Assembly (NCBI GenBank): GCA_965202625.1
Contig: CBDBBI010000010.1
Coordinates: forward strand, 928,001-992,000
Source: a bacterium
GTDB lineage: Bacteria; UBA8248
Direction: 5' to 3'
DNA: 64,000 nucleotides
The notes under the pieces were generated by a model that saw only the letters and a list, made by a program, of their open reading frames with translations, searched no databases and was not told where the DNA came from. Of this stretch, positions 1 through 64,000 are shown one piece after another. The position numbers and the translations under genes were made by a program. The stretch's first letter is position 1. Each line of letters begins with the position of its first letter.

Positions 1-637
1 CCGTCTTCTCTCCGCTGTCTTCATCACCCGCATAACGGGCGAAACCCTTTTTGAGCGTGGCGATCATCTCCGTGTCCACGAAGCCAGGACAAATCGCATT
101 CACGGTAACGCCCTTGTCCGCCACCTCAAGGGCAACCGAGCGAACCAGACCGAGGACGCCGTGTTTCGCTGCGTGATAGGCGCATCGGTTCGCCCCTCCA
201 ATTTTTCCTGATACCGAACTGATCGCGATGAGACGGCCCCACCCGCGATCGCTCATCCCCCCAATCGACGCGCGAAAAGCGTAAAAAACGCCGTCCAGAT
301 TCACCCGCATGGCCTCATCCCAAAGGGCGTTCGTAGTCTCATGAAGCGGTGCATGGAGGAGGACGCCCGCGTTGGCGACCAGAATATCGACCCCTTCCAA
401 ATCCTGGCTCACACGACGAAGTGCGTCTTCCACGCTCTGCGAATTCCCCACGTCGCAGGCTATCGCAAGGGATCGCCTCCCCTTGCCCCTCACTTCATCC
501 GCTACCGATTCAATTTCAGAGCGCGTTCTCGCGGCCACGGCCACATCCGCCCCCTCATCAGCAAACTTAAGGGCGATGGCCCGGCCAATGCCGCGCCCGC
601 CACCAGTGACGAACGCTTTTTTTCCATCAAACCGCAT
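1..637 (-). CDS. SDR family oxidoreductase, 3' end outside the window
   Basis: Not in the ORF track. Manual translation from ATG 637 gives MRFDGKKAFVTGGGRGIGRA (TGxxxGIG), later YHAAKH (YxxxK) and GVTVNAICPGFVDTEM. Runs off the left edge. Confidence 0.9.
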   Translation of the reverse strand, partial: MRFDGKKAFVTGGGRGIGRAIALKFADEGADVAVAARTRSEIESVADEVRGKGRRSLAIACDVGNSQSVEDALRRVSQDLEGVDILVANAGVLLHAPLHETTNALWDEAMRVNLDGVFYAFRASIGGMSDRGWGRLIAISSVSGKIGGANRCAYHAAKHGVLGLVRSVALEVADKGVTVNAICPGFVDTEMIATLKKGFARYAGDEDSGEKT

Positions 638-1724
638 GTATATCTTCCCCACCCCCCGTCGCTCGGGGGCGCGATGCAAGCGCATCAAAAAACATCTCCA
701 CCTGCTGAATGACGGCGTCCATGTCGCTCATATGATTCACTTTCTCCCGCATTGAAGAACCCCCGCGAAGCCCTTTCGTGTATGCCGGCAGATGCTTTCG
801 GGAATGGAGCACGGCGCGCCGCTCGCCCAGCACGGCCCGCAGATGCTTGAAGTGACGCAACACCATTTTCTTCCTGTCCATCAAGTCTGGCGGCCCGGGC
901 AATTCTCCCGTTTTGAGCCAATGCAAGAGTCGCGAGAAAATCCACGGATTCCCAATGGCGCCCCGTCCTATCATCAGAGCGTCCACGCCCGTGTGACGAA
1001 TCATTGAAATCGCGTCTTGAGGACTCAGAATGCTGCCATTCCCCACCACGGGAACCCGCACCGCGCGCTTCACCCGCGCGATGGCCTCTAAATCCACCGC
1101 GCCGCTGAACATGGCTTGCCGGGTTCTGCCGTGAACGGTGATGGCTCGGGCGCCGGCGTCCTCAACCGTTTTGGCGAAAACCTCTGCTGAATCCTTCTCA
1201 ATGGTATCCCAGCCGGTACGCATCTTCACCGTCACGGGTATGCGCACCGCGTCAACCATGGCCGAGACGATTTTATGCACCCGCTCGGGGCACCGCAAAA
1301 GAGAAGAACCCGCCATGTTCTTCGTTATCTTCTTGACCGGGCACCCACAGTTGAGATCCACAATGTCGGCGCCCGCCTCCTCTACCATAGCCGCCGCCTC
1401 ACCCATTTGAATGGGATCAGAGCCGAACAATTGTATGGAAACCGGTTTTTCGACGGCCTCGCTTCGCATCAGGTCATATGTCTTTTTGTGGCGTCGGAGC
1501 AAGGCCTGGCTGCTCACCATCTCGGTGGCCACCAACGCCGCGCCATGGGCCTTCGCCAACGAGCGAAAGGGCAGATTCGTATACCCCGCCATGGGCGCCA
1601 TCAAGAGCCTGTTCTTGATGATGACCCCGCCTATGTGGAAGGGACGATCAAAACCCCTGGGCGGAGGGGAAACCATGCGTAGAGGCGTCTCATTGGCATT
1701 GGGGCCTGCTTCCTCTGGGCGCAT
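627..1724 (-). CDS. dusB: tRNA-dihydrouridine synthase DusB
   Basis: LMAPMAGYT, IQLFGSDP, DLNCGCPVKKI, VTVKMRTGW, ITVHGRT, MIGRGAIGNPWIF motifs. Start uncertain (1676-1790). Confidence 0.9.
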   Translation of the reverse strand: MRPEEAGPNANETPLRMVSPPPRGFDRPFHIGGVIIKNRLLMAPMAGYTNLPFRSLAKAHGAALVATEMVSSQALLRRHKKTYDLMRSEAVEKPVSIQLFGSDPIQMGEAAAMVEEAGADIVDLNCGCPVKKITKNMAGSSLLRCPERVHKIVSAMVDAVRIPVTVKMRTGWDTIEKDSAEVFAKTVEDAGARAITVHGRTRQAMFSGAVDLEAIARVKRAVRVPVVGNGSILSPQDAISMIRHTGVDALMIGRGAIGNPWIFSRLLHWLKTGELPGPPDLMDRKKMVLRHFKHLRAVLGERRAVLHSRKHLPAYTKGLRGGSSMREKVNHMSDMDAVIQQVEMFFDALASRPRATGGGEDIHAV

Positions 1725-1749
1725 CAGATTGGGACCTGAAAAACACCGT

Positions 1750-2880
1750 TCATTTCGCGCTCTCTTCCAATTCCCAAGATGGATTCGCATCCATATCCAT
1801 AAAATCCATAAAATGCGCGCGACCGCGCTCCTTCAACCGAAAGGCGCCAGCGCAAGCGATCATCGCGGCGTTATCGGTGCAGAACTCGCGCGCCGGAAAA
1901 TGGAGGGACCAACCTTCTTTCTCCGCCCTTGCGCTCAACTGCGTGCGCAAATACGAATTCGCGGCCACGCCCCCACTCAGGGAGACAGCGGATAACCTCT
2001 CCTTTTGGAGCACCACACTCACCTTCTCCACCAAAACCGCCACCGCCGCTTCTTGAAAACCTGCGGCCACTGCGCACGCCACCTCCCGGGGAACCTTCTG
2101 AGGGCGCGCCCAGGGCGGGAGGTTTCGATCGCTTAAATATAATCCTCTTTCCTTTTGATGGTTTAACACGGCCGTTTTCAATCCACTGAAGCTGAAGGAA
2201 TAAGGTCTGTCCTGGAGAAATGGTCTAGGAAATTCCACGGGGCTCACATTCTGCTCATCCCCCTTCAAAAACTTCGAATGCAATCGATCAACGATGGGGC
2301 CGCCCGGATAGCCCAGCCCCATGATAGCCCCCACCTTGTCATACGCCTCGCCCAAAGCGTCATCCAGCGTCCCTCCCAGATGCGTCACCTCGGCATGCCC
2401 ATCCACACGGTAGAAATCCGTATGTCCACCCGAAACCACAAACCCCAGGTGGGGAAACGAAGGTAGAGCGTCGTTCTCATCCTCTGAGGGCAGGTAAAGC
2501 GAGTGAATGTGCCCGTCGAGATGATGAACGCCGACGAGCGGAACTCCCAGGCTCCAAGCCAACCCTTTCGCGGCGGACAGACCCACGAGCAGAGCCACCA
2601 CCAAGCCGGGCCCGCGCGTCACCGCTATGGCTTCAACCTCCTCCATGGAAATCGACGCTTCCACAAAAGCCGTTTCCAGCACAGGCGTGATCATCTCCAC
2701 GTGTCGGCGCGCCGCCAGTTCAGGAACCACGCCGCCAAATCGCGCATGAACGTCATCCTGCGAGGCCACCACGTTGGACAAAACCCTGGGGGCAGAACCA
2801 TCTGAAAGATCGAGAACGGACGCCGCCGTCTCATCGCAACTCGTCTCAACGCCTAAAACATACACCGTTGTCCTCTCCAC
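1750..2880 (-). CDS. tsaD: tRNA N6-adenosine threonylcarbamoyltransferase TsaD
   Basis: LGVETSCDETA, GGVVPELAARRH, GPGL, HHLDGH, VSGGHT, TLDDALGEAYDKV, FSFSGLKT, CTDNAAMIA. Confidence 0.95.
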   Translation of the reverse strand: MERTTVYVLGVETSCDETAASVLDLSDGSAPRVLSNVVASQDDVHARFGGVVPELAARRHVEMITPVLETAFVEASISMEEVEAIAVTRGPGLVVALLVGLSAAKGLAWSLGVPLVGVHHLDGHIHSLYLPSEDENDALPSFPHLGFVVSGGHTDFYRVDGHAEVTHLGGTLDDALGEAYDKVGAIMGLGYPGGPIVDRLHSKFLKGDEQNVSPVEFPRPFLQDRPYSFSFSGLKTAVLNHQKERGLYLSDRNLPPWARPQKVPREVACAVAAGFQEAAVAVLVEKVSVVLQKERLSAVSLSGGVAANSYLRTQLSARAEKEGWSLHFPAREFCTDNAAMIACAGAFRLKERGRAHFMDFMDMDANPSWELEESAK

Positions 2881-3710
2881 ATCTTTGCGGCGGTCTCAAC
2901 CCCTTGACTCCATGGGGAGCATCGCCCCTTCGCGCCCGCCCAACACCCATTCGCGTGCGGGCAAATCCGCGAACATGAACACATCATCAACGAAAATCGC
3001 CGCGTGGAAAAGGCGGCGCACGCGGAATTTTTCATCTGCTACGCTTGCCCCCTAGAACGGGAACACGGGGAGCGTGAGACGTTCGCCCAGTGAAAGTTTG
3101 TCCGCGGCGAGCTGGGGGCATGGACAGAGGACGATCTCGGTAGATGTAGGCAGCGTCTATAGCTTGTGAGATTTCGGGGAGAGACGCTTCTCGCAAGCTT
3201 TCCTCGTTGCCGGAGCGATGAGACGCAAGAACCAAGCAACAATCCTCTCGGCGACGAAGATGAGCTACACAATGCTCTTAGCCCACCAAGGAGCAGCGGG
3301 AGAAGGGTGAGAGCCTTGAGAGCTCCTTATTTTTCAGCGAGTTCGGCAAAGACAGGTGCGTGAAAATGCGCTCCCCCGCTAGATCGCATGGGTTTAGCAC
3401 GTCCTTCCAACCCTTTTTCTCCGACTAGTCTCACGACTTGAGTAAAATCTGCGGCATCATATATCCTTCTTGCGTATTCTTCCAGCCACCTTGGGGTGTG
3501 ATTTTCACCAGTTCTTCGGAAACCTATTCAGCCATATCGCCGTAAAGCGTTGGAGACAAATGGGCGCACGATGCTTTACTTCCTCAAGGCGATGAGGGCA
3601 ACTACTGAAAACCGGGCGCGTCCAAGCGTCGCTGTGAGGAAGCGCGGGCCGAAATTGCGCGTGAGAGAAACGCTGGATTCAAAAACGTTCTGCCTGTTCC
3701 TCGCGTGGCT

Positions 3711-5027
3711 TTAAGCACCCATCTCTTTTTTGAAAAACGAATTTTTTAGATACTTCACGGCGCGTTCCAGTTGGGTGTCTTCCTTCCGCCCGTCAGGAGT
3801 TCGCGACGGACGGGCGCGAACGTCCGGGAAAACATCTTCTCTCTCCCCTTGTCTCTCAGAATTGCTGGGCAGATGACCGGGCAAATACTTCTCTCGCAGA
3901 GTGTGCGCGCCGCCGGAGGGGTTTCCCTCCATCTCGCTGACAATATCGGGATCAATTCCCTCACCTTGAATGCGTTTTCCTTTCGGCGTGTAATACAAAG
4001 CGGTCGTCAATCTCAGGCCAGAACCATCCGAGAGGGAAACGACCGTTTGCACCGAACCTTTTCCAAACGTCTTCACTCCGATGATTTTCGCTCTACTCAG
4101 ATCCTGAAACGCGCCCGCAACAATTTCTGAGGCGCTGGCGCTTCCCGCGTTCACGAGAATCGCCATGGGAATTTTGCCGCCCTGCGTCTTGATAGTGGAA
4201 GTAAAACGATGCGCTTGATTCGGCATACGGCCCTCGGTATAGACGATCAGATTTCCCGCTTCCAAGAATATGTCAGACACCGAAACCGCCTGGGAAAGGA
4301 GGCCCCCCGGATTGTTCCTCAAATCCAGCACCAAGGCTTTAACCCCCTTCTCCTGAAGCGAAAACAAAGCGTCTTTCACCTCCTTGTCCGTGGAACTCTG
4401 GAAACTGCGAATCCGTATATATCCGATTTGATCGGGCAACATCCGACTTCTCACACTCTTGATGCGAATGATCTGACGAGTAATCGTGAAGTTGAGCGGT
4501 TTACTCTCGCCTTTTCGCACCACCGTGATCTTCACTTTCGTGCCAGGCTGCCCCCGAAGCCGTTTGACAACCTCCTGGAGCACCATATCTTTTGTCGATT
4601 TTTTCTCGATGCGGATGATTTGATCACCCGCCTGGACGCCAACCTTATAGGCTGGAGTGTCCTCAATGGGCGTCACCACGGTGAGAACGCCATTACGAAT
4701 CGAAATCTCCACACCCAAGCCGCCGAAACGGCCCGAGGTTTCCAACTGCATTTCCTTAAAATACTCGGGGCTCAGATAGCTCGTGTGAGGGTCCAGCGTA
4801 CGCAGCATTCCCCGGATGGCACCCCGAATCAATTTCTTGGCGTCTATCTTGTTGACATAATTCTCCTCGACCAAGCTCAAGACCTCGCTGAAAGCTCTCA
4901 GCTCCGAATACGCGCTCGTCTCACTTGATGCGAGATTCACACCGGGGCCCATGACCAGCCCCACAACGAGCAAAGCCAAAATGCTCGCCCCAACCAACCA
5001 CCCAGAGAAACGATGTTTTCTCAACAT
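3711..5027 (-). CDS. ctpA: S41 carboxyl-terminal processing protease with PDZ domain
   Basis: N-terminal TM, LDPHTSY, FGGLGVEI (PDZ), DLRNNPGGLL, SASASEIVAGA, TFGKGSVQ. Confidence 0.93.
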   Translation of the reverse strand: MLRKHRFSGWLVGASILALLVVGLVMGPGVNLASSETSAYSELRAFSEVLSLVEENYVNKIDAKKLIRGAIRGMLRTLDPHTSYLSPEYFKEMQLETSGRFGGLGVEISIRNGVLTVVTPIEDTPAYKVGVQAGDQIIRIEKKSTKDMVLQEVVKRLRGQPGTKVKITVVRKGESKPLNFTITRQIIRIKSVRSRMLPDQIGYIRIRSFQSSTDKEVKDALFSLQEKGVKALVLDLRNNPGGLLSQAVSVSDIFLEAGNLIVYTEGRMPNQAHRFTSTIKTQGGKIPMAILVNAGSASASEIVAGAFQDLSRAKIIGVKTFGKGSVQTVVSLSDGSGLRLTTALYYTPKGKRIQGEGIDPDIVSEMEGNPSGGAHTLREKYLPGHLPSNSERQGEREDVFPDVRARPSRTPDGRKEDTQLERAVKYLKNSFFKKEMGA

Positions 5028-5167
5028 CTCTCACTCCTCGACAAACGACGCAAAAAAGCAATTTTACTTCACTCTTTCAAAGAAAACCACACCAGCCGGC
5101 CGACTCATGTCGCCTTAAACGTTATGTGAGGGAGGGAATTCAGGTGATGGAGGGAACGTTTTTGAAA

Positions 5168-7210
5168 TCACGAACCAACGATGTTTTTCGTTTGCTCCAC
5201 GATATTCTTGGACGTGAGATGAAAATGCTCATATATCTCTTGATAAGGGGCGCTGGTGCCAAAATGGTCCAGCCCAATAACGATCCCGTGCTCTCCCACC
5301 CACTCACGCCAGCCCATCGTGGCGCCCGCCTCAATCGCCACTTTCGCCTTCACTTCCGACGGAAGGATGGCATTCCGATAGGAACAGGGCTGGGCCTGAA
5401 AAAGCTCCCAACTCGGCATACTCACAACCCGAGCGTCGACGCCGTCCCTCAGCAATTCGTTTTTCGCTTCTATCGCGAGATGGACTTCTGATCCAGTAGC
5501 TATCAATATAGCGTGAGGGACGTTTCCTCTCTCAGGCAAGACGACATAGGCACCTCGGGCCAGCGCGTCCGCCTCATTTCCTTCGTAACGCTCCAAGATG
5601 GGCAAACTCTGTCGGGTCAATACGAGCATGGTCGGACCGTCGAGGCGTTCAATCGCCACTCGCCAAGCCGCTGCGGTTTCATTTGCATCACATGGCCGTA
5701 TGATGGTGAGGCCTGGCATAGCGCGCAGCGAGGCGAGGTGCTCGATGGGCTGGTGTGTAGGGCCATCCTCGCCCAAGCCAACCGAGTCATGCGTCATCAC
5801 ATAGATGACGGGCAACTCCATCAGCGCTGCGAGACGTATGGCTGGGCGGGCGTAATCGGTGAACGTGAAGAAAGTGGCCGCATAAGGGCGAACACTCCCA
5901 TGTAAGGCCATTCCCGAGCAGGCGGCGCCCATGGCGTGTTCTCTAACACCCCAATAAACGTTGCGGCTGGCGTAATCTCCTTTCGCGAAATTTCCCGACT
6001 CTTTGATCAGCGAGTTGTTAGAAGCCGCCAAATCAGCGCTCCCGCCCATCAGCCAGGGAACGATGGACGCGATTTCATTCAACACCTTGCCAGACGCCGC
6101 GCGCGTGGCAAGCGCTCCGTCGTCAGCGTCAAATCGGGGTATGCAGCGCTTCCAACCGACTGGCGGCTTGTCTTGAAGCGCTGCCTCGAACTTCGCGGCC
6201 CACTCGGGATGCTCTGACTGATATCTGACAAACCGTCGATTCCAATCCTCCTCAAGCGCAGCACCGCGGGAAATCGCCTCTCCCATATGAGCAGACACTT
6301 CATCCGGCACCAGAAACGCTTCGCCCTCAGGCCAGCCGTAATTTCTTTTCGTGGACTTGATTTCCTCATCCCCCAAAGGGGCGCCATGAGCGCGCGCCGT
6401 ATCCTGATAGCGAGGCGATCCATATCCGATGTGCGAACGCACAATAAGTAAAGAGGGGCGCTCGACCTCCGCCTTCGCTCTATCAAACGCACCAGCGATC
6501 TGTGACAACTCCTCAGCACTGTCCCCCAGATTCTGCACATGCCAGTCGTAGCTCTCAAAACGCTTCACTACGTCATCGGAGCAGCTCAAAGATGTTTCCC
6601 CGTCTATGGTGATGCGGTTGTCGTCGTATACACATATCAATTTGCCTAAACCCAGATGCCCCGCCAGAGACGCCGCCTCATGAGATGCGCCCTCCATCAT
6701 ATCTCCATCGCTCAAGAACACGTAAGTGCGATGGTCGACGATCTTGTGGCCTCTCCTATTAAAAATGCTCGCCAAATGCGATTCCGCCATAGCCATGCCC
6801 ACCGCATTCATGAACCCCTGGCCAAGAGGCCCAGTGGTAGTCTCCACGCCCGGCGTACGCCCATATTCTGGATGCCCCGGCGTCTGGCTTCCCCATTGGC
6901 GAAAACGCCTGATCTCATCAAGCGAAAGTTCATAGCCGGTCAAATGAAGCACCGCGTAAAGAAGCATCGACGCGTGCCCACACGAGAGCACGAAGCGGTC
7001 GCGGTCAAACCAGTCGGGATTTTGAGGGTTATAACGAAGATGATTCATCCATAGTTCATAGGCCAGTGGCGCCAGGGCCATGGGAGTCCCCGGGTGGCCG
7101 CTGTTCGCCTTTTGCACCGCATCCATTGAGAGCGTACGTATGGTGTGAATGGACAATTCGGTCGCGCCCATGCGGGAGAGGGACTCTTTCTCTTTTGAGG
7201 GTGGCGTCAT
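5168..7210 (-). CDS. tkt: transketolase
   Basis: [55 protein letters not shown]. Start estimated. Confidence 0.96.
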
Positions 7211-7322
7211 GCTGGATATATCTGTATACGGAAAGGACGCATGAAAAAGCCGGACCCCACGAATCGTCCAGTCATCACACACCAAGATTTCGAAAGACCT
7301 GTTGCGCATGCCGCATAATGGG

Positions 7323-8399
7323 TTATCCGTTCACTTTGCACCGCTGCAGAGTTTCGAGCCAACTTTCCAGAATTTCCACGACTTGCTGGTCCGCAAGACT
7401 GAGAAACGAAACTGATTCGTCTTTATCGTTTTCCACAAACTCGCGCAAGAGCGGCGTGGCGGATTCTACCATTTTCCCCTCAAGCGCCAAGATTCGCTCA
7501 AATACCCAGGAGGCGCGCCGCCCCAGAGAGAGCACCTTTTGGCACACGTCCAGCGCCTGAGCGTCATTCCCTTCCTCAATGTAGAGATCGATCATCTTCA
7601 TAAGGATGGAATCGGCGTCTTCGCGTTCAACAACGTCCTCCTCGTCGCCTTCATCCACTTCCGTATCCTCGGGCACGATAGCATCCGCTTTTATCTCAGC
7701 GGTCCCGTCTTCGACGCTTTTTATCCCTCCGGCCAGCAAATCAAGGTTCGCTACGATCTCCGGATACACCGTAGGCTCGCCTGCATCCACGCCCTGCACC
7801 ATCTGCTCTTGTATAGCGGCTAATCTCGCCGTCCACTCCACATTCGCAGGCTCAGCCTTCAAAAGCCGCATATAGATGTCTCGCGCCTCACCAAGGTGGC
7901 CCTGGGCTTCATACAGTTCAGCAAGAGATGGTGTGAGCACGGCGTCCACGCCATATTCAGACCCACTAGCGAAAGGAAGGATACCCGCATCGGAATCGGC
8001 CACCGCGCCTGGGGCAGCCGCTTCATCGAACCCAAACATATCGGCCACGCGCAATGCCCTTTGAGCGGCCGCCTCATCGCCTTTCCTCTGATGGCACAAG
8101 GCGAACAAGCGCTGCCCTAAAATGTTCCACGGAGCGATTTCTAGAGCTTTTTCAATGAAACGGAGCGCTTCCTGATCCTCGCCCTTCGAGAGCAATATCT
8201 CTCCGAGCAGCACACCTGCGGCTGCGTAGTGAGGATGAATAGCGAGCCCATTTCTCAAAAGGGCTTCCGCACAGCCTACCTCATCCCTCTCCCATAAAAG
8301 GGACGCCAAAGGAAAGAAGGCGGCCGAGGAAGGGGATTGTTCCAAACGCTTTTCCAAAGCTTTAATTCGGGCGTCTGGATTACGCAACCGAACTACCAT
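7323..8399 (-). CDS. tetratricopeptide repeat protein
   Basis: TPR-like helices ([10 protein letters not shown]...[15 protein letters not shown]; [21 protein letters not shown]) separated by acidic linkers. Start uncertain. Confidence 0.7.
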
Positions 8400-8537
8400 A
8401 AGATTTTGATTCTCGGCGGGGGGAAGAGTGCACATACTCATCCCGACAAATCTTAGCAAAGAGGTTTCATTCTGACAAGGCCGCATTCCGTTATCGTCAT
8501 CGAAACACTCGTGTAAGCATTCGTTCCGAAGTAGTAC

Positions 8538-8987
8538 TTACCATGAAACATCAACAATGGCGATGGCGTTCACCTCAATGAGGCAACGTGGATCTGTCGC
8601 CAGTTGAACAACTTGTACGGTCGTGGTGGTTGGCTTGTTTTCTCCAAAATACTCCGTCCATACTTGGTTCAGAGCGTTCTGCTCCGAGAGGTCGGTCAAA
8701 AATCGATTCGCCGTAACAATATCTCCAAAATCCCCACCCACCGTTTCAAGACTTTTCTTTAAGTTCTCTAGCACCGTTCGGGCCTGCCCTTCCATATCGT
8801 GAGGCATTGCAGCGAATTCCTCTGGCCGATGGGGGTGATTGTGATAGACGGGCGCTGCGGTTACCCCAGATAGAAATACGAGACTGCCTCCCGTAACCTT
8901 GATAGCTGGAGCATAAGGCATCCACAGATCAGGGGCGTTCGGCCAATGGAGGTGTTCTATTTTTTTGCGCATTTTGATTTTCCCCAT
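8538..8987 (-). CDS. Rid (YjgF/YER057c/UK114) family protein
   Basis: PYAPAIK, VFLSGVT, QARTVLENL, LIEVNAIA. Confidence 0.85.
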   Translation of the reverse strand: MGKIKMRKKIEHLHWPNAPDLWMPYAPAIKVTGGSLVFLSGVTAAPVYHNHPHRPEEFAAMPHDMEGQARTVLENLKKSLETVGGDFGDIVTANRFLTDLSEQNALNQVWTEYFGENKPTTTTVQVVQLATDPRCLIEVNAIAIVDVSW

Positions 8988-9336
8988 ATTCAAAAATCCA
9001 CCTTTCAAATACTCTCATACTCTCACCCGGCCCACCAAAAGACCCTCGCCCTCCTTATCAGGAAAAACAGAGGAAGTATCTCTCCCTAAATTCCCCAAAC
9101 GTTGAAAGGCAAGGAAAATGCTGAGTCGAATTTTCATGCTTCTCGCACCATACCTTATCATCACCGCATACAGGGGTCTTTGCGGTTGGTCTCTTAATCT
9201 TCATTTTTCAAAAACACTCGCGCGTTTCATCATGGAGGAACAGAGAAGATACACCCTCTACACATGTTTACAGCCCGTGGAATCTATTCAATAATCCTCG
9301 GAATTTTTCTTCTTCTCCCTACCTAAAGGATATCGC

Positions 9337-10101
9337 GTGTTTACAAAACCACTAGCGAATAAGCGCGTCATCATCACAGGCGCATCAACGGGTATCGGAG
9401 CCGCTATCGCTCAAGAATACGCAAAGGCGGGTGCCCACATATGGGGTGCGGGTGGCAGCGACCCAACAGGACTACAAAGCGCGATGGATACATGTAGAAA
9501 TCTTGGGGTGCGCGCGGATGGGAAATGTTATGATTTGTCGGACGCAAAGCGCAGCGTTCCGCTGATTCATGATGGCGTCGACTTTCTAGGTGGGCTGGAT
9601 ATTCTGATCGTTTGCGCGGGCACGCGCGCTTTTAAGCCCATCGTCGAGATCACGGATGAGGAAATCGACCTTTTATTCGAAGTAAATGCAAAATCCGCCT
9701 ACATAGCATCTCGCGAAGCGTCAAAGGTGATGATTCCTCAAAAAAGCGGAGCAATCCTGATGATTGGCTCATCCGCCGGACACCGAGGCAGGGCTGACAC
9801 TAGCCTTTATTCAGCAACTAAATCCGTCCTTCACCATCTCACAAAGTGCTTGGCCCTGGAATTGGGGCCTCGGGGAATCCGCGTAAATTGCCTGGCGCCA
9901 GGCCTCATCGCAAGCCCGCGCGTAAAAGCGCGGCTCGATGAAAAGCCCGCGTATCTTCAATCCAGGCTGGAGGGCATACCGATCAAACAACTCGGCACAG
10001 TCGAGAATATGGCAGCCACCGCTCTATTCATGGTCTCCGCTCAAAATGAATTCATGAATGGCGCGATTGTGCTTTCAGACGGCGGGGTCACAGCAGGGTA
10101 G
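9337..10101 (+). CDS. SDR family oxidoreductase
   Basis: TGASTGIG, YSATK, GIRVNCLAPG, C-terminal DGG. Confidence 0.9.
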   Translation: MFTKPLANKRVIITGASTGIGAAIAQEYAKAGAHIWGAGGSDPTGLQSAMDTCRNLGVRADGKCYDLSDAKRSVPLIHDGVDFLGGLDILIVCAGTRAFKPIVEITDEEIDLLFEVNAKSAYIASREASKVMIPQKSGAILMIGSSAGHRGRADTSLYSATKSVLHHLTKCLALELGPRGIRVNCLAPGLIASPRVKARLDEKPAYLQSRLEGIPIKQLGTVENMAATALFMVSAQNEFMNGAIVLSDGGVTAG

Positions 10102-10117
10102 AAACGTGTGCGACGTG

Positions 10118-11452
10118 ATGCGACTTTTAAGAAAGAAATGTCTTTTCCTTCTCGCTGCGGCCTGCGCGTTTCTACAACATGGAAATATGGCTGAAGGCGA
10201 AGTGCCTCTTGTCACCCATCAAGCCTTCACCGCTTTGGTATCGAGCAGAACGAAATGGCTACTGACCGCGCCAGCCGAAAAAGGATTCGACGCGAAAAAC
10301 ACCACCCTCCTGGCCTTTACGATGGATGGCGACTTTCACCCCATCACTTTCAAAAAAGTGGATGAGACGCTTCGCGCGCATGTGCAAGACCATCCCACCC
10401 CTTCCGATTTATCCGCCAACGTCCCACCCACGCAACTGCCAGATGGAAGTTTCGTGGGCGCAGGGAAAAGCGGAATGTTCATCAACGTCGACCCCATCGA
10501 GCGACGTTGGCTATTCGTTTGGCCCAGCGTTCGCCCCTCTACCCTGTCGAAAGCCGCAGTGTTGGGACGAGGAGCCGTAGCGATGGTAGGCGTAGATGGC
10601 TCCATACTTTTGTTTCGGAAAATAGAGGACAAATGGCTTGAAACCCAACGCATTGAAGGGAGTGTGGCAAAAACATTGCCAGACGCCGTCCTCACGGCCG
10701 CTGACCTGGACGGGGATGACGAGAAAGAACTTATCGTGCCCGCCGCGCCATCGAAGCGTTATGGACACGCCGTCCTCGGAGACGGTGTTGAACCCACGGA
10801 AATTCACGCATATCGTTTCGACGGAAAATCCCTCGAACGCATGGGTACATACGCAGCAGGCGGAAATGGCGTTTTTGAGGCCATCGGCACCCTTGCCTCA
10901 GACCTGGATAAAGACGGGAAACAGGAAATTATCGTCACGAGAAGCGACTCCGTCGGTGGGGCCGCTCATCTCGTTTTGGAGATGAAGAACAACAACCTCA
11001 CACTGAAGGCTCGAGGCGCCGCGATCGGTCAGGCAAACCGCTGGTCGCATCTATTAGGCGCTTTCCACATCGATGGCGGCATACCGAAAGTCCTAGCCGT
11101 TGAAACGCCGCATCTGGCAGGTTTCTTGTTGGCGCTACGTCTCAGCGGAGGTCAGCTCCGAGAGCGCGCGCGCGCCGCTGGTTTCACGACCCATGCGCTT
11201 GGCTCTCGAAACCTTTGGGAATTTGCTTTGCTGAGGCGTCGCGGCGTCGTGGAGGTCGTCGTGCAACAAGTCGGCCGGAGGCATTTGAGCGCGCTCGCGC
11301 TTTTCGGGAACCGTTGGCGCGTCCGGTGGTCACGCCCGATACCCTCGGCCGTTCGCTCTAACATACTCGCCGCGGATTTCAACCACGACGCGAAAGATGA
11401 CATCGCGTTCGTGGATCAATCGGGTCGCGTGCACATTTATTTGTCTAACTAA
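10118..11452 (+). CDS. exported FG-GAP/VCBS repeat protein
   Basis: Signal-like N-terminus; DLDGDDEKE, DLDKDGKQE, DFNHDAKDD repeats; RYGHAVLGD motif. Confidence 0.7.
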   Translation: MRLLRKKCLFLLAAACAFLQHGNMAEGEVPLVTHQAFTALVSSRTKWLLTAPAEKGFDAKNTTLLAFTMDGDFHPITFKKVDETLRAHVQDHPTPSDLSANVPPTQLPDGSFVGAGKSGMFINVDPIERRWLFVWPSVRPSTLSKAAVLGRGAVAMVGVDGSILLFRKIEDKWLETQRIEGSVAKTLPDAVLTAADLDGDDEKELIVPAAPSKRYGHAVLGDGVEPTEIHAYRFDGKSLERMGTYAAGGNGVFEAIGTLASDLDKDGKQEIIVTRSDSVGGAAHLVLEMKNNNLTLKARGAAIGQANRWSHLLGAFHIDGGIPKVLAVETPHLAGFLLALRLSGGQLRERARAAGFTTHALGSRNLWEFALLRRRGVVEVVVQQVGRRHLSALALFGNRWRVRWSRPIPSAVRSNILAADFNHDAKDDIAFVDQSGRVHIYLSN

Positions 11453-11551
11453 CTCCCCATCGGCAAAATTGAGGGATGAGGCGCGATTCAGCTGAGCCCA
11501 TATCCGCTGCCCCCTTAAAAACGAACGCTTGGTAGAACGGTGCGATCCACT

Positions 11552-12874
<1,323 letters not shown>

Positions 12875-13035
12875 CTACAACCCTACTCACCAAAGCGGCA
12901 TAGGGTAGCCCATCTCTGACATAGCGTAAAAGGCGGGGGAGGATTTTTCAGTTCCATTCAATTCGACCTTTGAGATGCCGGATGCTATCGCAACATGAGC
13001 CCCGCCCGTCTGCAAAAATTAGGGGAGATACGTGA

Positions 13036-14062
13036 GTGATGCCTCTAACGGTATTGCGCATATTGGATTTAAGCCGCTTTCTTCCGGGTGGGCAATGCCC
13101 CCTGATGCTAGCCGACATGGGAGCGGACGTGCTCATTGATAGATTCCGCCCCGGAGTAATGGAGCACCTCGGTGTCGGCTACCCAAGGCTCAAGCGAGAG
13201 AACCCTTACCTCATCCACTGCGCCATCACCGAATATGGCCAAAGCGGCCCGCTGGCGCAAACGCCAAAGTATGACTTGAACTTCCAATCCATGGGCGGCA
13301 TAGTTAGAAGTCCCCGGCTCTGCAGAGTCTGCAAAGGACGCTCCTCGCACGCCCGGAGTGCTCATAGGGGGCGTGGGCGTCTTTCGCCATACTTGCGGCC
13401 TTGCACCTCGCCGAGCGGACGAGCGTCGGACAATTCATCGACATGTCGATGTTCGACGACGTGATGGGATTTTTATCCATCCATGGGCAGACATATCTCT
13501 CAACCGGCGAGTGCGCGGGACGCGAGGAGATATGACATAACGGCAGGAGGCCGTGCTATCGCTTTCATCCTACAAAAGTGACCGGATGCTTTCCGTCGCA
13601 TGTTCTGAGCCGAAATTTTGGGTACATTTATGCGAACTTATCGGACACGCTGATTTTTATGAGGATTATAGCGCTAGCAGCGATCGGCGAGCGGAAGTGA
13701 TTCAGGCGTTAAATAAAACTTTTCGAACGAAGACCCCCAAAGAGTGGATCACGTTTTTTGACGGAGCGGACGTATGAGTGAGCTCGCACGCTAAACATGC
13801 GCGAGAGCTTCGGACACCCGCAGGTGAGGGCGAGTGGGCTTGTGCGGGAATATCGGCATCTGACCAGAGGGACGTATTCTGGCACGCAGCCATCGCCCAA
13901 ATTCTCAGACATCCCGATAAGAGACTCCCTCCCCGTTTGCGTGAGCATTCGGTCGAAATATTAAGGGAGTACGGGTTTCAAGACGAGGAGATCGAAAATT
14001 TGATGGCGTCTGGCGCCTCCCACCGAGGAGCTCACCCGGTAGGCGAAACCATCAGCGCATGA
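13036..14062 (+). pseudogene. CaiB/BaiF class III CoA-transferase, degraded
   Basis: Fragments in different frames: RILDLSRFLPG..LADMGADV, FRPGV, YGQSGP; SEPKFWVHLCELIG; PPRLREHSVEILREYGF. Internal deletions, frameshifts and stops. Confidence 0.85.
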
Positions 14063-14167
14063 ATTCGCCTCAGCGGGGGAGCAAACCAATGCAAAGCGGA
14101 TCAATTTTCATTGAACGAGGATTTGCAGGGAGGCAACATGGGGGAGCGGTGCCGAGCGAATCGCCCT

Positions 14168-14635
14168 TCATTCGCTATGGCTGCGTTCTTCAAGCTTCTC
14201 CAATTCCGCCTCAAAGTCTTTGAGAGTCCCGAATGACCGATAAACCGACGCAAAGCGCACATAAGCCACTTCATCGACATCTCTCAACTCCTCCATCAGT
14301 TTCTCTCCTATAGCCTTTGTTGATATTTCCTTATCGCCAACATCAAGGATATAGCGTTCGACGCGGTCGACAATCGCTTCTTGATCCTCAGCGGAAACAG
14401 GTCTCTTCTCCAGTGCCTTCTTGATGCCCACGCTAATCTTGTCACGCAGATAATTCACACGAGTACCATCTTTTTTGACGATGAGCGGCCAAGAGACTTC
14501 CACCCTCTCGTAGGTCGTAAAACGGTGGGCGCATCTCTCGCATTTACGTCTTCTGCGAATCGAGTTTCCTTCCTTGGTCGTCCGGCTGTCGACCACCTTG
14601 CTCCCAGAATGACTACAAGTTGGACATTTCATCAA
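14168..14635 (-). CDS. nrdR: transcriptional repressor NrdR
   Basis: MKCPTC...KVVDSR...IRRRRKCERCAHRFTTYER, ATP-cone, VAYVRFASVY. Confidence 0.96.
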   Translation of the reverse strand: MMKCPTCSHSGSKVVDSRTTKEGNSIRRRRKCERCAHRFTTYERVEVSWPLIVKKDGTRVNYLRDKISVGIKKALEKRPVSAEDQEAIVDRVERYILDVGDKEISTKAIGEKLMEELRDVDEVAYVRFASVYRSFGTLKDFEAELEKLEERSHSE

Positions 14636-14660
14636 AATTCGCCATGGGCGGTGGGATCAA

Positions 14661-15119
14661 TCAGGACGTCGGCTGGCACGCATCCTCAATATCGGCAATC
14701 TTGGCCAGACGTCGGGCGTGACGCCCGCCCTCGAACTCCGTTTCCAGCCAGATGGCCACTACCTTTTCCGCCTCATCAAAGCTTATCATCCGGCCCGCCA
14801 GGGATAAAACGTTGGCGTCATTGTGTCGGCGGCTCATCCGCGCCGCCCACTCATCATGGCACGCGACGGCGCGAACGCCCGGAAATTTATTCGCTACAAT
14901 AACCATCCCCGCGGCCGAGCCACAGCACAAAATTCCCCGCTCGAAAGCGCCATCGCTCACCCCACGAGCGGCGGGTGCGGCATAATCCGGATAATCACAA
15001 GACTCCCCCGAGTTCGTCCCAAAATCCCAGTATGGAATCGAGCGCTCATCAAGGAACTGCTTCACCGCTTCTTTCAACGCATATCCTCGATGGTCAGCGG
15101 CAAGAGCGATTTGATTCAT
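14661..15119 (-). CDS. rpiB: ribose 5-phosphate isomerase B
   Basis: IALAADHRG, DYPDYA, GILCCGS, ANKFPGVRA, HNDANVL, FEGGRHARR. Confidence 0.93.
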   Translation of the reverse strand: MNQIALAADHRGYALKEAVKQFLDERSIPYWDFGTNSGESCDYPDYAAPAARGVSDGAFERGILCCGSAAGMVIVANKFPGVRAVACHDEWAARMSRRHNDANVLSLAGRMISFDEAEKVVAIWLETEFEGGRHARRLAKIADIEDACQPTS

Positions 15120-15144
15120 CGGGGATTCTCCGGACGATATCCTT

Positions 15145-15180
15145 TGGTCAGCACCATGATTCTGGTCAGCACCATGATTC
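15145..15180. repeat. perfect 18-bp tandem duplication TGGTCAGCACCATGATTC x2 upstream of rpiB
   Basis: Read directly from the sequence. Confidence 0.9.
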
Positions 15181-15348
15181 AAAATCTAGTGGGCGGCAAC
15201 TCATAAGTCAAGCGATCACGCATCGGTGTATGTTGACATTTCAGATTCGTTGGTTTGCCGGGTGAGGTATCTTTCGGGTTGCGTTGCTTAATCGCCGCAA
15301 CGATTCCATTCAGGGGCGGAAGAACACGTCGCTACTCACCACAAAACG

Positions 15349-16626
15349 TCAATAGGGCTTAATCTCTCCTGCAAAAATTGATTTCCCCAAAAGAATTCTC
15401 GATGCTGCTTGCGCAATTTTCTTAAACTCGTTCTCAGCGGCCAGCCTCTCTCCCTTCTCCTGCAAACATCGCGCCTCCATCAGATGCAGTGCCAGACGCA
15501 CCCAAGAATCCTCATCCTCTTCAGACATAGCGAGAGAAGAAGCCATCTCTATGCTTTTATCGACCTTTTCAAGCTGCCCCCCCTCCAGCATCAACGCTGC
15601 GTGCAGCACATGGTGATAGATATCTTTCTCTCGACGTTTTCCTGCAGATTGAATGTGAGCAGCCGCTTTTTTTATCGTACTCTGTGATTCCAAAGGACCC
15701 AAAGCCAACGTCATTCTTTGCAGAAACTCCAAACCGCCCAAATCCTGATACCCGTTCTCCCACATGCGTAGAGCACGCTTTTCTCGGCCCGCCGCCAGCT
15801 GCGCATCACCCAACAAAAGGTATGTCTTTTTCTCTCCAGAGAGGTGGTGCATGGCTCGTTCGAGAAACGGAATCGCCGCTTCGGGCCGAGAAGCACTTAA
15901 TTTCGCCTCTCCCGCAGTTAGATACGCGCGGCCAGCAATCTGCTTATCCGCTTGCCGATCAAAATCAGACGCTCCTAATTGAGAGATTTTCTCGCAAACT
16001 TCGACAGCAGCCTCAGTACGACCATTTTCCAAATACACATCCCTGAGCTTTCGGAGCACCAACGGGCTCGCACCCCTGCCTGCACTGTTTTGCGCGAGAA
16101 GCTCGAGTGCCTCTCCCGCCTTGCCAGCATGATCGAGAGTCTCGGAAAGACGTATGATGGAATCAGGCGAGTTATTCGTAACTGCGAGAAGGCGCTCATT
16201 CCATTGAATAGCGTCATTCGAGTTACCGGAATCTATGGCCATATCCGCAGCCAGTCTTAACGCCGGAATGAAGCGTGGATCATCCCTTAACACGCGTCTG
16301 AGCTCTCTCCGCGCACGCCTTATTTTACCTTGAATCCCCAAACTTTGCGCGCGGAAGAATCGCTCTTGTGCGCGATTCAAGCGTTTTTGTTTCTGAGCGG
16401 TCTTCTGACGCGAAAACCAGCCAAGAACAGCCTCTCCCCACCCCAGAACGGAGGCCAGAAACGAGCCAATGAGAGCGGCTCCCAACACCACAAAAGCCAA
16501 TGGCATTCTCACAGACCAAGCATCCGTAAAACGCAAGTCGATGAACTCTCGGTTATAGTGCAGAAAATAGACAGCGGCCCCCACCGGGACGGCAAGGGTG
16601 AACAAAGTCCGAAGCTTCATTCGCAA
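15349..16626 (-). CDS. membrane-anchored TPR protein (LapA-like N-terminus fused to LapB-like TPRs)
   Basis: Two N-terminal hydrophobic segments flanking NREFIDLRF...VRMPLA (LapA-like), followed by TPR helices. No C-terminal rubredoxin CxxC. Confidence 0.65.
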   Translation of the reverse strand: MRMKLRTLFTLAVPVGAAVYFLHYNREFIDLRFTDAWSVRMPLAFVVLGAALIGSFLASVLGWGEAVLGWFSRQKTAQKQKRLNRAQERFFRAQSLGIQGKIRRARRELRRVLRDDPRFIPALRLAADMAIDSGNSNDAIQWNERLLAVTNNSPDSIIRLSETLDHAGKAGEALELLAQNSAGRGASPLVLRKLRDVYLENGRTEAAVEVCEKISQLGASDFDRQADKQIAGRAYLTAGEAKLSASRPEAAIPFLERAMHHLSGEKKTYLLLGDAQLAAGREKRALRMWENGYQDLGGLEFLQRMTLALGPLESQSTIKKAAAHIQSAGKRREKDIYHHVLHAALMLEGGQLEKVDKSIEMASSLAMSEEDEDSWVRLALHLMEARCLQEKGERLAAENEFKKIAQAASRILLGKSIFAGEIKPY

Positions 16627-16641
16627 CTCACTGCTTGGTGT

Positions 16642-17019
16642 CTAACTGCCGCCGCGCCTCTCAATCTCATTTTGCGCCGCCACGGTATAACGCGCATAGG
16701 GAATCGCTTCCAGACGGGAATAGGGAATGGGCTCATCCGATTCATCACAAATACCATAGATGCCCTCTTTAATCCTCTGAAACGCCGCCTCCACTTCTCG
16801 CAAACGCTCCCGTTCTCTTTCGCCTAAATCCATCAACACTTGGCGCGAATAGGTGTCGGCAGCCATGTCTGCAATATCTTGCGTTCCATCGTCACCTATT
16901 TCCTTAGTATGGGCTTTGTTTTTCTCTACATCACCAAGTATTTCCCGGCGCACTTCATACAATCTCTCTTCTAAATTTCTCAACTGCTTTTTCGTCAAAT
17001 GCTTCACAGGAAACCTCAA
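16642..17019 (-). CDS. DksA/TraR family transcription factor
   Basis: Coiled-coil tip DIADMA, then AFQRIKEGIYGICDESDEPIPYSRLEAIPYARY. Confidence 0.88.
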   Translation of the reverse strand: MRFPVKHLTKKQLRNLEERLYEVRREILGDVEKNKAHTKEIGDDGTQDIADMAADTYSRQVLMDLGERERERLREVEAAFQRIKEGIYGICDESDEPIPYSRLEAIPYARYTVAAQNEIERRGGS

Positions 17020-17035
17020 CTTTTATTCTCATGAC

Positions 17036-17437
17036 TTAGACGCTAGACACCATTGGTTTGATGATAGGCGCGTGCGCCCACAAATCCTCTAGCCGATAAA
17101 AATCCCTACTCTTCTCATTAAATATATGAACGAGAAAATCTCCACAGTCCATCAACACCCAGTTTCCTTCTTCTAACCCTTCTGAGAAAAATATATTGTC
17201 ACCTATTTCCTGAAGTTTCTCCTTAGTTGCTTCACAGAGCGCCTTCACATGGCGGAGGCTCGTTGCGTGACAAATCAGGAAAGCGTCCACTTCCACCGAG
17301 AGAGGTCGCAGGTCCAAAAGCACGACATCCATCGCTTTTTTCGCTTCCAATGACTCTTGGAGAGCATGCAGCCGATTCTCTAGTTGCTTGATAAGTTCCC
17401 ACCCCCAATCATTACGAAACAATTCCCGAGTGTCCAT
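17036..17437 (-). CDS. rsfS: ribosome silencing factor RsfS
   Basis: KKAMDVVLLDL, WVLMDCGDFLVHIF, RDFYRLEDLW; follows nadD. Confidence 0.92.
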   Translation of the reverse strand: MDTRELFRNDWGWELIKQLENRLHALQESLEAKKAMDVVLLDLRPLSVEVDAFLICHATSLRHVKALCEATKEKLQEIGDNIFFSEGLEEGNWVLMDCGDFLVHIFNEKSRDFYRLEDLWAHAPIIKPMVSSV

Positions 17438-18095
17438 ATAATCGGCGTCGAATTATAAAGAGTTCGACCTCACGTGGCAATAAACATCGTATAGAGGAGG
17501 CCTTTTTGATCCGTTCTCTGATCCGAGTCGCCGAAATGTCGATCTCCTTGATTGGAAGAAATTTTATGACCCGCTTCTTTGCTTCATCAATAAATTGCGC
17601 TTCTTTGCTTAAGTCTTTTTTTATGCAATAACCCGGCGCGATTTCCTTGATAATGCGAAAAAGCGTTTTAAAATACTCTTGCGAATTTTGCTCTCCTCGC
17701 AAAGTAACCGCAAAATTGATGGCGCTTAACACCTCTTTCGGCCTGTGCCATGTGCCCAACTCAACAAAAGCATCCGCACCGATAATGAAGAACATCTCGT
17801 CGTCATCAGGCACCCTCCGCCCTACTTCCTTCACGGTATCGAGCGTATAGGATACCCCCCCTCGCTCTACTTCGATCGAGTCGCACACATACGCGGGATA
17901 ATCTACCAAAGCAATACGAATCATCTCCAGTCTGTCCGCCACTGAAGCAATCTCACCCTTCGGTTTATGAGGTGGCGAAGCGGATGGAACAAACCGGATT
18001 TCATCAAGCCTTAGCGTCCTGCGCACTTCATCGGCGGAGTGGAGGTGCCCGTAGTGAATCGGGTTAAAAGTCCCGCCCAGAATTCCGATGCGCAA
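17412..18095 (-). CDS. nadD: nicotinate-nucleotide adenylyltransferase
   Basis: GILGGTFNPIHYGH, PPHK, SYTLDT, FIIGAD, ISATRIR. Confidence 0.95.
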   Translation of the reverse strand: MRIGILGGTFNPIHYGHLHSADEVRRTLRLDEIRFVPSASPPHKPKGEIASVADRLEMIRIALVDYPAYVCDSIEVERGGVSYTLDTVKEVGRRVPDDDEMFFIIGADAFVELGTWHRPKEVLSAINFAVTLRGEQNSQEYFKTLFRIIKEIAPGYCIKKDLSKEAQFIDEAKKRVIKFLPIKEIDISATRIRERIKKASSIRCLLPREVELFIIRRRLYGHSGIVS

Positions 18096-18113
18096 TGTCT
18101 CCCCTTGCTCTTT

Positions 18114-19265
18114 CTACGTCGGTTCCATCAAAACAAAATTGTTTCGATGAACGACCTCATCGTAGTCTTTGCTGCCAAGAATCGAGGCAATTTCCTTTGT
18201 TTGCTTTCCGGCGATTTGAGCCACCTCACCACTTGAATAATTCGCCAGGCCACGGCCCAAAATCACCTCATGGGCGCCTCGTATCTCCACCACATCGCCA
18301 AAACGAAAATTCCCGCCGGCAGATACGACGCCGCTGGGCAAAAGACTCTTCCCTCGCTTCACTAGGGCGTTCACCGCGCCAACGTCGATCTTCAGCCAAC
18401 CACGGGGCTTGGCCGTGGTCCCTATCCAGCCCTTTTTCCCTTTCAAGCGCGCGCTATTCGGAACGAATAGCGTCCCCAATGGTTCACCCGCCAATGCACG
18501 CTCAATGACGTTGGGTTCTCGCCCTTTCACGACGAGCGTTCTGATTCCCACCTTGTTGAGAATTTTGACCGCCTGCACCTTCGCTCGCATTCCTCCATGG
18601 GCGAGGGGATTCGGGCTCTTGCCCGCGATCGAAAAAATTTCCTTGGGGAGTCCCTCAACGCGGGGAATCAAACGCGCCTGCTCTGATATCCTAGGGTCCT
18701 CATCATATAAGCCCGCCACGTCGGATAAAAGGATGACAAGACCTGCTTGAATCATTTGCGCCGACTGGGCGGCAAGGGTGTCATTGTCTCCAAAACGGAT
18801 TTCTTCGACTGAAACAGTATCATTTTCGTTCACAATCGGGAGCACGCCTTTGCTCATCAACGTCTCAAAAGTGTTGCAAGCGTTCAAGAATCGGCTTCTC
18901 TCGTCTAAATCAGAGTGAATAAGCAACACTTGTGCCGTCTCAACGCCCCTGCGTCTGAATGCGCGTCCATACGCTTCCATCAGGATGGGTTGACCTACGG
19001 CGGCGGCCGCTTGACGCTCAGGAACCGCTTTGGGAATTCCCTCCATGTCTAGCCTTTTCACACCGGCTGCAATAGCTCCGGATGAAACCACAACGACTTG
19101 ACGACCCTCCTTTCGGAGTTTTACGACTTGCGAAGCGATGCGCCCTAGAACCCTTCGGTTCACGCCCAACTCATCAGACGCCGTCAAAACCGAGCTTCCT
19201 ACTTTGACCACGATGCGACGGCTCTTAAGCGCAAAATCACTCCTTTGCATTATCGCGTCCCCCAT
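18114..19265 (-). CDS. proB: glutamate 5-kinase
   Basis: VVKVGSS, VSSGAIAAG, QAAAAVGQ, NENDTV, GDNDTL, C-terminal PUA domain. Confidence 0.95.
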   Translation of the reverse strand: MGDAIMQRSDFALKSRRIVVKVGSSVLTASDELGVNRRVLGRIASQVVKLRKEGRQVVVVSSGAIAAGVKRLDMEGIPKAVPERQAAAAVGQPILMEAYGRAFRRRGVETAQVLLIHSDLDERSRFLNACNTFETLMSKGVLPIVNENDTVSVEEIRFGDNDTLAAQSAQMIQAGLVILLSDVAGLYDEDPRISEQARLIPRVEGLPKEIFSIAGKSPNPLAHGGMRAKVQAVKILNKVGIRTLVVKGREPNVIERALAGEPLGTLFVPNSARLKGKKGWIGTTAKPRGWLKIDVGAVNALVKRGKSLLPSGVVSAGGNFRFGDVVEIRGAHEVILGRGLANYSSGEVAQIAGKQTKEIASILGSKDYDEVVHRNNFVLMEPT

Positions 19266-19277
19266 GGGGCTCCCCGT

Positions 19278-20306
19278 CTATATCGTTGGAATGGCTTTGT
19301 TTCCGGGTTCTTTGATCTGCTTAAGCATTTGCGACGTTCTGCCTAGCAATTCACTTAAACCGAAGCCCGAAACCGCCGAGACAAGGTGCGTTTCCACCCC
19401 TCGCGCCATGATTCCCTCGCGCAGTTTCAACAAATGATCCCTAGACTCCTGAAGGTCCATTTTTGTCAAAACGGCCATTCTGCGTTTCTCGGCCAGAAGG
19501 GGCGAGAACATAGACAACTCATGGACCACTGCGTCAAAATCCGAGAGACCTCGCTCAAGGGGCAAGGACGCATCGACTAAATGGAGAAGCAACACACAAC
19601 GTTCCACGTGTCGCAAAAATTGCAATCCCAGGCCCTTCCCCTTGTTGGCGCCTGGCATCAGCCCCGGAATGTCGGCCACCACACATGAGTCGTAATCGCC
19701 TAAACGCACCACTCCCAGATTGGGGTAGAGCGTCGTGAACGGATAATCAGCAATCTTGGGCTTACTTTCAGAAATTCTCGATATGAGCATGGACTTCCCC
19801 GCATTGGGCATTCCGATGAGCCCCACATCCGCGAGTAGTTTCAACTCCAACAGCAAGAGGTGCTCTTCCCCCTCTTTTCCTTTTGTTGTCCTCCGGGGAG
19901 CTCGATTCGTTGCGCTCTTAAAATGCGCATTGCCGAGTCCGCCCCGGCCCCCTTGCGCGATAATGACTTCTAGCCCTTCTTGTGAGAGATCTACCATCAT
20001 GTCCCCTGTTTCAGCATCACGCACGATAGTTCCCAAAGGCACTTCGAGTAACAAATCCTCCCCATTGCTCCCATGCTTGTTGCTTCCCATCCCCCTTTGG
20101 CCTTTTTTCGCTCTCAGAAACGACTGGTATCTAAAATTCATCAACGTATTCAAGGACGAAGCGCCTTGAAAAATTACATGCCCGCCACACCCACCATTCC
20201 CCCCGTCAGGGCCGCCTTTCGGCACAAACTTCTCCCGGCGGAAGCTGAGGCAACCGTCACCTCCACGGCCTGCCTGCACCCGTATTTGAGCGGTATCAAC
20301 AAACAT
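19278..20306 (-). CDS. obgE: GTPase ObgE
   Basis: [47 protein letters not shown]. Confidence 0.96.
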
Positions 20307-20335
20307 GGCGAGGGCGGAATCTGCCCATTGAGAGG

Positions 20336-20593
20336 CTACTCCGCCGGAATCACGCTGATAGTGCGGCGGCCCTTGGCTTTGCGCTCAAACCTCAATTTCC
20401 CGTTTGTCTTGGCAAAGAGAGTATGGTCATTTCCGAGGCCGACGTTTTCACCTGGATGAAAAATGGTGCCACGTTGTCTGACCAGGATGGTCCCTGCATT
20501 CACGCTTTCGCCCGCAAAACGCTTCACACCCAAACGGCGCCCGGCGCTATCCCGTCCATTTGATGAACTTCCACCAGCTTTTTTATGCGCCAT
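20336..20593 (-). CDS. rpmA: 50S ribosomal protein L27
   Basis: [24 protein letters not shown]. Confidence 0.98.
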
Positions 20594-20605
20594 TTCCCCG
20601 TCCTT

Positions 20606-20923
20606 TCATCCAGATGGGAGGATGTCCGTCACCTCTATGTGGGTGTAAGGCTGCCTGTGTCCCCGCTTAGTGCGAACCTTCTTGCGGCGTTTGAAGCGAA
20701 AAGCGACGACTTTTCTCCCGCGTCCGTGGTCGCGAATCACCGCTTTTACCTTGGCTTTATTAAGCCCTTCCTTGCCTGATACAACCTCTTCTCCATTTAC
20801 GATGAGTCGAACGTCATCAAAATCGACGCTTTCGCCAACCTCACCGCTCACACGCTCCACCAGGATATGATCCCCCGTTTCAACGCGCACCTGCTTGCCA
20901 CCGGTCTCCACTACGGCGTACAT
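20606..20923 (-). CDS. rplU: 50S ribosomal protein L21
   Basis: MYAVVETGGKQ...KRGHRQPYT. Confidence 0.97.
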   Translation of the reverse strand: MYAVVETGGKQVRVETGDHILVERVSGEVGESVDFDDVRLIVNGEEVVSGKEGLNKAKVKAVIRDHGRGRKVVAFRFKRRKKVRTKRGHRQPYTHIEVTDILPSG

Positions 20924-21082
20924 TCCGAAAATCTCCTCCGCACCCCCAAAGAATTTGCGCACTTGAGAAAAACCACCCCTTTCTCCTATAATTTTGCGCC
21001 CACAAGGAAGGGGATGTCTATCAACCCATCACCGAAAAGTCAATGAAAACTCCTGCAATCAGCTAAACCCTTCCGCTCTCCC

Positions 21083-21445
21083 TCATTTTTTTTTCTTAAT
21101 CAAGCGAAACGTGATTCGCTCGGTCCGAAACGAAATGGAACGCCTCGCAGGCAGATAATCCTTTTTTTGTGCCGATACGGTTAAACCTTTGAAAATATCT
21201 CTGAGGCCCACCTTAAACTTCAGACGCAACGGCGTTTTGCCCTGATAAACCTCATTGATGAAAACATCAGCCTGGGGAGGATTTGACGTGATGACTAGGC
21301 GTCGCTCCCTTGTAATCGGATTGCCAACATTACTCTCCCACCATTTCCCCACCTGGTTCTTCGTTTTGGCGCACCCGGACATTCCCGGCAGGATCAAGAG
21401 AAAAACGCTGAAAACAAGAACAAGGCGTCTTGAACTCTCCCTCAT
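21083..21445 (-). CDS. PEGA-domain lipoprotein
   Basis: Lipobox-like MSGC after a hydrophobic stretch; ITSNPPQADVFINEVYQGKTP (PEGA). Start estimated. Confidence 0.7.
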   Translation of the reverse strand: MRESSRRLVLVFSVFLLILPGMSGCAKTKNQVGKWWESNVGNPITRERRLVITSNPPQADVFINEVYQGKTPLRLKFKVGLRDIFKGLTVSAQKKDYLPARRSISFRTERITFRLIKKKK

Positions 21446-21603
21446 ATATATCTCATTCGTCTCCCGAGACATGGACCGCATCCTATAAAAAAACGGAACG
21501 CAACGAGCACAAGGAAGCATTTCTTTCGGACATGAGTCTATACTGAAAACATTGGGTGGAAAAACCACCCCATCGTGAGAATACGTATGTTTTGGGAGGG
21601 TGG

Positions 21604-22530
21604 CTACCTCGAAGGCTCTCCCACCTGCTGCCCCGACCACTCTTCAAACATTTGTAACAATTCCGTTTGATCAGAATCTGGTCCGTACTTTTGCACGCCC
21701 AAGCCATATATCTCTCGGGCGTGGTTCAAATAAAACGCCGCCACTCCATTTTCGCGCGCTAAATCGCTGCCCATAGAGAGGTCTTTGTGCATCAACCCCG
21801 TGGAGAACCCACACGCAAAGTCACGAGGCAAAAGAAACCGGGGCCATTTGTCTTTGGTGGCACTATTCATGCCAGAACCGCCATTTAAAACCTGAAGTGC
21901 TTTTTCGGGATTAAGACCGAGTTTCGAAGCCAACACCATGGCCTCCATTGATACGAGCAGACTCGTGGCCGAGAGAAAATTGTTCACACATTTCATTGCG
22001 TGGCCTGATTCCGGTGCTTCATCAATATGAACGATGGTTTTGCCCAACGTTTCAAAAATAGGCATCGCAGCATTCACAATCTCTTTGGGTCCACCCGGCA
22101 TGATGGCCAAAGTCGCGGCTTCTGCACCTACGACGCCGCCTGAGACCGGCGCACCGATGAGACGCAATCCTTTTTCTCCCACCCGTGAAGCAAGAATGCC
22201 CGTCCTGGTAGGGTAGGATGAACTCATATCGATAATCAATTTTCCCTTGCCCAGATGCGTTGCTATCCCCTCCCGCCCATCAACTACCGCGTCTACGACA
22301 TCGCTGTTGGGTAACATAGTGATGACGACATCGGCGCGCATCGCCAGCTCAGCCAGACTCGTAGCCTCCTGCACGCCGTCGCCCGCCAAAGCCTTGACGT
22401 TCTCTGGTCTCGTATCATAAGCCACCACCGTATAGTCGCCACGTCTGAGGTTTTTCGACATGGGGGCTCCCATCTTCCCAACTCCGATGAAACCAACAAT
22501 CGCGCTCCCTGCCTGTAGAGTTCGCATCAT
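21604..22530 (-). CDS. NAD(P)-dependent beta-hydroxyacid dehydrogenase (3-hydroxyisobutyrate dehydrogenase family)
   Basis: GFIGVGKMGAPM, APVSGG, GHAMKCVNN, LMHKDL. Confidence 0.88.
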   Translation of the reverse strand: MMRTLQAGSAIVGFIGVGKMGAPMSKNLRRGDYTVVAYDTRPENVKALAGDGVQEATSLAELAMRADVVITMLPNSDVVDAVVDGREGIATHLGKGKLIIDMSSSYPTRTGILASRVGEKGLRLIGAPVSGGVVGAEAATLAIMPGGPKEIVNAAMPIFETLGKTIVHIDEAPESGHAMKCVNNFLSATSLLVSMEAMVLASKLGLNPEKALQVLNGGSGMNSATKDKWPRFLLPRDFACGFSTGLMHKDLSMGSDLARENGVAAFYLNHAREIYGLGVQKYGPDSDQTELLQMFEEWSGQQVGEPSR

Positions 22531-22702
22531 TTCCTCGCTATCTGGATAAAGCCTGCCCCAAAGCCGCAACCTACTATATGTATTGTTTTTATCCGCCCAA
22601 AGGTTTTTGTCAATCTCCAATCGAAATGATAGCCTCGTCCATACTTCATATTTCTTATCAACCGCCCTTTACGTATCCACGTATCGTACGAGGAGATTTG
22701 CA

Positions 22703-23428
22703 ATGATGCCGATTTCGGCGGATGACGTCCTATGTTACTTAGAAAAAAACCCTGGTTTTTTCATCGAACACCCGGATTATCTTCGCCAAAGTGATCTACT
22801 GACGCAACACAGCACCTCAGCCAGAGTCCTGAACTTGCGAGACAAGCTTTTCGACCGGCTAAAGGGCGAACGGGAAGACCTCATACGGCTTCTTGATGAA
22901 ACGATAAAACTCGCCCGGAAAAACGAGCAAATCGAAAAAAATTTTATGGCGATCGAACAACTTTTGTTTGAGCAAGCGCCTTCGTTGGCAAGTCTCACGG
23001 AAATTGCCAAAAATATCGAATCGCGCTTTGGAATTGCGTATGCAGGATTTCTGCTCTTAGAACCCATTGATGGCATTCCCGTCCTTGCGACAAAACCAGA
23101 GGAGTCGTCCCGGATTCGACCACTTGGCAAAGTAGAAGAAGAACTTGTCCCCATGGAAGAGGGGGGCGTTGCGCTCAAAGGCAAGCTGGAGAATGGAGGC
23201 GGGCCGCTGTTTCCTGATACCTTGAGCGAAACCATCCGCTCGACCGCCATTGTTCCTTTAGAAGTTCGTGAGCGAAAAATCGGTTTTCTCATTCTGGGTT
23301 CAAAGGACCCCGAGCGATACCAACAGGGAATGGCGACCCATCTCCTCAAACGTCTTGCGATGCGCCTGGCCCTCGGAATCTCCATCTTCCAACGTTTCAA
23401 TCGGAAGGCAACGCAAACAGGTTCTTAA
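22703..23428 (+). CDS. DUF484 (YigA-like, GAF-like) protein
   Basis: YLEKNPGFFIEHP N-terminus and LILGSKDPERYQQGMATHLL C-terminus; RBS GAGGAG. Confidence 0.8.
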   Translation: MMPISADDVLCYLEKNPGFFIEHPDYLRQSDLLTQHSTSARVLNLRDKLFDRLKGEREDLIRLLDETIKLARKNEQIEKNFMAIEQLLFEQAPSLASLTEIAKNIESRFGIAYAGFLLLEPIDGIPVLATKPEESSRIRPLGKVEEELVPMEEGGVALKGKLENGGGPLFPDTLSETIRSTAIVPLEVRERKIGFLILGSKDPERYQQGMATHLLKRLAMRLALGISIFQRFNRKATQTGS

Positions 23429-23475
23429 ATAAGCGTACTCTATGTCGTAGCCCTTCTTCTCCCTCCCTCGAATCA

Positions 23476-24867
23476 CTAGGCAGAAATGCCTTGCGCCTTG
23501 GCGACAAGCTCCATCACTTCGGAGATACCGCTTAGATTTTCCAAATCCCTCACACGCTGAATGAGCAAATCCCCCACTTCCCTATCAAGCACTGGGGCCG
23601 TCATTACATGGAATCTTTCGATCAGTTCATCCCACGTCAACGGGTTTCGTGAATCTCCTTTGGGATAATCCTGATGCGCTTCAAAAACACCGTGATAGGT
23701 CTCGATCTTAACGTGTGCTTGCCATTTATCCGGAAATTCTTTTTCCATTTCCGCATCACCATAGCACTCAACTTTCTTGATGATAGAGGAATGTACCTGG
23801 GAGCGGAGAAAATCGTCCGTATATTCATCAAGCCCGGCAGCGCGCCTGAGAATCGCCACCGCCACGGCGTATTGAAGGCTGAACTGCGCGTCAACAATGT
23901 TTTGTGGGTTCGTCTTCATATCATAGGGTTCGATGACCACCATCACACTGGTCTCGGGAACTCGAACCTGCACTCGCGTAACTTCCTCAGGCTTGATGTC
24001 GTGTGCCTTACAAGCTTCAATCGTTGCGTCAATCGGCGCATGGTTGTACCGGCAGCAAGCATAGGGCTTTATCGCAGTCTCACAAATTTCCCAATATTCG
24101 CCTAAATGCTCCACCACGTACGCAGCCGTATAATCATCGCTATGGCTATGCAAAAACCCCGTTTTTCCACCCAAAATATCTTCTGGTCCCGTATAGCCTT
24201 CCTGGGCCAAATAGGCGGCGATGACGCCACTGTGCGCGGCCCATCCCGGATGAAACCTTTTCGTCCAGGCGCCATTATCCAGATATTGCATCGACCCCGC
24301 TGCCTGGCTACCCGAGATGCCCATCGCATTAGCGGTGGCCTCGACCGATAACCCCAAAAGCTTCGATGCCGTAATAGCGGCTGCGAACGCGCCACACGTG
24401 CCCGTGGGGTGGAACCCGCGCTCATAGTGACTCGTTGGGTTGACGGCGTTTCCTATGCGGTTGGTCACCTCATAACCCGCGACGATGGCAGCGATTACTC
24501 TTTTGAGATCAGGGCGATACGCCTCAGCGACCGCTAAAGTGCTGGGCATGACGCTCACCGCAGGATGAAGGCTTGAGCGCGTGGTCACATCGTCCATTTC
24601 GGTGGCGTGGCTCACGCCGCCGTTCACCAATGCGGCATAGGGGGCGTCGGTTTTCAAATCTGCTCCAATAATGGTGCATGGGCCGCCTCTTGGAGCGCGC
24701 TTTTTTGCGAAATTGTGAAATACGCGAGAGCTTGCCGCTTCCACCGCTCTCAACGTAACGCCCAGATGATCCAGTAAAAAATACTTCGCTCTCTCTCTTG
24801 CCTCATCAGGGAGAGAATCATAAGTAATCGCGTGAGCGTGCTCCACAAGCGTTCGGCTGATATTCAC
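23476..24867 (-). CDS. MmgE/PrpD family protein
   Basis: AALVNG..SHATEMDD, SLHP, GYEV, GFHPTG, KPYACCRYNH, AQFSLQY, KGDSRNPL. Confidence 0.92.
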   Translation of the reverse strand: MNISRTLVEHAHAITYDSLPDEARERAKYFLLDHLGVTLRAVEAASSRVFHNFAKKRAPRGGPCTIIGADLKTDAPYAALVNGGVSHATEMDDVTTRSSLHPAVSVMPSTLAVAEAYRPDLKRVIAAIVAGYEVTNRIGNAVNPTSHYERGFHPTGTCGAFAAAITASKLLGLSVEATANAMGISGSQAAGSMQYLDNGAWTKRFHPGWAAHSGVIAAYLAQEGYTGPEDILGGKTGFLHSHSDDYTAAYVVEHLGEYWEICETAIKPYACCRYNHAPIDATIEACKAHDIKPEEVTRVQVRVPETSVMVVIEPYDMKTNPQNIVDAQFSLQYAVAVAILRRAAGLDEYTDDFLRSQVHSSIIKKVECYGDAEMEKEFPDKWQAHVKIETYHGVFEAHQDYPKGDSRNPLTWDELIERFHVMTAPVLDREVGDLLIQRVRDLENLSGISEVMELVAKAQGISA

Positions 24868-25071
24868 TTCAACTTCTCCTATGGCTGAAAGTTGGTCTTA
24901 TGATCTTGAGAACCGAGCCTTTTCCTATGCCTAGGCGCTTTCGTCACATATTTTCTCTCAGAACAAGAGAGAAGACGCCACCCCGCCTCTTTAAAGTTAT
25001 GAATTTGTCAGCAGACAACGCTTGCGGGTAGAATGATTCGTAACTTCTATCTCCATCACACTGGAGACGAA

Positions 25072-25416
25072 ATGACATCTTGCGTTTTTTGCAAAATTGT
25101 GGCGGGTAATATCCCCTGCGAAAAAGTATATGAAGATGACGCTTTGCTTGCATTTGAAGACGCCAACCCGGTGGCGCCTGTCCACATTCTCATCGTCCCC
25201 AAAAAACACATCGAAACGCTCGGAGAAATAGACGAGACGCACAAAGAACTGATTGGCTCCATATTCGTTGCGGCAAACGAAATCACCTGCGAAAAAGGCG
25301 TGGCGCAAAAGGGTTTTCGCATCGTCGCCAACTGCGGAGAAAACGGAGGACAAACCGTCTTCCACATTCACTATCACCTTTTAGGCGGGCGCCAGATGAA
25401 ATGGCCGCCAGGCTAG
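25072..25416 (+). CDS. histidine triad nucleotide-binding protein (HinT)
   Basis: CVFCKI, PVAPVHILIVPKKH, GQTVFHIHYHLLGGRQMKWPPG. Confidence 0.93.
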   Translation: MTSCVFCKIVAGNIPCEKVYEDDALLAFEDANPVAPVHILIVPKKHIETLGEIDETHKELIGSIFVAANEITCEKGVAQKGFRIVANCGENGGQTVFHIHYHLLGGRQMKWPPG

Positions 25417-25463
25417 AAGCCGCACCTTGCGTGAAGTCTGAACGAAGCCGCCCCCATAAACCC

Positions 25464-26087
25464 CTACATCAATCGAAAGCGTCGCTCCATGGCGCGGTGC
25501 CATTTACTTGATTGATCGTCATCAAACAAAATATCCTGATCCGCAGGTGCCGTGTACCAATCTCCGCGCCTCATCTCGCCCCAAAGTTGTCCAGCCCCCC
25601 AACCGGCGTAGCCCACGGCGAAAATCATTTTATCAGGCCGCCTGCCCGCAGCGATGGCCTTTAGCACAACATCCATCGGGCTAATCGCCAGGTTCTCTCC
25701 CATTTCATAGACGGCGTCTATTTTGTGTTCCGTCGTGTGTATTACAAATCCAGAATTGGGCGACACGGGTCCGCCGTAGTGAATATCCACTTCGCCCATG
25801 TCTTGAGACGCCCTTATTCCGAAACGTGCGTAAAGCTTCGAAAGCGATATCTTGCGCGCGACGCGGTTTAATATCAGTCCCAAAGCCCCTCTTTCGTTGT
25901 GCCTCATCAGAAGGACGACGCTCTGGCGAAAGCGGCTGTCCGGCATATCGGGACGCGCGACCAGCAGTTTCCCCTCGTGATAGCCAAAGAGGGGGAGATA
26001 CGCCCCTTCGGTGTTCGCGCTTCGACCCTGAGCGAGCGCCGACGCGAAGAAAAACGACAAGATAAAGAGGAGAACGATTCGCTTCAT
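25464..26087 (-). CDS. YqgE/AlgH (UPF0301) family protein with signal peptide
   Basis: GKLLVARPDMPDSRFRQSVVL, GALGLILNR, GGPV, GYAGWGAGQL..E. Confidence 0.88.
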   Translation of the reverse strand: MKRIVLLFILSFFFASALAQGRSANTEGAYLPLFGYHEGKLLVARPDMPDSRFRQSVVLLMRHNERGALGLILNRVARKISLSKLYARFGIRASQDMGEVDIHYGGPVSPNSGFVIHTTEHKIDAVYEMGENLAISPMDVVLKAIAAGRRPDKMIFAVGYAGWGAGQLWGEMRRGDWYTAPADQDILFDDDQSSKWHRAMERRFRLM

Positions 26088-26088
26088 T

Positions 26089-27159
26089 CTATGCCACCCA
26101 GCCGCCACCATAAAGCACATCGCCGGAGTAGAAAACGGCTGCCTGCCCTGGAGCCACAGCGCCCAGACATGCTGGAGCATCGGGCCTCACTTCAGCGCTC
26201 CTATCGTCTTTCGGCGTCACGACGCAGACGGCTGCACGGCCTCGATGCCGCACCTGTACCTCCAGACGCCGCGCGGATTCGGGGGGAATCGACCAACACA
26301 CGTCCTTGACGAGAAAAACCTCGCGCGCCAGGGCCTCGCGCTCGCCCACCACGACGGCGGCCGAGTTTGATTTGAGCTCCACCACATAGCGTGGCGGACC
26401 TCCCCCCAAATCAAGACCTCGCCTTTGTCCCACCGTGAAGTTAACCACCCCCCCGTGCCTGCCCAGCACGTTGCCCTCCAAATCCACGATATCGCCCGGC
26501 CTGTCGGTGCCCGGCTTCTCCTCCTTGAGAAAGGCGCGGTAATCACCCTTGGGCACGAAACAAATCTCCTGACTTTCGGGCTTCTCCGCGGTGGAGAGGC
26601 CAAGGCTTCTGGCGTATTCCCTCGTTTGCTCTTTGGTGAACCCCCCCAAAGGAAACATCGCGCGCGCGAGTTGCTCCTGCGTCATGCCGAAGAGGAAATA
26701 GGTTTGGTCCTTCTCCCTGTCCTCGCTTCTCGCGACGCTCAGGCGGCCAGCGACCTCCACACGCCTGGCGTAATGGCCGGTGGCGAGCAGTTCCACGCCA
26801 AACCCCCTGGCACGCTCCGCCAAGTAGTCGAACTTCACCACCTGGTTGCACACCACGCACGGCACAGGCGTCCTACCACGTTCGTACTCGGAGATGAAAT
26901 TCTCGATCACGCTCTCTTGGAAGGATGCGCGCATGTCCATCACATAGAAAGGAATGCGGAGTTGGGCCGCCACGGCACGCGCGTCGGCTAGATCACGTGG
27001 GGCACAGCAACCCCGATGAAAAGACTCCTGGGCAGGCCTGTCGGCAAGCCGCAAACCTACGCCGATCGCCTCGTAACCCCTCTCCACCAGCAGGGCGGCG
27101 GCAACCGAACTATCCACGCCACCACTCATCGCTACTACCACACGCTGTGCCATCATCAC
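26089..27159 (-). CDS. mnmA: tRNA 2-thiouridine synthase MnmA
   Basis: VAMSGGVDSS, TPVPCVVCN, ATGHYA, KDQTYFL, ESQEICF, FTVGQRRGL, PGQAAVFY. Confidence 0.96.
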   Translation of the reverse strand: MMMAQRVVVAMSGGVDSSVAAALLVERGYEAIGVGLRLADRPAQESFHRGCCAPRDLADARAVAAQLRIPFYVMDMRASFQESVIENFISEYERGRTPVPCVVCNQVVKFDYLAERARGFGVELLATGHYARRVEVAGRLSVARSEDREKDQTYFLFGMTQEQLARAMFPLGGFTKEQTREYARSLGLSTAEKPESQEICFVPKGDYRAFLKEEKPGTDRPGDIVDLEGNVLGRHGGVVNFTVGQRRGLDLGGGPPRYVVELKSNSAAVVVGEREALAREVFLVKDVCWSIPPESARRLEVQVRHRGRAAVCVVTPKDDRSAEVRPDAPACLGAVAPGQAAVFYSGDVLYGGGWVA

Positions 27160-27632
27160 CTCAAAAGGCGCCCGCTCAATACCCGCTTCCGTTATACACC
27201 ACCCGTTCGGCCCGGGGCTAGAAAGCGTGAAGAAGGGACAGTCGAAGGCCTAGGGAGACGAGGCGGTGCCTTAAAGCCGGGGTCAGTCCGCGCGGGAGCT
27301 CCTCCTAGAAAGGAAAACACTCTTCGGAAGAGAGATGTCTCCCCAGCCGATAAGAGGGGAATAGCTCCAATGGAGAGGGATGGAATTACGGGCCTGTATG
27401 GAGTCAAACACGACGCGCGCCGCCACGGCATCCGTCCGCCTTTCGTTTTTGACCGTCATTCCACAGGGTTTCGATACAGAATCCAGGGATTTTGTCTTTT
27501 CACCTCGGCTCGGCCTTCACCCGCTAACACTTGATGATAGCCCCGGGACCGTCCGCATCCGATCTACAAGGCAAGCGTGGATCGATGTGTTTGCGACACC
27601 AGCCAGTCCCACGGTTGCTATCACCGCGCTAT

Positions 27633-28415
27633 CTATCCCGCGGTATAGCCGCCGTCGGCATACAGAACTTGGCCCGTATAGAAATCCGACGCTCGCGATA
27701 CGAGGAACAGGAGCGGACCAGACAGATCCTCCGGTTCGCCTAGCCGGCCCTTGGGAATCCGAGACACGATCCCCTTGCGCATCCTGACCGCCTCCGGCGT
27801 GTCGCTGAACATCCAGGAGGTCAAGGAAGAACGAAAGACAGTCGGCGCAATCGCGTTGACAGTGATCCCCGTCGGACCCAGTTCGCAGCCCAATGCCTTG
27901 GTGATTCCGTCGACCGCCGCCTTGGAGGCGCAATAGGCAGTATAACCGGCGGGATGGCCAAGCAGCCCGCGCGTCGACGAAACGAGGACGATCTTGCCGC
28001 CGCCCTGCGCCTTCATTTGCCGGGTTGCGGCGCGGGCCAGCAACCAGGACTGGGTCACGTTAGCGTCCATGATATCCGCGAATGTATCGAGCGCCATCTG
28101 TTCAATCCCTACCACCTTGTTCATTCCCGACGCGACGACCAGAATGTCGAGGCGGCCATAGGCTTCAACGGCTTTCTTTACTATAGCGTCGACCGCTGCC
28201 TCCGAATTCGGACGCGCGTTCACCGTGTCGACCTCGGCCCCTAGTTCCCGACACTTGCCCGCTACAGCCTCCAGCGCGTTCGAACTACCCGCAACCAGAG
28301 TAAGCCGGCATCCGGCCCCGGCTAGGGTCCGCGCGGCGACCGCCCCTAAAGCACCAGACGCGCCGGTGATCAAGGCAGAGTTTCCGCTGACGTCAAAAAT
28401 TTCTAACGGTTTCAT
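27633..28415 (-). CDS. SDR family oxidoreductase
   Basis: TGASGALG, YCASK, VNAIAPT, YADGGYTAG. Confidence 0.9.
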   Translation of the reverse strand: MKPLEIFDVSGNSALITGASGALGAVAARTLAGAGCRLTLVAGSSNALEAVAGKCRELGAEVDTVNARPNSEAAVDAIVKKAVEAYGRLDILVVASGMNKVVGIEQMALDTFADIMDANVTQSWLLARAATRQMKAQGGGKIVLVSSTRGLLGHPAGYTAYCASKAAVDGITKALGCELGPTGITVNAIAPTVFRSSLTSWMFSDTPEAVRMRKGIVSRIPKGRLGEPEDLSGPLLFLVSRASDFYTGQVLYADGGYTAG

Positions 28416-28499
28416 GTCGCGCTATCCACATAGGCGCTCATCTGCCGGCGTGAAACAAGATGAAGTCGGCTCATACTAGGTATCAAGCGATTGCAATGT

Positions 28500-28813
28500 C
28501 AAGAATGTCGCAAGTATATCTATTTCCCAAGAACTTCGCCTTCCTGAAGCTGTGTTATACGAAATTTCCTCCCCCTGGAAAATCCAATCTCCAACGAGTC
28601 AAATCGACTGGAAAAGAAGGGGCAAGAACCCACCTCTCCACCAGCACCATGCAGCATACACTTTCGTCGTCATGGAGTTCGGCCATCACGTCCTCCAAAG
28701 CGCCACTTCGCCTTGCTCAGCACATTCAAGTAAGCTCTTACGGCTAGTTCCAATCTGATGGTGACAATGTCGCCTGTGCGTTTAGCCAGAATGGCATTTG
28801 CATCGACAGACAC
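28500..28813 (-). pseudogene. eroded enoyl-CoA hydratase/crotonase N-terminal remnant
   Basis: Manual translation across a frameshift: VSVDANAILAKRTGDIVTIRL...LNVLSKAKWR / ALEDVMAELHDDESVCCMVL, resembling crotonase N-termini. Confidence 0.45.
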
Positions 28814-28952
28814 AAGCACCGTGCGTCTCCCCACCTCGGCGCGGTTTCCTGCCGCGCCTTTTTATCTATGGTATAGTTGCGGCAAGAAAAAACCGTGCGC
28901 CGCTCTACCTAGTCGGCCGCAACCTATTCGGAGAAAAGACTTGACGCAAGGC

Positions 28953-29867
28953 ATGAGACCTACTGACCGCCTCCCCTATTCGGCCATCATCGATCGCAAG
29001 CCGCTGAAACTGCCCGACGGCGCGCGTGTAGTGCTCTGGCCAGTCTTGGCACTTGAAGTGTGGGACATTATCCGGCCAATGGCGCGCATGGCGATACCCC
29101 CGCCCCAGGGGGTACCCATGCTCCCCGATCATCCGAACTGGAGCTGGCACGAATACGGCATGCGGGTCGGCGTGTGGCGTATCAAACACATGCTTGATGC
29201 ACTGGATATACGCCCGACGGTTACTCTGAATGCCCGTACCTGCCTAGAATATCCGCACGTCGCAGAGGCGTGTCTGAAGGCGGGTTGGGAATTTAACGCC
29301 CATTCTTTCGAACAAGTGCCAATGCACAAGCTCGACGACGAACGCGCGGTGATCAACCAATGCATGACCGTGATCAAGGATTTCACCGGTAAAAAGCCGC
29401 GTGGTTGGTTCGGTCCGGGACTGACCCAGACATACCAAACACTGGATTTTCTTGCCGAGGCCGGCATCGAATATATCGGCGACTGGGCCCTCGACGACCA
29501 GCCGGTACATTTGAATACGACGGTCGGAAAATCGGTCGTCGCGCTACCCTACAACTATGAGCTCCATGACATTGTGATAATGGCAATCCAGCACCACACG
29601 TCCGAAGTCTTCCGCGACCGGGCACTCGACTACTTCGAGACTATCTACGCCGAAAGCCACGAATCCACCAAAGTGATGTCAATCGCTATGCACCCTTATC
29701 TGTCAGGCTCGCCGCACCGGATAAAATATGTGCGTGAAACCTTCGAACACATTTTATCCAAACCGGGAGTAATATGCTGGGACGGCGAGCAGATACTCGA
29801 CTGGTTCTTAAAAGAACGCCCGGTGCCGAAGCCCCGGAAAAGCCGCGCCAAAAGTAAAAGGGGATAG
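28953..29867 (+). CDS. polysaccharide deacetylase family protein (PuuE/allantoinase-like, CE4)
   Basis: YSAIIDRKPLKLPDGAR, WSWHEYGMRVGVWR, PRGWFGPGL, DDQP, MHPYLSG.PHR. Confidence 0.88.
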   Translation: MRPTDRLPYSAIIDRKPLKLPDGARVVLWPVLALEVWDIIRPMARMAIPPPQGVPMLPDHPNWSWHEYGMRVGVWRIKHMLDALDIRPTVTLNARTCLEYPHVAEACLKAGWEFNAHSFEQVPMHKLDDERAVINQCMTVIKDFTGKKPRGWFGPGLTQTYQTLDFLAEAGIEYIGDWALDDQPVHLNTTVGKSVVALPYNYELHDIVIMAIQHHTSEVFRDRALDYFETIYAESHESTKVMSIAMHPYLSGSPHRIKYVRETFEHILSKPGVICWDGEQILDWFLKERPVPKPRKSRAKSKRG

Positions 29868-30082
29868 AACGGATCCGGAGAGGATTTACGTACCCGATAC
29901 CGACATTGCCGATTATATCAACAAGACGCGCCGACAAGCGGGCATAGGCGGCTTCGTTGAGCGAGCACGACGGCAAGATGGTCGGGTTCCGCAGTGCGGA
30001 CCGCCACGACAAGTTCGATACTGCCATGGGGCCGGGACCCTACGCATTCACCTGCCTCACCGGGGCCGCCCGCATCAAACGG

Positions 30083-31486
30083 CTACGCCAAGTGGGAATG
30101 GCTCACCGGCCCTGCCAACGCTAAAGTGAGGGAGGGGACGTCCTCCGCCTCGTTCAAGTTTCGCCAGACGCTCCAGGCAGCGCGAGCTTTTTCGGGGGGC
30201 AAAGCGGCAGCGCATTCTAGGAATTTCTCTTTGAGTTCAAGCGTCGTGAGAGGATTTTCGATGTGCCCGCGCGCATGGGCGAAAGACTGCCGCAGTTCCC
30301 GACCATCCTTCAATTTCAGCCAGACTTCCGTGGTTTCCGTCTCCGGGTTCTCGAGCGCGAGATTCTCATCCAAGTCGAACGCCACCATCTTTTGGAGGGC
30401 GGCGATATCGGGGCGGCGGACACTTTCCTCCTCGAACTGACGAATCCCCACCTTGCGATCTACAAGAGCGGAAGCCAGGCAGAACGGCATGGAGAATTTT
30501 CCCTCCAAACTCGTCGTCGCCTCCCTGTAGCGCAGCACCTTGAGGGTCATCGTCGACGCACGCGCGCCGAGGGCTGCCACGTCGGTGGCCTTGACGTTCT
30601 CGCGCTCCGCCAGATCGAGCATGGCATCTATGCCCGGGTGCGTCATGGAGCAGCAAGGGTGGATCTTCACGCAAACGCCCTCCTCCACGTCCCAGGGCGG
30701 CCCCCAAGGTTCAACCGCGCGCTCCCAGTCTGCGAATTCGTGCGCTTTTGGCCCCGTGTCATCGGCCGCCATGGCTGTCGTAAAGCCTGTCTCGAGCGCA
30801 TCGTCGGCCGCGATGAAACCTCCCTCGGCCAGTTTCGCGGCGACTACCCCCGAGCGCGCGGCATGGCCGGCGTGAAAGGGCTTCGCCATCGTGCCAAAGT
30901 TCGCGACCAGCCCGGCTGCTTGGCACGCGCCGAGGCTGAGCGCACTTCGGGTTCGCTCCACATTCAGCCCGAGCAGGTACGCGCAGGCGCCCGCGGCGCC
31001 GACCGCGCCGAGCGTGGCCGTAGCGTGAAAGCCCCGGCGGTAGTGCTGCGGATTCATCGCGCGGCCCAGGACACGCAACACCTCAAAGCCTATCGCGTAG
31101 GACTCGAGTATCCTCGGACCAGCGATTCTCCTCTCCTCCGCCAGCGCGATGATGGCAGGCATCAGGGTAACGCTCGGATGGCCCAGCATGATGAAGTCCA
31201 CGTCGTCAAAATCAAGCGCGTGTCCGGCCACCCCGTTCACAAAAGCGGCCCAGGAGGCGCTCGTCCTCTCCGCGCCGCCGATCAGGCGAGCAGCCGGAGC
31301 GCCACCCTCTGAAATCGCCAGTCGATGCGCCAGCCTGGCGCACTCCTCATCCCGACCCGCCAGAATCACGCCCAGCGTATCGAGCATGGCGTCTCTCGCC
31401 CGCCTGCGCGCCCTCTCGCCTATATCGGAGGGGCGGGTCACCGCGATTCGTGTCGCCAGTTCGTGTGTGGCCGGGTAGATCATCAA
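30083..31486 (-). CDS. MmgE/PrpD family protein
   Basis: AFVNGVAGHALDFDD, GHPS, GFHAT, KPFHAG, KIHPCC, GKFSMPF. Confidence 0.92.
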   Translation of the reverse strand: MMIYPATHELATRIAVTRPSDIGERARRRARDAMLDTLGVILAGRDEECARLAHRLAISEGGAPAARLIGGAERTSASWAAFVNGVAGHALDFDDVDFIMLGHPSVTLMPAIIALAEERRIAGPRILESYAIGFEVLRVLGRAMNPQHYRRGFHATATLGAVGAAGACAYLLGLNVERTRSALSLGACQAAGLVANFGTMAKPFHAGHAARSGVVAAKLAEGGFIAADDALETGFTTAMAADDTGPKAHEFADWERAVEPWGPPWDVEEGVCVKIHPCCSMTHPGIDAMLDLAERENVKATDVAALGARASTMTLKVLRYREATTSLEGKFSMPFCLASALVDRKVGIRQFEEESVRRPDIAALQKMVAFDLDENLALENPETETTEVWLKLKDGRELRQSFAHARGHIENPLTTLELKEKFLECAAALPPEKARAAWSVWRNLNEAEDVPSLTLALAGPVSHSHLA

Positions 31487-31589
31487 GAGATTCCTCTCGT
31501 GCGGATGAACCCTAGGAAACCAAGATATAATTGAGCATTACGCCATTTCGAGATGCTTTACCGTCATTGTTTTCCACGAATCCACTATC

Positions 31590-31839
31590 TTACGAACACT
31601 CACTATCCTGCGGTGTATTCTCTAATCGAGTTGCAATACGAACCAAACCATCATTATCTAAAATTTGAATGTTTCCAGTGCTAGGAACAATTCTGTATTT
31701 ATCACCAGAACGACTTCTCACCACTTTATAAATGTCGCCCCCCATTTCCTGAAGTTGAGCAGTGTGCAAACTCCCATCCTTGAAATACGAGCACAGCGAC
31801 AACCGAAAACACTGTCCCAATCCTTTTAAGAAATTTCAT
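31590..31839 (-). pseudogene. AT-rich disrupted exported-protein gene
   Basis: RBS plus MKFLKRIGTVFSVVAVLVF (signal-like) stops after 37 aa. A downstream segment (GDIYKVV...IQILDNDGLVRIA...ECS*) lies in another frame. Confidence 0.45.
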
Positions 31840-32165
31840 ATACACGATCCCCCCCTTTACTCATCCGAAGCAATCTTTTTTTCGAGGGGTGGGAGCTTCG
31901 CCCCACTACCCAAACTCAAAACCCCAGAATGCACTCGCAAGCGATTTGCAAGAAATATCAAAGCACTCCCTACCTCTAAAACGAAATCCAAAAACGCCGT
32001 TGGGAAGATAACCGCGCTCTCTACCAATTCTTTTATGAGAATCGAGACACGACGCGCAAAAACTACAAATGAAGTTTAATTGCGCTAAGGATTTTAGCCT
32101 CTAAACAAATCCGTGGGGCCGCTCCAAAGGACCTCCCCCACCGTTTCTCGTCGCTCACGCTTTCC

Positions 32166-33797
32166 TCAAATTCCGCGCGGTCGATCGAGGGCCGCTTTGC
32201 CCTTGCGCCCTTTACCCGCTTTTCTCATGTTCTCGGTCAATTTGAACTTGTTCACGGCGTTTAGAAAGGCCTTAGCTCCCGCCTCCACGGTGTCGACGCT
32301 CGCGCTGTGGCCGGCTATCTGCAAGCCTCCCTCGAATTCCACCATCATGTTAGCCTCCGCGAGCGCATCGCGGCCGCGGGTGACGGCGTTGACCGAGAAA
32401 TCCACCAAACGACATTCAAGGTTCACCACCCGACAGATGGCGTTGATGGCCGCGTCCACCGGTCCGCCGCCTTGGCTCACGTCGGAGTGCGTCTTCCCTC
32501 CTTCCTTGATCCGCACCGTGGCCGTGGCAGCCGGATGCGTGCCGGTGGAGGAGGTGACCTGCAAGAATTCGAGATCGTAGTAATTCTCCCCGCCACTCGC
32601 GCGGTTCTCTTGCAGGAGCGCCATCAAGTCCTCGTCATAGACCTCTTTCTTCTTGTCCGCCAGCTCGATGAAGCGCGCGTAGATGCTCGTGATGTCCTGA
32701 CGCGTCATCTTGAAGCCCAGCTGCTCGTAGCGCTTTCTCAGACCCGCGCGGCCGGAGTGCTTGCCGAGCACGAGGGTGTTTGAGGGTCTGCCCACGGACT
32801 TGGGCGTCATGATCTCGTAGGTGATCGCCTTGGAGATCACCCCGTGCTGATGGATGCCGGCTTCATGGGCGAAAGCGTTCTTGCCCACTACCGCCTTGTT
32901 CGGCTGCACGGGAACGCCCGTCATGGAGGTGAGGAGCCGGCTCGTGGGATAAATTTCGCGCGTCCTGACCCCCGATTTGTAGCGCAATTCGTCCGGCCGC
33001 GTGCTGATCGCCATCACAAACTCCTCGAGCGAGGCATTGCCAGCCCGCTCGCCGATGCCGTTAATGGTGCATTCCACCTGCCGGACGCCGGACTCTATCG
33101 CCACGATGCTGTTCGCCACGGCAAGTCCCAGGTCGTCGTGGCAGTGCGCGCTAAACACCACCTCGTCATGGCTCGGCACCTTTTCAAAAATGTGCTCCCA
33201 GAAACGTTTGAACTCGCTTGGGACGATGTAGCCCACCGTGTCGGGCAAGTTGATAGTCGTCGCGCCCTCCTCAATGGCGATCTTCACCGTCTCGGCCAGA
33301 AAGTCCCAATCCGAGCGTGTAGCGTCCTCCGCGCTCCATTCCACGTCCCTGCATAGCTTTCTCGCATGGCGCACCGAGGCGGCGATCTCCTTCAGGAGCG
33401 CCGTGCGCGTCATCTTAAGCTTGTGCTTGAGATGAATGTCGGAGGTGGCGATGAAAGTGTGTATTCTGGGTTTCTTCGCGTGACGCACCGCCTCCCAGCA
33501 GCGGCCAATGTCCTCGCGCGCAGAGCGCGAAAGACCAGCGACGATGGTCTTATTCACCACCTTGGCCACGTCGCGCACCGACTCGAACTCATCGTTCGAC
33601 GCAATGGGGAAGCCGGCTTCAATGACGTCCACACCGAGTTTTTCGAGTTGAATCGCTATCTGGACCTTCTGAAAATGATCCATGCTGCAACCGGGCGATT
33701 GCTCTCCGTCTCTGAGCGTGGTGTCAAATATGCGGATTCTGCTTGAGGCGCGGCCTCTAGATGGTTTCCTTTGGATTGTCACAGCTTCTCTCGCCAT
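32166..33797 (-). CDS. leuA: 2-isopropylmalate synthase
   Basis: IFDTTLRDGEQSPG, EAGFP, LPDTVG, HCHDDLGLAVANS, GIGERAGNA, AHEAGIHQ, regulatory GGGPVDA. Confidence 0.96.
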   Translation of the reverse strand: MAREAVTIQRKPSRGRASSRIRIFDTTLRDGEQSPGCSMDHFQKVQIAIQLEKLGVDVIEAGFPIASNDEFESVRDVAKVVNKTIVAGLSRSAREDIGRCWEAVRHAKKPRIHTFIATSDIHLKHKLKMTRTALLKEIAASVRHARKLCRDVEWSAEDATRSDWDFLAETVKIAIEEGATTINLPDTVGYIVPSEFKRFWEHIFEKVPSHDEVVFSAHCHDDLGLAVANSIVAIESGVRQVECTINGIGERAGNASLEEFVMAISTRPDELRYKSGVRTREIYPTSRLLTSMTGVPVQPNKAVVGKNAFAHEAGIHQHGVISKAITYEIMTPKSVGRPSNTLVLGKHSGRAGLRKRYEQLGFKMTRQDITSIYARFIELADKKKEVYDEDLMALLQENRASGGENYYDLEFLQVTSSTGTHPAATATVRIKEGGKTHSDVSQGGGPVDAAINAICRVVNLECRLVDFSVNAVTRGRDALAEANMMVEFEGGLQIAGHSASVDTVEAGAKAFLNAVNKFKLTENMRKAGKGRKGKAALDRPRGI

Positions 33798-34331
33798 GAG
33801 TGAAACGCTCCCCATGAATGTCGTTTGATTTGATTTCAATGGATACTCGCCTCGCCGGAGCGTGCGTCCATGATTCTGGCGGATGTCCTGGCGCAAGGCG
33901 GATAAACGCGGCGGTTTCCTAGAGAGGCAGTGGATGGCGGGGCGTTTTGAGCGCGCCCCAAGACCTCCCCCAATCCTGATGTACCATCTCGGCAAAACTC
34001 CATATCCACGACGTGAAGTGGGGGGGACAACGCGAAGACAATGCCCGCGCGATCCTCGAAAAGCACTCTCCCTTATCAATTATGCGGTCGTCTAGGTCAA
34101 GCCCCTCTTTCGTTTTTTTCTCTATTTCAAGGAAATTTCTAAGGATAAAAATCGAAATTTTGAATTTACTGCGCGGCGCGCGGATGGGTTTCATCCGTCC
34201 GGCGAACGGACGTGCAACCGCTTTCAGGATTTTGAGGGATTCTCGAGGAGAAGGAGTCTAGATCTCCGAGACCTGTCGTGCACGATGGCGGCCCATCGGC
34301 CTGGCGCAAAGCAGGGGGATGCGCTTCCAGG

Positions 34332-35093
34332 CTACTGCGCGCACTGGCCGCCGTCCACCACTAGGGCGGTGCCCGTCATAAAACTCGAGGCGTCGCTCGC
34401 CAGAAAGAGAATCGCGCCTTTCAGCTCCTCGGGCTGGCCGACCCGCCCCATCGGGATATGGGCTTTGATCATCTTGTCGCCTGCCTCAGAAGCAAAAAAT
34501 TTCCGGTTGATGTCACTTAGAAAATATCCTGGGGCCAAGGCATTCACCCGCACACTCGCCCTCGCCCACTCAAGGGCGAGAGTCTTGGTGAGCTGAATGA
34601 CGCCGCCCTTGCTCGCCGCATAGGCGGAAAGCATTTTCACGCCGACCAGCCCGGCAACGGAGGCCACGTTCACGATCGCCCCCCCTCCGCGCCCGGCCAT
34701 GGCGGTGCCCACCGCCTGACACATCAGAAAAGTTCCCCTCAGGTTCGTCTCTATCACTTTGTTCCACCGCTCGATCGGTAGATCAGAGGCCCAGCCCTCC
34801 CCGCTGACACCGCTGTTGTTCACTAGAATGTCGATGCCGCCCAGTTTGTATTCCACCTCACGCGCCGCATCAAGGATGGAGTCATGACTGGTCAAATCGC
34901 AGCAAACGGCGTACGCCTCCCGCCCCAGGGCGCGAATCTCCTCCGCACTCTCGTCAAGTTTCTCCTTCCGCCGCGCCGCTAGCGCGACGTCGGCGCCCGC
35001 CTCCGCCAGAGCGTGGGCCATCGCGCGACCAAGCCCCGTGCCCCCACCCGTCACCAACGCTCTTTTTCCCTTCAGGCCAAATGGATGTGGCAA
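34332..35093 (-). CDS. SDR family oxidoreductase
   Basis: TGGGTGLG, NNSG, YAASK, VNALAPG, VDGG. Confidence 0.9.
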   Translation of the reverse strand: MPHPFGLKGKRALVTGGGTGLGRAMAHALAEAGADVALAARRKEKLDESAEEIRALGREAYAVCCDLTSHDSILDAAREVEYKLGGIDILVNNSGVSGEGWASDLPIERWNKVIETNLRGTFLMCQAVGTAMAGRGGGAIVNVASVAGLVGVKMLSAYAASKGGVIQLTKTLALEWARASVRVNALAPGYFLSDINRKFFASEAGDKMIKAHIPMGRVGQPEELKGAILFLASDASSFMTGTALVVDGGQCAQ

Positions 35094-35129
35094 TTCGGTT
35101 CTCTCCCAAAATCGAAAATTCCCTCGCCT

Positions 35130-35334
35130 TTTCCCACAAAATTCGTGAATAACCTGTGGATAAATATGTGATGAGAGCTACTAAAATCCCTTTTTTCATT
35201 CATTTAAAGCATTTTGTCTCAGATTGGAGCATATCCAATAAAATCAATGATATCAATAACATATATAAAATTTTCGCTTATTTTGCCTTTATACTTCGTC
35301 TTGAAAATCGATCTTGCAAAGGTTTTGTGGACAA
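35130..35334. other. AT-rich DnaA-box cluster, candidate replication origin
   Basis: TGTGGATAA 35155-35163 (perfect), CGTGAATAA 35144-35152, TTTCCCACA 35130-35138 and TGTGGACAA 35326-35334 flank a very AT-rich core. Gene orientation flips here. Confidence 0.6.
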
Positions 35335-35376
35335 AAATTCGTCGCATTCGCCCTCACGTCAACCCCTTTGGAATTT

Positions 35377-35967
35377 TTATTTTGTTTGATCATCCTCCTT
35401 GGCCATGCACACCGGTCTCGACTCATAAAACCATAAAGCCGTCGCGCCGTAGTTTTCCTCTCGTAGGAGCCTAGCCCCGCTCACCTCGTCCTTCGCCACA
35501 CCTCTCGGGGCCTCGAGCACCACGAGGGGACATATCGGCTTCTCGCCGAAGAGAACCCCGAGCACCTCTAGGCGCAGCGCGTCGTCCCACCAGGGCGGAT
35601 CGGCAAAGGCGAGATGAATTTCGCATCCCGAATCCGCCCGGATGCGCTCGATCTCGGCGAGAGCGTCCGCGCAACGCACATTGAGTCCTTCCAACAGACC
35701 GAGAGTTCGAGCGTTTTTCCGGATCGCCGCGCAGAGACGTGGGTTCCTCTCCACGGCGATGACGCGCGCGGCGCCCCGACTCAGCGCCTCAAGGGAGATT
35801 GCGCCTGAACCCGCACACAGGTCGAGCACACGCGCTCCGTCCAACGTCTGTCCCCAGACATTGAATAGCGCCTCCCTCACGCGCTCGCCCGTGGGCCGCA
35901 CGCCGCCTTCTCTGGGCGATGGAATCCTGCGGCTTCTCGCAACACCACTAATTATCCGAAGTGACAC
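35377..35967 (-). CDS. rsmD: 16S rRNA (guanine966-N2)-methyltransferase RsmD
   Basis: LRIISG, VRPTGERVREALFN, LDLCAGSG, EALSRGA, FADPPW. Confidence 0.9.
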   Translation of the reverse strand: MSLRIISGVARSRRIPSPREGGVRPTGERVREALFNVWGQTLDGARVLDLCAGSGAISLEALSRGAARVIAVERNPRLCAAIRKNARTLGLLEGLNVRCADALAEIERIRADSGCEIHLAFADPPWWDDALRLEVLGVLFGEKPICPLVVLEAPRGVAKDEVSGARLLREENYGATALWFYESRPVCMAKEDDQTK

Positions 35968-35975
35968 CAGCGGCC

Positions 35976-36884
35976 TCAGAGCCGCTCAAAGTGAGCCAGT
36001 TCGCCGAAGGCCCGATAGCGTTCGTTGATCTCCGCTATCGAGAGCGACTTCATGCGGTCGTAGCTAAACAATTCTACGTTGAACGAGGCCATGACGCTGC
36101 CGAAGATGACCGCCTTGCGCATTACCGCTTCACTCATCTCCCCCGTGGCGGCGAGATAGCCCATAAAACCGCCGGCGAAGCTGTCGCCCGCGCCCGTAGG
36201 GTCATGGACTTCCTCGAGCGGCAGTCCAGGCGCGGAGAACATTCCGTTCTCATGAAAGAGCAATGCGCCGTACTCGCCCTGCTTCACCACCAGGGTTTTC
36301 GGCCCGAACGCGCGAATCCGGCTCGCCGCGCGCGCGATGTTCGCCTCTCCCGAGAGGGCGCGCGCCTCGGCATCGTTGATGATGACTATATCCACCATCG
36401 AGAGAGTCTCGATCAACGCCTCACGCTTGCCCTCAATCCAGAAGTTCATGGTGTCGCACGCCACGAGCCGAGAGGAATTCGTTTGGGCGAGAACGGCAGC
36501 CTGAAGCGCGGGGTCGATGTTGGCGAGAAAGACGAATTCTGTTTTCCGAAAAGCCTCCGGCAAACGGGGCGAGAACTGCTCGAACACGTTCAACTGGGTG
36601 TCGAGCGTGTGGGCGACGTTCAGGTCGAAACCGTATTCCCCCCTCCATCGAAACGTTTTTCCCGCTCTCCTCTCAAGACCAGATATATCGACACCCCGCT
36701 CCTTGAGGAATTCAAGCGTGGCTTCAGGAAAATCCACTCCCACCACGGCCACGAGCCGCACGGCGGTAAAATAGCTCGCAGCGATCGAGAAGTAAGTGGC
36801 AGAGCCGCCCACCGCCTCATCGCGCGCGTCAAAAGGCGTCTTCACCGAATCGATCGCCATCGAACCGACCACTAAAAGACTCAT
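35976..36884 (-). CDS. PfkB family carbohydrate kinase
   Basis: VGGSATYF, KQGEYGA, DPTGAGDSFAGG. Confidence 0.92.
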   Translation of the reverse strand: MSLLVVGSMAIDSVKTPFDARDEAVGGSATYFSIAASYFTAVRLVAVVGVDFPEATLEFLKERGVDISGLERRAGKTFRWRGEYGFDLNVAHTLDTQLNVFEQFSPRLPEAFRKTEFVFLANIDPALQAAVLAQTNSSRLVACDTMNFWIEGKREALIETLSMVDIVIINDAEARALSGEANIARAASRIRAFGPKTLVVKQGEYGALLFHENGMFSAPGLPLEEVHDPTGAGDSFAGGFMGYLAATGEMSEAVMRKAVIFGSVMASFNVELFSYDRMKSLSIAEINERYRAFGELAHFERL

Positions 36885-37257
36885 GTCCCCCTCCATTCCT
36901 GCTTGACCATGTGATGATGATGAAGGACTCCACCGGGGATGTCGAACGTCCACCGGCCCCACCCGGCGGCCCAAACGGGAGACACCGCATTATCGCCAGC
37001 CGTTCTACGGAATGCTAACTCTAACCACAAAGGGTGCGCAGTTCAAAGGGCGAAGCCATTACTTAGGCGAAATGCGCCTCTTCCGCGCGAAACTCACATT
37101 GAAATTTGCACTTCCTCAAGAGCGCCTGTTTTCGCGTAAAGTGTGAAAATGTGCTTTAATATCTCCCCGAGAGCAGAAGCGGGAACCTCCGCAGGCCGCC
37201 CCACGTAGAGCGTTTGACGCAACCTTCTCGGTTCGTTCATAGGGCAAGGGAGATCGC

Positions 37258-38355
37258 ATGGAGACGAAACACCCCCTCGCCAGCCGCGAGGAGCTGACGA
37301 ACCTCGATTTTTTCAACGACTTGGCCGAGCGATATCTCGCAGTCAACGGCCTTGAGGCGCGCTGGGTGCCGTTTTCCAAAAAAGAGATAATCCCCGACCG
37401 AAAAACGGTCGAGCGCATGCACTACCTCATTTCCCTGGCCCGGGCGGTGGAGGAGACGCTCGATTCCGCCTTTCGCGCTGGCCACATCCCCGGCACCGCC
37501 TTCTTTGGCAGGGGAAACGAGGGCGCCAGCGTGGCGAGCGCCATGTGCCTGCGCGATCACGAATGGCTCGTGCCTATGCACAGAAACTGCGGCGCCCATT
37601 TGGCGAAGGGACATCCGCCCCGCAGCATCATGTCGCATTTCTTCGGGCGCGCTGACGGTCCCTCGGGCGGGCGTGACGGAAATTTTCACATGGGCTATCG
37701 ACCCAAGCGGATCACCCAGCTGATCAGCCACATCGGCACCATGGCACCCATCGCCGCCGGCGTGGCGTGGGCAGCGAAGGCGCGTGGGAGGGGCGAGGCC
37801 ACCCTCACCTACATCGGCGATGGAGGAACGAGCTCGGGCGACTTCCACGAGGCGGTGAACCTCGCCGCCGTCAGGAAGCTTCCGCTCGTGGTCATGATCG
37901 ACAACAACCAATATGCTTACAAAACTCTTTTGAGCGATCAGTACGCGTGCGACGCCCTCGCCCTCAGGGCACCCGGATACGGCGTCCCCGGCTTCCTCAT
38001 CGACGGGACGAACGCGTCCTTGGTGCATCGAGTGTGTGGGGAGGCGCTCGCGCGCGCAAGGGCGGGCGACGGCCCCACGCTTATTGAGAGCGTCACCATC
38101 CGCGCGAGCGGCCATTCGGTCTATGACAAATTTTCTGACTACGTGGACATGGCGCATCTTGAGAAATGGATCGCCGAGCGCGACCCCATTAAGCGTCTCG
38201 ACGAAACGCTCATCCAGTTTGGAATCATGACGGCGGACGAGGTCGCCTCCTCCCGCGAAAAGGCGAGGATGGATGCGGAAGCCGCGCGAGATGAGGCGCT
38301 CAGGAGCCCGATGCCGGACCCCGCACACCTCACGGAAGGAGTGTTCGCCGAATGA
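37258..38355 (+). CDS. 2-oxoacid dehydrogenase E1 alpha subunit
   Basis: TPP motif GDGGTSSGDFHEAVN...DNNQY; RASGHS. Confidence 0.92.
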   Translation: METKHPLASREELTNLDFFNDLAERYLAVNGLEARWVPFSKKEIIPDRKTVERMHYLISLARAVEETLDSAFRAGHIPGTAFFGRGNEGASVASAMCLRDHEWLVPMHRNCGAHLAKGHPPRSIMSHFFGRADGPSGGRDGNFHMGYRPKRITQLISHIGTMAPIAAGVAWAAKARGRGEATLTYIGDGGTSSGDFHEAVNLAAVRKLPLVVMIDNNQYAYKTLLSDQYACDALALRAPGYGVPGFLIDGTNASLVHRVCGEALARARAGDGPTLIESVTIRASGHSVYDKFSDYVDMAHLEKWIAERDPIKRLDETLIQFGIMTADEVASSREKARMDAEAARDEALRSPMPDPAHLTEGVFAE

Positions 38356-39344
38356 CTACCTACCGAGAAGCGTTGAGCATCGCCCTCTGGGAGGAGATGG
38401 AGCGTGATGAGGACGTGTTCCTCATGGGCGAGGATATCGGCCTAGGCGGCGGCGCTTTCTACGTCACGAAGGGTTTTCTACAAAAATTCGGTCGCGATCG
38501 CGTAGTGGACGTCCCCCTGAGCGAGGCGGGCTTCACGGGCGCGGCGATTGGAGCGGCGCTCTGCGGAATGCGGCCTGTGGTGGAGTTTCAGTTCGCCGAC
38601 TTTGTGACTGAAGCCTACAAGATGATCGTGGATTTCGCAGCCGGTAACCATTACCGGCAAATGGGGGCCGTGCCCATCGTTCTGCGCCTGCCCTCCGCCG
38701 CGCTAACGAGCGCGGGCCCCTTTCACAGTCAAAACCCCGAAATCTGGTTCTACGGGACGCCAGGACTCAAGATCGTCGCCCCTACCACCGCCCGCGACGT
38801 CAAAGGAATGATGAAGCAGGCGATTCGGGACCCCAATCCCGTCATCTTCATGGAATACAAGAAATTTTATAATTATCCGGTCGATGAACTTCCGGAGGCG
38901 TTAAGGCCCGAAATTCCTTCGGGCGACTACACAGTGCCCTTTGGCGAGGCAAGAACCTTGCGGGCGGGCAATGACGTCTCGCTCATCACGTTCGGCACGA
39001 CGGTGCTCGAAGCCCTTGAGGCGGCAGATGTTCTCTATGCCGAGGGCGTGTCGGTGGAAGTAGTCGATCTAAGAACCCTTGTTCCGCTTGATAAGGCAGC
39101 AATACTCAAAAGCGCAAGGAAAACGGGAAAAATCCTATTCCTTCACGAGGCGAGAAAGCGAGGGGGCGTAGGGGGCGAGTTGGCCGCCATCGTGGGAGAG
39201 GAGATCTTTACGCATCTCGACGCCCCCATCCGCCGCATCGGTGCGCCGGACATCCATGTCCCTCTCAGCCCTCCACTCGAGCATGCCTATCTGCCCAATA
39301 CGGAGAAGGTGGTGACCGAGTTGCGCGACCTCGCCGCGTTCTAA
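38352..39344 (+). CDS. 2-oxoacid dehydrogenase E1 beta subunit
   Basis: MGEDIG, PLSEAGFTG, EFQFADF, GPFHSQ, VDLRTLVPLD. Confidence 0.93.
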   Translation: MTTYREALSIALWEEMERDEDVFLMGEDIGLGGGAFYVTKGFLQKFGRDRVVDVPLSEAGFTGAAIGAALCGMRPVVEFQFADFVTEAYKMIVDFAAGNHYRQMGAVPIVLRLPSAALTSAGPFHSQNPEIWFYGTPGLKIVAPTTARDVKGMMKQAIRDPNPVIFMEYKKFYNYPVDELPEALRPEIPSGDYTVPFGEARTLRAGNDVSLITFGTTVLEALEAADVLYAEGVSVEVVDLRTLVPLDKAAILKSARKTGKILFLHEARKRGGVGGELAAIVGEEIFTHLDAPIRRIGAPDIHVPLSPPLEHAYLPNTEKVVTELRDLAAF

Positions 39345-39416
39345 GCCAGAGGCGCATCTGGCGCGTTTCGATACTTTGGAGTAAAATGGATTTCCCTCAT
39401 ATCCCCTGGAGCCGAG

Positions 39417-40685
39417 ATGTACACCGCGCGCATCAGAATGCCCCGCATGGGAACCAGCGTGCACGAGAGCACGGTGGTGGCCTGGAGAAAAGGGGTGGGC
39501 GACGAAGTGTCAAAGGGGGAGGTGCTCCTCTCCGCGGAGAGCGACAAGGTGGAATTTGAGGTTGAGGCCCCCGCAGACGGCAGGGTCACTGAAATTCTCG
39601 CGCGCGACGAGGAGACGGTGCCCGTGGGCGAGGTGCTGGCGACCATGGAGACCGAAACCGAGATTTTGGACGAAACCCCCGCCCAGGCAAGCGACTGGGC
39701 GGCGCCGGTCGCCCCTTTGCGGCCGAGAGATAAGTCCGTCCTACCTGCACCCCAAAAGCGGCGACGAAAGACACAGCCTTCGAACGACATGAAAACTTGG
39801 CTTTCCCCGCGCGTTCAGAGCCTCGCCGCCGCGCATGAAATCGGCTTGGACGCGCTCGCGCGGATCAAGGGCACGGGAGCGGGCGGGCGCGTTCGCGCGC
39901 GCGACATAGAGGCGTTCATCGCTGGCGGCGACCTATCACCCCGAATCAAGATGTCGGCAACCCCGCTCAGCGAGAACCTTGAAGAACACGTGGAGCCGCT
40001 GACCAGAATTCGAAAACGGATCGCGCGAAATCTCACCCGCTCCGTGCAGGAGATCCCTCAGGTCACCAGCTGGCTTGAGGTGGACATGAGTGCGGTATCG
40101 GCTTTTCGGGAAGCGAACAAGGCGGCGTTCTACGACAAATATCGCCGTCCCCTTACCTATACGCCTTTCTTCGTCATGGCCATCGTTTACGCGCTCAGGA
40201 ATCGCGACCATGAGCGCTTCAACGCCACGTTCGAAGACGACGTCCTCATCATCAAGCGATTCGTGAACCTTGGGATCGCCGTGGACTCTGGGGACGGCCT
40301 CGTGGTTCCCGTGCTCAAGTCGGCGGACGCCCTGAATCTGATCGATCTCTCGACGAGTCTTGACGAGCTCGCCGTCCGGACGCGGGAGGGGGCGCTGCAA
40401 CCCGACGACGCCCAGGGCGGAACCCTCACGCTCACCAACTTCGGCGCCTCCGGCGTTCTGGGTGGCAACCCCATCATCAACCCCCCGGAGGTGGCCATCA
40501 TCGGGACGGGCGCCATCGCCCCAAGACCCGTCGCGCTTACGGGCGGGGCCATCGCCGTCCGACCCATCATGACACTGGCGATCACCTTCGACCACCGCGT
40601 CAACGATGGCATGGCGGCCGGAAGGTTCGCCGCGGACATCTGCTCCGCGCTCGAGAACATGAACTTCTCTCTGTTGGAGTATTAA
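39417..40685 (+). CDS. 2-oxoacid dehydrogenase E2 dihydrolipoamide acyltransferase
   Basis: Lipoyl ESDKV, PSBD GTGAGGRV...DI, PIINPP, catalytic DHRVNDG. Confidence 0.93.
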   Translation: MYTARIRMPRMGTSVHESTVVAWRKGVGDEVSKGEVLLSAESDKVEFEVEAPADGRVTEILARDEETVPVGEVLATMETETEILDETPAQASDWAAPVAPLRPRDKSVLPAPQKRRRKTQPSNDMKTWLSPRVQSLAAAHEIGLDALARIKGTGAGGRVRARDIEAFIAGGDLSPRIKMSATPLSENLEEHVEPLTRIRKRIARNLTRSVQEIPQVTSWLEVDMSAVSAFREANKAAFYDKYRRPLTYTPFFVMAIVYALRNRDHERFNATFEDDVLIIKRFVNLGIAVDSGDGLVVPVLKSADALNLIDLSTSLDELAVRTREGALQPDDAQGGTLTLTNFGASGVLGGNPIINPPEVAIIGTGAIAPRPVALTGGAIAVRPIMTLAITFDHRVNDGMAAGRFAADICSALENMNFSLLEY

Positions 40686-40691
40686 AACCCC

Positions 40692-41606
40692 ATGGCCAGA
40701 CCCAACGCCGACACCCCCCTGCGTTCGATGCTCTTCATCCCCGGCTCAAGCGAGAAGATGGTGGGCAAGGCACCCACCATTGAGGCGGACGCCGCCCTTT
40801 TCGATCTTGAGGATTCCGTCGCCCCCAAAATGAAGGTGGAGGCGCGAAAGCTCGTTCGGGCCGGAATCAAGGAGACGAGAGGGACGACGAACGGCCCATC
40901 CACTATCCTCGTGCGCGTGAATGACATGGAATCAGGCCTCGTGGAGGACGACATCGACGCCATCGTCGCCGAAGGACTCGACGGCGTGTTTCTGCCCAAG
41001 CCCGAGAGCGCGGCGGACGTGAGGAGGGTGGATGCGCTTTTGGCGGAGCGCGAGCGCGAGCGCGGACTCGAGGTGGGTGGCATCGGCGTCATCGCCCAGA
41101 TCGAGAGCGCCGCGGGCGTAGTCCACTGCTACCAGATATGCACGGCGGCGCCCCGCGTCGTGGGGGTGAACCTAGGCAGCGCGGAGGACGCGGACCTGTG
41201 CCGCAGCCTGGGCGCTACCTGGACACAGGATGGCGCCACCCTGCTTTACACGCGAAGCAAGGTGCTGGTCGATGCGCGGGCCGCGCGTCTGCCGCATCCC
41301 ACCGACGGCGTCTACATGCGCCTCAAAGACGACGCGGGCTGCCGGGCGGACGCGAGGTTCGCCCAAAGGCTCGGCTACACCGGCAAGGCGGCGATCCACC
41401 CCAGGCAGGTGCCCATCTTCAACGAGGTATTCTCTCCGAGCGCGGAGGAGACTTCCTACTACGCTGAGATGATAGCCGCCTACAAGGAGGGCGAGGCCCA
41501 AGGGCTTGGGGCCGTCTCCTTCCAGGGCAAGATGATCGACGTCGCTATGATCAAGCACGCGGAAAACGTCCTCACACGCGCGCGCGCGATCGCCAACAAA
41601 TCATAA
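40692..41606 (+). CDS. CitE/malyl-CoA lyase family (HpcH/HpaI aldolase/citrate lyase)
   Basis: RSMLFIPG, DLEDSV, VRVN, LPK, IESAAG, GKAAIHPRQ, GKMIDVA. Confidence 0.9.
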   Translation: MARPNADTPLRSMLFIPGSSEKMVGKAPTIEADAALFDLEDSVAPKMKVEARKLVRAGIKETRGTTNGPSTILVRVNDMESGLVEDDIDAIVAEGLDGVFLPKPESAADVRRVDALLAERERERGLEVGGIGVIAQIESAAGVVHCYQICTAAPRVVGVNLGSAEDADLCRSLGATWTQDGATLLYTRSKVLVDARAARLPHPTDGVYMRLKDDAGCRADARFAQRLGYTGKAAIHPRQVPIFNEVFSPSAEETSYYAEMIAAYKEGEAQGLGAVSFQGKMIDVAMIKHAENVLTRARAIANKS

Positions 41607-41616
41607 ACGGATCGCA

Positions 41617-41912
41617 TGGCGAACGGCGAAGACGATCCCATCGAACATTTTTTCGCCCAGCCATGACCTGACGGCCTACCCGTCGTCCCGATCAAGGTGC
41701 GCCTGACAGAGATGCTCGCGAAACCGCGTCCTGGATGAAGCTCATCGGCCATGCACCGCCCACGAATCATCCGTCCACCATGGAGCTGGATGTGGGCTAG
41801 AATACCTCCCCCTGCTGGCATGCGCGCTCGCCTGCATCCTGGACCCGCGCTCAACATGAACAGCATCCAAGCACAATGAACCCGGTCAGCTCCCTATTAT
41901 GAGAACGGCTCC
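41617..41912 (+). pseudogene. remnant of a DGLPVVPPT-motif hypothetical protein family
   Basis: GEDDPIEHFFAQP*PDGLPVVP (TGA at the usual Trp position) and later STMNPVS...NG fragments, with deletions. Confidence 0.5.
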
Positions 41913-42704
41913 TCCCCCCGCGAGGTTAGCGTGCGGGGCGGCACGGGCTGCTTCCGTCCCAGATTTCGGGCGAACGCGACCATCGGGCGCGCTCATGCTC
42001 CTCAACCTGGGGGCGGGGTGCCCGGCGTGATAGACATGAGCACGTTCGGCACTCCCCAGTAAGTTCACGTATTGCGTCCGCGAGAGCGAGGAGTTCAGAA
42101 CCTCGCCTTCTTTGCCCGAGGAGCGGAGATTCAGGAGGGATGAGAACGTCGCCACCGTCTGCGGCGAGGAAGCGGACACCCTCCCTCGCCGCCATCACGC
42201 TCGGCGACCTGCTTTGAACGACTTTTTCAACGCCCTTGCACGGCCGTTTTACGAGCCGTTTATGCCCCTAAAAACGGCGGACTTTCCAAGGTGTTTTGCC
42301 TCGGAAAATCCGTCGTTTTTCCAGGCCATTCGCAATTATTTTTGTTTGGCTACACCCATCCTCGTCTAACTTGGCGCAGCTCGCCCAAGCTTGGCATACG
42401 CGACCAAAATTGGTCATCAAACAAATAGTATAGCCATATCCGCTCCCGGAGCGAGTGTTCACGTGTCTTTGGCGTTCAGGCCAAATCAAGGAGCCTGAGC
42501 ACATCCGGAATACCGCTTTTGCATGAATGCGTCTGCGGGGGACCAACTACCGATTTACGGTCTTGGCTTTCAATAATGGTTATAAAGCGCATTCCGGACA
42601 AAAAATTGAAGATGGCGCGAGGGCAACCCTATCCGTCCGCCCATATTCTGCGCAAGTCTTCGACGACGCGGACGTCAAACATATCGCCGGGACGCTCAAA
42701 ATCC

Positions 42705-44228
42705 CTAACAACCGTACGCCTTCCCCTCTTGGGGGGAGAGGCGCGCCCATTCCATCGCTAGTTCCACCAATATTCGTACGCCCACGCCGGTGCCGCCGGC
42801 GGGCCGATAGGGCTCCTCGGATGAGACGTGGGCGGGACCCGCGATGTCAAGGTGCGCCCAAGGCGTCCCCTCGGCAAAATGTTGCAAGAACGCCGCCGCC
42901 GTGTTCGCCCCCCCCCAGCGCGCGCCTGAGATGTTGCACATATCGGCGATCTTCCCCTTCATCATCTCACCGAACTCCGGAAACAGGGGCATATGCCAAA
43001 CGCGGTCGCCCGTGCGCTCGCCCAGCGCACGCACCCTGCTGAGGAGCTCGTCGTGCGTGCCATACATGCCGGTTATCCTGCTGCCCAGCGCCACCATGCA
43101 GGCCCCAGTGAGGGTGGCGAGATCTATGATGCACTGCGGGTCGTAACGCGAGATTGTGAAGTGTAGGGCGTCGGCCAGCACCAATCGGCCCTCGGCGTCG
43201 GTGTTGTGTATCTCCACAGTGGTTCCCTTCATGGAGCGAACGACGTCGCCGGGCCGCGTCGCATCGCCGTCCACCATGTTCTCCGCTAGGCCCGCCACAC
43301 CGACGACGGGCACTTTGGGCTTGAGGCGGGCGATGGAGAGCATGACCCCCAGCACGGCAGCGGCCCCGCTCATGTCGGTCGTCATGAGCTCCATTCCGCC
43401 GCTCGGCTTGATGGAGACGCCGCCCGTGTCGAACGTCACGCCCTTGCCGACGAAAGCAATGGGTTTGGCTTTTGCCCCGGAAGGGCGGTATTCGAGGACG
43501 ACCATTCGAGGGGGCTGGGAGCTGCCTCGGCCCACCGCCAGAATTGCGCCCATCTTCAGCCTTTCGAGTTGCTTCTCATCCAGTATCCGACACCTGAGGC
43601 CCTCGCGGCGCGCCATCGCGCGCGCGGCGTTCGCTAGCGCGGGGGGCCTTTTCTCGTTGCTGGGGGTGTTGACGAGATCTCGGGCGTAATTCGCCCCCTC
43701 GCAGAGAATTCGCCCATACCGCGCTCCACGCCGCATCGCGCTCAAGTTCGCGTTCGGGCCGCCGCAAAGGAAAACGCGCGAGACGTCCGCCAGCTCATCC
43801 TTTTTAGAAGTCTTGTACCTCTCCATCCGATAGAGGGCGAGGGATACGCCCTCCACCATCGCCTGGGTCGCCCCCCGAGGGTCGAGACTTTCACCAAAAA
43901 CGGACGCGGCCGCGAGCGCAATTGTATTCAAGCCTTCCTTTCGCGCGCGCTTGACCGCCAGAGCACAAGCGCGCCGAACCGATTCCAGCGAGGTCTCCTC
44001 TCCCAGACCAGCGAGAATAAGGAACGCAGGGCCTCCCTCGGGCATCGGCAGAAAAGCGACCTCTTCTTTTTTCCCGTCAAAAACATTGCGCGCCCGCAAG
44101 GAGGCCAAAGCGCCACCCAGTAGCTCGTCGAGCCGCTCATCTTTCTCGCCTTGCGCCATCAGGCGAATCAAGGCGTCGGCCCGCTGGTCAAAACCATCGC
44201 CGGCCACAACGGAGAACCGCATATTCAT
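42705..44228 (-). CDS. pepA: leucyl aminopeptidase (M17)
   Basis: VGKGVTFDTGGVSIKP, DMSGAA, NTDAEGRLVLAD, ATLTGA, WAHLDIAG. Confidence 0.95.
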   Translation of the reverse strand: MNMRFSVVAGDGFDQRADALIRLMAQGEKDERLDELLGGALASLRARNVFDGKKEEVAFLPMPEGGPAFLILAGLGEETSLESVRRACALAVKRARKEGLNTIALAAASVFGESLDPRGATQAMVEGVSLALYRMERYKTSKKDELADVSRVFLCGGPNANLSAMRRGARYGRILCEGANYARDLVNTPSNEKRPPALANAARAMARREGLRCRILDEKQLERLKMGAILAVGRGSSQPPRMVVLEYRPSGAKAKPIAFVGKGVTFDTGGVSIKPSGGMELMTTDMSGAAAVLGVMLSIARLKPKVPVVGVAGLAENMVDGDATRPGDVVRSMKGTTVEIHNTDAEGRLVLADALHFTISRYDPQCIIDLATLTGACMVALGSRITGMYGTHDELLSRVRALGERTGDRVWHMPLFPEFGEMMKGKIADMCNISGARWGGANTAAAFLQHFAEGTPWAHLDIAGPAHVSSEEPYRPAGGTGVGVRILVELAMEWARLSPQEGKAYGC

Positions 44229-44491
44229 CTCCCTTTAGAATCAAAACGATAAATCGCATGGAGTATATACCGCTCCGACATAGACGACCAGACGGTCCGA
44301 GGCACAAAACTCCCAAAACTCCTTTTTGCGCAGGATGAGTCGCTCACGGGGGCTACGAATTTGTCTTTCCACCCTTCCATCCCTAAAATAAGTCATCCTC
44401 GCCTTGTATTCGCATGATGCGCGAGGCGACGGAATTTCCAGGGTTTCCGATTTCAGGGTCGATCATCTCTCTCCGCGCAAAGGAACACGCT

Positions 44492-44926
44492 ATGAGCTTC
44501 TATAACTGGGACATGCTTCCGTTGAGTCACGATCGCCCGGGCGTCGCGCACAGAAGGATTTTTGGAGACAACGTCCAGATGCAACACCTCATCACCGAGC
44601 CCGGCGGGGAGCCGTCGAAGCTGCACAACCATCCCGAGCATGAGGAATTCTTCTACATCCAGGCGGGAGAGTGGGAATTCACCCTCGAGGACGAAGTGCG
44701 GCGAATCGGGCCGGGCGACGTAGTGCACGTCAAGGCGGGCGCGATGCACACCTTAAGGCTCCTGAGCGACGAGCCAGGAATGGCACTTGAGGTGTTTTAT
44801 CCGATGTGGAACCCCGAACTCGCCGGAAACAAGGAGGAGTTCACGATAGACGCCATCAAAAACCGCATGGAGTTCGCCGAGGAACCCGACGAGATGAACA
44901 GGGGACGCCCACCCCACGGCGAATGA
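44492..44926 (+). CDS. cupin domain protein
   Basis: HNHPEHEEFFY...GDVVHVKAGAMH. Confidence 0.85.
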   Translation: MSFYNWDMLPLSHDRPGVAHRRIFGDNVQMQHLITEPGGEPSKLHNHPEHEEFFYIQAGEWEFTLEDEVRRIGPGDVVHVKAGAMHTLRLLSDEPGMALEVFYPMWNPELAGNKEEFTIDAIKNRMEFAEEPDEMNRGRPPHGE

Positions 44927-45011
44927 ATGATGCAGCGTGCTTCACTCGTTAAAACGGTGCCTCGTCGCTCGTCCGAAAGCAGACTTTTAGAAACCCTATT
45001 GCGAGAAAAAC

Positions 45012-45055
45012 AAAAAAAACGGGCGACGCCCAAAGACGCCGCCCGTTTTTTTTTT
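45012..45055. terminator. bidirectional intrinsic terminator
   Basis: A-run, CGGGCGACGCC-CAAA-GACGCCGCCCG hairpin, T10 run, between convergent genes. Confidence 0.8.
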
Positions 45056-45380
45056 CAAATGCCCTCAATGCGCCATGTCAGAGTGAGGACACATCAAGGA
45101 CCATTTTAAGGATTTTTCAAGACCCTCTTTCGGGATTGAGCCGTTTTCAGAACCTGCCGACGAGAGGTTTTGGGGGCGAAAACTATCACTCTCCTTGCCA
45201 TATGACATCCCTCCTATATTGTCCTATGCTAATTGTAGGGAAGGTTTGGGCTCGTGTCAAGAACTTTTATCGGCGAAAATATAATATGAAAATATGGACG
45301 CTCCATATCTGAACCTTGGGTTCAAGCACCTTCCTGTTTCGCATTCCGGAGTTGGTCCGGGCCTCCGACCCGAGGCGATC

Positions 45381-45934
45381 TTATGCGCGCTTGGTCGCCA
45401 CAAGGATGACGCTACGCCCCAACAGGAGCTTCCAGGTCCCAAGCATTCGTTCAACCGTGCCGGTTTTTCCGTTGATTCCCCTGAACCACATGGGCAGGCC
45501 CAAAGGCAGGAGGAGCCAGCTCTTGGTCTTGATCATAGTGATCTCAACCCTGTCGAGAGAGAACCCGAAGCGATTCAAGTAAAAAGCAAGCGTGGGAAGA
45601 TAGGGAACCGTGATGTGCCAAGACGCCATCCCCCCCGAATCCGGCTTCAAGGCTTTCCGGGTTAAAGTCTTGAAGCCCCCAAATTGCCCCCCATGAAGTA
45701 AAACAGACGGGATTGAATGTTGTTGACGTTGGGCGTGGAAAACACGAGCCGCCCTTTCGGCCGAAGGATGCGAGCGAACTCTTGACACAGACCGCCGGAG
45801 TCCTGCACCATAGAGACGATGACGGCGGCCGGCTTTGGCAAACACATGCGCCACCCTCTTGAAATCCACCTCCTCTGGCAGTCGCTCGAAAGAGAACCCA
45901 GCATTTTTGAGCGCCTGGCGAACCGAGTCGGCAT
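45381..45934 (-). pseudogene. class I SAM-dependent methyltransferase, degraded
   Basis: EFARILRPKGRLVFSTPNVNNIQSRL and HITVPY...LNRFGF fragments in different frames; motif I eroded. Confidence 0.65.
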
Positions 45935-46600
45935 CGATAAGATGTCACATCACCGCTCTACCAATCCTCTAGCGGGTAGCGGGTCAAGGATTCCAAGGAA
46001 TTTGCCAAAACCACGCCCTCCGAGCAGGAGACCATCTCTGAATACAAATCGCCCCGAGCGCACACGTCCGAAATGTCGAAGGAAGTCCGGTCGATCTCGC
46101 CAATCCCCACGCTGCGCGCAGGGGGGAGCGGCGGTTCGAGAGACTCATCGAGCGCGTAGTGTCCGTGCTCACTACCCTTCTTGCCGCGCGCGGTCGCTTC
46201 GTTAATACGATCCGACGTCAGCAGCGGGCACTTCACCTGCACGCCCACGTTATCAAGCGAATGGGCACCGGCACACGCTTGAGGACGTCGCGTGTCTCGT
46301 TCTGGTGAGAGGATTGGCGTTCTTGATTGCGAATCAAAACGGCATGGGAAAACCTCCGGTTGGGACATCCTGTAGAATACGATAAATGTAATGATTTGAA
46401 CATCCAGGGAAACGCGTGGAGACACTTCCACGGCGGCTTTAGCACAACCGCCGGAGAGGAAAGCAGAATCGACGCGAATGCATCCAGCTTCAAAACCCAA
46501 CGGACGAGGGGCACCTCCCCTCTCCGCGCGTCTTGTCAGGTAGAACGAGAACGTTTAACTTGAGAGTTAACCTGGCAACCTGAGGCGAGGAGAGAGACTG

Positions 46601-46996
46601 ATGTCCAAGATCAAATTCCTGCAGCATTTCAGCATTTATTGCCGTGATCTGTCGGCCATGCGCAAATTCTACAACGAGATTCTGGAACTGCCCGAAATGC
46701 CCCGCCCCCGCTTCCCGTTTCCGGGCTATTGGTTCGAAGCGGGAGAGGGTCATCAGATCCACCTCGCCAAGGTGAGTGACACACACATCGCCCATTCCAT
46801 CAGCGATAACGAGAATGGATACATGGACCATCACTTTGGAATGGTGACGGAAGATTTGGGCGGAATGAAGGAGCGGCTCAGAGCGCACGGCGTCGAATTC
46901 CACGACGAGCCCTACGGATATCCGCAAATTTTTTTCAGGGATCCGGAGAACAACCTCATTGAGGTCGCGTCCACGGAGATGTTCGAGATGGAGTAA
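46601..46996 (+). CDS. VOC/glyoxalase family protein
   Basis: HFSIYCRDL...FY, RPRFPFPGYWF, QIHL, HHFG, QIFFRDPENNLIE. Confidence 0.9.
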   Translation: MSKIKFLQHFSIYCRDLSAMRKFYNEILELPEMPRPRFPFPGYWFEAGEGHQIHLAKVSDTHIAHSISDNENGYMDHHFGMVTEDLGGMKERLRAHGVEFHDEPYGYPQIFFRDPENNLIEVASTEMFEME

Positions 46997-47284
46997 CGCC
47001 GGCGACCTGATGAGTCGGCGAGATCAAGGCGCCCCCTACAAGACAGGGGGGAGCGAGACTCGCTTTGAGAGGATGAGGTCGCAGAGGGGGCCAAAGCACG
47101 CGACCGTCTGAGGCGACAAGGGGCCTCTATTCCAAACGGAGCGAAACCTCGTTCTTCCCTTTCGTCCACCCGCGCGGGGTGGACGCTCGTTTCGCGGTCC
47201 GCTTCACTCTATCGGGGCGGCAGGTTCATGGAGGCGGCGCGAGGAGGAGGACGCTCTCCGGCCCGCCTCATGGAGGCGCACGAC

Positions 47285-47707
47285 ATGTCATTTCAAAAGT
47301 TTCGCACCACGCGAGTCACGGCTGCGACTGGCAGCTACTCCCAAGGCGTTTTTGCCGGAAACACGCTCTATCTCGCCGGCCAGACTGGTGAGGGACTCGA
47401 CGGCAGTCCGCCGACGCCGGGCGACGCTGCGGCCCAAACACGCCGGGCGTGCGAGAACATTCGCCAACTTCTAAATGAAGCCGGCGGCGACCTCTCCCAC
47501 GTCGTGAAGCTCACGAACTACATCACCGACAGGGCGTACCGAAAACCCGTCTATGAGGTGATCGCGGAATACTTCGGGCCCTATGCACCGGCGAGCACGG
47601 GCGTGATCGTGGACGGCCTAGCGTCAGAAGATTTCCTCGTGGAGATCGACGCCACGGCCCACATCCCTCTAAACGCGGGCGTAACCCAAGAAGAAGCGCA
47701 AAGCTGA
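47285..47707 (+). CDS. Rid (YjgF) family protein
   Basis: YSQGV..GNTLYLAGQT, AQTRRACENI, LVEIDATA. Confidence 0.88.
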   Translation: MSFQKFRTTRVTAATGSYSQGVFAGNTLYLAGQTGEGLDGSPPTPGDAAAQTRRACENIRQLLNEAGGDLSHVVKLTNYITDRAYRKPVYEVIAEYFGPYAPASTGVIVDGLASEDFLVEIDATAHIPLNAGVTQEEAQS

Positions 47708-47911
47708 AGCATTTCGATGGGCCCGCGGAGCCTCTGCGCGCAGTTTTGAGAGAACGTTGGGCATCGCGGCAGCACCATCCATCTGAAGACTGAAAGATGA
47801 AACGAGCAAACGCGCGTTGAGCGAGGTGCCGCAAATGAGGCACAATCGCGACACACTTCGATTTGCGCACGAAACGGGCGATGAGGCTTCATCCTTGAGA
47901 GGAGACGGATC

Positions 47912-49498
47912 ATGGCGGAATCTTTCGATGGATTGTTCATAGGCGGCGGGCACAACAGCCTGGTATGCGCGGCCTATATGGCAAAAGCAGGAAAAAAGGT
48001 CGCCGTCCTGGAACGCTCCGCCGTCGCCGGCGGGGGCTGCTCGACCCACGAGGTCACCCTTCCGGGGTTCAAACACAACCTTCATTCGAACTATTACGTG
48101 GGTCTGGACAGGAGCCCCATCCTTCGTGATCTCGCACTCCACGAATACGGCTTCAGCCTCGTCTTTCCGGAGTTTCAGCAAGGCTGCATATTCCGTGACG
48201 GGACAGCGTTCGTCATCCATCGTGACGTGGAGAAGACCGCCAAGTCGATCGAGCGCATCAACAGAAACGACGCGCAAACCTATAGGGACCTCCACGTCAA
48301 ATTCACTGAGGGGATGCTCGACGTCATCACCTCCTTCATGTATTGCGCTCCCCTACCGCCAGAGGAGATGAAGGCGCGTTTCTCGGGTCCACTGGGCCGT
48401 GAATTCCTGAGATATGCGGACTTGAGCATGTACGAGGCGGTGGACCAGCATTTCGAGGACGACAAGTTGCGCGTTCTGTTCAAACTCTTCCTCGGCTCCT
48501 TCACGCTCGAAAACACGCCCTCGACCGGCATATTCTTCCCGAGAATTTTCTCGCGCATCGCCAATTTCGCTCTGCCCGTGGGCGGGTCAGTGAACTTTAC
48601 CCGCGCCCTTGAGCGGGTCGTCGTGCGCGGCGGGGGCAAGGTGCTGACCAACGCCGACGTCCGCGAGATCACGGTGGAAAGTGGAGACGCAACGGGCGTC
48701 GTGTTGGAGAACGGCACCCGAATCGAAGCGACGGAGTTCGTAGCGAGTGGGGTCAACTGGCCGCTCACGGTGCGCATGGCCGGAGAGGATCACTTCGGGG
48801 GAAGACTGTCCAAGGCGGCACTGGAGTTTCAGTGGGCGAGTCACGGGCTTTGCACCATCCATCTCGCCCTGAGGGAAGCCCCCGACTTCGTGGCGGCGAA
48901 GCACGAGCCCGACATCAACAAGACGTTCAACATCTTCTGGGGCGCAGACTCTACGGAGGAGATCAACAAGTGTTTCGAGACGATACACGAGGGCGAATTG
49001 CCCCGGCTCATGGGCAACGGGGGAAGCAACAGCCACTTCGACCCGACCTACTCGCCCGAGGGCACCCACGTGGGCTACTGGTGGCCATTTGCTCCCTATG
49101 AGTTCAAGGACGGCGGGGCCGCGGCGTGGGACGCGAGGCGCGAGGAATACACCCAGCTCTTCATCGACTCCTGGACGCCCTACGCGCCTAACGTCAACCA
49201 GGACAACATCATGGGCAGCTATCTTTACACGCCGCTCGACATCGTGCGCACGAATCCGAACTTCGTGCGCGCGAGCCACCATGTGGGCGCCTACATCCCC
49301 GAGCAGCTGGGTTACAACCGCCCACACCCGGAGGTGAGCGACTTTAGAACCCCCATTGGAAAGTTGTATCTATGCGGTTCGAGCTCCCATGTGGGCGGCG
49401 CGGTGACAGGGGCGCCCGGCTATAACTGCGCGAACGCGATCGCCGAGGATTTGGGAGTTGAGCGCTTCTGGGCGCCTGTCGAGGCCATGGTGGCCTGA
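47912..49498 (+). CDS. FAD-dependent oxidoreductase, phytoene dehydrogenase-like family
   Basis: IGGGHNSL, LERS..GG, TLPGFKHN, TPLDI, RTPIGKLYLCGSSSHVGGAVTGAPGYNCA. Confidence 0.88.
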   Translation: MAESFDGLFIGGGHNSLVCAAYMAKAGKKVAVLERSAVAGGGCSTHEVTLPGFKHNLHSNYYVGLDRSPILRDLALHEYGFSLVFPEFQQGCIFRDGTAFVIHRDVEKTAKSIERINRNDAQTYRDLHVKFTEGMLDVITSFMYCAPLPPEEMKARFSGPLGREFLRYADLSMYEAVDQHFEDDKLRVLFKLFLGSFTLENTPSTGIFFPRIFSRIANFALPVGGSVNFTRALERVVVRGGGKVLTNADVREITVESGDATGVVLENGTRIEATEFVASGVNWPLTVRMAGEDHFGGRLSKAALEFQWASHGLCTIHLALREAPDFVAAKHEPDINKTFNIFWGADSTEEINKCFETIHEGELPRLMGNGGSNSHFDPTYSPEGTHVGYWWPFAPYEFKDGGAAAWDARREEYTQLFIDSWTPYAPNVNQDNIMGSYLYTPLDIVRTNPNFVRASHHVGAYIPEQLGYNRPHPEVSDFRTPIGKLYLCGSSSHVGGAVTGAPGYNCANAIAEDLGVERFWAPVEAMVA

Positions 49499-49542
49499 GA
49501 AGCAAATCTGATTTTCGATTCACAGGGGAAGGATAAAATTTC

Positions 49543-50256
49543 ATGGAATTGATTGACCTCTCACAAACGGTGGCGGCCGGCGGATTCGAGCGCCCGTTTC
49601 ACCCCAAGGTGGCGATTGAGCCGATGATGACGCATGAGGAATCCTCCCGGAAATTTTTGGGGAAATTCTCCTTTGCGGCCATGCAGCTCACGCTCTCGGA
49701 TCACACCGGAAGCCACGTGGATGCCTTGAACCACTATGTGCCCGGAGACGCTCCCTCCATTGACCAGCTGCCCCTGGAGCGCTTCTACTCCAGCGCGATT
49801 TGCGTGGACTTCTCAAACACTGCTCCGAGAACCTACATTGAGGTGGAAGCCATCGAGCGCGAACTCGAAAGGCACGGGCTTTCCATCGAGAAGGGAGACG
49901 CCTTTTTATACCACACGGGCCATTACGAGAGATGCTATGCGGACCCGGACCCGCAGAGATGGTGGACCGAATTTGCAGGACTGAGCCGGCCCGCTACGGA
50001 GTATCTCGCCGATCGGGGGGTGCGCAACATCGGCTGTGAGGCGTTCACGATAGAAAACCCCACGCAGATGTTTCCGGAATCGGAGGAGCCTTACCCCTCG
50101 CATCAGGTGTGCAAGGAGCGCGGGATGCTCAACACGGAGAATCTGGTGATCCCCAAGCGGCTGGTGGGCAGACGCTTCACGTTTCTGTGCCTTCCCATCA
50201 AACTGAAAGACGCCACAGGATCGCCGGTGCGCGCCGTGGCCGTGCTGGACGACTGA
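49543..50256 (+). CDS. cyclase/kynurenine formamidase family metal hydrolase
   Basis: IDLSQ, HTGSHVDA (HxGxHxD), ENL, GSPVRAVA. Confidence 0.9.
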   Translation: MELIDLSQTVAAGGFERPFHPKVAIEPMMTHEESSRKFLGKFSFAAMQLTLSDHTGSHVDALNHYVPGDAPSIDQLPLERFYSSAICVDFSNTAPRTYIEVEAIERELERHGLSIEKGDAFLYHTGHYERCYADPDPQRWWTEFAGLSRPATEYLADRGVRNIGCEAFTIENPTQMFPESEEPYPSHQVCKERGMLNTENLVIPKRLVGRRFTFLCLPIKLKDATGSPVRAVAVLDD

Positions 50257-50257
50257 T

Positions 50258-51148
50258 CTATAGCCCGAAGCCGAAGAGCACGTTCGCGTTTTCAAAAGAT
50301 GCCCTTTGAATCTCGGCTTCGGCTGCGCCGCCTCGGCGCATGGCGCGAATCGCCCGCGGAATGGCGTAGACGTCATTTGACATGTAAGAAGCGAGGCCGG
50401 AGCTGAGCATGATGCGCTCCGCGCCATAACGCTTCACCCAATCGACGACCGCGGTCGGGGAGGGCGTCTGGTGCCAACTCCCGATGCTCGCCGCGCACCA
50501 GGCTCCCGTTTCAGCGTGGACGAAATCAACTATCGTCTCATCCACATGGTTGATGACGAGAAGGGCGTGATCGAGTCCCGCGCGATCGATAACCTCCAGA
50601 CCCATCTCCAGGTAATGGTGCTTGAATTCCTTGAGCGGGACCGTCCCTTGCGTCTCCACGCCGCCCAGAAATTCCCTCGGGTTCTTGCAGACGGGCGTAT
50701 GAAGTATCAAGGGCTTTTTCACCTCCGCTGCAATGCGCGCCTGCGCCTCGAGGCATCTGGCCTGCTCCTCCAGCGGCCAGGAGAGGCCGAAATGTTGACC
50801 GGGGTCCATCCCCACCTCCCCTAGGGCGACCACTCTTTCGTTCTCCAAATATCGAGGAAGCGCGTCGAGGAGCCTCTCCCAACCCTCCACCCGCGTCGTC
50901 GAGCTGACGCCCACCGCGCACTTGGCGCGAACGTGGTGCTTGGCCTCCGCGGCTTCGGCCATCCGAAGGGGGCTGTCCCAGAGTCTCCTTACGTCCTCGG
51001 GGCCCGGTGCTCGCCTCCATATCTCACGGTGGACGTAGGGGTTTCCGCAAGAGAGAACAGCACCCTCCATCCCGCACATGCCCAAGAGTTCCCAGGCGTC
51101 AAAACTGAATCCTTGGAGGTGATTGTGGGCGTCGATGAACCGATCCAT
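50258..51148 (-). CDS. TatD-like amidohydrolase
   Basis: IDAHNH, ALGEVG, LILHTP, INHV, YGAERIMLSS, ENA. Confidence 0.8.
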   Translation of the reverse strand: MDRFIDAHNHLQGFSFDAWELLGMCGMEGAVLSCGNPYVHREIWRRAPGPEDVRRLWDSPLRMAEAAEAKHHVRAKCAVGVSSTTRVEGWERLLDALPRYLENERVVALGEVGMDPGQHFGLSWPLEEQARCLEAQARIAAEVKKPLILHTPVCKNPREFLGGVETQGTVPLKEFKHHYLEMGLEVIDRAGLDHALLVINHVDETIVDFVHAETGAWCAASIGSWHQTPSPTAVVDWVKRYGAERIMLSSGLASYMSNDVYAIPRAIRAMRRGGAAEAEIQRASFENANVLFGFGL

Positions 51149-51940
51149 TTACGCCTCGGGCTTTCTGAGGAGAAACACATAGCGGTTGAGGCTGAAAAAA
51201 TACGCGCCGCGCTCGCCCATTGCCATCAAATCCCCCGCCCAGGCCTTCGCCTCCGCTTTCGCCACGCCGCCCTTGGCGATCACAAAAGGTACGATGACGC
51301 TCACCATGCCGTGGCTGTAGTTGTCCGCGGGGTAATCCGTGTTTAGAAGGGGCAGAATCCGTTGTGCGAGAATTTCAAAACCCGCATGGCGCAAAAGGGG
51401 CGGCAACTTTCTGGGCAGGTGGGGGTCCGCCAGATGCGCGTCCCACGCCCGCAGGATTCTCGCCGCTCGCGCAGCGTCCTGGGCGTTCCATATAAGCGAA
51501 CCCCAATCGGTATCCATGATGAGAGCGCGGCCACCGGGCCTCAGCACGCGGGCAAACTCCGACAGAGCGGCCTCCACTTCGGGGACGTATTCGAAGACCT
51601 GCGAGACGATGGCCGCGTCAAAATGGCCATCCGCGAAAGGCAGGCTCTCCGCGTCGCCCTCCTGAAACGATACGTGCTGCTGCGATTCACAGCGCGCCTT
51701 GGCTAACTCGAGCATGGGCGCGCTCTTGTCTACACCGAAAACGGCGCCCGACTCCCCCACCATCTTCCCCGCTTCGAGCGTTATAAAGCCGGGGCCAGAA
51801 CCCAAGTCGAGCACGCGCTCCCCTCGGCGAGGAGCCAGCATCTTCAACAGGGCGTCGCGTTGCGAGACCACGTCCAGCGTGGTGTAGACGGCCTCCACGC
51901 GCTTGGCCACCTTCTCGTCAAAACCAGGAGGCTGATTCAT
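51149..51940 (-). CDS. class I SAM-dependent methyltransferase (UbiE/ArsM-like fold)
   Basis: VLDLGSGPG, GVDKS, GDAESLPF, RVLRPGG, DTDW. Confidence 0.88.
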   Translation of the reverse strand: MNQPPGFDEKVAKRVEAVYTTLDVVSQRDALLKMLAPRRGERVLDLGSGPGFITLEAGKMVGESGAVFGVDKSAPMLELAKARCESQQHVSFQEGDAESLPFADGHFDAAIVSQVFEYVPEVEAALSEFARVLRPGGRALIMDTDWGSLIWNAQDAARAARILRAWDAHLADPHLPRKLPPLLRHAGFEILAQRILPLLNTDYPADNYSHGMVSVIVPFVIAKGGVAKAEAKAWAGDLMAMGERGAYFFSLNRYVFLLRKPEA

Positions 51941-52207
51941 GAACCGCTCTTGTTGTAATGGCACGGCGAATAAAAGGCGCAGTGTCCTCGCCCGGAAAAG
52001 GGAAAGTCAAGCCCTTCGAGGCGCGCTCGCCCTCCTCGCATCGTTTTTCTTCTCCGGCGTCTTGAATAAAAAATGAAGAAAAAACCGAGGGCCGCGCCGG
52101 GCCTTTTCAGGTCGCACCCACCGCCCGGCATTGACGGGCACTTTCCCCCGAATCTATAAAACCGATCAAAAGTGCTTTGGGGATTTCCTACCACCCCGGA
52201 ATTTGCC

Positions 52208-53404
52208 ATGCCCCCATCGAAGATATTCAACCTTTTCGCGATTGCGGGCAGCCACGCCGTCAACGCCTTTTACACGCAGCTCCTCATACCTGTCCTTCCG
52301 ATCATCGTCTCCGAATTCGAGCTGAACTACGTTCAGGCGGGCCTCATCGTGACGACCTATTCGGTGGCGAACAGCATCTTCCAATTCCCGGTCTCGTTCT
52401 TCTCGGACTACACCCGTCGCTGGCGGACCGTCCTGGCGTTTTCCCTGCTCACGCAGGCGCTGCCCGTTTTGCTCTACGGTTATGCGGCGAGCTACTCCCT
52501 GCTGCTGCTGTTCGTTTTCATCAGCGGAATAGGGAGCGCGGCCTATCACCCGCCTGCCGTCGCGCTGATCACGCACGAATTGCCCTTCAGGCGCGGGTTC
52601 TGCATGGGCCTTTTCAACGGCGGCGGCGACGTGGGCAACATCCTCTCTCCCGCCATCGTCGGCTGGCTCGCCGTCTATTTGGCGAGTTGGCGCACGGCCG
52701 CGCAATTCTACGTCATACCGGGCCTGATTTGGGCGATGCTTATCTGGTTTCGCTTCCAGGATCAGATGGGAGAGCGCCAGCCCTTTCGTCAAGCGGCGAA
52801 ATCCACCTTCAGCGCCTTGTTCGGCAACAGGTCGTTGATGCTGCTCGTCGCCCTCTCCTCTTTCCGCATCATGGGATACCGCGGATTTACAGCCTTCTTG
52901 CCACTCCTCTTGGCCGAGAGATTCGGCTTCGACACCAAGGGGGTCGGCTGGCTGCTCAGCGTCTATTTTTTCTTGGGTTCGAGCGTGTCGATTCTCGTCG
53001 GCAGATGGTCGGACGACAGAAGCAGAACCCTGCTCATCGTCGTCCTCACCTTCATGTGCGCCACCGCAATGGTCTCTCTCTCGTGGATATCCACTGTGGC
53101 GACGCTGCTGCTCGCGCTTTTCTCCATCGCCTGCATCCTGACGCCGGTGCCCAGCTTGGTTCTGGCCGTCGGCACGGAGTTGGTGGACGAGAGGGTGCGC
53201 TCCAGCTCCGTGGGAATGATCTATAGCTTCAACGAGGGCGCGAGCGCGCTTTCGCCGCTCGTCGGCGGTCTCGTGGCCGAAGCCATGGGACTTCAGATGG
53301 CATTCAGCTTCTACGCCGCGATGTTCGCCATCGGCGGGTGCATCGCCCTCATCCTGCACAGGCAAAGCGCGCTTCCGCCCCGCCCCGGCGAGAGCAAGAG
53401 ATGA
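52208..53404 (+). CDS. MFS transporter
   Basis: About 12 hydrophobic segments; GIGSAAYHP motif; GRWSDDRSR. Confidence 0.88.
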   Translation: MPPSKIFNLFAIAGSHAVNAFYTQLLIPVLPIIVSEFELNYVQAGLIVTTYSVANSIFQFPVSFFSDYTRRWRTVLAFSLLTQALPVLLYGYAASYSLLLLFVFISGIGSAAYHPPAVALITHELPFRRGFCMGLFNGGGDVGNILSPAIVGWLAVYLASWRTAAQFYVIPGLIWAMLIWFRFQDQMGERQPFRQAAKSTFSALFGNRSLMLLVALSSFRIMGYRGFTAFLPLLLAERFGFDTKGVGWLLSVYFFLGSSVSILVGRWSDDRSRTLLIVVLTFMCATAMVSLSWISTVATLLLALFSIACILTPVPSLVLAVGTELVDERVRSSSVGMIYSFNEGASALSPLVGGLVAEAMGLQMAFSFYAAMFAIGGCIALILHRQSALPPRPGESKR

Positions 53405-54597
53405 ACCAGGCGCGAGAGGCCCGCGCGCGGGCGCGTTCAGAAGGCCGCGCCCAAGACGTCCCCTGGGGCGCGCTCTCCATCCTGTTCATGGCCCACTTCG
53501 TGGTGGACAGCATGGCGAATTTCATCGCGCCGCTGTTGCCTCTGCTTCGGGAGAAATTTCAGGTCTCCCTGTCGACGGGCGGCCTACTCCTCACGTTCGT
53601 CTCAATGAGCGCGGCGCTGTCCCAGCCAGTGACGGCGATTCTGGTGGATCGATGGCCGAGTCTCCCCTGGCTCGCCGTAGGGATGGTAGGCAGCTCCGTT
53701 TTCATCACCGCCCTCGGCTGGGCGCCCGACTTTACCCTGCTCACCATCATGGTCGCCCTCGGCGGCTCGATGGTCGGCTTGTGCCACCCGGACATGGCCT
53801 CGCGCGCGGGCGCACTCACAAAGCGGCGCAAAGGGCTGGCGGTGAGCGTTTTCATCGCGGGGGGTCGCGTGGGTCATGGCCTGGGACCCATCATCGCCAT
53901 CAGCATCGTCTCGTTCTGGGGTATCGAATGGCTGTGGGCGTTCATCCTTGTCGCCATCTTGATGTCTCTCGCCGTACGCTATGGGCTTCCCAAGCCCAAA
54001 TCACCCACAAGAAGCGGGGCGAACCCCTCGATCTGGGATTTTGCGAACGCGCTTCGCCAAGCGCGCACCGCCCTGCTCTTGCTCTCGGGCGTCACCATTT
54101 GCCGAGCCGTGGTGAACGTCAATTTCATCAGCCTCCTTCCCTCGCTCTACGTGGAGCGAGGCATGGGACTCTGGGGCGGAGGGGCGGCCAGCGCTGTCAT
54201 GCTGATATCAGGTGCCCTGGGCGTCATGGCGGGTGGTGCCCTGGGCGATCGTTTCGGAAAGAAAGCGATGATCATCGTCGGCATCGGACTCGGGTTTTTC
54301 TTCGTATGCGCCTTTTTAGCGGTGCCGCCCGAATGGGGTTTCGCCCTTCTGGCACTCCTGGGTTTCACCACCTACCTTCCGATGGGGGTGACGATGGCCT
54401 TCGCCCAGGAGTTGATGCCCCACAACCGGGGTCTGGCCAGCTCCATCACGCTCGGCGTCTCGTGGTTCGTCGCGAGCTCCTCGGTCTATCCAATGAGCGT
54501 TCTCGGAGAATGGGTGGGGCTGGCCAACGCCTTCTGGGCACTGCCCGGCTTTTTCATCGCCGCGTGCGCCTTCGCGGCTTTTCTTCCGAAGGCGTGA
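53401..54597 (+). CDS. MFS transporter (Fsr-like)
   Basis: HFVVD, LLPLL, LSQP, CHP, GGALGDRFGKK, AQELMP..RGLAS. Confidence 0.88.
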   Translation: MNQAREARARARSEGRAQDVPWGALSILFMAHFVVDSMANFIAPLLPLLREKFQVSLSTGGLLLTFVSMSAALSQPVTAILVDRWPSLPWLAVGMVGSSVFITALGWAPDFTLLTIMVALGGSMVGLCHPDMASRAGALTKRRKGLAVSVFIAGGRVGHGLGPIIAISIVSFWGIEWLWAFILVAILMSLAVRYGLPKPKSPTRSGANPSIWDFANALRQARTALLLLSGVTICRAVVNVNFISLLPSLYVERGMGLWGGGAASAVMLISGALGVMAGGALGDRFGKKAMIIVGIGLGFFFVCAFLAVPPEWGFALLALLGFTTYLPMGVTMAFAQELMPHNRGLASSITLGVSWFVASSSVYPMSVLGEWVGLANAFWALPGFFIAACAFAAFLPKA

Positions 54598-54615
54598 TGC
54601 GCCTTGGGAGCGCAT

Positions 54616-54648
54616 AAAAAAAGACGGCCCAAAACGAGCCGCCTTTTT
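54616..54648 (-). terminator. intrinsic terminator downstream of the deiodinase-like gene
   Basis: Minus strand GGCGGCTC-GTTTT-GGGCCGTC followed by a T-run. Confidence 0.7.
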
Positions 54649-54668
54649 CACCCTCGCGCTATTCTCTT

Positions 54669-55307
54669 CTAAGCCGAGACAGCCTGTTCGGCGAGCAACC
54701 CGTCAAGCACCCGGTCGACTCTCGGCTGTTCCGTCCAGCTCGCTTTGTAGGCGATCTTTCCATCCTTATCAATGACGAAAACCATGTTCGGCATTCGGCC
54801 GTACGCCTTCACGACCGTCTCGTCAAGGTCATCCACCAAAACGGGGATTTTCATGTTGAACTCCGCCACGAGCTCTTTCGCATAGTCCATCTTGTGCGCA
54901 AAGGAGGCGTGCTGATCGTATTTTCTGAAGTATTTACGCTCGCCTGCGTGCGGCTCCTTCGAATAGACGACGAAAAACGCGACTCCCTTATCCTTGTATC
55001 GTTCGTAAAGCGCATCCATGCCCGGCACCTGCCGGCGAAAGGGAGGTCACGTGATGGCGCCGAATTCCAGGACGACGTTTTTCTTTCCGTGAAAATCCGC
55101 CAAATCCACGATCTCGCCCGAGGTGCTCTGCAACTTGACCGGAGGCGATGGCTGGCCCGGCTTGATTTGATCCTCAAACGCCTTGTGCCGCACCTTGCGG
55201 AACCCGCTCATCTCGCGCTTGATCATCAAAAGCGGATCCAGATACCAAAGACTCCACATGCCTCCCAGGGGGCCGGGCGGTCTATCAATATAATCTTCTT
55301 TTTGCAT
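54669..55307 (-). CDS. iodothyronine deiodinase-like selenoprotein (thioredoxin fold), UGA=Sec at 55047-55049, 212 aa
   Basis: ORFs 55047-55307 and 54669-55028 share one frame: VVLEFGAIT-TGA-PPFRRQV...FFVVYSKEPH...VDDLD..V..AYGRMPN. This matches the DIO motifs FGSxTUPPF and YIxEAH. SECIS-like hairpin downstream. Confidence 0.88.
55022..55046 (-). promoter_or_regulatory. putative bacterial SECIS element
   Basis: UGA, 11 nt (CCUCCCUUUCG), then stem CCGGC / loop AGGU / GCCGG. Confidence 0.7.
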
Positions 55308-55428
55308 CTCTCGGCTCTCCTATGCGAATGGTGAGGGGCGTCAGCGCAACCTAGCCCATTTTCGGCCTTCTTGTCCATGCTCCCAGTGGGCAGCAACTCT
55401 ACGCGCGCGAGGACGACAGGAGCCAGGA

Positions 55429-56262
55429 CTACAGTTCGCCTCTCTCGAACACGCTCCAATAGACGTCCATGGCTTTTCTGAACCCCAGGCGCTCAAACAC
55501 GCGCTCGGAGGACGCATTTCCCGCCACGACGTAGCAGTACGCCGCGCGTCCTCTGGCGAATTGCTTCTCCACCAGTGCGGACACCACCGCGCGCGCAAGC
55601 CCCTGGCCCCTGAACCGCGCCATCGTATGCAACATGCCGAGCGAGCCATTCGCGTGAACGACCATGTAGGAGGCGAGCGCGCCTCTGATTCGTATCGCCG
55701 CGGTGGGCGCATTCTGAATTCTCGCCAGGCTGTAGGCCCGCTCCTCTCCATAGGGTGAGTTTTGGACAAGCGTTTCCGCATCCCCATCTTTTAGCCGTTC
55801 TATCCGGTGAGAGGTGCCAACGGGATTGAAATCCCTCCTCTCCAGAACGAACATACCGACGGGCGACTCACGGATGACCTTTCTTCGTCTCCTCAGCGCT
55901 CCTTGCACTGCGGGCGCGACAGAGGCAAGTTTGAGATAATCCGCGCTTTCCTCCACTCGCTCCCCCGTACCCGCACAACCGCCTCCCGACGCGTGCTCAT
56001 CATGCCCGCCTCCCCCCCCCAGCCGCGCGGAGATTCGCTCCATCTCCTCAAGTCTTGAGAGAACAGCACCTGGACGTCCCAGCGGCGCGAGCCAACCGCT
56101 CGAGGCGTTTATCGCCATTCTGGGCATGATGAGGTCATCGACCCAGACGCAGGCCGACTCTCCCTGCTCGGCGATGGTCTCGGCAAAACGTATCCGAAGC
56201 GGTCCCTGGGCGCGCAAGAAATTCTCGAAATGCGTTCCGCCCGGGTTCTCCAATCGAAACAA
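55429..56262 (-). CDS. GNAT family acetyltransferase (C-terminal FR47-like domain)
   Basis: LGMLHTMARFRGQGLA, YVVAGNASSERVFERLGF. Confidence 0.8.
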   Translation of the reverse strand: MFRLENPGGTHFENFLRAQGPLRIRFAETIAEQGESACVWVDDLIMPRMAINASSGWLAPLGRPGAVLSRLEEMERISARLGGGGGHDEHASGGGCAGTGERVEESADYLKLASVAPAVQGALRRRRKVIRESPVGMFVLERRDFNPVGTSHRIERLKDGDAETLVQNSPYGEERAYSLARIQNAPTAAIRIRGALASYMVVHANGSLGMLHTMARFRGQGLARAVVSALVEKQFARGRAAYCYVVAGNASSERVFERLGFRKAMDVYWSVFERGEL

Positions 56263-56348
56263 TTTTCGTTAAACTCCCATCCCGGTGAAAACGTCGCCCT
56301 CTCAGAGAAATCATTATACCAGTTCATCTCCCCGAATGAGGAGAGAAG

Positions 56349-56735
56349 ATGAAAGAATATCGCATCATCACGATTCCGGGAGATGGAATCGGCCCCGGGC
56401 GCATGGAATCCGCCACGGCGGTACTCGAAGCCGTCCAGCAGGCGAGCGGGGCTTCTGGGCGGGGTTTTGGGAACGGGTCTCGACCTGTTCGCCAACATGC
56501 GGCCCGTCAATCTCTATCCAGGCGTTCGAAGTCCTCTGGCGGGATACGAACCCGGCGACATCGACTACGTCGTGATTCGCGAGAACATGGAAGGACTCTG
56601 CGCCTCGCGCGACGCATAGAGGCGAGCGTTTGGGATGCGCTCGAGACCGGAGATATCCGACTCGACAATCAAGGACGCGTCGCCGACGGCACCAGGGCGG
56701 TCACCGACGCGGTGTGCGCTCGGCTGAGGAAATGA
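56349..56735 (+). pseudogene. isocitrate/isopropylmalate dehydrogenase family, internally deleted
   Basis: [28 protein letters not shown] and GTRAVTDAV fragments in ~390 bp, about a third of the normal length, with frameshifts. Confidence 0.85.
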
Positions 56736-56746
56736 TCGACGAATCG

Positions 56747-57433
56747 CTACGAAAAACGCTCGCGCACCAGCACCCACGCGGCAAAGGCGCCATCGCGCCA
56801 GGTGATCTTCTTGCCCTCCGCATAGGTGCGCCCATAATAGGATATGGGCACCTCATAAATGCGCCATTTGCCGGGCTTGAGAATTTTCGCGGTGAGCTCA
56901 GGCTCGAAATCGAAACCATTGGCGCGAATCTCCAGGTCTTTTATCACCTCGCGCCGAAACATCTTGTAGCAAGTCTCCATATCGGTGAGCGTGCAGTTGA
57001 ACAGCAGATTGGCGAGAAGCGTCAGCATACAGTTTCCCAGCTTGTGCCAAAACATGTGCACGCGCTGGGGCTTCCCGCCGAAGCGCGTACCGTAGACCAC
57101 GTCAGCCACCCCCCGTTGGATGGGGGCGTATAAATCGCAGAATTCCGCGGGGTCGTACTCAAGGTCCGCATCCTGCACGACGAAGACGTCCCCGCTGGCC
57201 AACGCGAAGCCATCGCGCAAAGCGGCCCCCTTCCCCTCGTTTTTCTTCTTGTAAATGACGCGCACCCCGTCTTTTTCTATTTCGGCCAAAATATCCCGGG
57301 TGCCGTCCGTGCTGCCGTCATCGACAATGAGAAGCTCGATGTTCATCGGCACCGCCCTGACGCGGGAGACGATTTCGCGAATCGTGTCCCGCTCGTTGTA
57401 GCAGGGCATGATCACGCTCAGCATGTCCTCCAT
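56747..57433 (-). CDS. GT2 glycosyltransferase (DPM1/polyprenol-phosphate mannosyltransferase-like)
   Basis: SVIMPCYNE, VDDGSTDGT, GKGAA, QDADLEYDP, TDMETCYK, RTYAEGKKI. Confidence 0.92.
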   Translation of the reverse strand: MEDMLSVIMPCYNERDTIREIVSRVRAVPMNIELLIVDDGSTDGTRDILAEIEKDGVRVIYKKKNEGKGAALRDGFALASGDVFVVQDADLEYDPAEFCDLYAPIQRGVADVVYGTRFGGKPQRVHMFWHKLGNCMLTLLANLLFNCTLTDMETCYKMFRREVIKDLEIRANGFDFEPELTAKILKPGKWRIYEVPISYYGRTYAEGKKITWRDGAFAAWVLVRERFS

Positions 57434-57691
57434 CCGATCGTCGTCGCCCACCAGAGTTCTCCCCATCCGAAAGACAAGCGCGCAACTTCCCAACCTGACG
57501 CGCGCCAAAGCCTACACGCCCACCCTCGGAGCGGTCAAATTGCAGGGAATGACAACCCATAGAATCACGCTATTTTCTACGCCATTTGCAAATCATTGTA
57601 TCGGCCGCACAGGCGTTCAACGCCCCTGACGTTGGCGACAGGTCAAGGACCATAGTATGTTCGCAGGCCCTCTCAGAGATAAGGAGAACGC

Positions 57692-58090
57692 ATGAGCTGG
57701 TATATCAAGGCAATGAAAAAATACGCGGTGTTCAAAGGCAGAGCCAGACGCAAGGAATGCTGGTTTTTTCTCCTGTTCGACTGGATTTTCACTGCTATCC
57801 TGGTGTTGCTCGACGTGGGGATCGGCACTTGGGGCACCCAAATCGAAATAGGCGTTTTAAGCGGCATCTATATTGCTGGCTACCTTGCTTCCCGCATTCG
57901 CCTTGACGGTGCGACGGCTTCACGATACAGGGCGTAGTGCCTGGTGGCTCCTTTGGTGCTTCCTTATCATTTTGATCCCGATAGTCGGCAATATAGCCCC
58001 GGCATGGTGTTCATGCTCATCCTCATGGTGCGAGACAGCGAACCAGGCGCCAACAAATACGGTCCAAACCCAAAGAATGCAGCAACGTAA
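57692..58090 (+). pseudogene. DUF805 (YhaH-like) inner membrane protein, frameshifted
   Basis: MSWY...KYAVFKGRARRKE / LTVRRLHDTGRSAWW / RDSEPGANKYGPNP split across frames. Confidence 0.8.
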
Positions 58091-58264
58091 TCACAAGCAC
58101 CCTATGGTTCGCATTCTTGTTTCTCTCAGAGCAAGGGAAATCATATGATTTCCAGGTGATCCTGGTCTCGTTTTTTCAAAATCGAGGGGCTGCCCCGCTT
58201 GGCAAGTTTTTCACCGCGTGAGAATATCTCCCCCTCAAATGCTCTCGCTTCTCGAACGTCGGCC

Positions 58265-59413
58265 ATGTCCCGGAATAATTGGATGCCATCGCCCCTGCTT
58301 GAGAGAATGAAGACGCTGTGCTCCCTGCCCGGCCCGCCCGGACACGAGGGCGCAGTGAGAGACGCCATCACGCAAATGGTGAAGGGCAGCGCCAGCGCAC
58401 TGCGTCGCGACGCCATCGGAAACCTCATCGCCCGGCGCGAAGGGGGCGAGGGGGCGCCTCATCTCCTGCTGGAATGCCATATGGACGAAGTCGGCCTCAT
58501 CGTCACGAGCGTTGAGGCGGGCGGCGCGATTCGCTTCGAGAAGGTGGGCCTGGTGGCGGACGCGGTATTCCCCGGGCGTGAAGTTGCGCTCTTGACGCTG
58601 GACGGCCACCTGCACCAAGGCGTCGTCAACGTGCGAAGCGGGCACCTTCAAGCCTTGCAGGGACAAGAACGCCCCGGCGTCGATGCGATGTGGATAGACC
58701 TGGGCGCTCCGGATGGCGAGACGATTCGCGCCCTCGGCGTCGAGGCGGGCACTCCGGGCGTGTTCCACGGCCCCTTCGTCCAACTCTCCGGAGGCGGCTG
58801 GAAGTCAAAGGCGGTGGACAACCGCTCGGGCTGCGCCCTGTGCGTGGAGGCGTTCGTCAACGCGGACGGCGCCCTGTCGCGCAGCCTTCGCCTGAGCGCC
58901 GCCTTTTGCGTCCAGGAAGAAATCGGCGCGCGCGGCGCGTCTCTCCTCTCCCTGACAGACGAAAAAGAAGGCGACGCGCCCTCTCTCGCCATCGTGCTCG
59001 ACAACGTACCCGCTGACGGCCCGGGCCGATCGGACGCCCGCGGAGCGAAGCTCGGAGCGGGGCCCGTGCTGAGAAGATACGACCACCAGCCCATGAGCCT
59101 GTATGGATACGTTACGCCGCCCGAACTCATTCAGTGGGTGAAGGATACGGCGCGCGGCGCAGGCGTGCCCCTGCAAGAGGACGTCTTCGTGGGTACTTTT
59201 CTGGATTCCGCCGCCTTGGGCAAATCCCGGGCGGGAGGATTGCCCGTCGTGCCGATAAACCTGCCCAGGCGCTATTCCCACAGTCCGGTGGAGACGTTTC
59301 TGGAGACCGACCTGGAAGCCGCGGCCGCGCTCATAGACGCCCTTCTGCACTCCGCCGCCAAGGGCCAGGCGCCGAATCTGGGAGGAGACATCCTCCCGCC
59401 CGAGAGGGCGTGA
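58265..59413 (+). CDS. M42 family metallopeptidase
   Basis: CHMDEVG, KAVDNRSG, QEEIGARGA, LD, RYSHSPVE; metal ligands intact. Confidence 0.88.
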   Translation: MSRNNWMPSPLLERMKTLCSLPGPPGHEGAVRDAITQMVKGSASALRRDAIGNLIARREGGEGAPHLLLECHMDEVGLIVTSVEAGGAIRFEKVGLVADAVFPGREVALLTLDGHLHQGVVNVRSGHLQALQGQERPGVDAMWIDLGAPDGETIRALGVEAGTPGVFHGPFVQLSGGGWKSKAVDNRSGCALCVEAFVNADGALSRSLRLSAAFCVQEEIGARGASLLSLTDEKEGDAPSLAIVLDNVPADGPGRSDARGAKLGAGPVLRRYDHQPMSLYGYVTPPELIQWVKDTARGAGVPLQEDVFVGTFLDSAALGKSRAGGLPVVPINLPRRYSHSPVETFLETDLEAAAALIDALLHSAAKGQAPNLGGDILPPERA

Positions 59414-59451
59414 GCGCCCCGGCGGACTGCCTTTTTGAAGAGGTGAAACCC

Positions 59452-60303
59452 GTGTCAAGAAAGATTCGCGTAGCGCATAGCCCGGACTCAGACGACGCCT
59501 TCATGTTCTACGCCCTGGCGAATGGGAAGCTTGATTCGGGAGCGTATGAATTCGTCCATGAACTCCACGACATCGAAACGCTGAACCAGGCCGCCTTCGA
59601 GGGCAGGTACGAGGTGAGCGCCATCAGCTTCCACGCGTATTGCCATCTGGCGGATCGCTACGCCATTTTGCCGCATGGGGCGAGCTTCGGGGATGGTTAC
59701 GGGCCCGTCGTCATCTCGCGCGAACCCATGACGCCGGAGACGCTGCGGAGCGTGGAAATCGCGATTCCCGGCCTTCTGACGACGGCGTATCTCGCGCTGC
59801 GCCTCTATCTCGGGGGCGATGCGCCGAAACACCGCGTGGTGCATTTCGACCAAATCATGGACGAGGTGAAAAACGGGACGGCGCCGGCGGGACTCCTCAT
59901 TCATGAAGGCCAGCTCACCTATGAGGAGGAGGGTTTCCACCTTGTGGCGGACCTGGGGGCATGGTGGACGCGCGAAACCGGAGGTCCCCTCCCCCTGGGA
60001 TGCAACGTCATCCGAAAAGACCTCGGATCCGAAGTCGTGCGCGAGGTGAGCCGCCTGCTTGGGCAAAGCATCGTCTATGCGCTCGAGAACCGGAAGGAGG
60101 CGCTCGACCACGCCATGGCCTACGCCAGGGATCTCTCGCGCGAGAAGGCGGACGTTTTCGTCGGCATGTACGTGAACGAGTGGACGCGCGCATACGGCGA
60201 CGCCGGACGAAGGGCCGTCTCCAGGCTGCTCGGACGCGCCGCCGAGGCGGGCGTCATACCAGAAAGAATAGAGCCCGAGTTCGTATCCCCATCCATTGCC
60301 TGA
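59452..60303 (+). CDS. mqnD: 1,4-dihydroxy-6-naphthoate synthase (futalosine pathway, MqnA/MqnD family)
   Basis: AHSPDSDDAFMFYAL, DIETLN, GDGYGP, PGLLTTA, LIHEGQLTY, PLPLG, MYVN. Confidence 0.85.
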   Translation: MSRKIRVAHSPDSDDAFMFYALANGKLDSGAYEFVHELHDIETLNQAAFEGRYEVSAISFHAYCHLADRYAILPHGASFGDGYGPVVISREPMTPETLRSVEIAIPGLLTTAYLALRLYLGGDAPKHRVVHFDQIMDEVKNGTAPAGLLIHEGQLTYEEEGFHLVADLGAWWTRETGGPLPLGCNVIRKDLGSEVVREVSRLLGQSIVYALENRKEALDHAMAYARDLSREKADVFVGMYVNEWTRAYGDAGRRAVSRLLGRAAEAGVIPERIEPEFVSPSIA

Positions 60304-60322
60304 AAAAGGGTAAGGCGGATTG

Positions 60323-60481
60323 ATGCTGGAGGCAATGCGCCACGTATCCATCGCCGTTGAAAGCCTGGAAGAGGCGCGCGACTTTTACGCAAACCTGTTG
60401 AAACCTGTCGCGGAGGCCTTTATGTATGAGATTTTCTCAGACGATGCTTTGACGTTGCGAACAGGAGCAACCAAAAGGTGA
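60323..60481 (+). pseudogene. truncated VOC/methylmalonyl-CoA epimerase-like N-terminus
   Basis: MLEAMRHVSIAVESLEEARDFYANLL, then unrelated sequence; stop overlaps the ankyrin start. Confidence 0.6.
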
Positions 60482-61572
60482 GGAGATTTTTGAGGTTTTT
60501 TTCAGCGGCGTTTACGCTGTCGTTTGTCCTGACGGGCTGCGTTCCGTACCTTCCGGCGGCGCGGGTTCCGTACCCTACGGCGGCGCGGGTCTCATGCAGA
60601 TTGCACACTCCGTTCTTCTTCAAGCGCGCCTCGGCGGCGTCCGTTGCCCATTGTCTTGCACTCGGGGCGGACGTGAAGGCGCGCGACTTTTACGGAATGA
60701 CGCCCCTGCACAGGGCGGCGTGGCACAGCAATACGCCCGGTGTCGTGAGGGTGCTCCTGAGGGCCGGAGCGAACGTCAACGCGAAAGACAAGGACGGATG
60801 GACGCCCCTGCACTTCGCGGCGCGGTACAGCAATACGCCCGGTATCGTGAGGGTGCTCCTGAGGGCCGGAGCGAACGTCAACGCGAAAGACAAGGACGGA
60901 TGGACGCCGGGGGATTTAGTGATAAGAAACGCCGCCCTCAAGGGGATGGACGTCTATCGGCGGCTTAAGTGGAAGCGGGCGAGGCAACGGGAGCGGATAA
61001 AACAACGGGAGCGGGCGAGGCAACGGGAGCGGATAAAACAACGGGAGCGGGCGAGGCAACGGGAGCGGATAAAACAGCGGGAGCGGGCGAAGCAACGGGA
61101 ACGGGTGCGAAGCAACGGGAACGGGCGAAGCAGCGGGAGCAACGGGCGAAGCAGCGGGAAGCGGGCGAAGCAGCGGGAACGGGTGAAAGCAACGGGAGCG
61201 GGTGAAGCAACGGGAACGGGCGAAGCAACGGGAACGGGCGAAGCAGCGGGAACGGGTGAAGCAGCGGGAGCGGGCGAAGCAACGGGAACGGGCGAAGCAG
61301 CGGGAACGTGTGAAGCAGCGGGAACGTGTGAAGCAACGGGAGCGGGCGAAGCAGCGGGAACGTGTGAAGCGTGTGAAGCAGCGGGAGCGGGCGAAGCAAC
61401 GGGAGCGGGCGAAGCAGCGGGAACGGGTGAAGCAAGCGGGAGCGGGAACGTGTGAAGCAGCGGGCAGCGGGAGCGGGCGAAGCAGCCGGAGCAGCTTCCG
61501 CAGCAGCTTCTGCGGGGGTGGAAGCGGGGGCTTCAGGAGGAGCGTCAGGAGATAGAGGGAGATTTCGATTAA
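60478..61572 (+). CDS. ankyrin-repeat lipoprotein with low-complexity repeat tail (frame-disrupted as assembled; ORF stops at 61455)
   Basis: Lipobox LTGC, two TPLH ankyrin repeats plus caps, then a QRERAK repeat. C-terminal EQLPQQ...GDFD* (TAA 61570-61572) is in frame with the start. Confidence 0.75.
60974..61485 (+). repeat. 18-bp tandem repeat array (consensus approx. AAGCARCGGGARCGGGYG)
   Basis: Read directly; more than 25 degenerate units with small indels. Confidence 0.92.
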
Positions 61573-61736
61573 AGCAGTGAATCAGATAACGCGCGTCCCG
61601 AAAGGGGGGTGCCGCAGACGCCTTCGCGAACGCGATTTCCCATTCCGCCCGGCGGGGTTTGATGGCGCCGGCTCCTCGCAAGGAAAGCGGCGTCTTGTCG
61701 TTGCGACAACAACAAAACCAGGGAGGAACTAGAAAG

Positions 61737-63650
61737 ATGAAGAGATTCATGGGGACGTTTTCAGCGGCGCTTTTTCTTTTGCTCGCCCCTGCACCATCCA
61801 CGCCCGCTCTGGCGGCGCGGGTCTCATGCGGCTTTCTGACTCCGAACTTCTTCATACACGCCTCGGCGGCGGAAGTTGCCCGTTGTATTGCGGCCGGTGC
61901 GAACGTGAACGCGCGCTCCAAGGACGGAGATACGCCCCTGCACGCGGCGGCGGCGCAAAGCAAGACACCGGCGGTCGTGGCAGCGCTCGTGAAGGCTGGA
62001 GCGGACCTGAACGCGCGGTCCAAGAACGGAATAAAGCCCCTGCACTTGGCGGCGGCGCAAAGCAAAACGCCCGGTGTCGTAGCGGTGCTCCTGAAGGCCG
62101 GAGCGAAGGTGAACGCGAAAGACAAGTACGGAGATACGCCCCTGCACTGGGCGGCGTGGAACAGCAAGACGCCCGGTGTCGTGGCGGCGCTCGTGAAGGC
62201 CGGAGCGGACCTGAACGCGCGGGATGAGAATGGAATGACGCCCCTGCACCGGGCGGCGGCACACAGCAAAACGCCCGAAGTCGTGGCGACTTTGCTGAAG
62301 GCCGGTGCGGACGCGAACGCGCGGGATACTAAGTACGGAATGACGCCCCTGCACCGGGCGGCGGCACACAGCAAAACGCCCGAAGTCGTGGCGACTTTGC
62401 TGAAGGCCGGTGCGGACGCGAACGCGCGGGATACTAAGTACGGAATGACGCCCCTGCACCGGGCAGCGGTATTCAGCGAGACGCCCGGTATAGTGGCAGC
62501 GCTCGTGAAGGCCGGTGCGGACCTGAACGCGCGGGACAAGAACGGAGATACGCCCCTGCACGCGGCGGCGTGGAACAGCAAGACGCCCGGTGTCGTGGCC
62601 GCACTCGTGAAGGCCGGAGCGGACGCGAACGCGCGGGCCAAGAGGGGATTGACGCCCCTGCACGCGGCGGCGGCATTCAGCAAGACGCCCGGTGTCGTGG
62701 CCGCGCTCGTGAAGGCCGGAGCGGACGCGAACGCGCGGGACAAGGACGGATGGACGCCCCTGCACACGGCGGCGGTATTGAGCAAGACGCCCAGTGTCGT
62801 GGCAACGCTCGTAAAGGCCGGAGCGGACGCGAACGCGCGAGACAAGGACGGATGGACGCCCCTGCACCGGGCGGCGGCGAAAAGCAAGACGCCCAGTGTC
62901 GTGGCAACGCTCGTAAAGGCCGGAGCGGACGCGAACGCGCGAGACAAGAACGGATGGACGCCCCTGCACACGGCGGCGGTATTGAGCAAGACGCCCAGTG
63001 TCGTGGCAACGCTCGTAAAGGCCGGAGCGGACGCGAACGCGCGAGACAAGGACGGATGGACGCCCCTGCACCGGGCGGCGGCGAAAAGCAAGACGCCCAG
63101 TGTCGTGGCAACGCTCGTAAAGGCCGGAGCGGACGCGAACGCGCGAGACAAGAACGGATTGACGCCCCTGCACACGGCGGCGAAAAGCAAGACGCCCAGT
63201 GTCGTGGCAACGCTCGTGAAGGCCGGAGCGGACGCGAACGCGCGAGACAAGAACGGAGGGACGCCCCTGCACACGGCGGCGGCATTCAGCAAGACGCCCG
63301 GTGTCGTGGCCGCGCTCGTGAAGGCCGGAGCGGACCTGAACGCGCGAAATGAGGACGGATGGACGCCCCTGCACACGGCGGCGGCGAAAAGCAAGACGCC
63401 CGGTATAGTGGCCGCGCTCGTAAAGGCCGGAGCAGACGTGAACGCGCAGGATGAGGACGGAGTGACGCCCCTGCACGTGGCGGCGGTATTGAGCCAGACG
63501 CCCAGTGTCGTGGCATCTTTGCTGGACGCCGGAGCGAACCCGGCGGCAAAAGACAAAGCAGGCAAAACGCCATGGTATTACGCGAAAGAAAACGCCGCCC
63601 TCAAGGGAACGAAAGCCTATTGGCGGCTGAACGAGGGGCGCTTCAAATAA
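61737..63650 (+). CDS. secreted ankyrin-repeat protein, 16 internal ~34-aa repeats plus N- and C-caps
   Basis: RBS GGAGG; signal peptide MKRFMGTFSAALFLLLAPAPSTPALA; unit ARDxxGxTPLHxAAxxSKTPxVVAxLVKAGADxN. Confidence 0.95.
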   Translation: MKRFMGTFSAALFLLLAPAPSTPALAARVSCGFLTPNFFIHASAAEVARCIAAGANVNARSKDGDTPLHAAAAQSKTPAVVAALVKAGADLNARSKNGIKPLHLAAAQSKTPGVVAVLLKAGAKVNAKDKYGDTPLHWAAWNSKTPGVVAALVKAGADLNARDENGMTPLHRAAAHSKTPEVVATLLKAGADANARDTKYGMTPLHRAAAHSKTPEVVATLLKAGADANARDTKYGMTPLHRAAVFSETPGIVAALVKAGADLNARDKNGDTPLHAAAWNSKTPGVVAALVKAGADANARAKRGLTPLHAAAAFSKTPGVVAALVKAGADANARDKDGWTPLHTAAVLSKTPSVVATLVKAGADANARDKDGWTPLHRAAAKSKTPSVVATLVKAGADANARDKNGWTPLHTAAVLSKTPSVVATLVKAGADANARDKDGWTPLHRAAAKSKTPSVVATLVKAGADANARDKNGLTPLHTAAKSKTPSVVATLVKAGADANARDKNGGTPLHTAAAFSKTPGVVAALVKAGADLNARNEDGWTPLHTAAAKSKTPGIVAALVKAGADVNAQDEDGVTPLHVAAVLSQTPSVVASLLDAGANPAAKDKAGKTPWYYAKENAALKGTKAYWRLNEGRFK

Positions 63651-63721
63651 AGCGCGTCTTGCAAGGACGAGAGCGCCGCGGACGGCTTTGAGAACGCGAG
63701 GCCTATCCGTCTCATCCCGCC

Positions 63722-63752
63722 TTGACAAGCGAAGGGCGAAGAATGGCATAAT
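63722..63752 (+). promoter_or_regulatory. putative sigma70 promoter
   Basis: TTGACA, 19-nt spacer, TGG-CATAAT (extended -10), upstream of the TPR gene. Confidence 0.45.
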
Positions 63753-63797
63753 TTCACCGTGTCGCCGCCGTTCGACTGCAGAAGATGGGACTGAACG

Positions 63798-64000
63798 ATG
63801 AATGAATTTGCAGATGTGAACTTTGATGAGAAGTATAAAAAGGAGGCGCAGGTCAACCCCGACCTCAAGCGCGCTCTGGATCTCCTGAGCAAGGGCGGCC
63901 GCGCCCACACGAAAGGAGAACTGGACAAGGCCATCGAGCTGTATAGAAACTCCATCGCCTACTACCCCACCGCGGACGCCCACACCTATCTGGGCTGGAT
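63798..64000 (+). CDS. TPR protein, 3' end outside the window
   Basis: Manual translation MNEFADV...GELDKAIELYRNSIAYYPTADAHTYLGW. Confidence 0.8.
   Translation, partial: MNEFADVNFDEKYKKEAQVNPDLKRALDLLSKGGRAHTKGELDKAIELYRNSIAYYPTADAHTYLGW

What the first reader, a model, noticed from the sequence alone, without database searches (positions are those of the whole stretch)
61737..63650. Natural DARPin-like ankyrin array with combinatorially shuffled variable residues
Seen: 16 repeats of about 102 bp with near-invariant framework DNA. Variation is concentrated in the hairpin (KD/KN/KY/EN/TKY/KR/ED), the residue before TPLH (D,I,M,L,W,G,V), the residue after TPLH (A,L,W,R,T,V) and a dipeptide after AA (AQ,WN,AH,VF,AF,VL,AK). 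These blocks recur in new pairings (W-WN/A-WN, A-AF/T-AF, R-AK/T-AK, T-VL/V-VL, R-AH/R-VF). Recent duplications include an exact 105-bp copy (62232-62441) and a near-exact 204-bp doublet (62733-63140). Established: these are largely the target-contacting positions randomised in designed ankyrins (DARPins). Inference: recombination between repeats may generate a diversifying secreted binder repertoire, conceptually similar to VLR or TALE modularity, for host or phage interaction.
Basis: partly seen in the sequence, partly recalled or inferred. Interest (0 to 1): 0.72.

Follow-up and report, generated by a model that had tools for sequence, protein, structure and literature searches.

The report
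Exported ankyrin-repeat binder of sponge symbiont
This is an intact gene for an exported protein built of 16 nearly identical ankyrin repeats that differ mainly at their target-binding positions, one of a recently expanded family in a sponge-associated bacterium, which is a well-known kind of symbiont protein and not a new diversity-generating system.

Summary
Window 61737-63650 (+) is one intact gene for a 637-aa protein: signal peptide, N-cap, 16 ankyrin repeats of 34 aa, C-cap. Differences between repeats sit at repeat positions 1-3, 5, 10, 13 and 14, on the hairpin and the first helix.

It is one of 13 leader-bearing paralogues on the main chromosome of a 3.1-Mb bacterium whose DNA is held by sponge-derived sequencing runs. 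At this locus the ankyrin gene pair was found only in this genome among the 13 compared. The 12 congeners carry metabolic genes there.

Recent repeat copies differ almost only at binding-surface codons: repeat 9 versus 10 has 7 of 7 differences in three codons. This points to framework homogenisation plus diversifying selection.

The "shuffling" claim is only partly supported:
- A recombination signal appears family-wide.
- No reverse transcriptase was found, and nothing suggests a programmed mechanism.

The closest known kinds are eukaryote-like ankyrin proteins of sponge symbionts, Wolbachia ANK genes and fungal NLR repeats. This scan earlier noted exported ankyrin genes in another sponge bacterium (e1-2175075). 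Verdict: a new member of a known kind, of modest interest.

The parts
61721..61727 (+). Shine-Dalgarno-like GGGAGGA, 9 nt upstream of the ATG
   Evidence: Read directly from the sequence. Paralogues start at the equivalent MKKRMGTF, so 61737 is taken as the start and not the TTG at 61659.
61737..63650 (+). Intact gene for a 637-aa exported ankyrin-repeat protein (stop codon included)
   Evidence: ORF. Pfam Ank E 8.2e-120. AlphaFold2 mean pLDDT 86.4, pTM 0.71. Foldseek best matches are ankyrin-1 and AnkB 24-repeat domains and DARPins.
61737..61814 (+). Signal-peptide-like leader MKRFMGTFSAALFLLLAPAPSTPALA (26 aa): basic start, hydrophobic core, A-x-A end
   Evidence: By inspection; no signal-peptide predictor was run. 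Conserved in 10 of 10 aligned paralogues. Model residues 1-3 and 5-29 have pLDDT below 50.
61815..61916 (+). N-terminal capping unit with two cysteines that are invariant in the family (C31, C50)
   Evidence: Alignment A1. Related N-cap matches (partial for some loci) occur in 25 loci of other MAGs.
61917..63551 (+). 16 internal ankyrin repeats (13 of 34 aa, 2 of 35 aa, 1 of 33 aa)
   Evidence: Coordinates per repeat. Per-codon variation. TRF.
62232..62441 (+). Exact tandem duplication of a 105-bp unit (repeats 4 and 5)
   Evidence: 0 of 105 mismatches.
62733..63140 (+). Duplication of a two-repeat, 204-bp unit (repeats 9-10 and 11-12)
   Evidence: 2 of 204 mismatches. Repeats 10 and 12 are identical; repeats 9 and 11 differ by 1 nt.
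63552..63650 (+). C-terminal cap DKAGKTPWYYAKENAALKGTKAYWRLNEGRFK and stop codon
   Evidence: The same tail is found at the end of paralogues and in ankyrin ORFs of other MAGs.
60478..61455 (+). Upstream paralogue: short ankyrin ORF with a lipobox-like LTGC and 2 repeat-HMM hits, running into an 18-bp tandem array
   Evidence: ORF. Pfam Ank_2 E 2e-25. 2 repeat-HMM hits. N-cap match. TRF period 18, 28.2 copies, at 60974-61492.

Best explanation
The region is one intact gene for a Sec-exported ankyrin-repeat solenoid: leader, cysteine-bearing N-cap, 16 internal 34-aa repeats, conserved C-cap. It belongs to a multigene family of exported or lipid-anchored ankyrin proteins that has expanded in this sponge-associated bacterium.

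How the array grew (shown): by recent tandem duplication of one-repeat and two-repeat units.

How the pattern arose (inferred): unequal crossing-over or gene conversion keeps the framework, silent sites included, nearly uniform. Selection keeps or favours different residues at the hairpin and helix-1 positions (1-3, 5, 10, 13, 14) that form the canonical ankyrin binding groove.

Function (inferred from the family's known role, not tested): an extracytoplasmic binder of host (sponge) or other foreign proteins, of the 'eukaryote-like protein' class that helps sponge symbionts deal with host phagocytosis.

Diversification looks like ordinary repeat dynamics plus selection. It does not look like a dedicated or programmed mechanism.
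For: Gene and fold:
- Pfam Ank E 8.2e-120.
- AlphaFold2 pLDDT 86.4 with regular helix pairs.
- Foldseek and PDB sequence searches give ankyrin-1, AnkB and DARPins.

Export:
- Leader and two invariant cysteines in 10 of 10 aligned paralogues.
- Lipobox-like MVGC in some paralogues.

Family and expansion:
- 13 leader plus N-cap copies on C10, and 5 more on haplotig C9.
- 186 repeat hits in 21 ORFs.
- 25 N-cap matches in G000 against 0-14 in 20 congeners.

Lineage-specific locus:
- M42-MqnA-[gap]-TPR synteny in 12 of 12 congeners, with no ankyrin hit in any gap.
- The gap of the relative tested holds two MmgE/PrpD genes, and similar ORFs are printed in the other 11 gaps.

Sponge habitat:
- 6 of 7 listed runs hold part of the stretch. 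They come from 2 studies, labelled sponge metagenome and 'organism A'.
- PMC13747020 (passages) reports that single ankyrin or other eukaryote-like proteins let bacteria escape sponge phagocytosis.

Recent duplication.

Variation at binding positions:
- Family-wide entropy is 3.0-3.3 bits at positions 3, 5, 10, 13 and 14, against 0 at positions 4, 7, 8, 11, 18, 24 and 28 (78 modules).
- Repeat 9 vs 10: 7 of 7 differences lie in codons 10, 13 and 14.
- Non-synonymous changes per site at the variable codons are about 3 times the synonymous changes per site in the framework: 3.08 in this gene, 2.83 family-wide.
- Codons 10 and 31 reach p < 0.05 in both sets.

Internal conservation: the mean inter-repeat identity of 0.688 is the highest of 117 long ankyrin proteins compared (median 0.30).

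No programmed mechanism: no PF00078 reverse transcriptase in a 99.7%-complete genome.
Against: - Positive selection is not cleanly shown. Within the variable codons pN/pS is 1.06, and most variable codons are individually not significant.
- The parsimony counts ignore recombination and saturation.
- Codon bias could lower framework synonymous change and so inflate the ratio of about 3.
- Gene conversion within this gene is inferred, not demonstrated. PHI is p 0.089. The max-chi-square excess (0 of 200 permutations reach it) can also come from the variable codons lying next to each other.
- Export rests on inspection of the leader; no predictor was run.
- No expression data were obtained.
- No binding partner is known.
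- The repeat count across the near-identical repeats 9-12 is not confirmed by any independent contig.
Confidence: 0.68

Rival explanations
1. Active combinatorial diversification. Frequent recombination between repeats, within and between paralogues, reshuffles variable 'alleles'. Cells or strains of one population would then carry different binder repertoires, functionally like VLR assembly or fungal NLR repeat shuffling.
For: - Family-wide PHI p 0.0007. The variable positions are statistically unlinked except 13-14, and association falls with distance (Spearman -0.28, p 5e-4).
- The same codon pairs recur on different frameworks: GTA TTG in repeats 9, 11 and 16; GCG AAA in repeats 10, 12 and 15.
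- One contig of run X6 (depth 2.6) joins 61931 to 62034, exactly one repeat shorter, with no shared 31-mer at the joint.
- At a paralogous locus, two co-assembled strain variants have flanks 93-98.5% identical. Their arrays hold 30 and 19 modules, and none is more than 87% alike.
Against:
- No reverse transcriptase was found.
- All 13 main-chromosome copies carry their own leader, so they do not look like silent donor cassettes.
- The single shorter-variant contig has low depth.
- Public runs are short-read contigs that break inside the array, so order and number polymorphism could not be measured.
Confidence: 0.2
2. A periplasmic housekeeping or protective role and not host interaction. For example, a binder, chaperone or immunity-type protein for the bacterium's own or competitors' envelope enzymes, with variability reflecting an arms race between bacteria or with phages.
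For: - A Sec-type leader delivers only to the periplasm or envelope, and no dedicated secretion signal was identified.
- Lipobox-like forms suggest membrane anchoring.
- That periplasmic ankyrin proteins with such roles exist in other bacteria is my recollection; it comes from no call.
Against: - Sixteen repeats is far longer than the small ankyrin immunity proteins I recall.
- In the 10 kb around the gene, no toxin or effector gene lies next to it. The neighbours are an M42 peptidase, MqnA and a TPR protein.
- ORFs with related caps are found in MAGs of several phyla. I recall some isolate names as coming from sponge studies, but the record titles state no habitat.
- Sponge-symbiont ankyrin proteins have experimental links to phagocytosis (PMC13747020 passages).
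Confidence: 0.12
3. Assembly artefact: the array's length or order is mis-assembled from near-identical 102-bp units.
For: - 294 of 1494 distinct 31-mers in the array occur more than once, and these cover 55% of it.
- No public contig spans repeats 9-12.
- The genome bin contains strain-variant haplotigs.
Against: - The gene lies in a 2.9-Mb contig.
- The reading frame is open through all 16 repeats with intact caps.
- Independent short contigs match unique parts of the array with 0 differences: X3 records 11-15.
- Each repeat except the pair 10 and 12 is unique in sequence.
Confidence: 0.05

Closest known systems
Eukaryote-like ankyrin-repeat proteins (ELPs/ARPs) of sponge symbionts
   Same: - Ankyrin arrays encoded in multiple copies by sponge-associated bacteria.
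- Proposed to bind host proteins and modulate phagocytosis (PMC13747020, passages).
- Runs labelled sponge metagenome hold this DNA.
   Different: - No functional test here.
- This member is unusually uniform internally: identity 0.688, the highest of 117 proteins compared.
- It carries family-specific caps.
- In the 15 papers listed, 'diversifying selection' does not occur, so I found no description of this pattern for sponge symbionts in that search.
Highly internally conserved ANK, TPR and WD repeats of fungal NOD-like receptors (PMC4986451, passages)
   Same: - Near-identical repeats.
- Variable and positively selected sites on the concave binding face (hairpin and inner helix).
- Repeat-number polymorphism.
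- Proposed concerted evolution plus diversifying selection.
   Different: - Those are cytoplasmic eukaryotic receptors with a NACHT or NB-ARC domain.
- This is a bacterial exported protein in which Pfam shows no credible non-ankyrin domain.
- Repeat-number polymorphism here rests on one low-depth contig.
Wolbachia ANK genes (PMC3563639, abstract)
   Same: Symbiont ankyrin gene families that change size by expansion and contraction at direct repeats, show intragenic recombination and differ between strains.
   Different: - That Wolbachia proteins act inside host cells and are often phage-borne is my recollection, beyond what the abstract states.
- Here there is a Sec-type leader.
- There is no phage context in the flanks.
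Designed ankyrin repeat libraries (DARPins; ANK-N5C, PMC4308713 and PMC8683736, passages)
   Same: Consensus-like framework, N-cap and C-cap, and variable residues in the beta-turn and helix 1. DARPin fusions are among the best PDB matches, at 38-44% identity.
   Different: - Natural, with a 34-aa and not a 33-aa unit (an extra residue in the S-K-T-P turn).
- 16 repeats instead of 2-5.
- The likeness is expected, since the libraries copied the variable positions of natural repeats.
Ankyrin-R and ankyrin-B membrane-binding domain (24 repeats)
   Same: Best structural and sequence match: 8cs9_A, E 2.2e-32, TM 0.69; 4rlv, E 1e-151. A long superhelical solenoid with an extended inner groove.
   Different: 30-35% identity. 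A eukaryotic cytoskeletal adaptor, not exported, with diverged repeats.
Programmed diversifiers: diversity-generating retroelements, lamprey VLR assembly, TALE repeat-variable diresidues
   Same: A constant scaffold with a few variable contact residues. TALE repeats are also 34 aa with a variable dipeptide (recalled, from no call).
   Different: - No reverse transcriptase in the genome.
- No incomplete gene flanked by silent cassettes, because the paralogues have their own leaders.
- The fold is ankyrin, not LRR or TALE.

Membership tests
Ankyrin repeat superfamily (Pfam PF00023 / PF12796) | Repeats of about 33 aa matching the Ank profile with the TPLH motif | tested here: met
   Ank E 8.2e-120 in 16 stretches; Ank_2 E 4.7e-117. 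16 [T/K]PLH anchors.
Ankyrin repeat superfamily (Pfam PF00023 / PF12796) | Helix-turn-helix plus hairpin units stacked into a solenoid | tested here: met
   AlphaFold2 pLDDT 86.4 with paired helices in every unit. Foldseek probability 1.00 to ankyrin-1 and AnkB.
Eukaryote-like ankyrin proteins of sponge symbionts | Encoded by a sponge-associated bacterium | tested here: met
   4 of 7 listed runs hold half or more of the sampled words. Labels are sponge metagenome and organism A, from 2 studies. Exact contig pieces were laid on the stretch.
Eukaryote-like ankyrin proteins of sponge symbionts | Alters uptake or survival of bacteria in phagocytic host cells | not testable with these tools
   Needs expression and phagocytosis assays of the kind reported in PMC13747020.
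Highly internally conserved repeat arrays under concerted evolution (fungal NLR type) | Repeats over 85% identical across at least 100 aa (criterion quoted in PMC4986451) | tested here: met
   Repeats 9-12 (136 aa) differ by 0-8 of 102 nt and by at most 4 of 34 residues. This holds for that sub-array only; the whole-array mean is 0.688.
Highly internally conserved repeat arrays under concerted evolution (fungal NLR type) | Variable or positively selected sites on the binding face | tested here: inconclusive
   The location is met: positions 1-5 are in the hairpin and 10, 13 and 14 in helix 1. Selection is only partly shown: codons 10 and 31 (and codon 3 family-wide) reach p < 0.05, and pN/pS within the variable codons is 1.06.
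Highly internally conserved repeat arrays under concerted evolution (fungal NLR type) | Repeat-number polymorphism between individuals | tested here: inconclusive
   One contig of run X6 (depth 2.6) lacks exactly one repeat. A paralogous locus differs by 30 vs 19 modules between strain variants. No long reads were available.
Highly internally conserved repeat arrays under concerted evolution (fungal NLR type) | NOD (NACHT or NB-ARC) domain with an N-terminal effector domain | tested here: not met
   The confident Pfam matches are ankyrin families. The few other rows (27-48 bits, 0 accepted stretches) overlie the repeats, and none is a NOD domain. The N-terminus is a leader and a cap.
Diversity-generating retroelement target | Reverse transcriptase gene with template and variable repeats | tested here: not met
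   0 matches to PF00078 in G000 (99.69% complete). The control search rang in 3 of 14 known genomes.
DARPins (designed ankyrin repeat proteins) | Man-made consensus repeats with randomised positions | tested here: not met
   This is a natural chromosomal gene of a metagenome-assembled bacterium. Only the pattern of variable positions is shared.

The most novel reading that the evidence does not exclude
A bacterial, exported counterpart of the fungal-NLR or VLR style of repertoire building. In this reading, a family of ankyrin binders undergoes unequal crossing-over and gene conversion within and between arrays. Diversifying selection acts on five to seven groove residues. Together these keep producing new binding specificities, so that co-existing strains in one sponge carry different binder sets. 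Whole arrays would be swapped at some loci, as seen between contig C9 and the main chromosome.
Probability: 0.25. Interest if true: 0.6.

Novelty: new member of a known kind. Interest (0 to 1): 0.35.

Why it matters
Sponge symbionts are known to be rich in ankyrin proteins, and single such proteins can change how sponges handle bacteria (PMC13747020, passages).

This gene is an especially clean natural example of a consensus-like ankyrin scaffold in which nearly all recent change sits on the binding groove. Together with the strain-variant arrays at a paralogous locus, it offers a tractable case for two questions: whether symbiont binders evolve under host-driven diversifying selection, and which host proteins they recognise.

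It may also interest protein engineers as a natural 34-residue, 16-repeat, consensus-like scaffold. It does not reveal a new mechanism.

Tried and rejected
- DGR-type mutagenesis: rejected. No reverse transcriptase in the genome.
- Orthologous alleles in congeners: none. The best ankyrin match in 30 relatives is 55-62% identical, and the syntenic gap holds other genes in 12 of 12.
- Alleles in JGI metagenome contigs: an exact 32-nt pattern from the N-cap gave 0 matches. A protein scan gave 80 loci, best 59% identity over repeats only.
- Repeat order and number in public runs: all four runs laid were short contigs that break in the array, so no contig spans the stretch and parts without cover say nothing. 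The 'other letters' listed inside the array were not used as population variants, because contigs of other repeats or paralogues can be laid there at 90% likeness.
- Naming the organism: the atlas look-up with the neighbouring M42 peptidase gave only generic clusters. Relatives in the genome collection are titled simply 'MAG: bacterium'.
- Promoter and terminator scan: 0 promoter-like sites. Terminator-like sites were not above the shuffles (7 against 5.5 +/- 2.2).
- Max-chi-square mosaic test: formally significant (0 of 200 permutations). The best triplet is a 3-site cluster in codons 1-2, which adjacency of variable codons can produce without recombination, so I do not count it as proof.
- Earlier notes on this genome (a curved intergenic repeat; a decayed Mu-like island) and a kinase-ankyrin note have no bearing on this finding.
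Full report
**What is there**

Window 61737-63650 (+) is one open reading frame. It is preceded by GGGAGGA nine bases upstream of the ATG. The longer TTG start at 61659 is unlikely, because every paralogue begins at the equivalent MKKRMGTF.

The 637-aa product has four parts:
- a 26-residue leader: basic start, hydrophobic core, ALA end;
- a 34-residue N-cap;
- 16 internal repeats (13 of 34 aa, 2 of 35 aa, 1 of 33 aa);
- a 32-residue C-cap ending in YWRLNEGRFK.

Supporting results:
- Pfam Ank scores E 8.2e-120 in 16 stretches.
- Tandem Repeats Finder gives period 102, 15.9 copies, 85% matches.
- AlphaFold2 without an alignment gives mean pLDDT 86.4 and pTM 0.71, with a regular pair of helices per unit. 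Only the leader is disordered.
- Foldseek and a sequence search of the PDB put it next to the 24-repeat domains of ankyrin-1 and ankyrin-B and next to DARPins.

- The 105-bp copy is exact, and the 204-bp doublet differs at 2 positions.
- Codons 4, 7, 8, 9, 12 and 15 use a single codon in all 16 repeats. Positions 1, 3, 5, 10, 13 and 14 carry 4-7 residues, and positions 19, 23 and 31 carry 4.
- In the model, helix 1 covers repeat positions 7-14 and helix 2 covers positions 18-26. Positions 10, 13 and 14 therefore lie on helix 1, spaced i, i+3 and i+4, which would put them on one face. Positions 1-5 lie in the preceding hairpin loop.
- The match to 'DARPin positions' is therefore real. It is also expected, because the libraries copied nature.

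**Genomic and ecological setting**

The window lies in a 2.9-Mb contig of a 3.09-Mb genome. Six of seven listed public runs, from two studies, hold part of the stretch. Their labels are 'sponge metagenome' and a coded organism.

The gene belongs to a family:
- A repeat HMM finds 186 units in 21 stop-to-stop ORFs.
- The leader plus N-cap occurs 13 times on the main contig and 5 times on contig C9.
- Ten aligned N-termini share the leader and two invariant cysteines. Some have a lipobox-like MVGC. I read this as export through Sec, with some members lipid-anchored. No predictor was run.
- N-cap matches number 25 in this genome against 0-14 in 20 congeners.
- Ankyrin matches occur in 18 of 18 congeners searched, but the best is only 55-62% identical.

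The neighbours M42 peptidase, MqnA and a TPR protein are syntenic in 12 of 12 congeners. None of their 4-7-kb gaps has an ankyrin hit. In the relative tested, the gap holds two MmgE/PrpD genes (Pfam), and similar ORFs of 454-460 aa are printed in the other 11 gaps. This genome has only a paralogue about 32% identical to them elsewhere. The ankyrin pair at this locus is therefore found only in this genome among the 13 compared.

ORFs with related caps appear in metagenome-assembled genomes titled Rhodobacteraceae, Hyphomonadaceae, Trueperaceae, Longimicrobiales or Gemmatimonadota, Rhodospirillales, Porifericomitaceae and Nitrospinaceae. Many show the leader, a C..WNT..FF...C.AAGA..NAR N-cap and a ...YWRLN.ARF tail.

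**How the pattern arose**

Close repeat pairs differ almost only in the variable codons:
- Repeat 9 vs 10: 7 of 7 differences in codons 10, 13 and 14, and none in the other 93 nt (binomial 5e-6).
- Repeat 7 vs 8: 11 of 12 differences.
- Repeat 3 vs 14: 10 of 12 differences.

Codon 14 differs at all three bases between repeats 9 and 10 (TTG vs AAA). The same codon pairs recur in repeats whose frameworks differ by 14-24 nt: GTA TTG in repeats 9, 11 and 16, and GCG AAA in repeats 10, 12 and 15.

Uniform mutation cannot give seven changes in nine bases and none at about 25 silent sites elsewhere. Either the framework has been homogenised (unequal crossing-over or gene conversion) while the groove residues were kept different, or short groove segments were exchanged. 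Both need selection for difference at the groove.

Counts on a tree agree in direction:
- Non-synonymous changes per site at the six variable codons are 3.08 times (this gene) and 2.83 times (77 family repeats) the synonymous changes per site in the framework.
- Codons 10 and 31 reach p < 0.05 in both sets, and codon 3 does so family-wide.

Against a clean claim of positive selection:
- pN/pS within the variable codons is 1.06, against 0.48 elsewhere.
- Most variable codons are individually not significant.
- My parsimony counts ignore recombination, saturation and codon bias.

**Shuffling**

For all 6 pairs among the four blocks (hairpin, position 5, position 10, positions 13-14), the allele-pairing graph has no cycle. 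Each pairing can therefore arise by one change on a duplication tree.

At nucleotide level, 398 of 630 informative site pairs are incompatible, but PHI is not significant (p 0.089).

Family-wide (77 unique canonical repeats on the main contig; contig C9 and repeats of non-canonical length were left out):
- PHI gives p 0.0007.
- The variable positions are unlinked except 13-14.
- Association falls with distance.

A max-chi-square scan exceeds all 200 column permutations, but its best case is a three-site cluster in adjacent variable codons, so it is confounded.

No reverse transcriptase is present. The paralogues carry their own leaders, so they do not look like silent cassettes. I conclude that ordinary repeat recombination is likely, and that a dedicated mechanism is not indicated.

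**Variation between strains**

The public runs are short contigs that break inside the array, so order and number could not be read. One contig of run X6 (557 nt, depth 2.6) joins 61931 to 62034, exactly one repeat shorter. It has 146 nt on the shorter side, and no shared 31-mer that could cause a graph shortcut. This is a hint only.

Stronger, but at another locus: contig C9 is a strain-variant copy of C10 2,473,814-2,490,606. Its flanks are 92-98.5% identical. Yet the ankyrin arrays between them hold 30 and 19 modules, and none is more than 87% identical. A further 1.2 kb of repeats is present only in C10.

No allele of the window gene was found in congeners or in JGI metagenome contigs.

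**Comparison with what is known**

- Ankyrin and other eukaryote-like proteins are abundant in sponge symbionts, and single ones let bacteria escape sponge phagocytosis (PMC13747020, passages).
- Wolbachia ANK genes expand and contract at direct repeats and recombine (PMC3563639, abstract).
- Fungal NLRs have highly conserved ANK, TPR and WD repeats, with positively selected sites on the concave face and repeat-number polymorphism (PMC4986451, passages).

The present gene combines these known features in a bacterial exported protein. Its inter-repeat identity (0.688) is the highest of 117 long ankyrin proteins compared: the 116 of the 120 best database homologues that had six or more recognisable repeats, plus the window protein. 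The median is 0.30.

Two literature searches bear on novelty. 'Internal repeat conservation' with 'bacteria' and 'ankyrin' found only the fungal paper. None of the 15 papers listed for sponge symbionts holds 'diversifying selection'. Within those searches, I found no description of this pattern for sponge symbionts.

**Verdict**

This is a new, unusually tidy member of a known class of symbiont proteins, evolving by known processes. Interest 0.35.

Noticed in passing
window 60478-61492: The upstream paralogue is a short ankyrin ORF with a lipobox-like LTGC. It runs into an 18-bp tandem array (28.2 copies, 60974-61492) that is open in several frames on both strands. The ORF reads the same DNA as KQRERA, SNGNGR and GEATGA in turn.
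   Followed up: partly
G000 contig C9 8,995-12,995 versus C10 2,482,899-2,480,785: Two strain-variant copies of one region have flanks 93-98.5% identical but completely different ankyrin arrays: 30 versus 19 modules, none more than 87% alike, and one extra gene start in C9. A further 1.2-kb repeat block is present only in C10 (about 2,475,723-2,476,913).
   Followed up: partly
G000 C10 1,135,721-1,138,672 and 2,480,897-2,483,620: Two long ORFs (984 and 908 aa) contain internal C-caps. The 984-aa ORF also has a leaderless N-cap remnant (…CREWNTKALFK). Neighbouring ankyrin genes therefore seem to have fused in frame.
   Followed up: no
loci L062-L086: ORFs with related caps occur in MAGs titled as several different phyla or families. 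Many show the leader, a two-cysteine N-cap (C..WNT..FF...C.AAGA..NAR) and a C-terminal ...YWRLN.ARF tail. This suggests a shared, possibly horizontally spread, exported ankyrin family. The role of the conserved tail is unknown.
   Followed up: partly
window 60304-63797 compared with L050-L061: Between MqnA and the TPR gene, 12 of 12 congeners have no ankyrin hit. The relative tested carries two MmgE/PrpD genes there, and similar ORFs plus up to three further genes are seen in the others. This genome has the two ankyrin genes instead, and lacks close copies of the MmgE/PrpD pair.
   Followed up: yes
G000 contigs C1, C2, C5-C9: Seven of the nine small contigs are 92-99.8% identical, over long stretches, to parts of the 2.9-Mb contig. 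The bin therefore holds strain-variant haplotigs. C3 has only a 2-kb match at 89-91%, and C4 has no long match.
   Followed up: partly
window 61931-62034: One contig of run X6 (depth 2.6) lacks exactly 102 bp. It fuses the hairpin of repeat 1 to the rest of repeat 2.
   Followed up: partly
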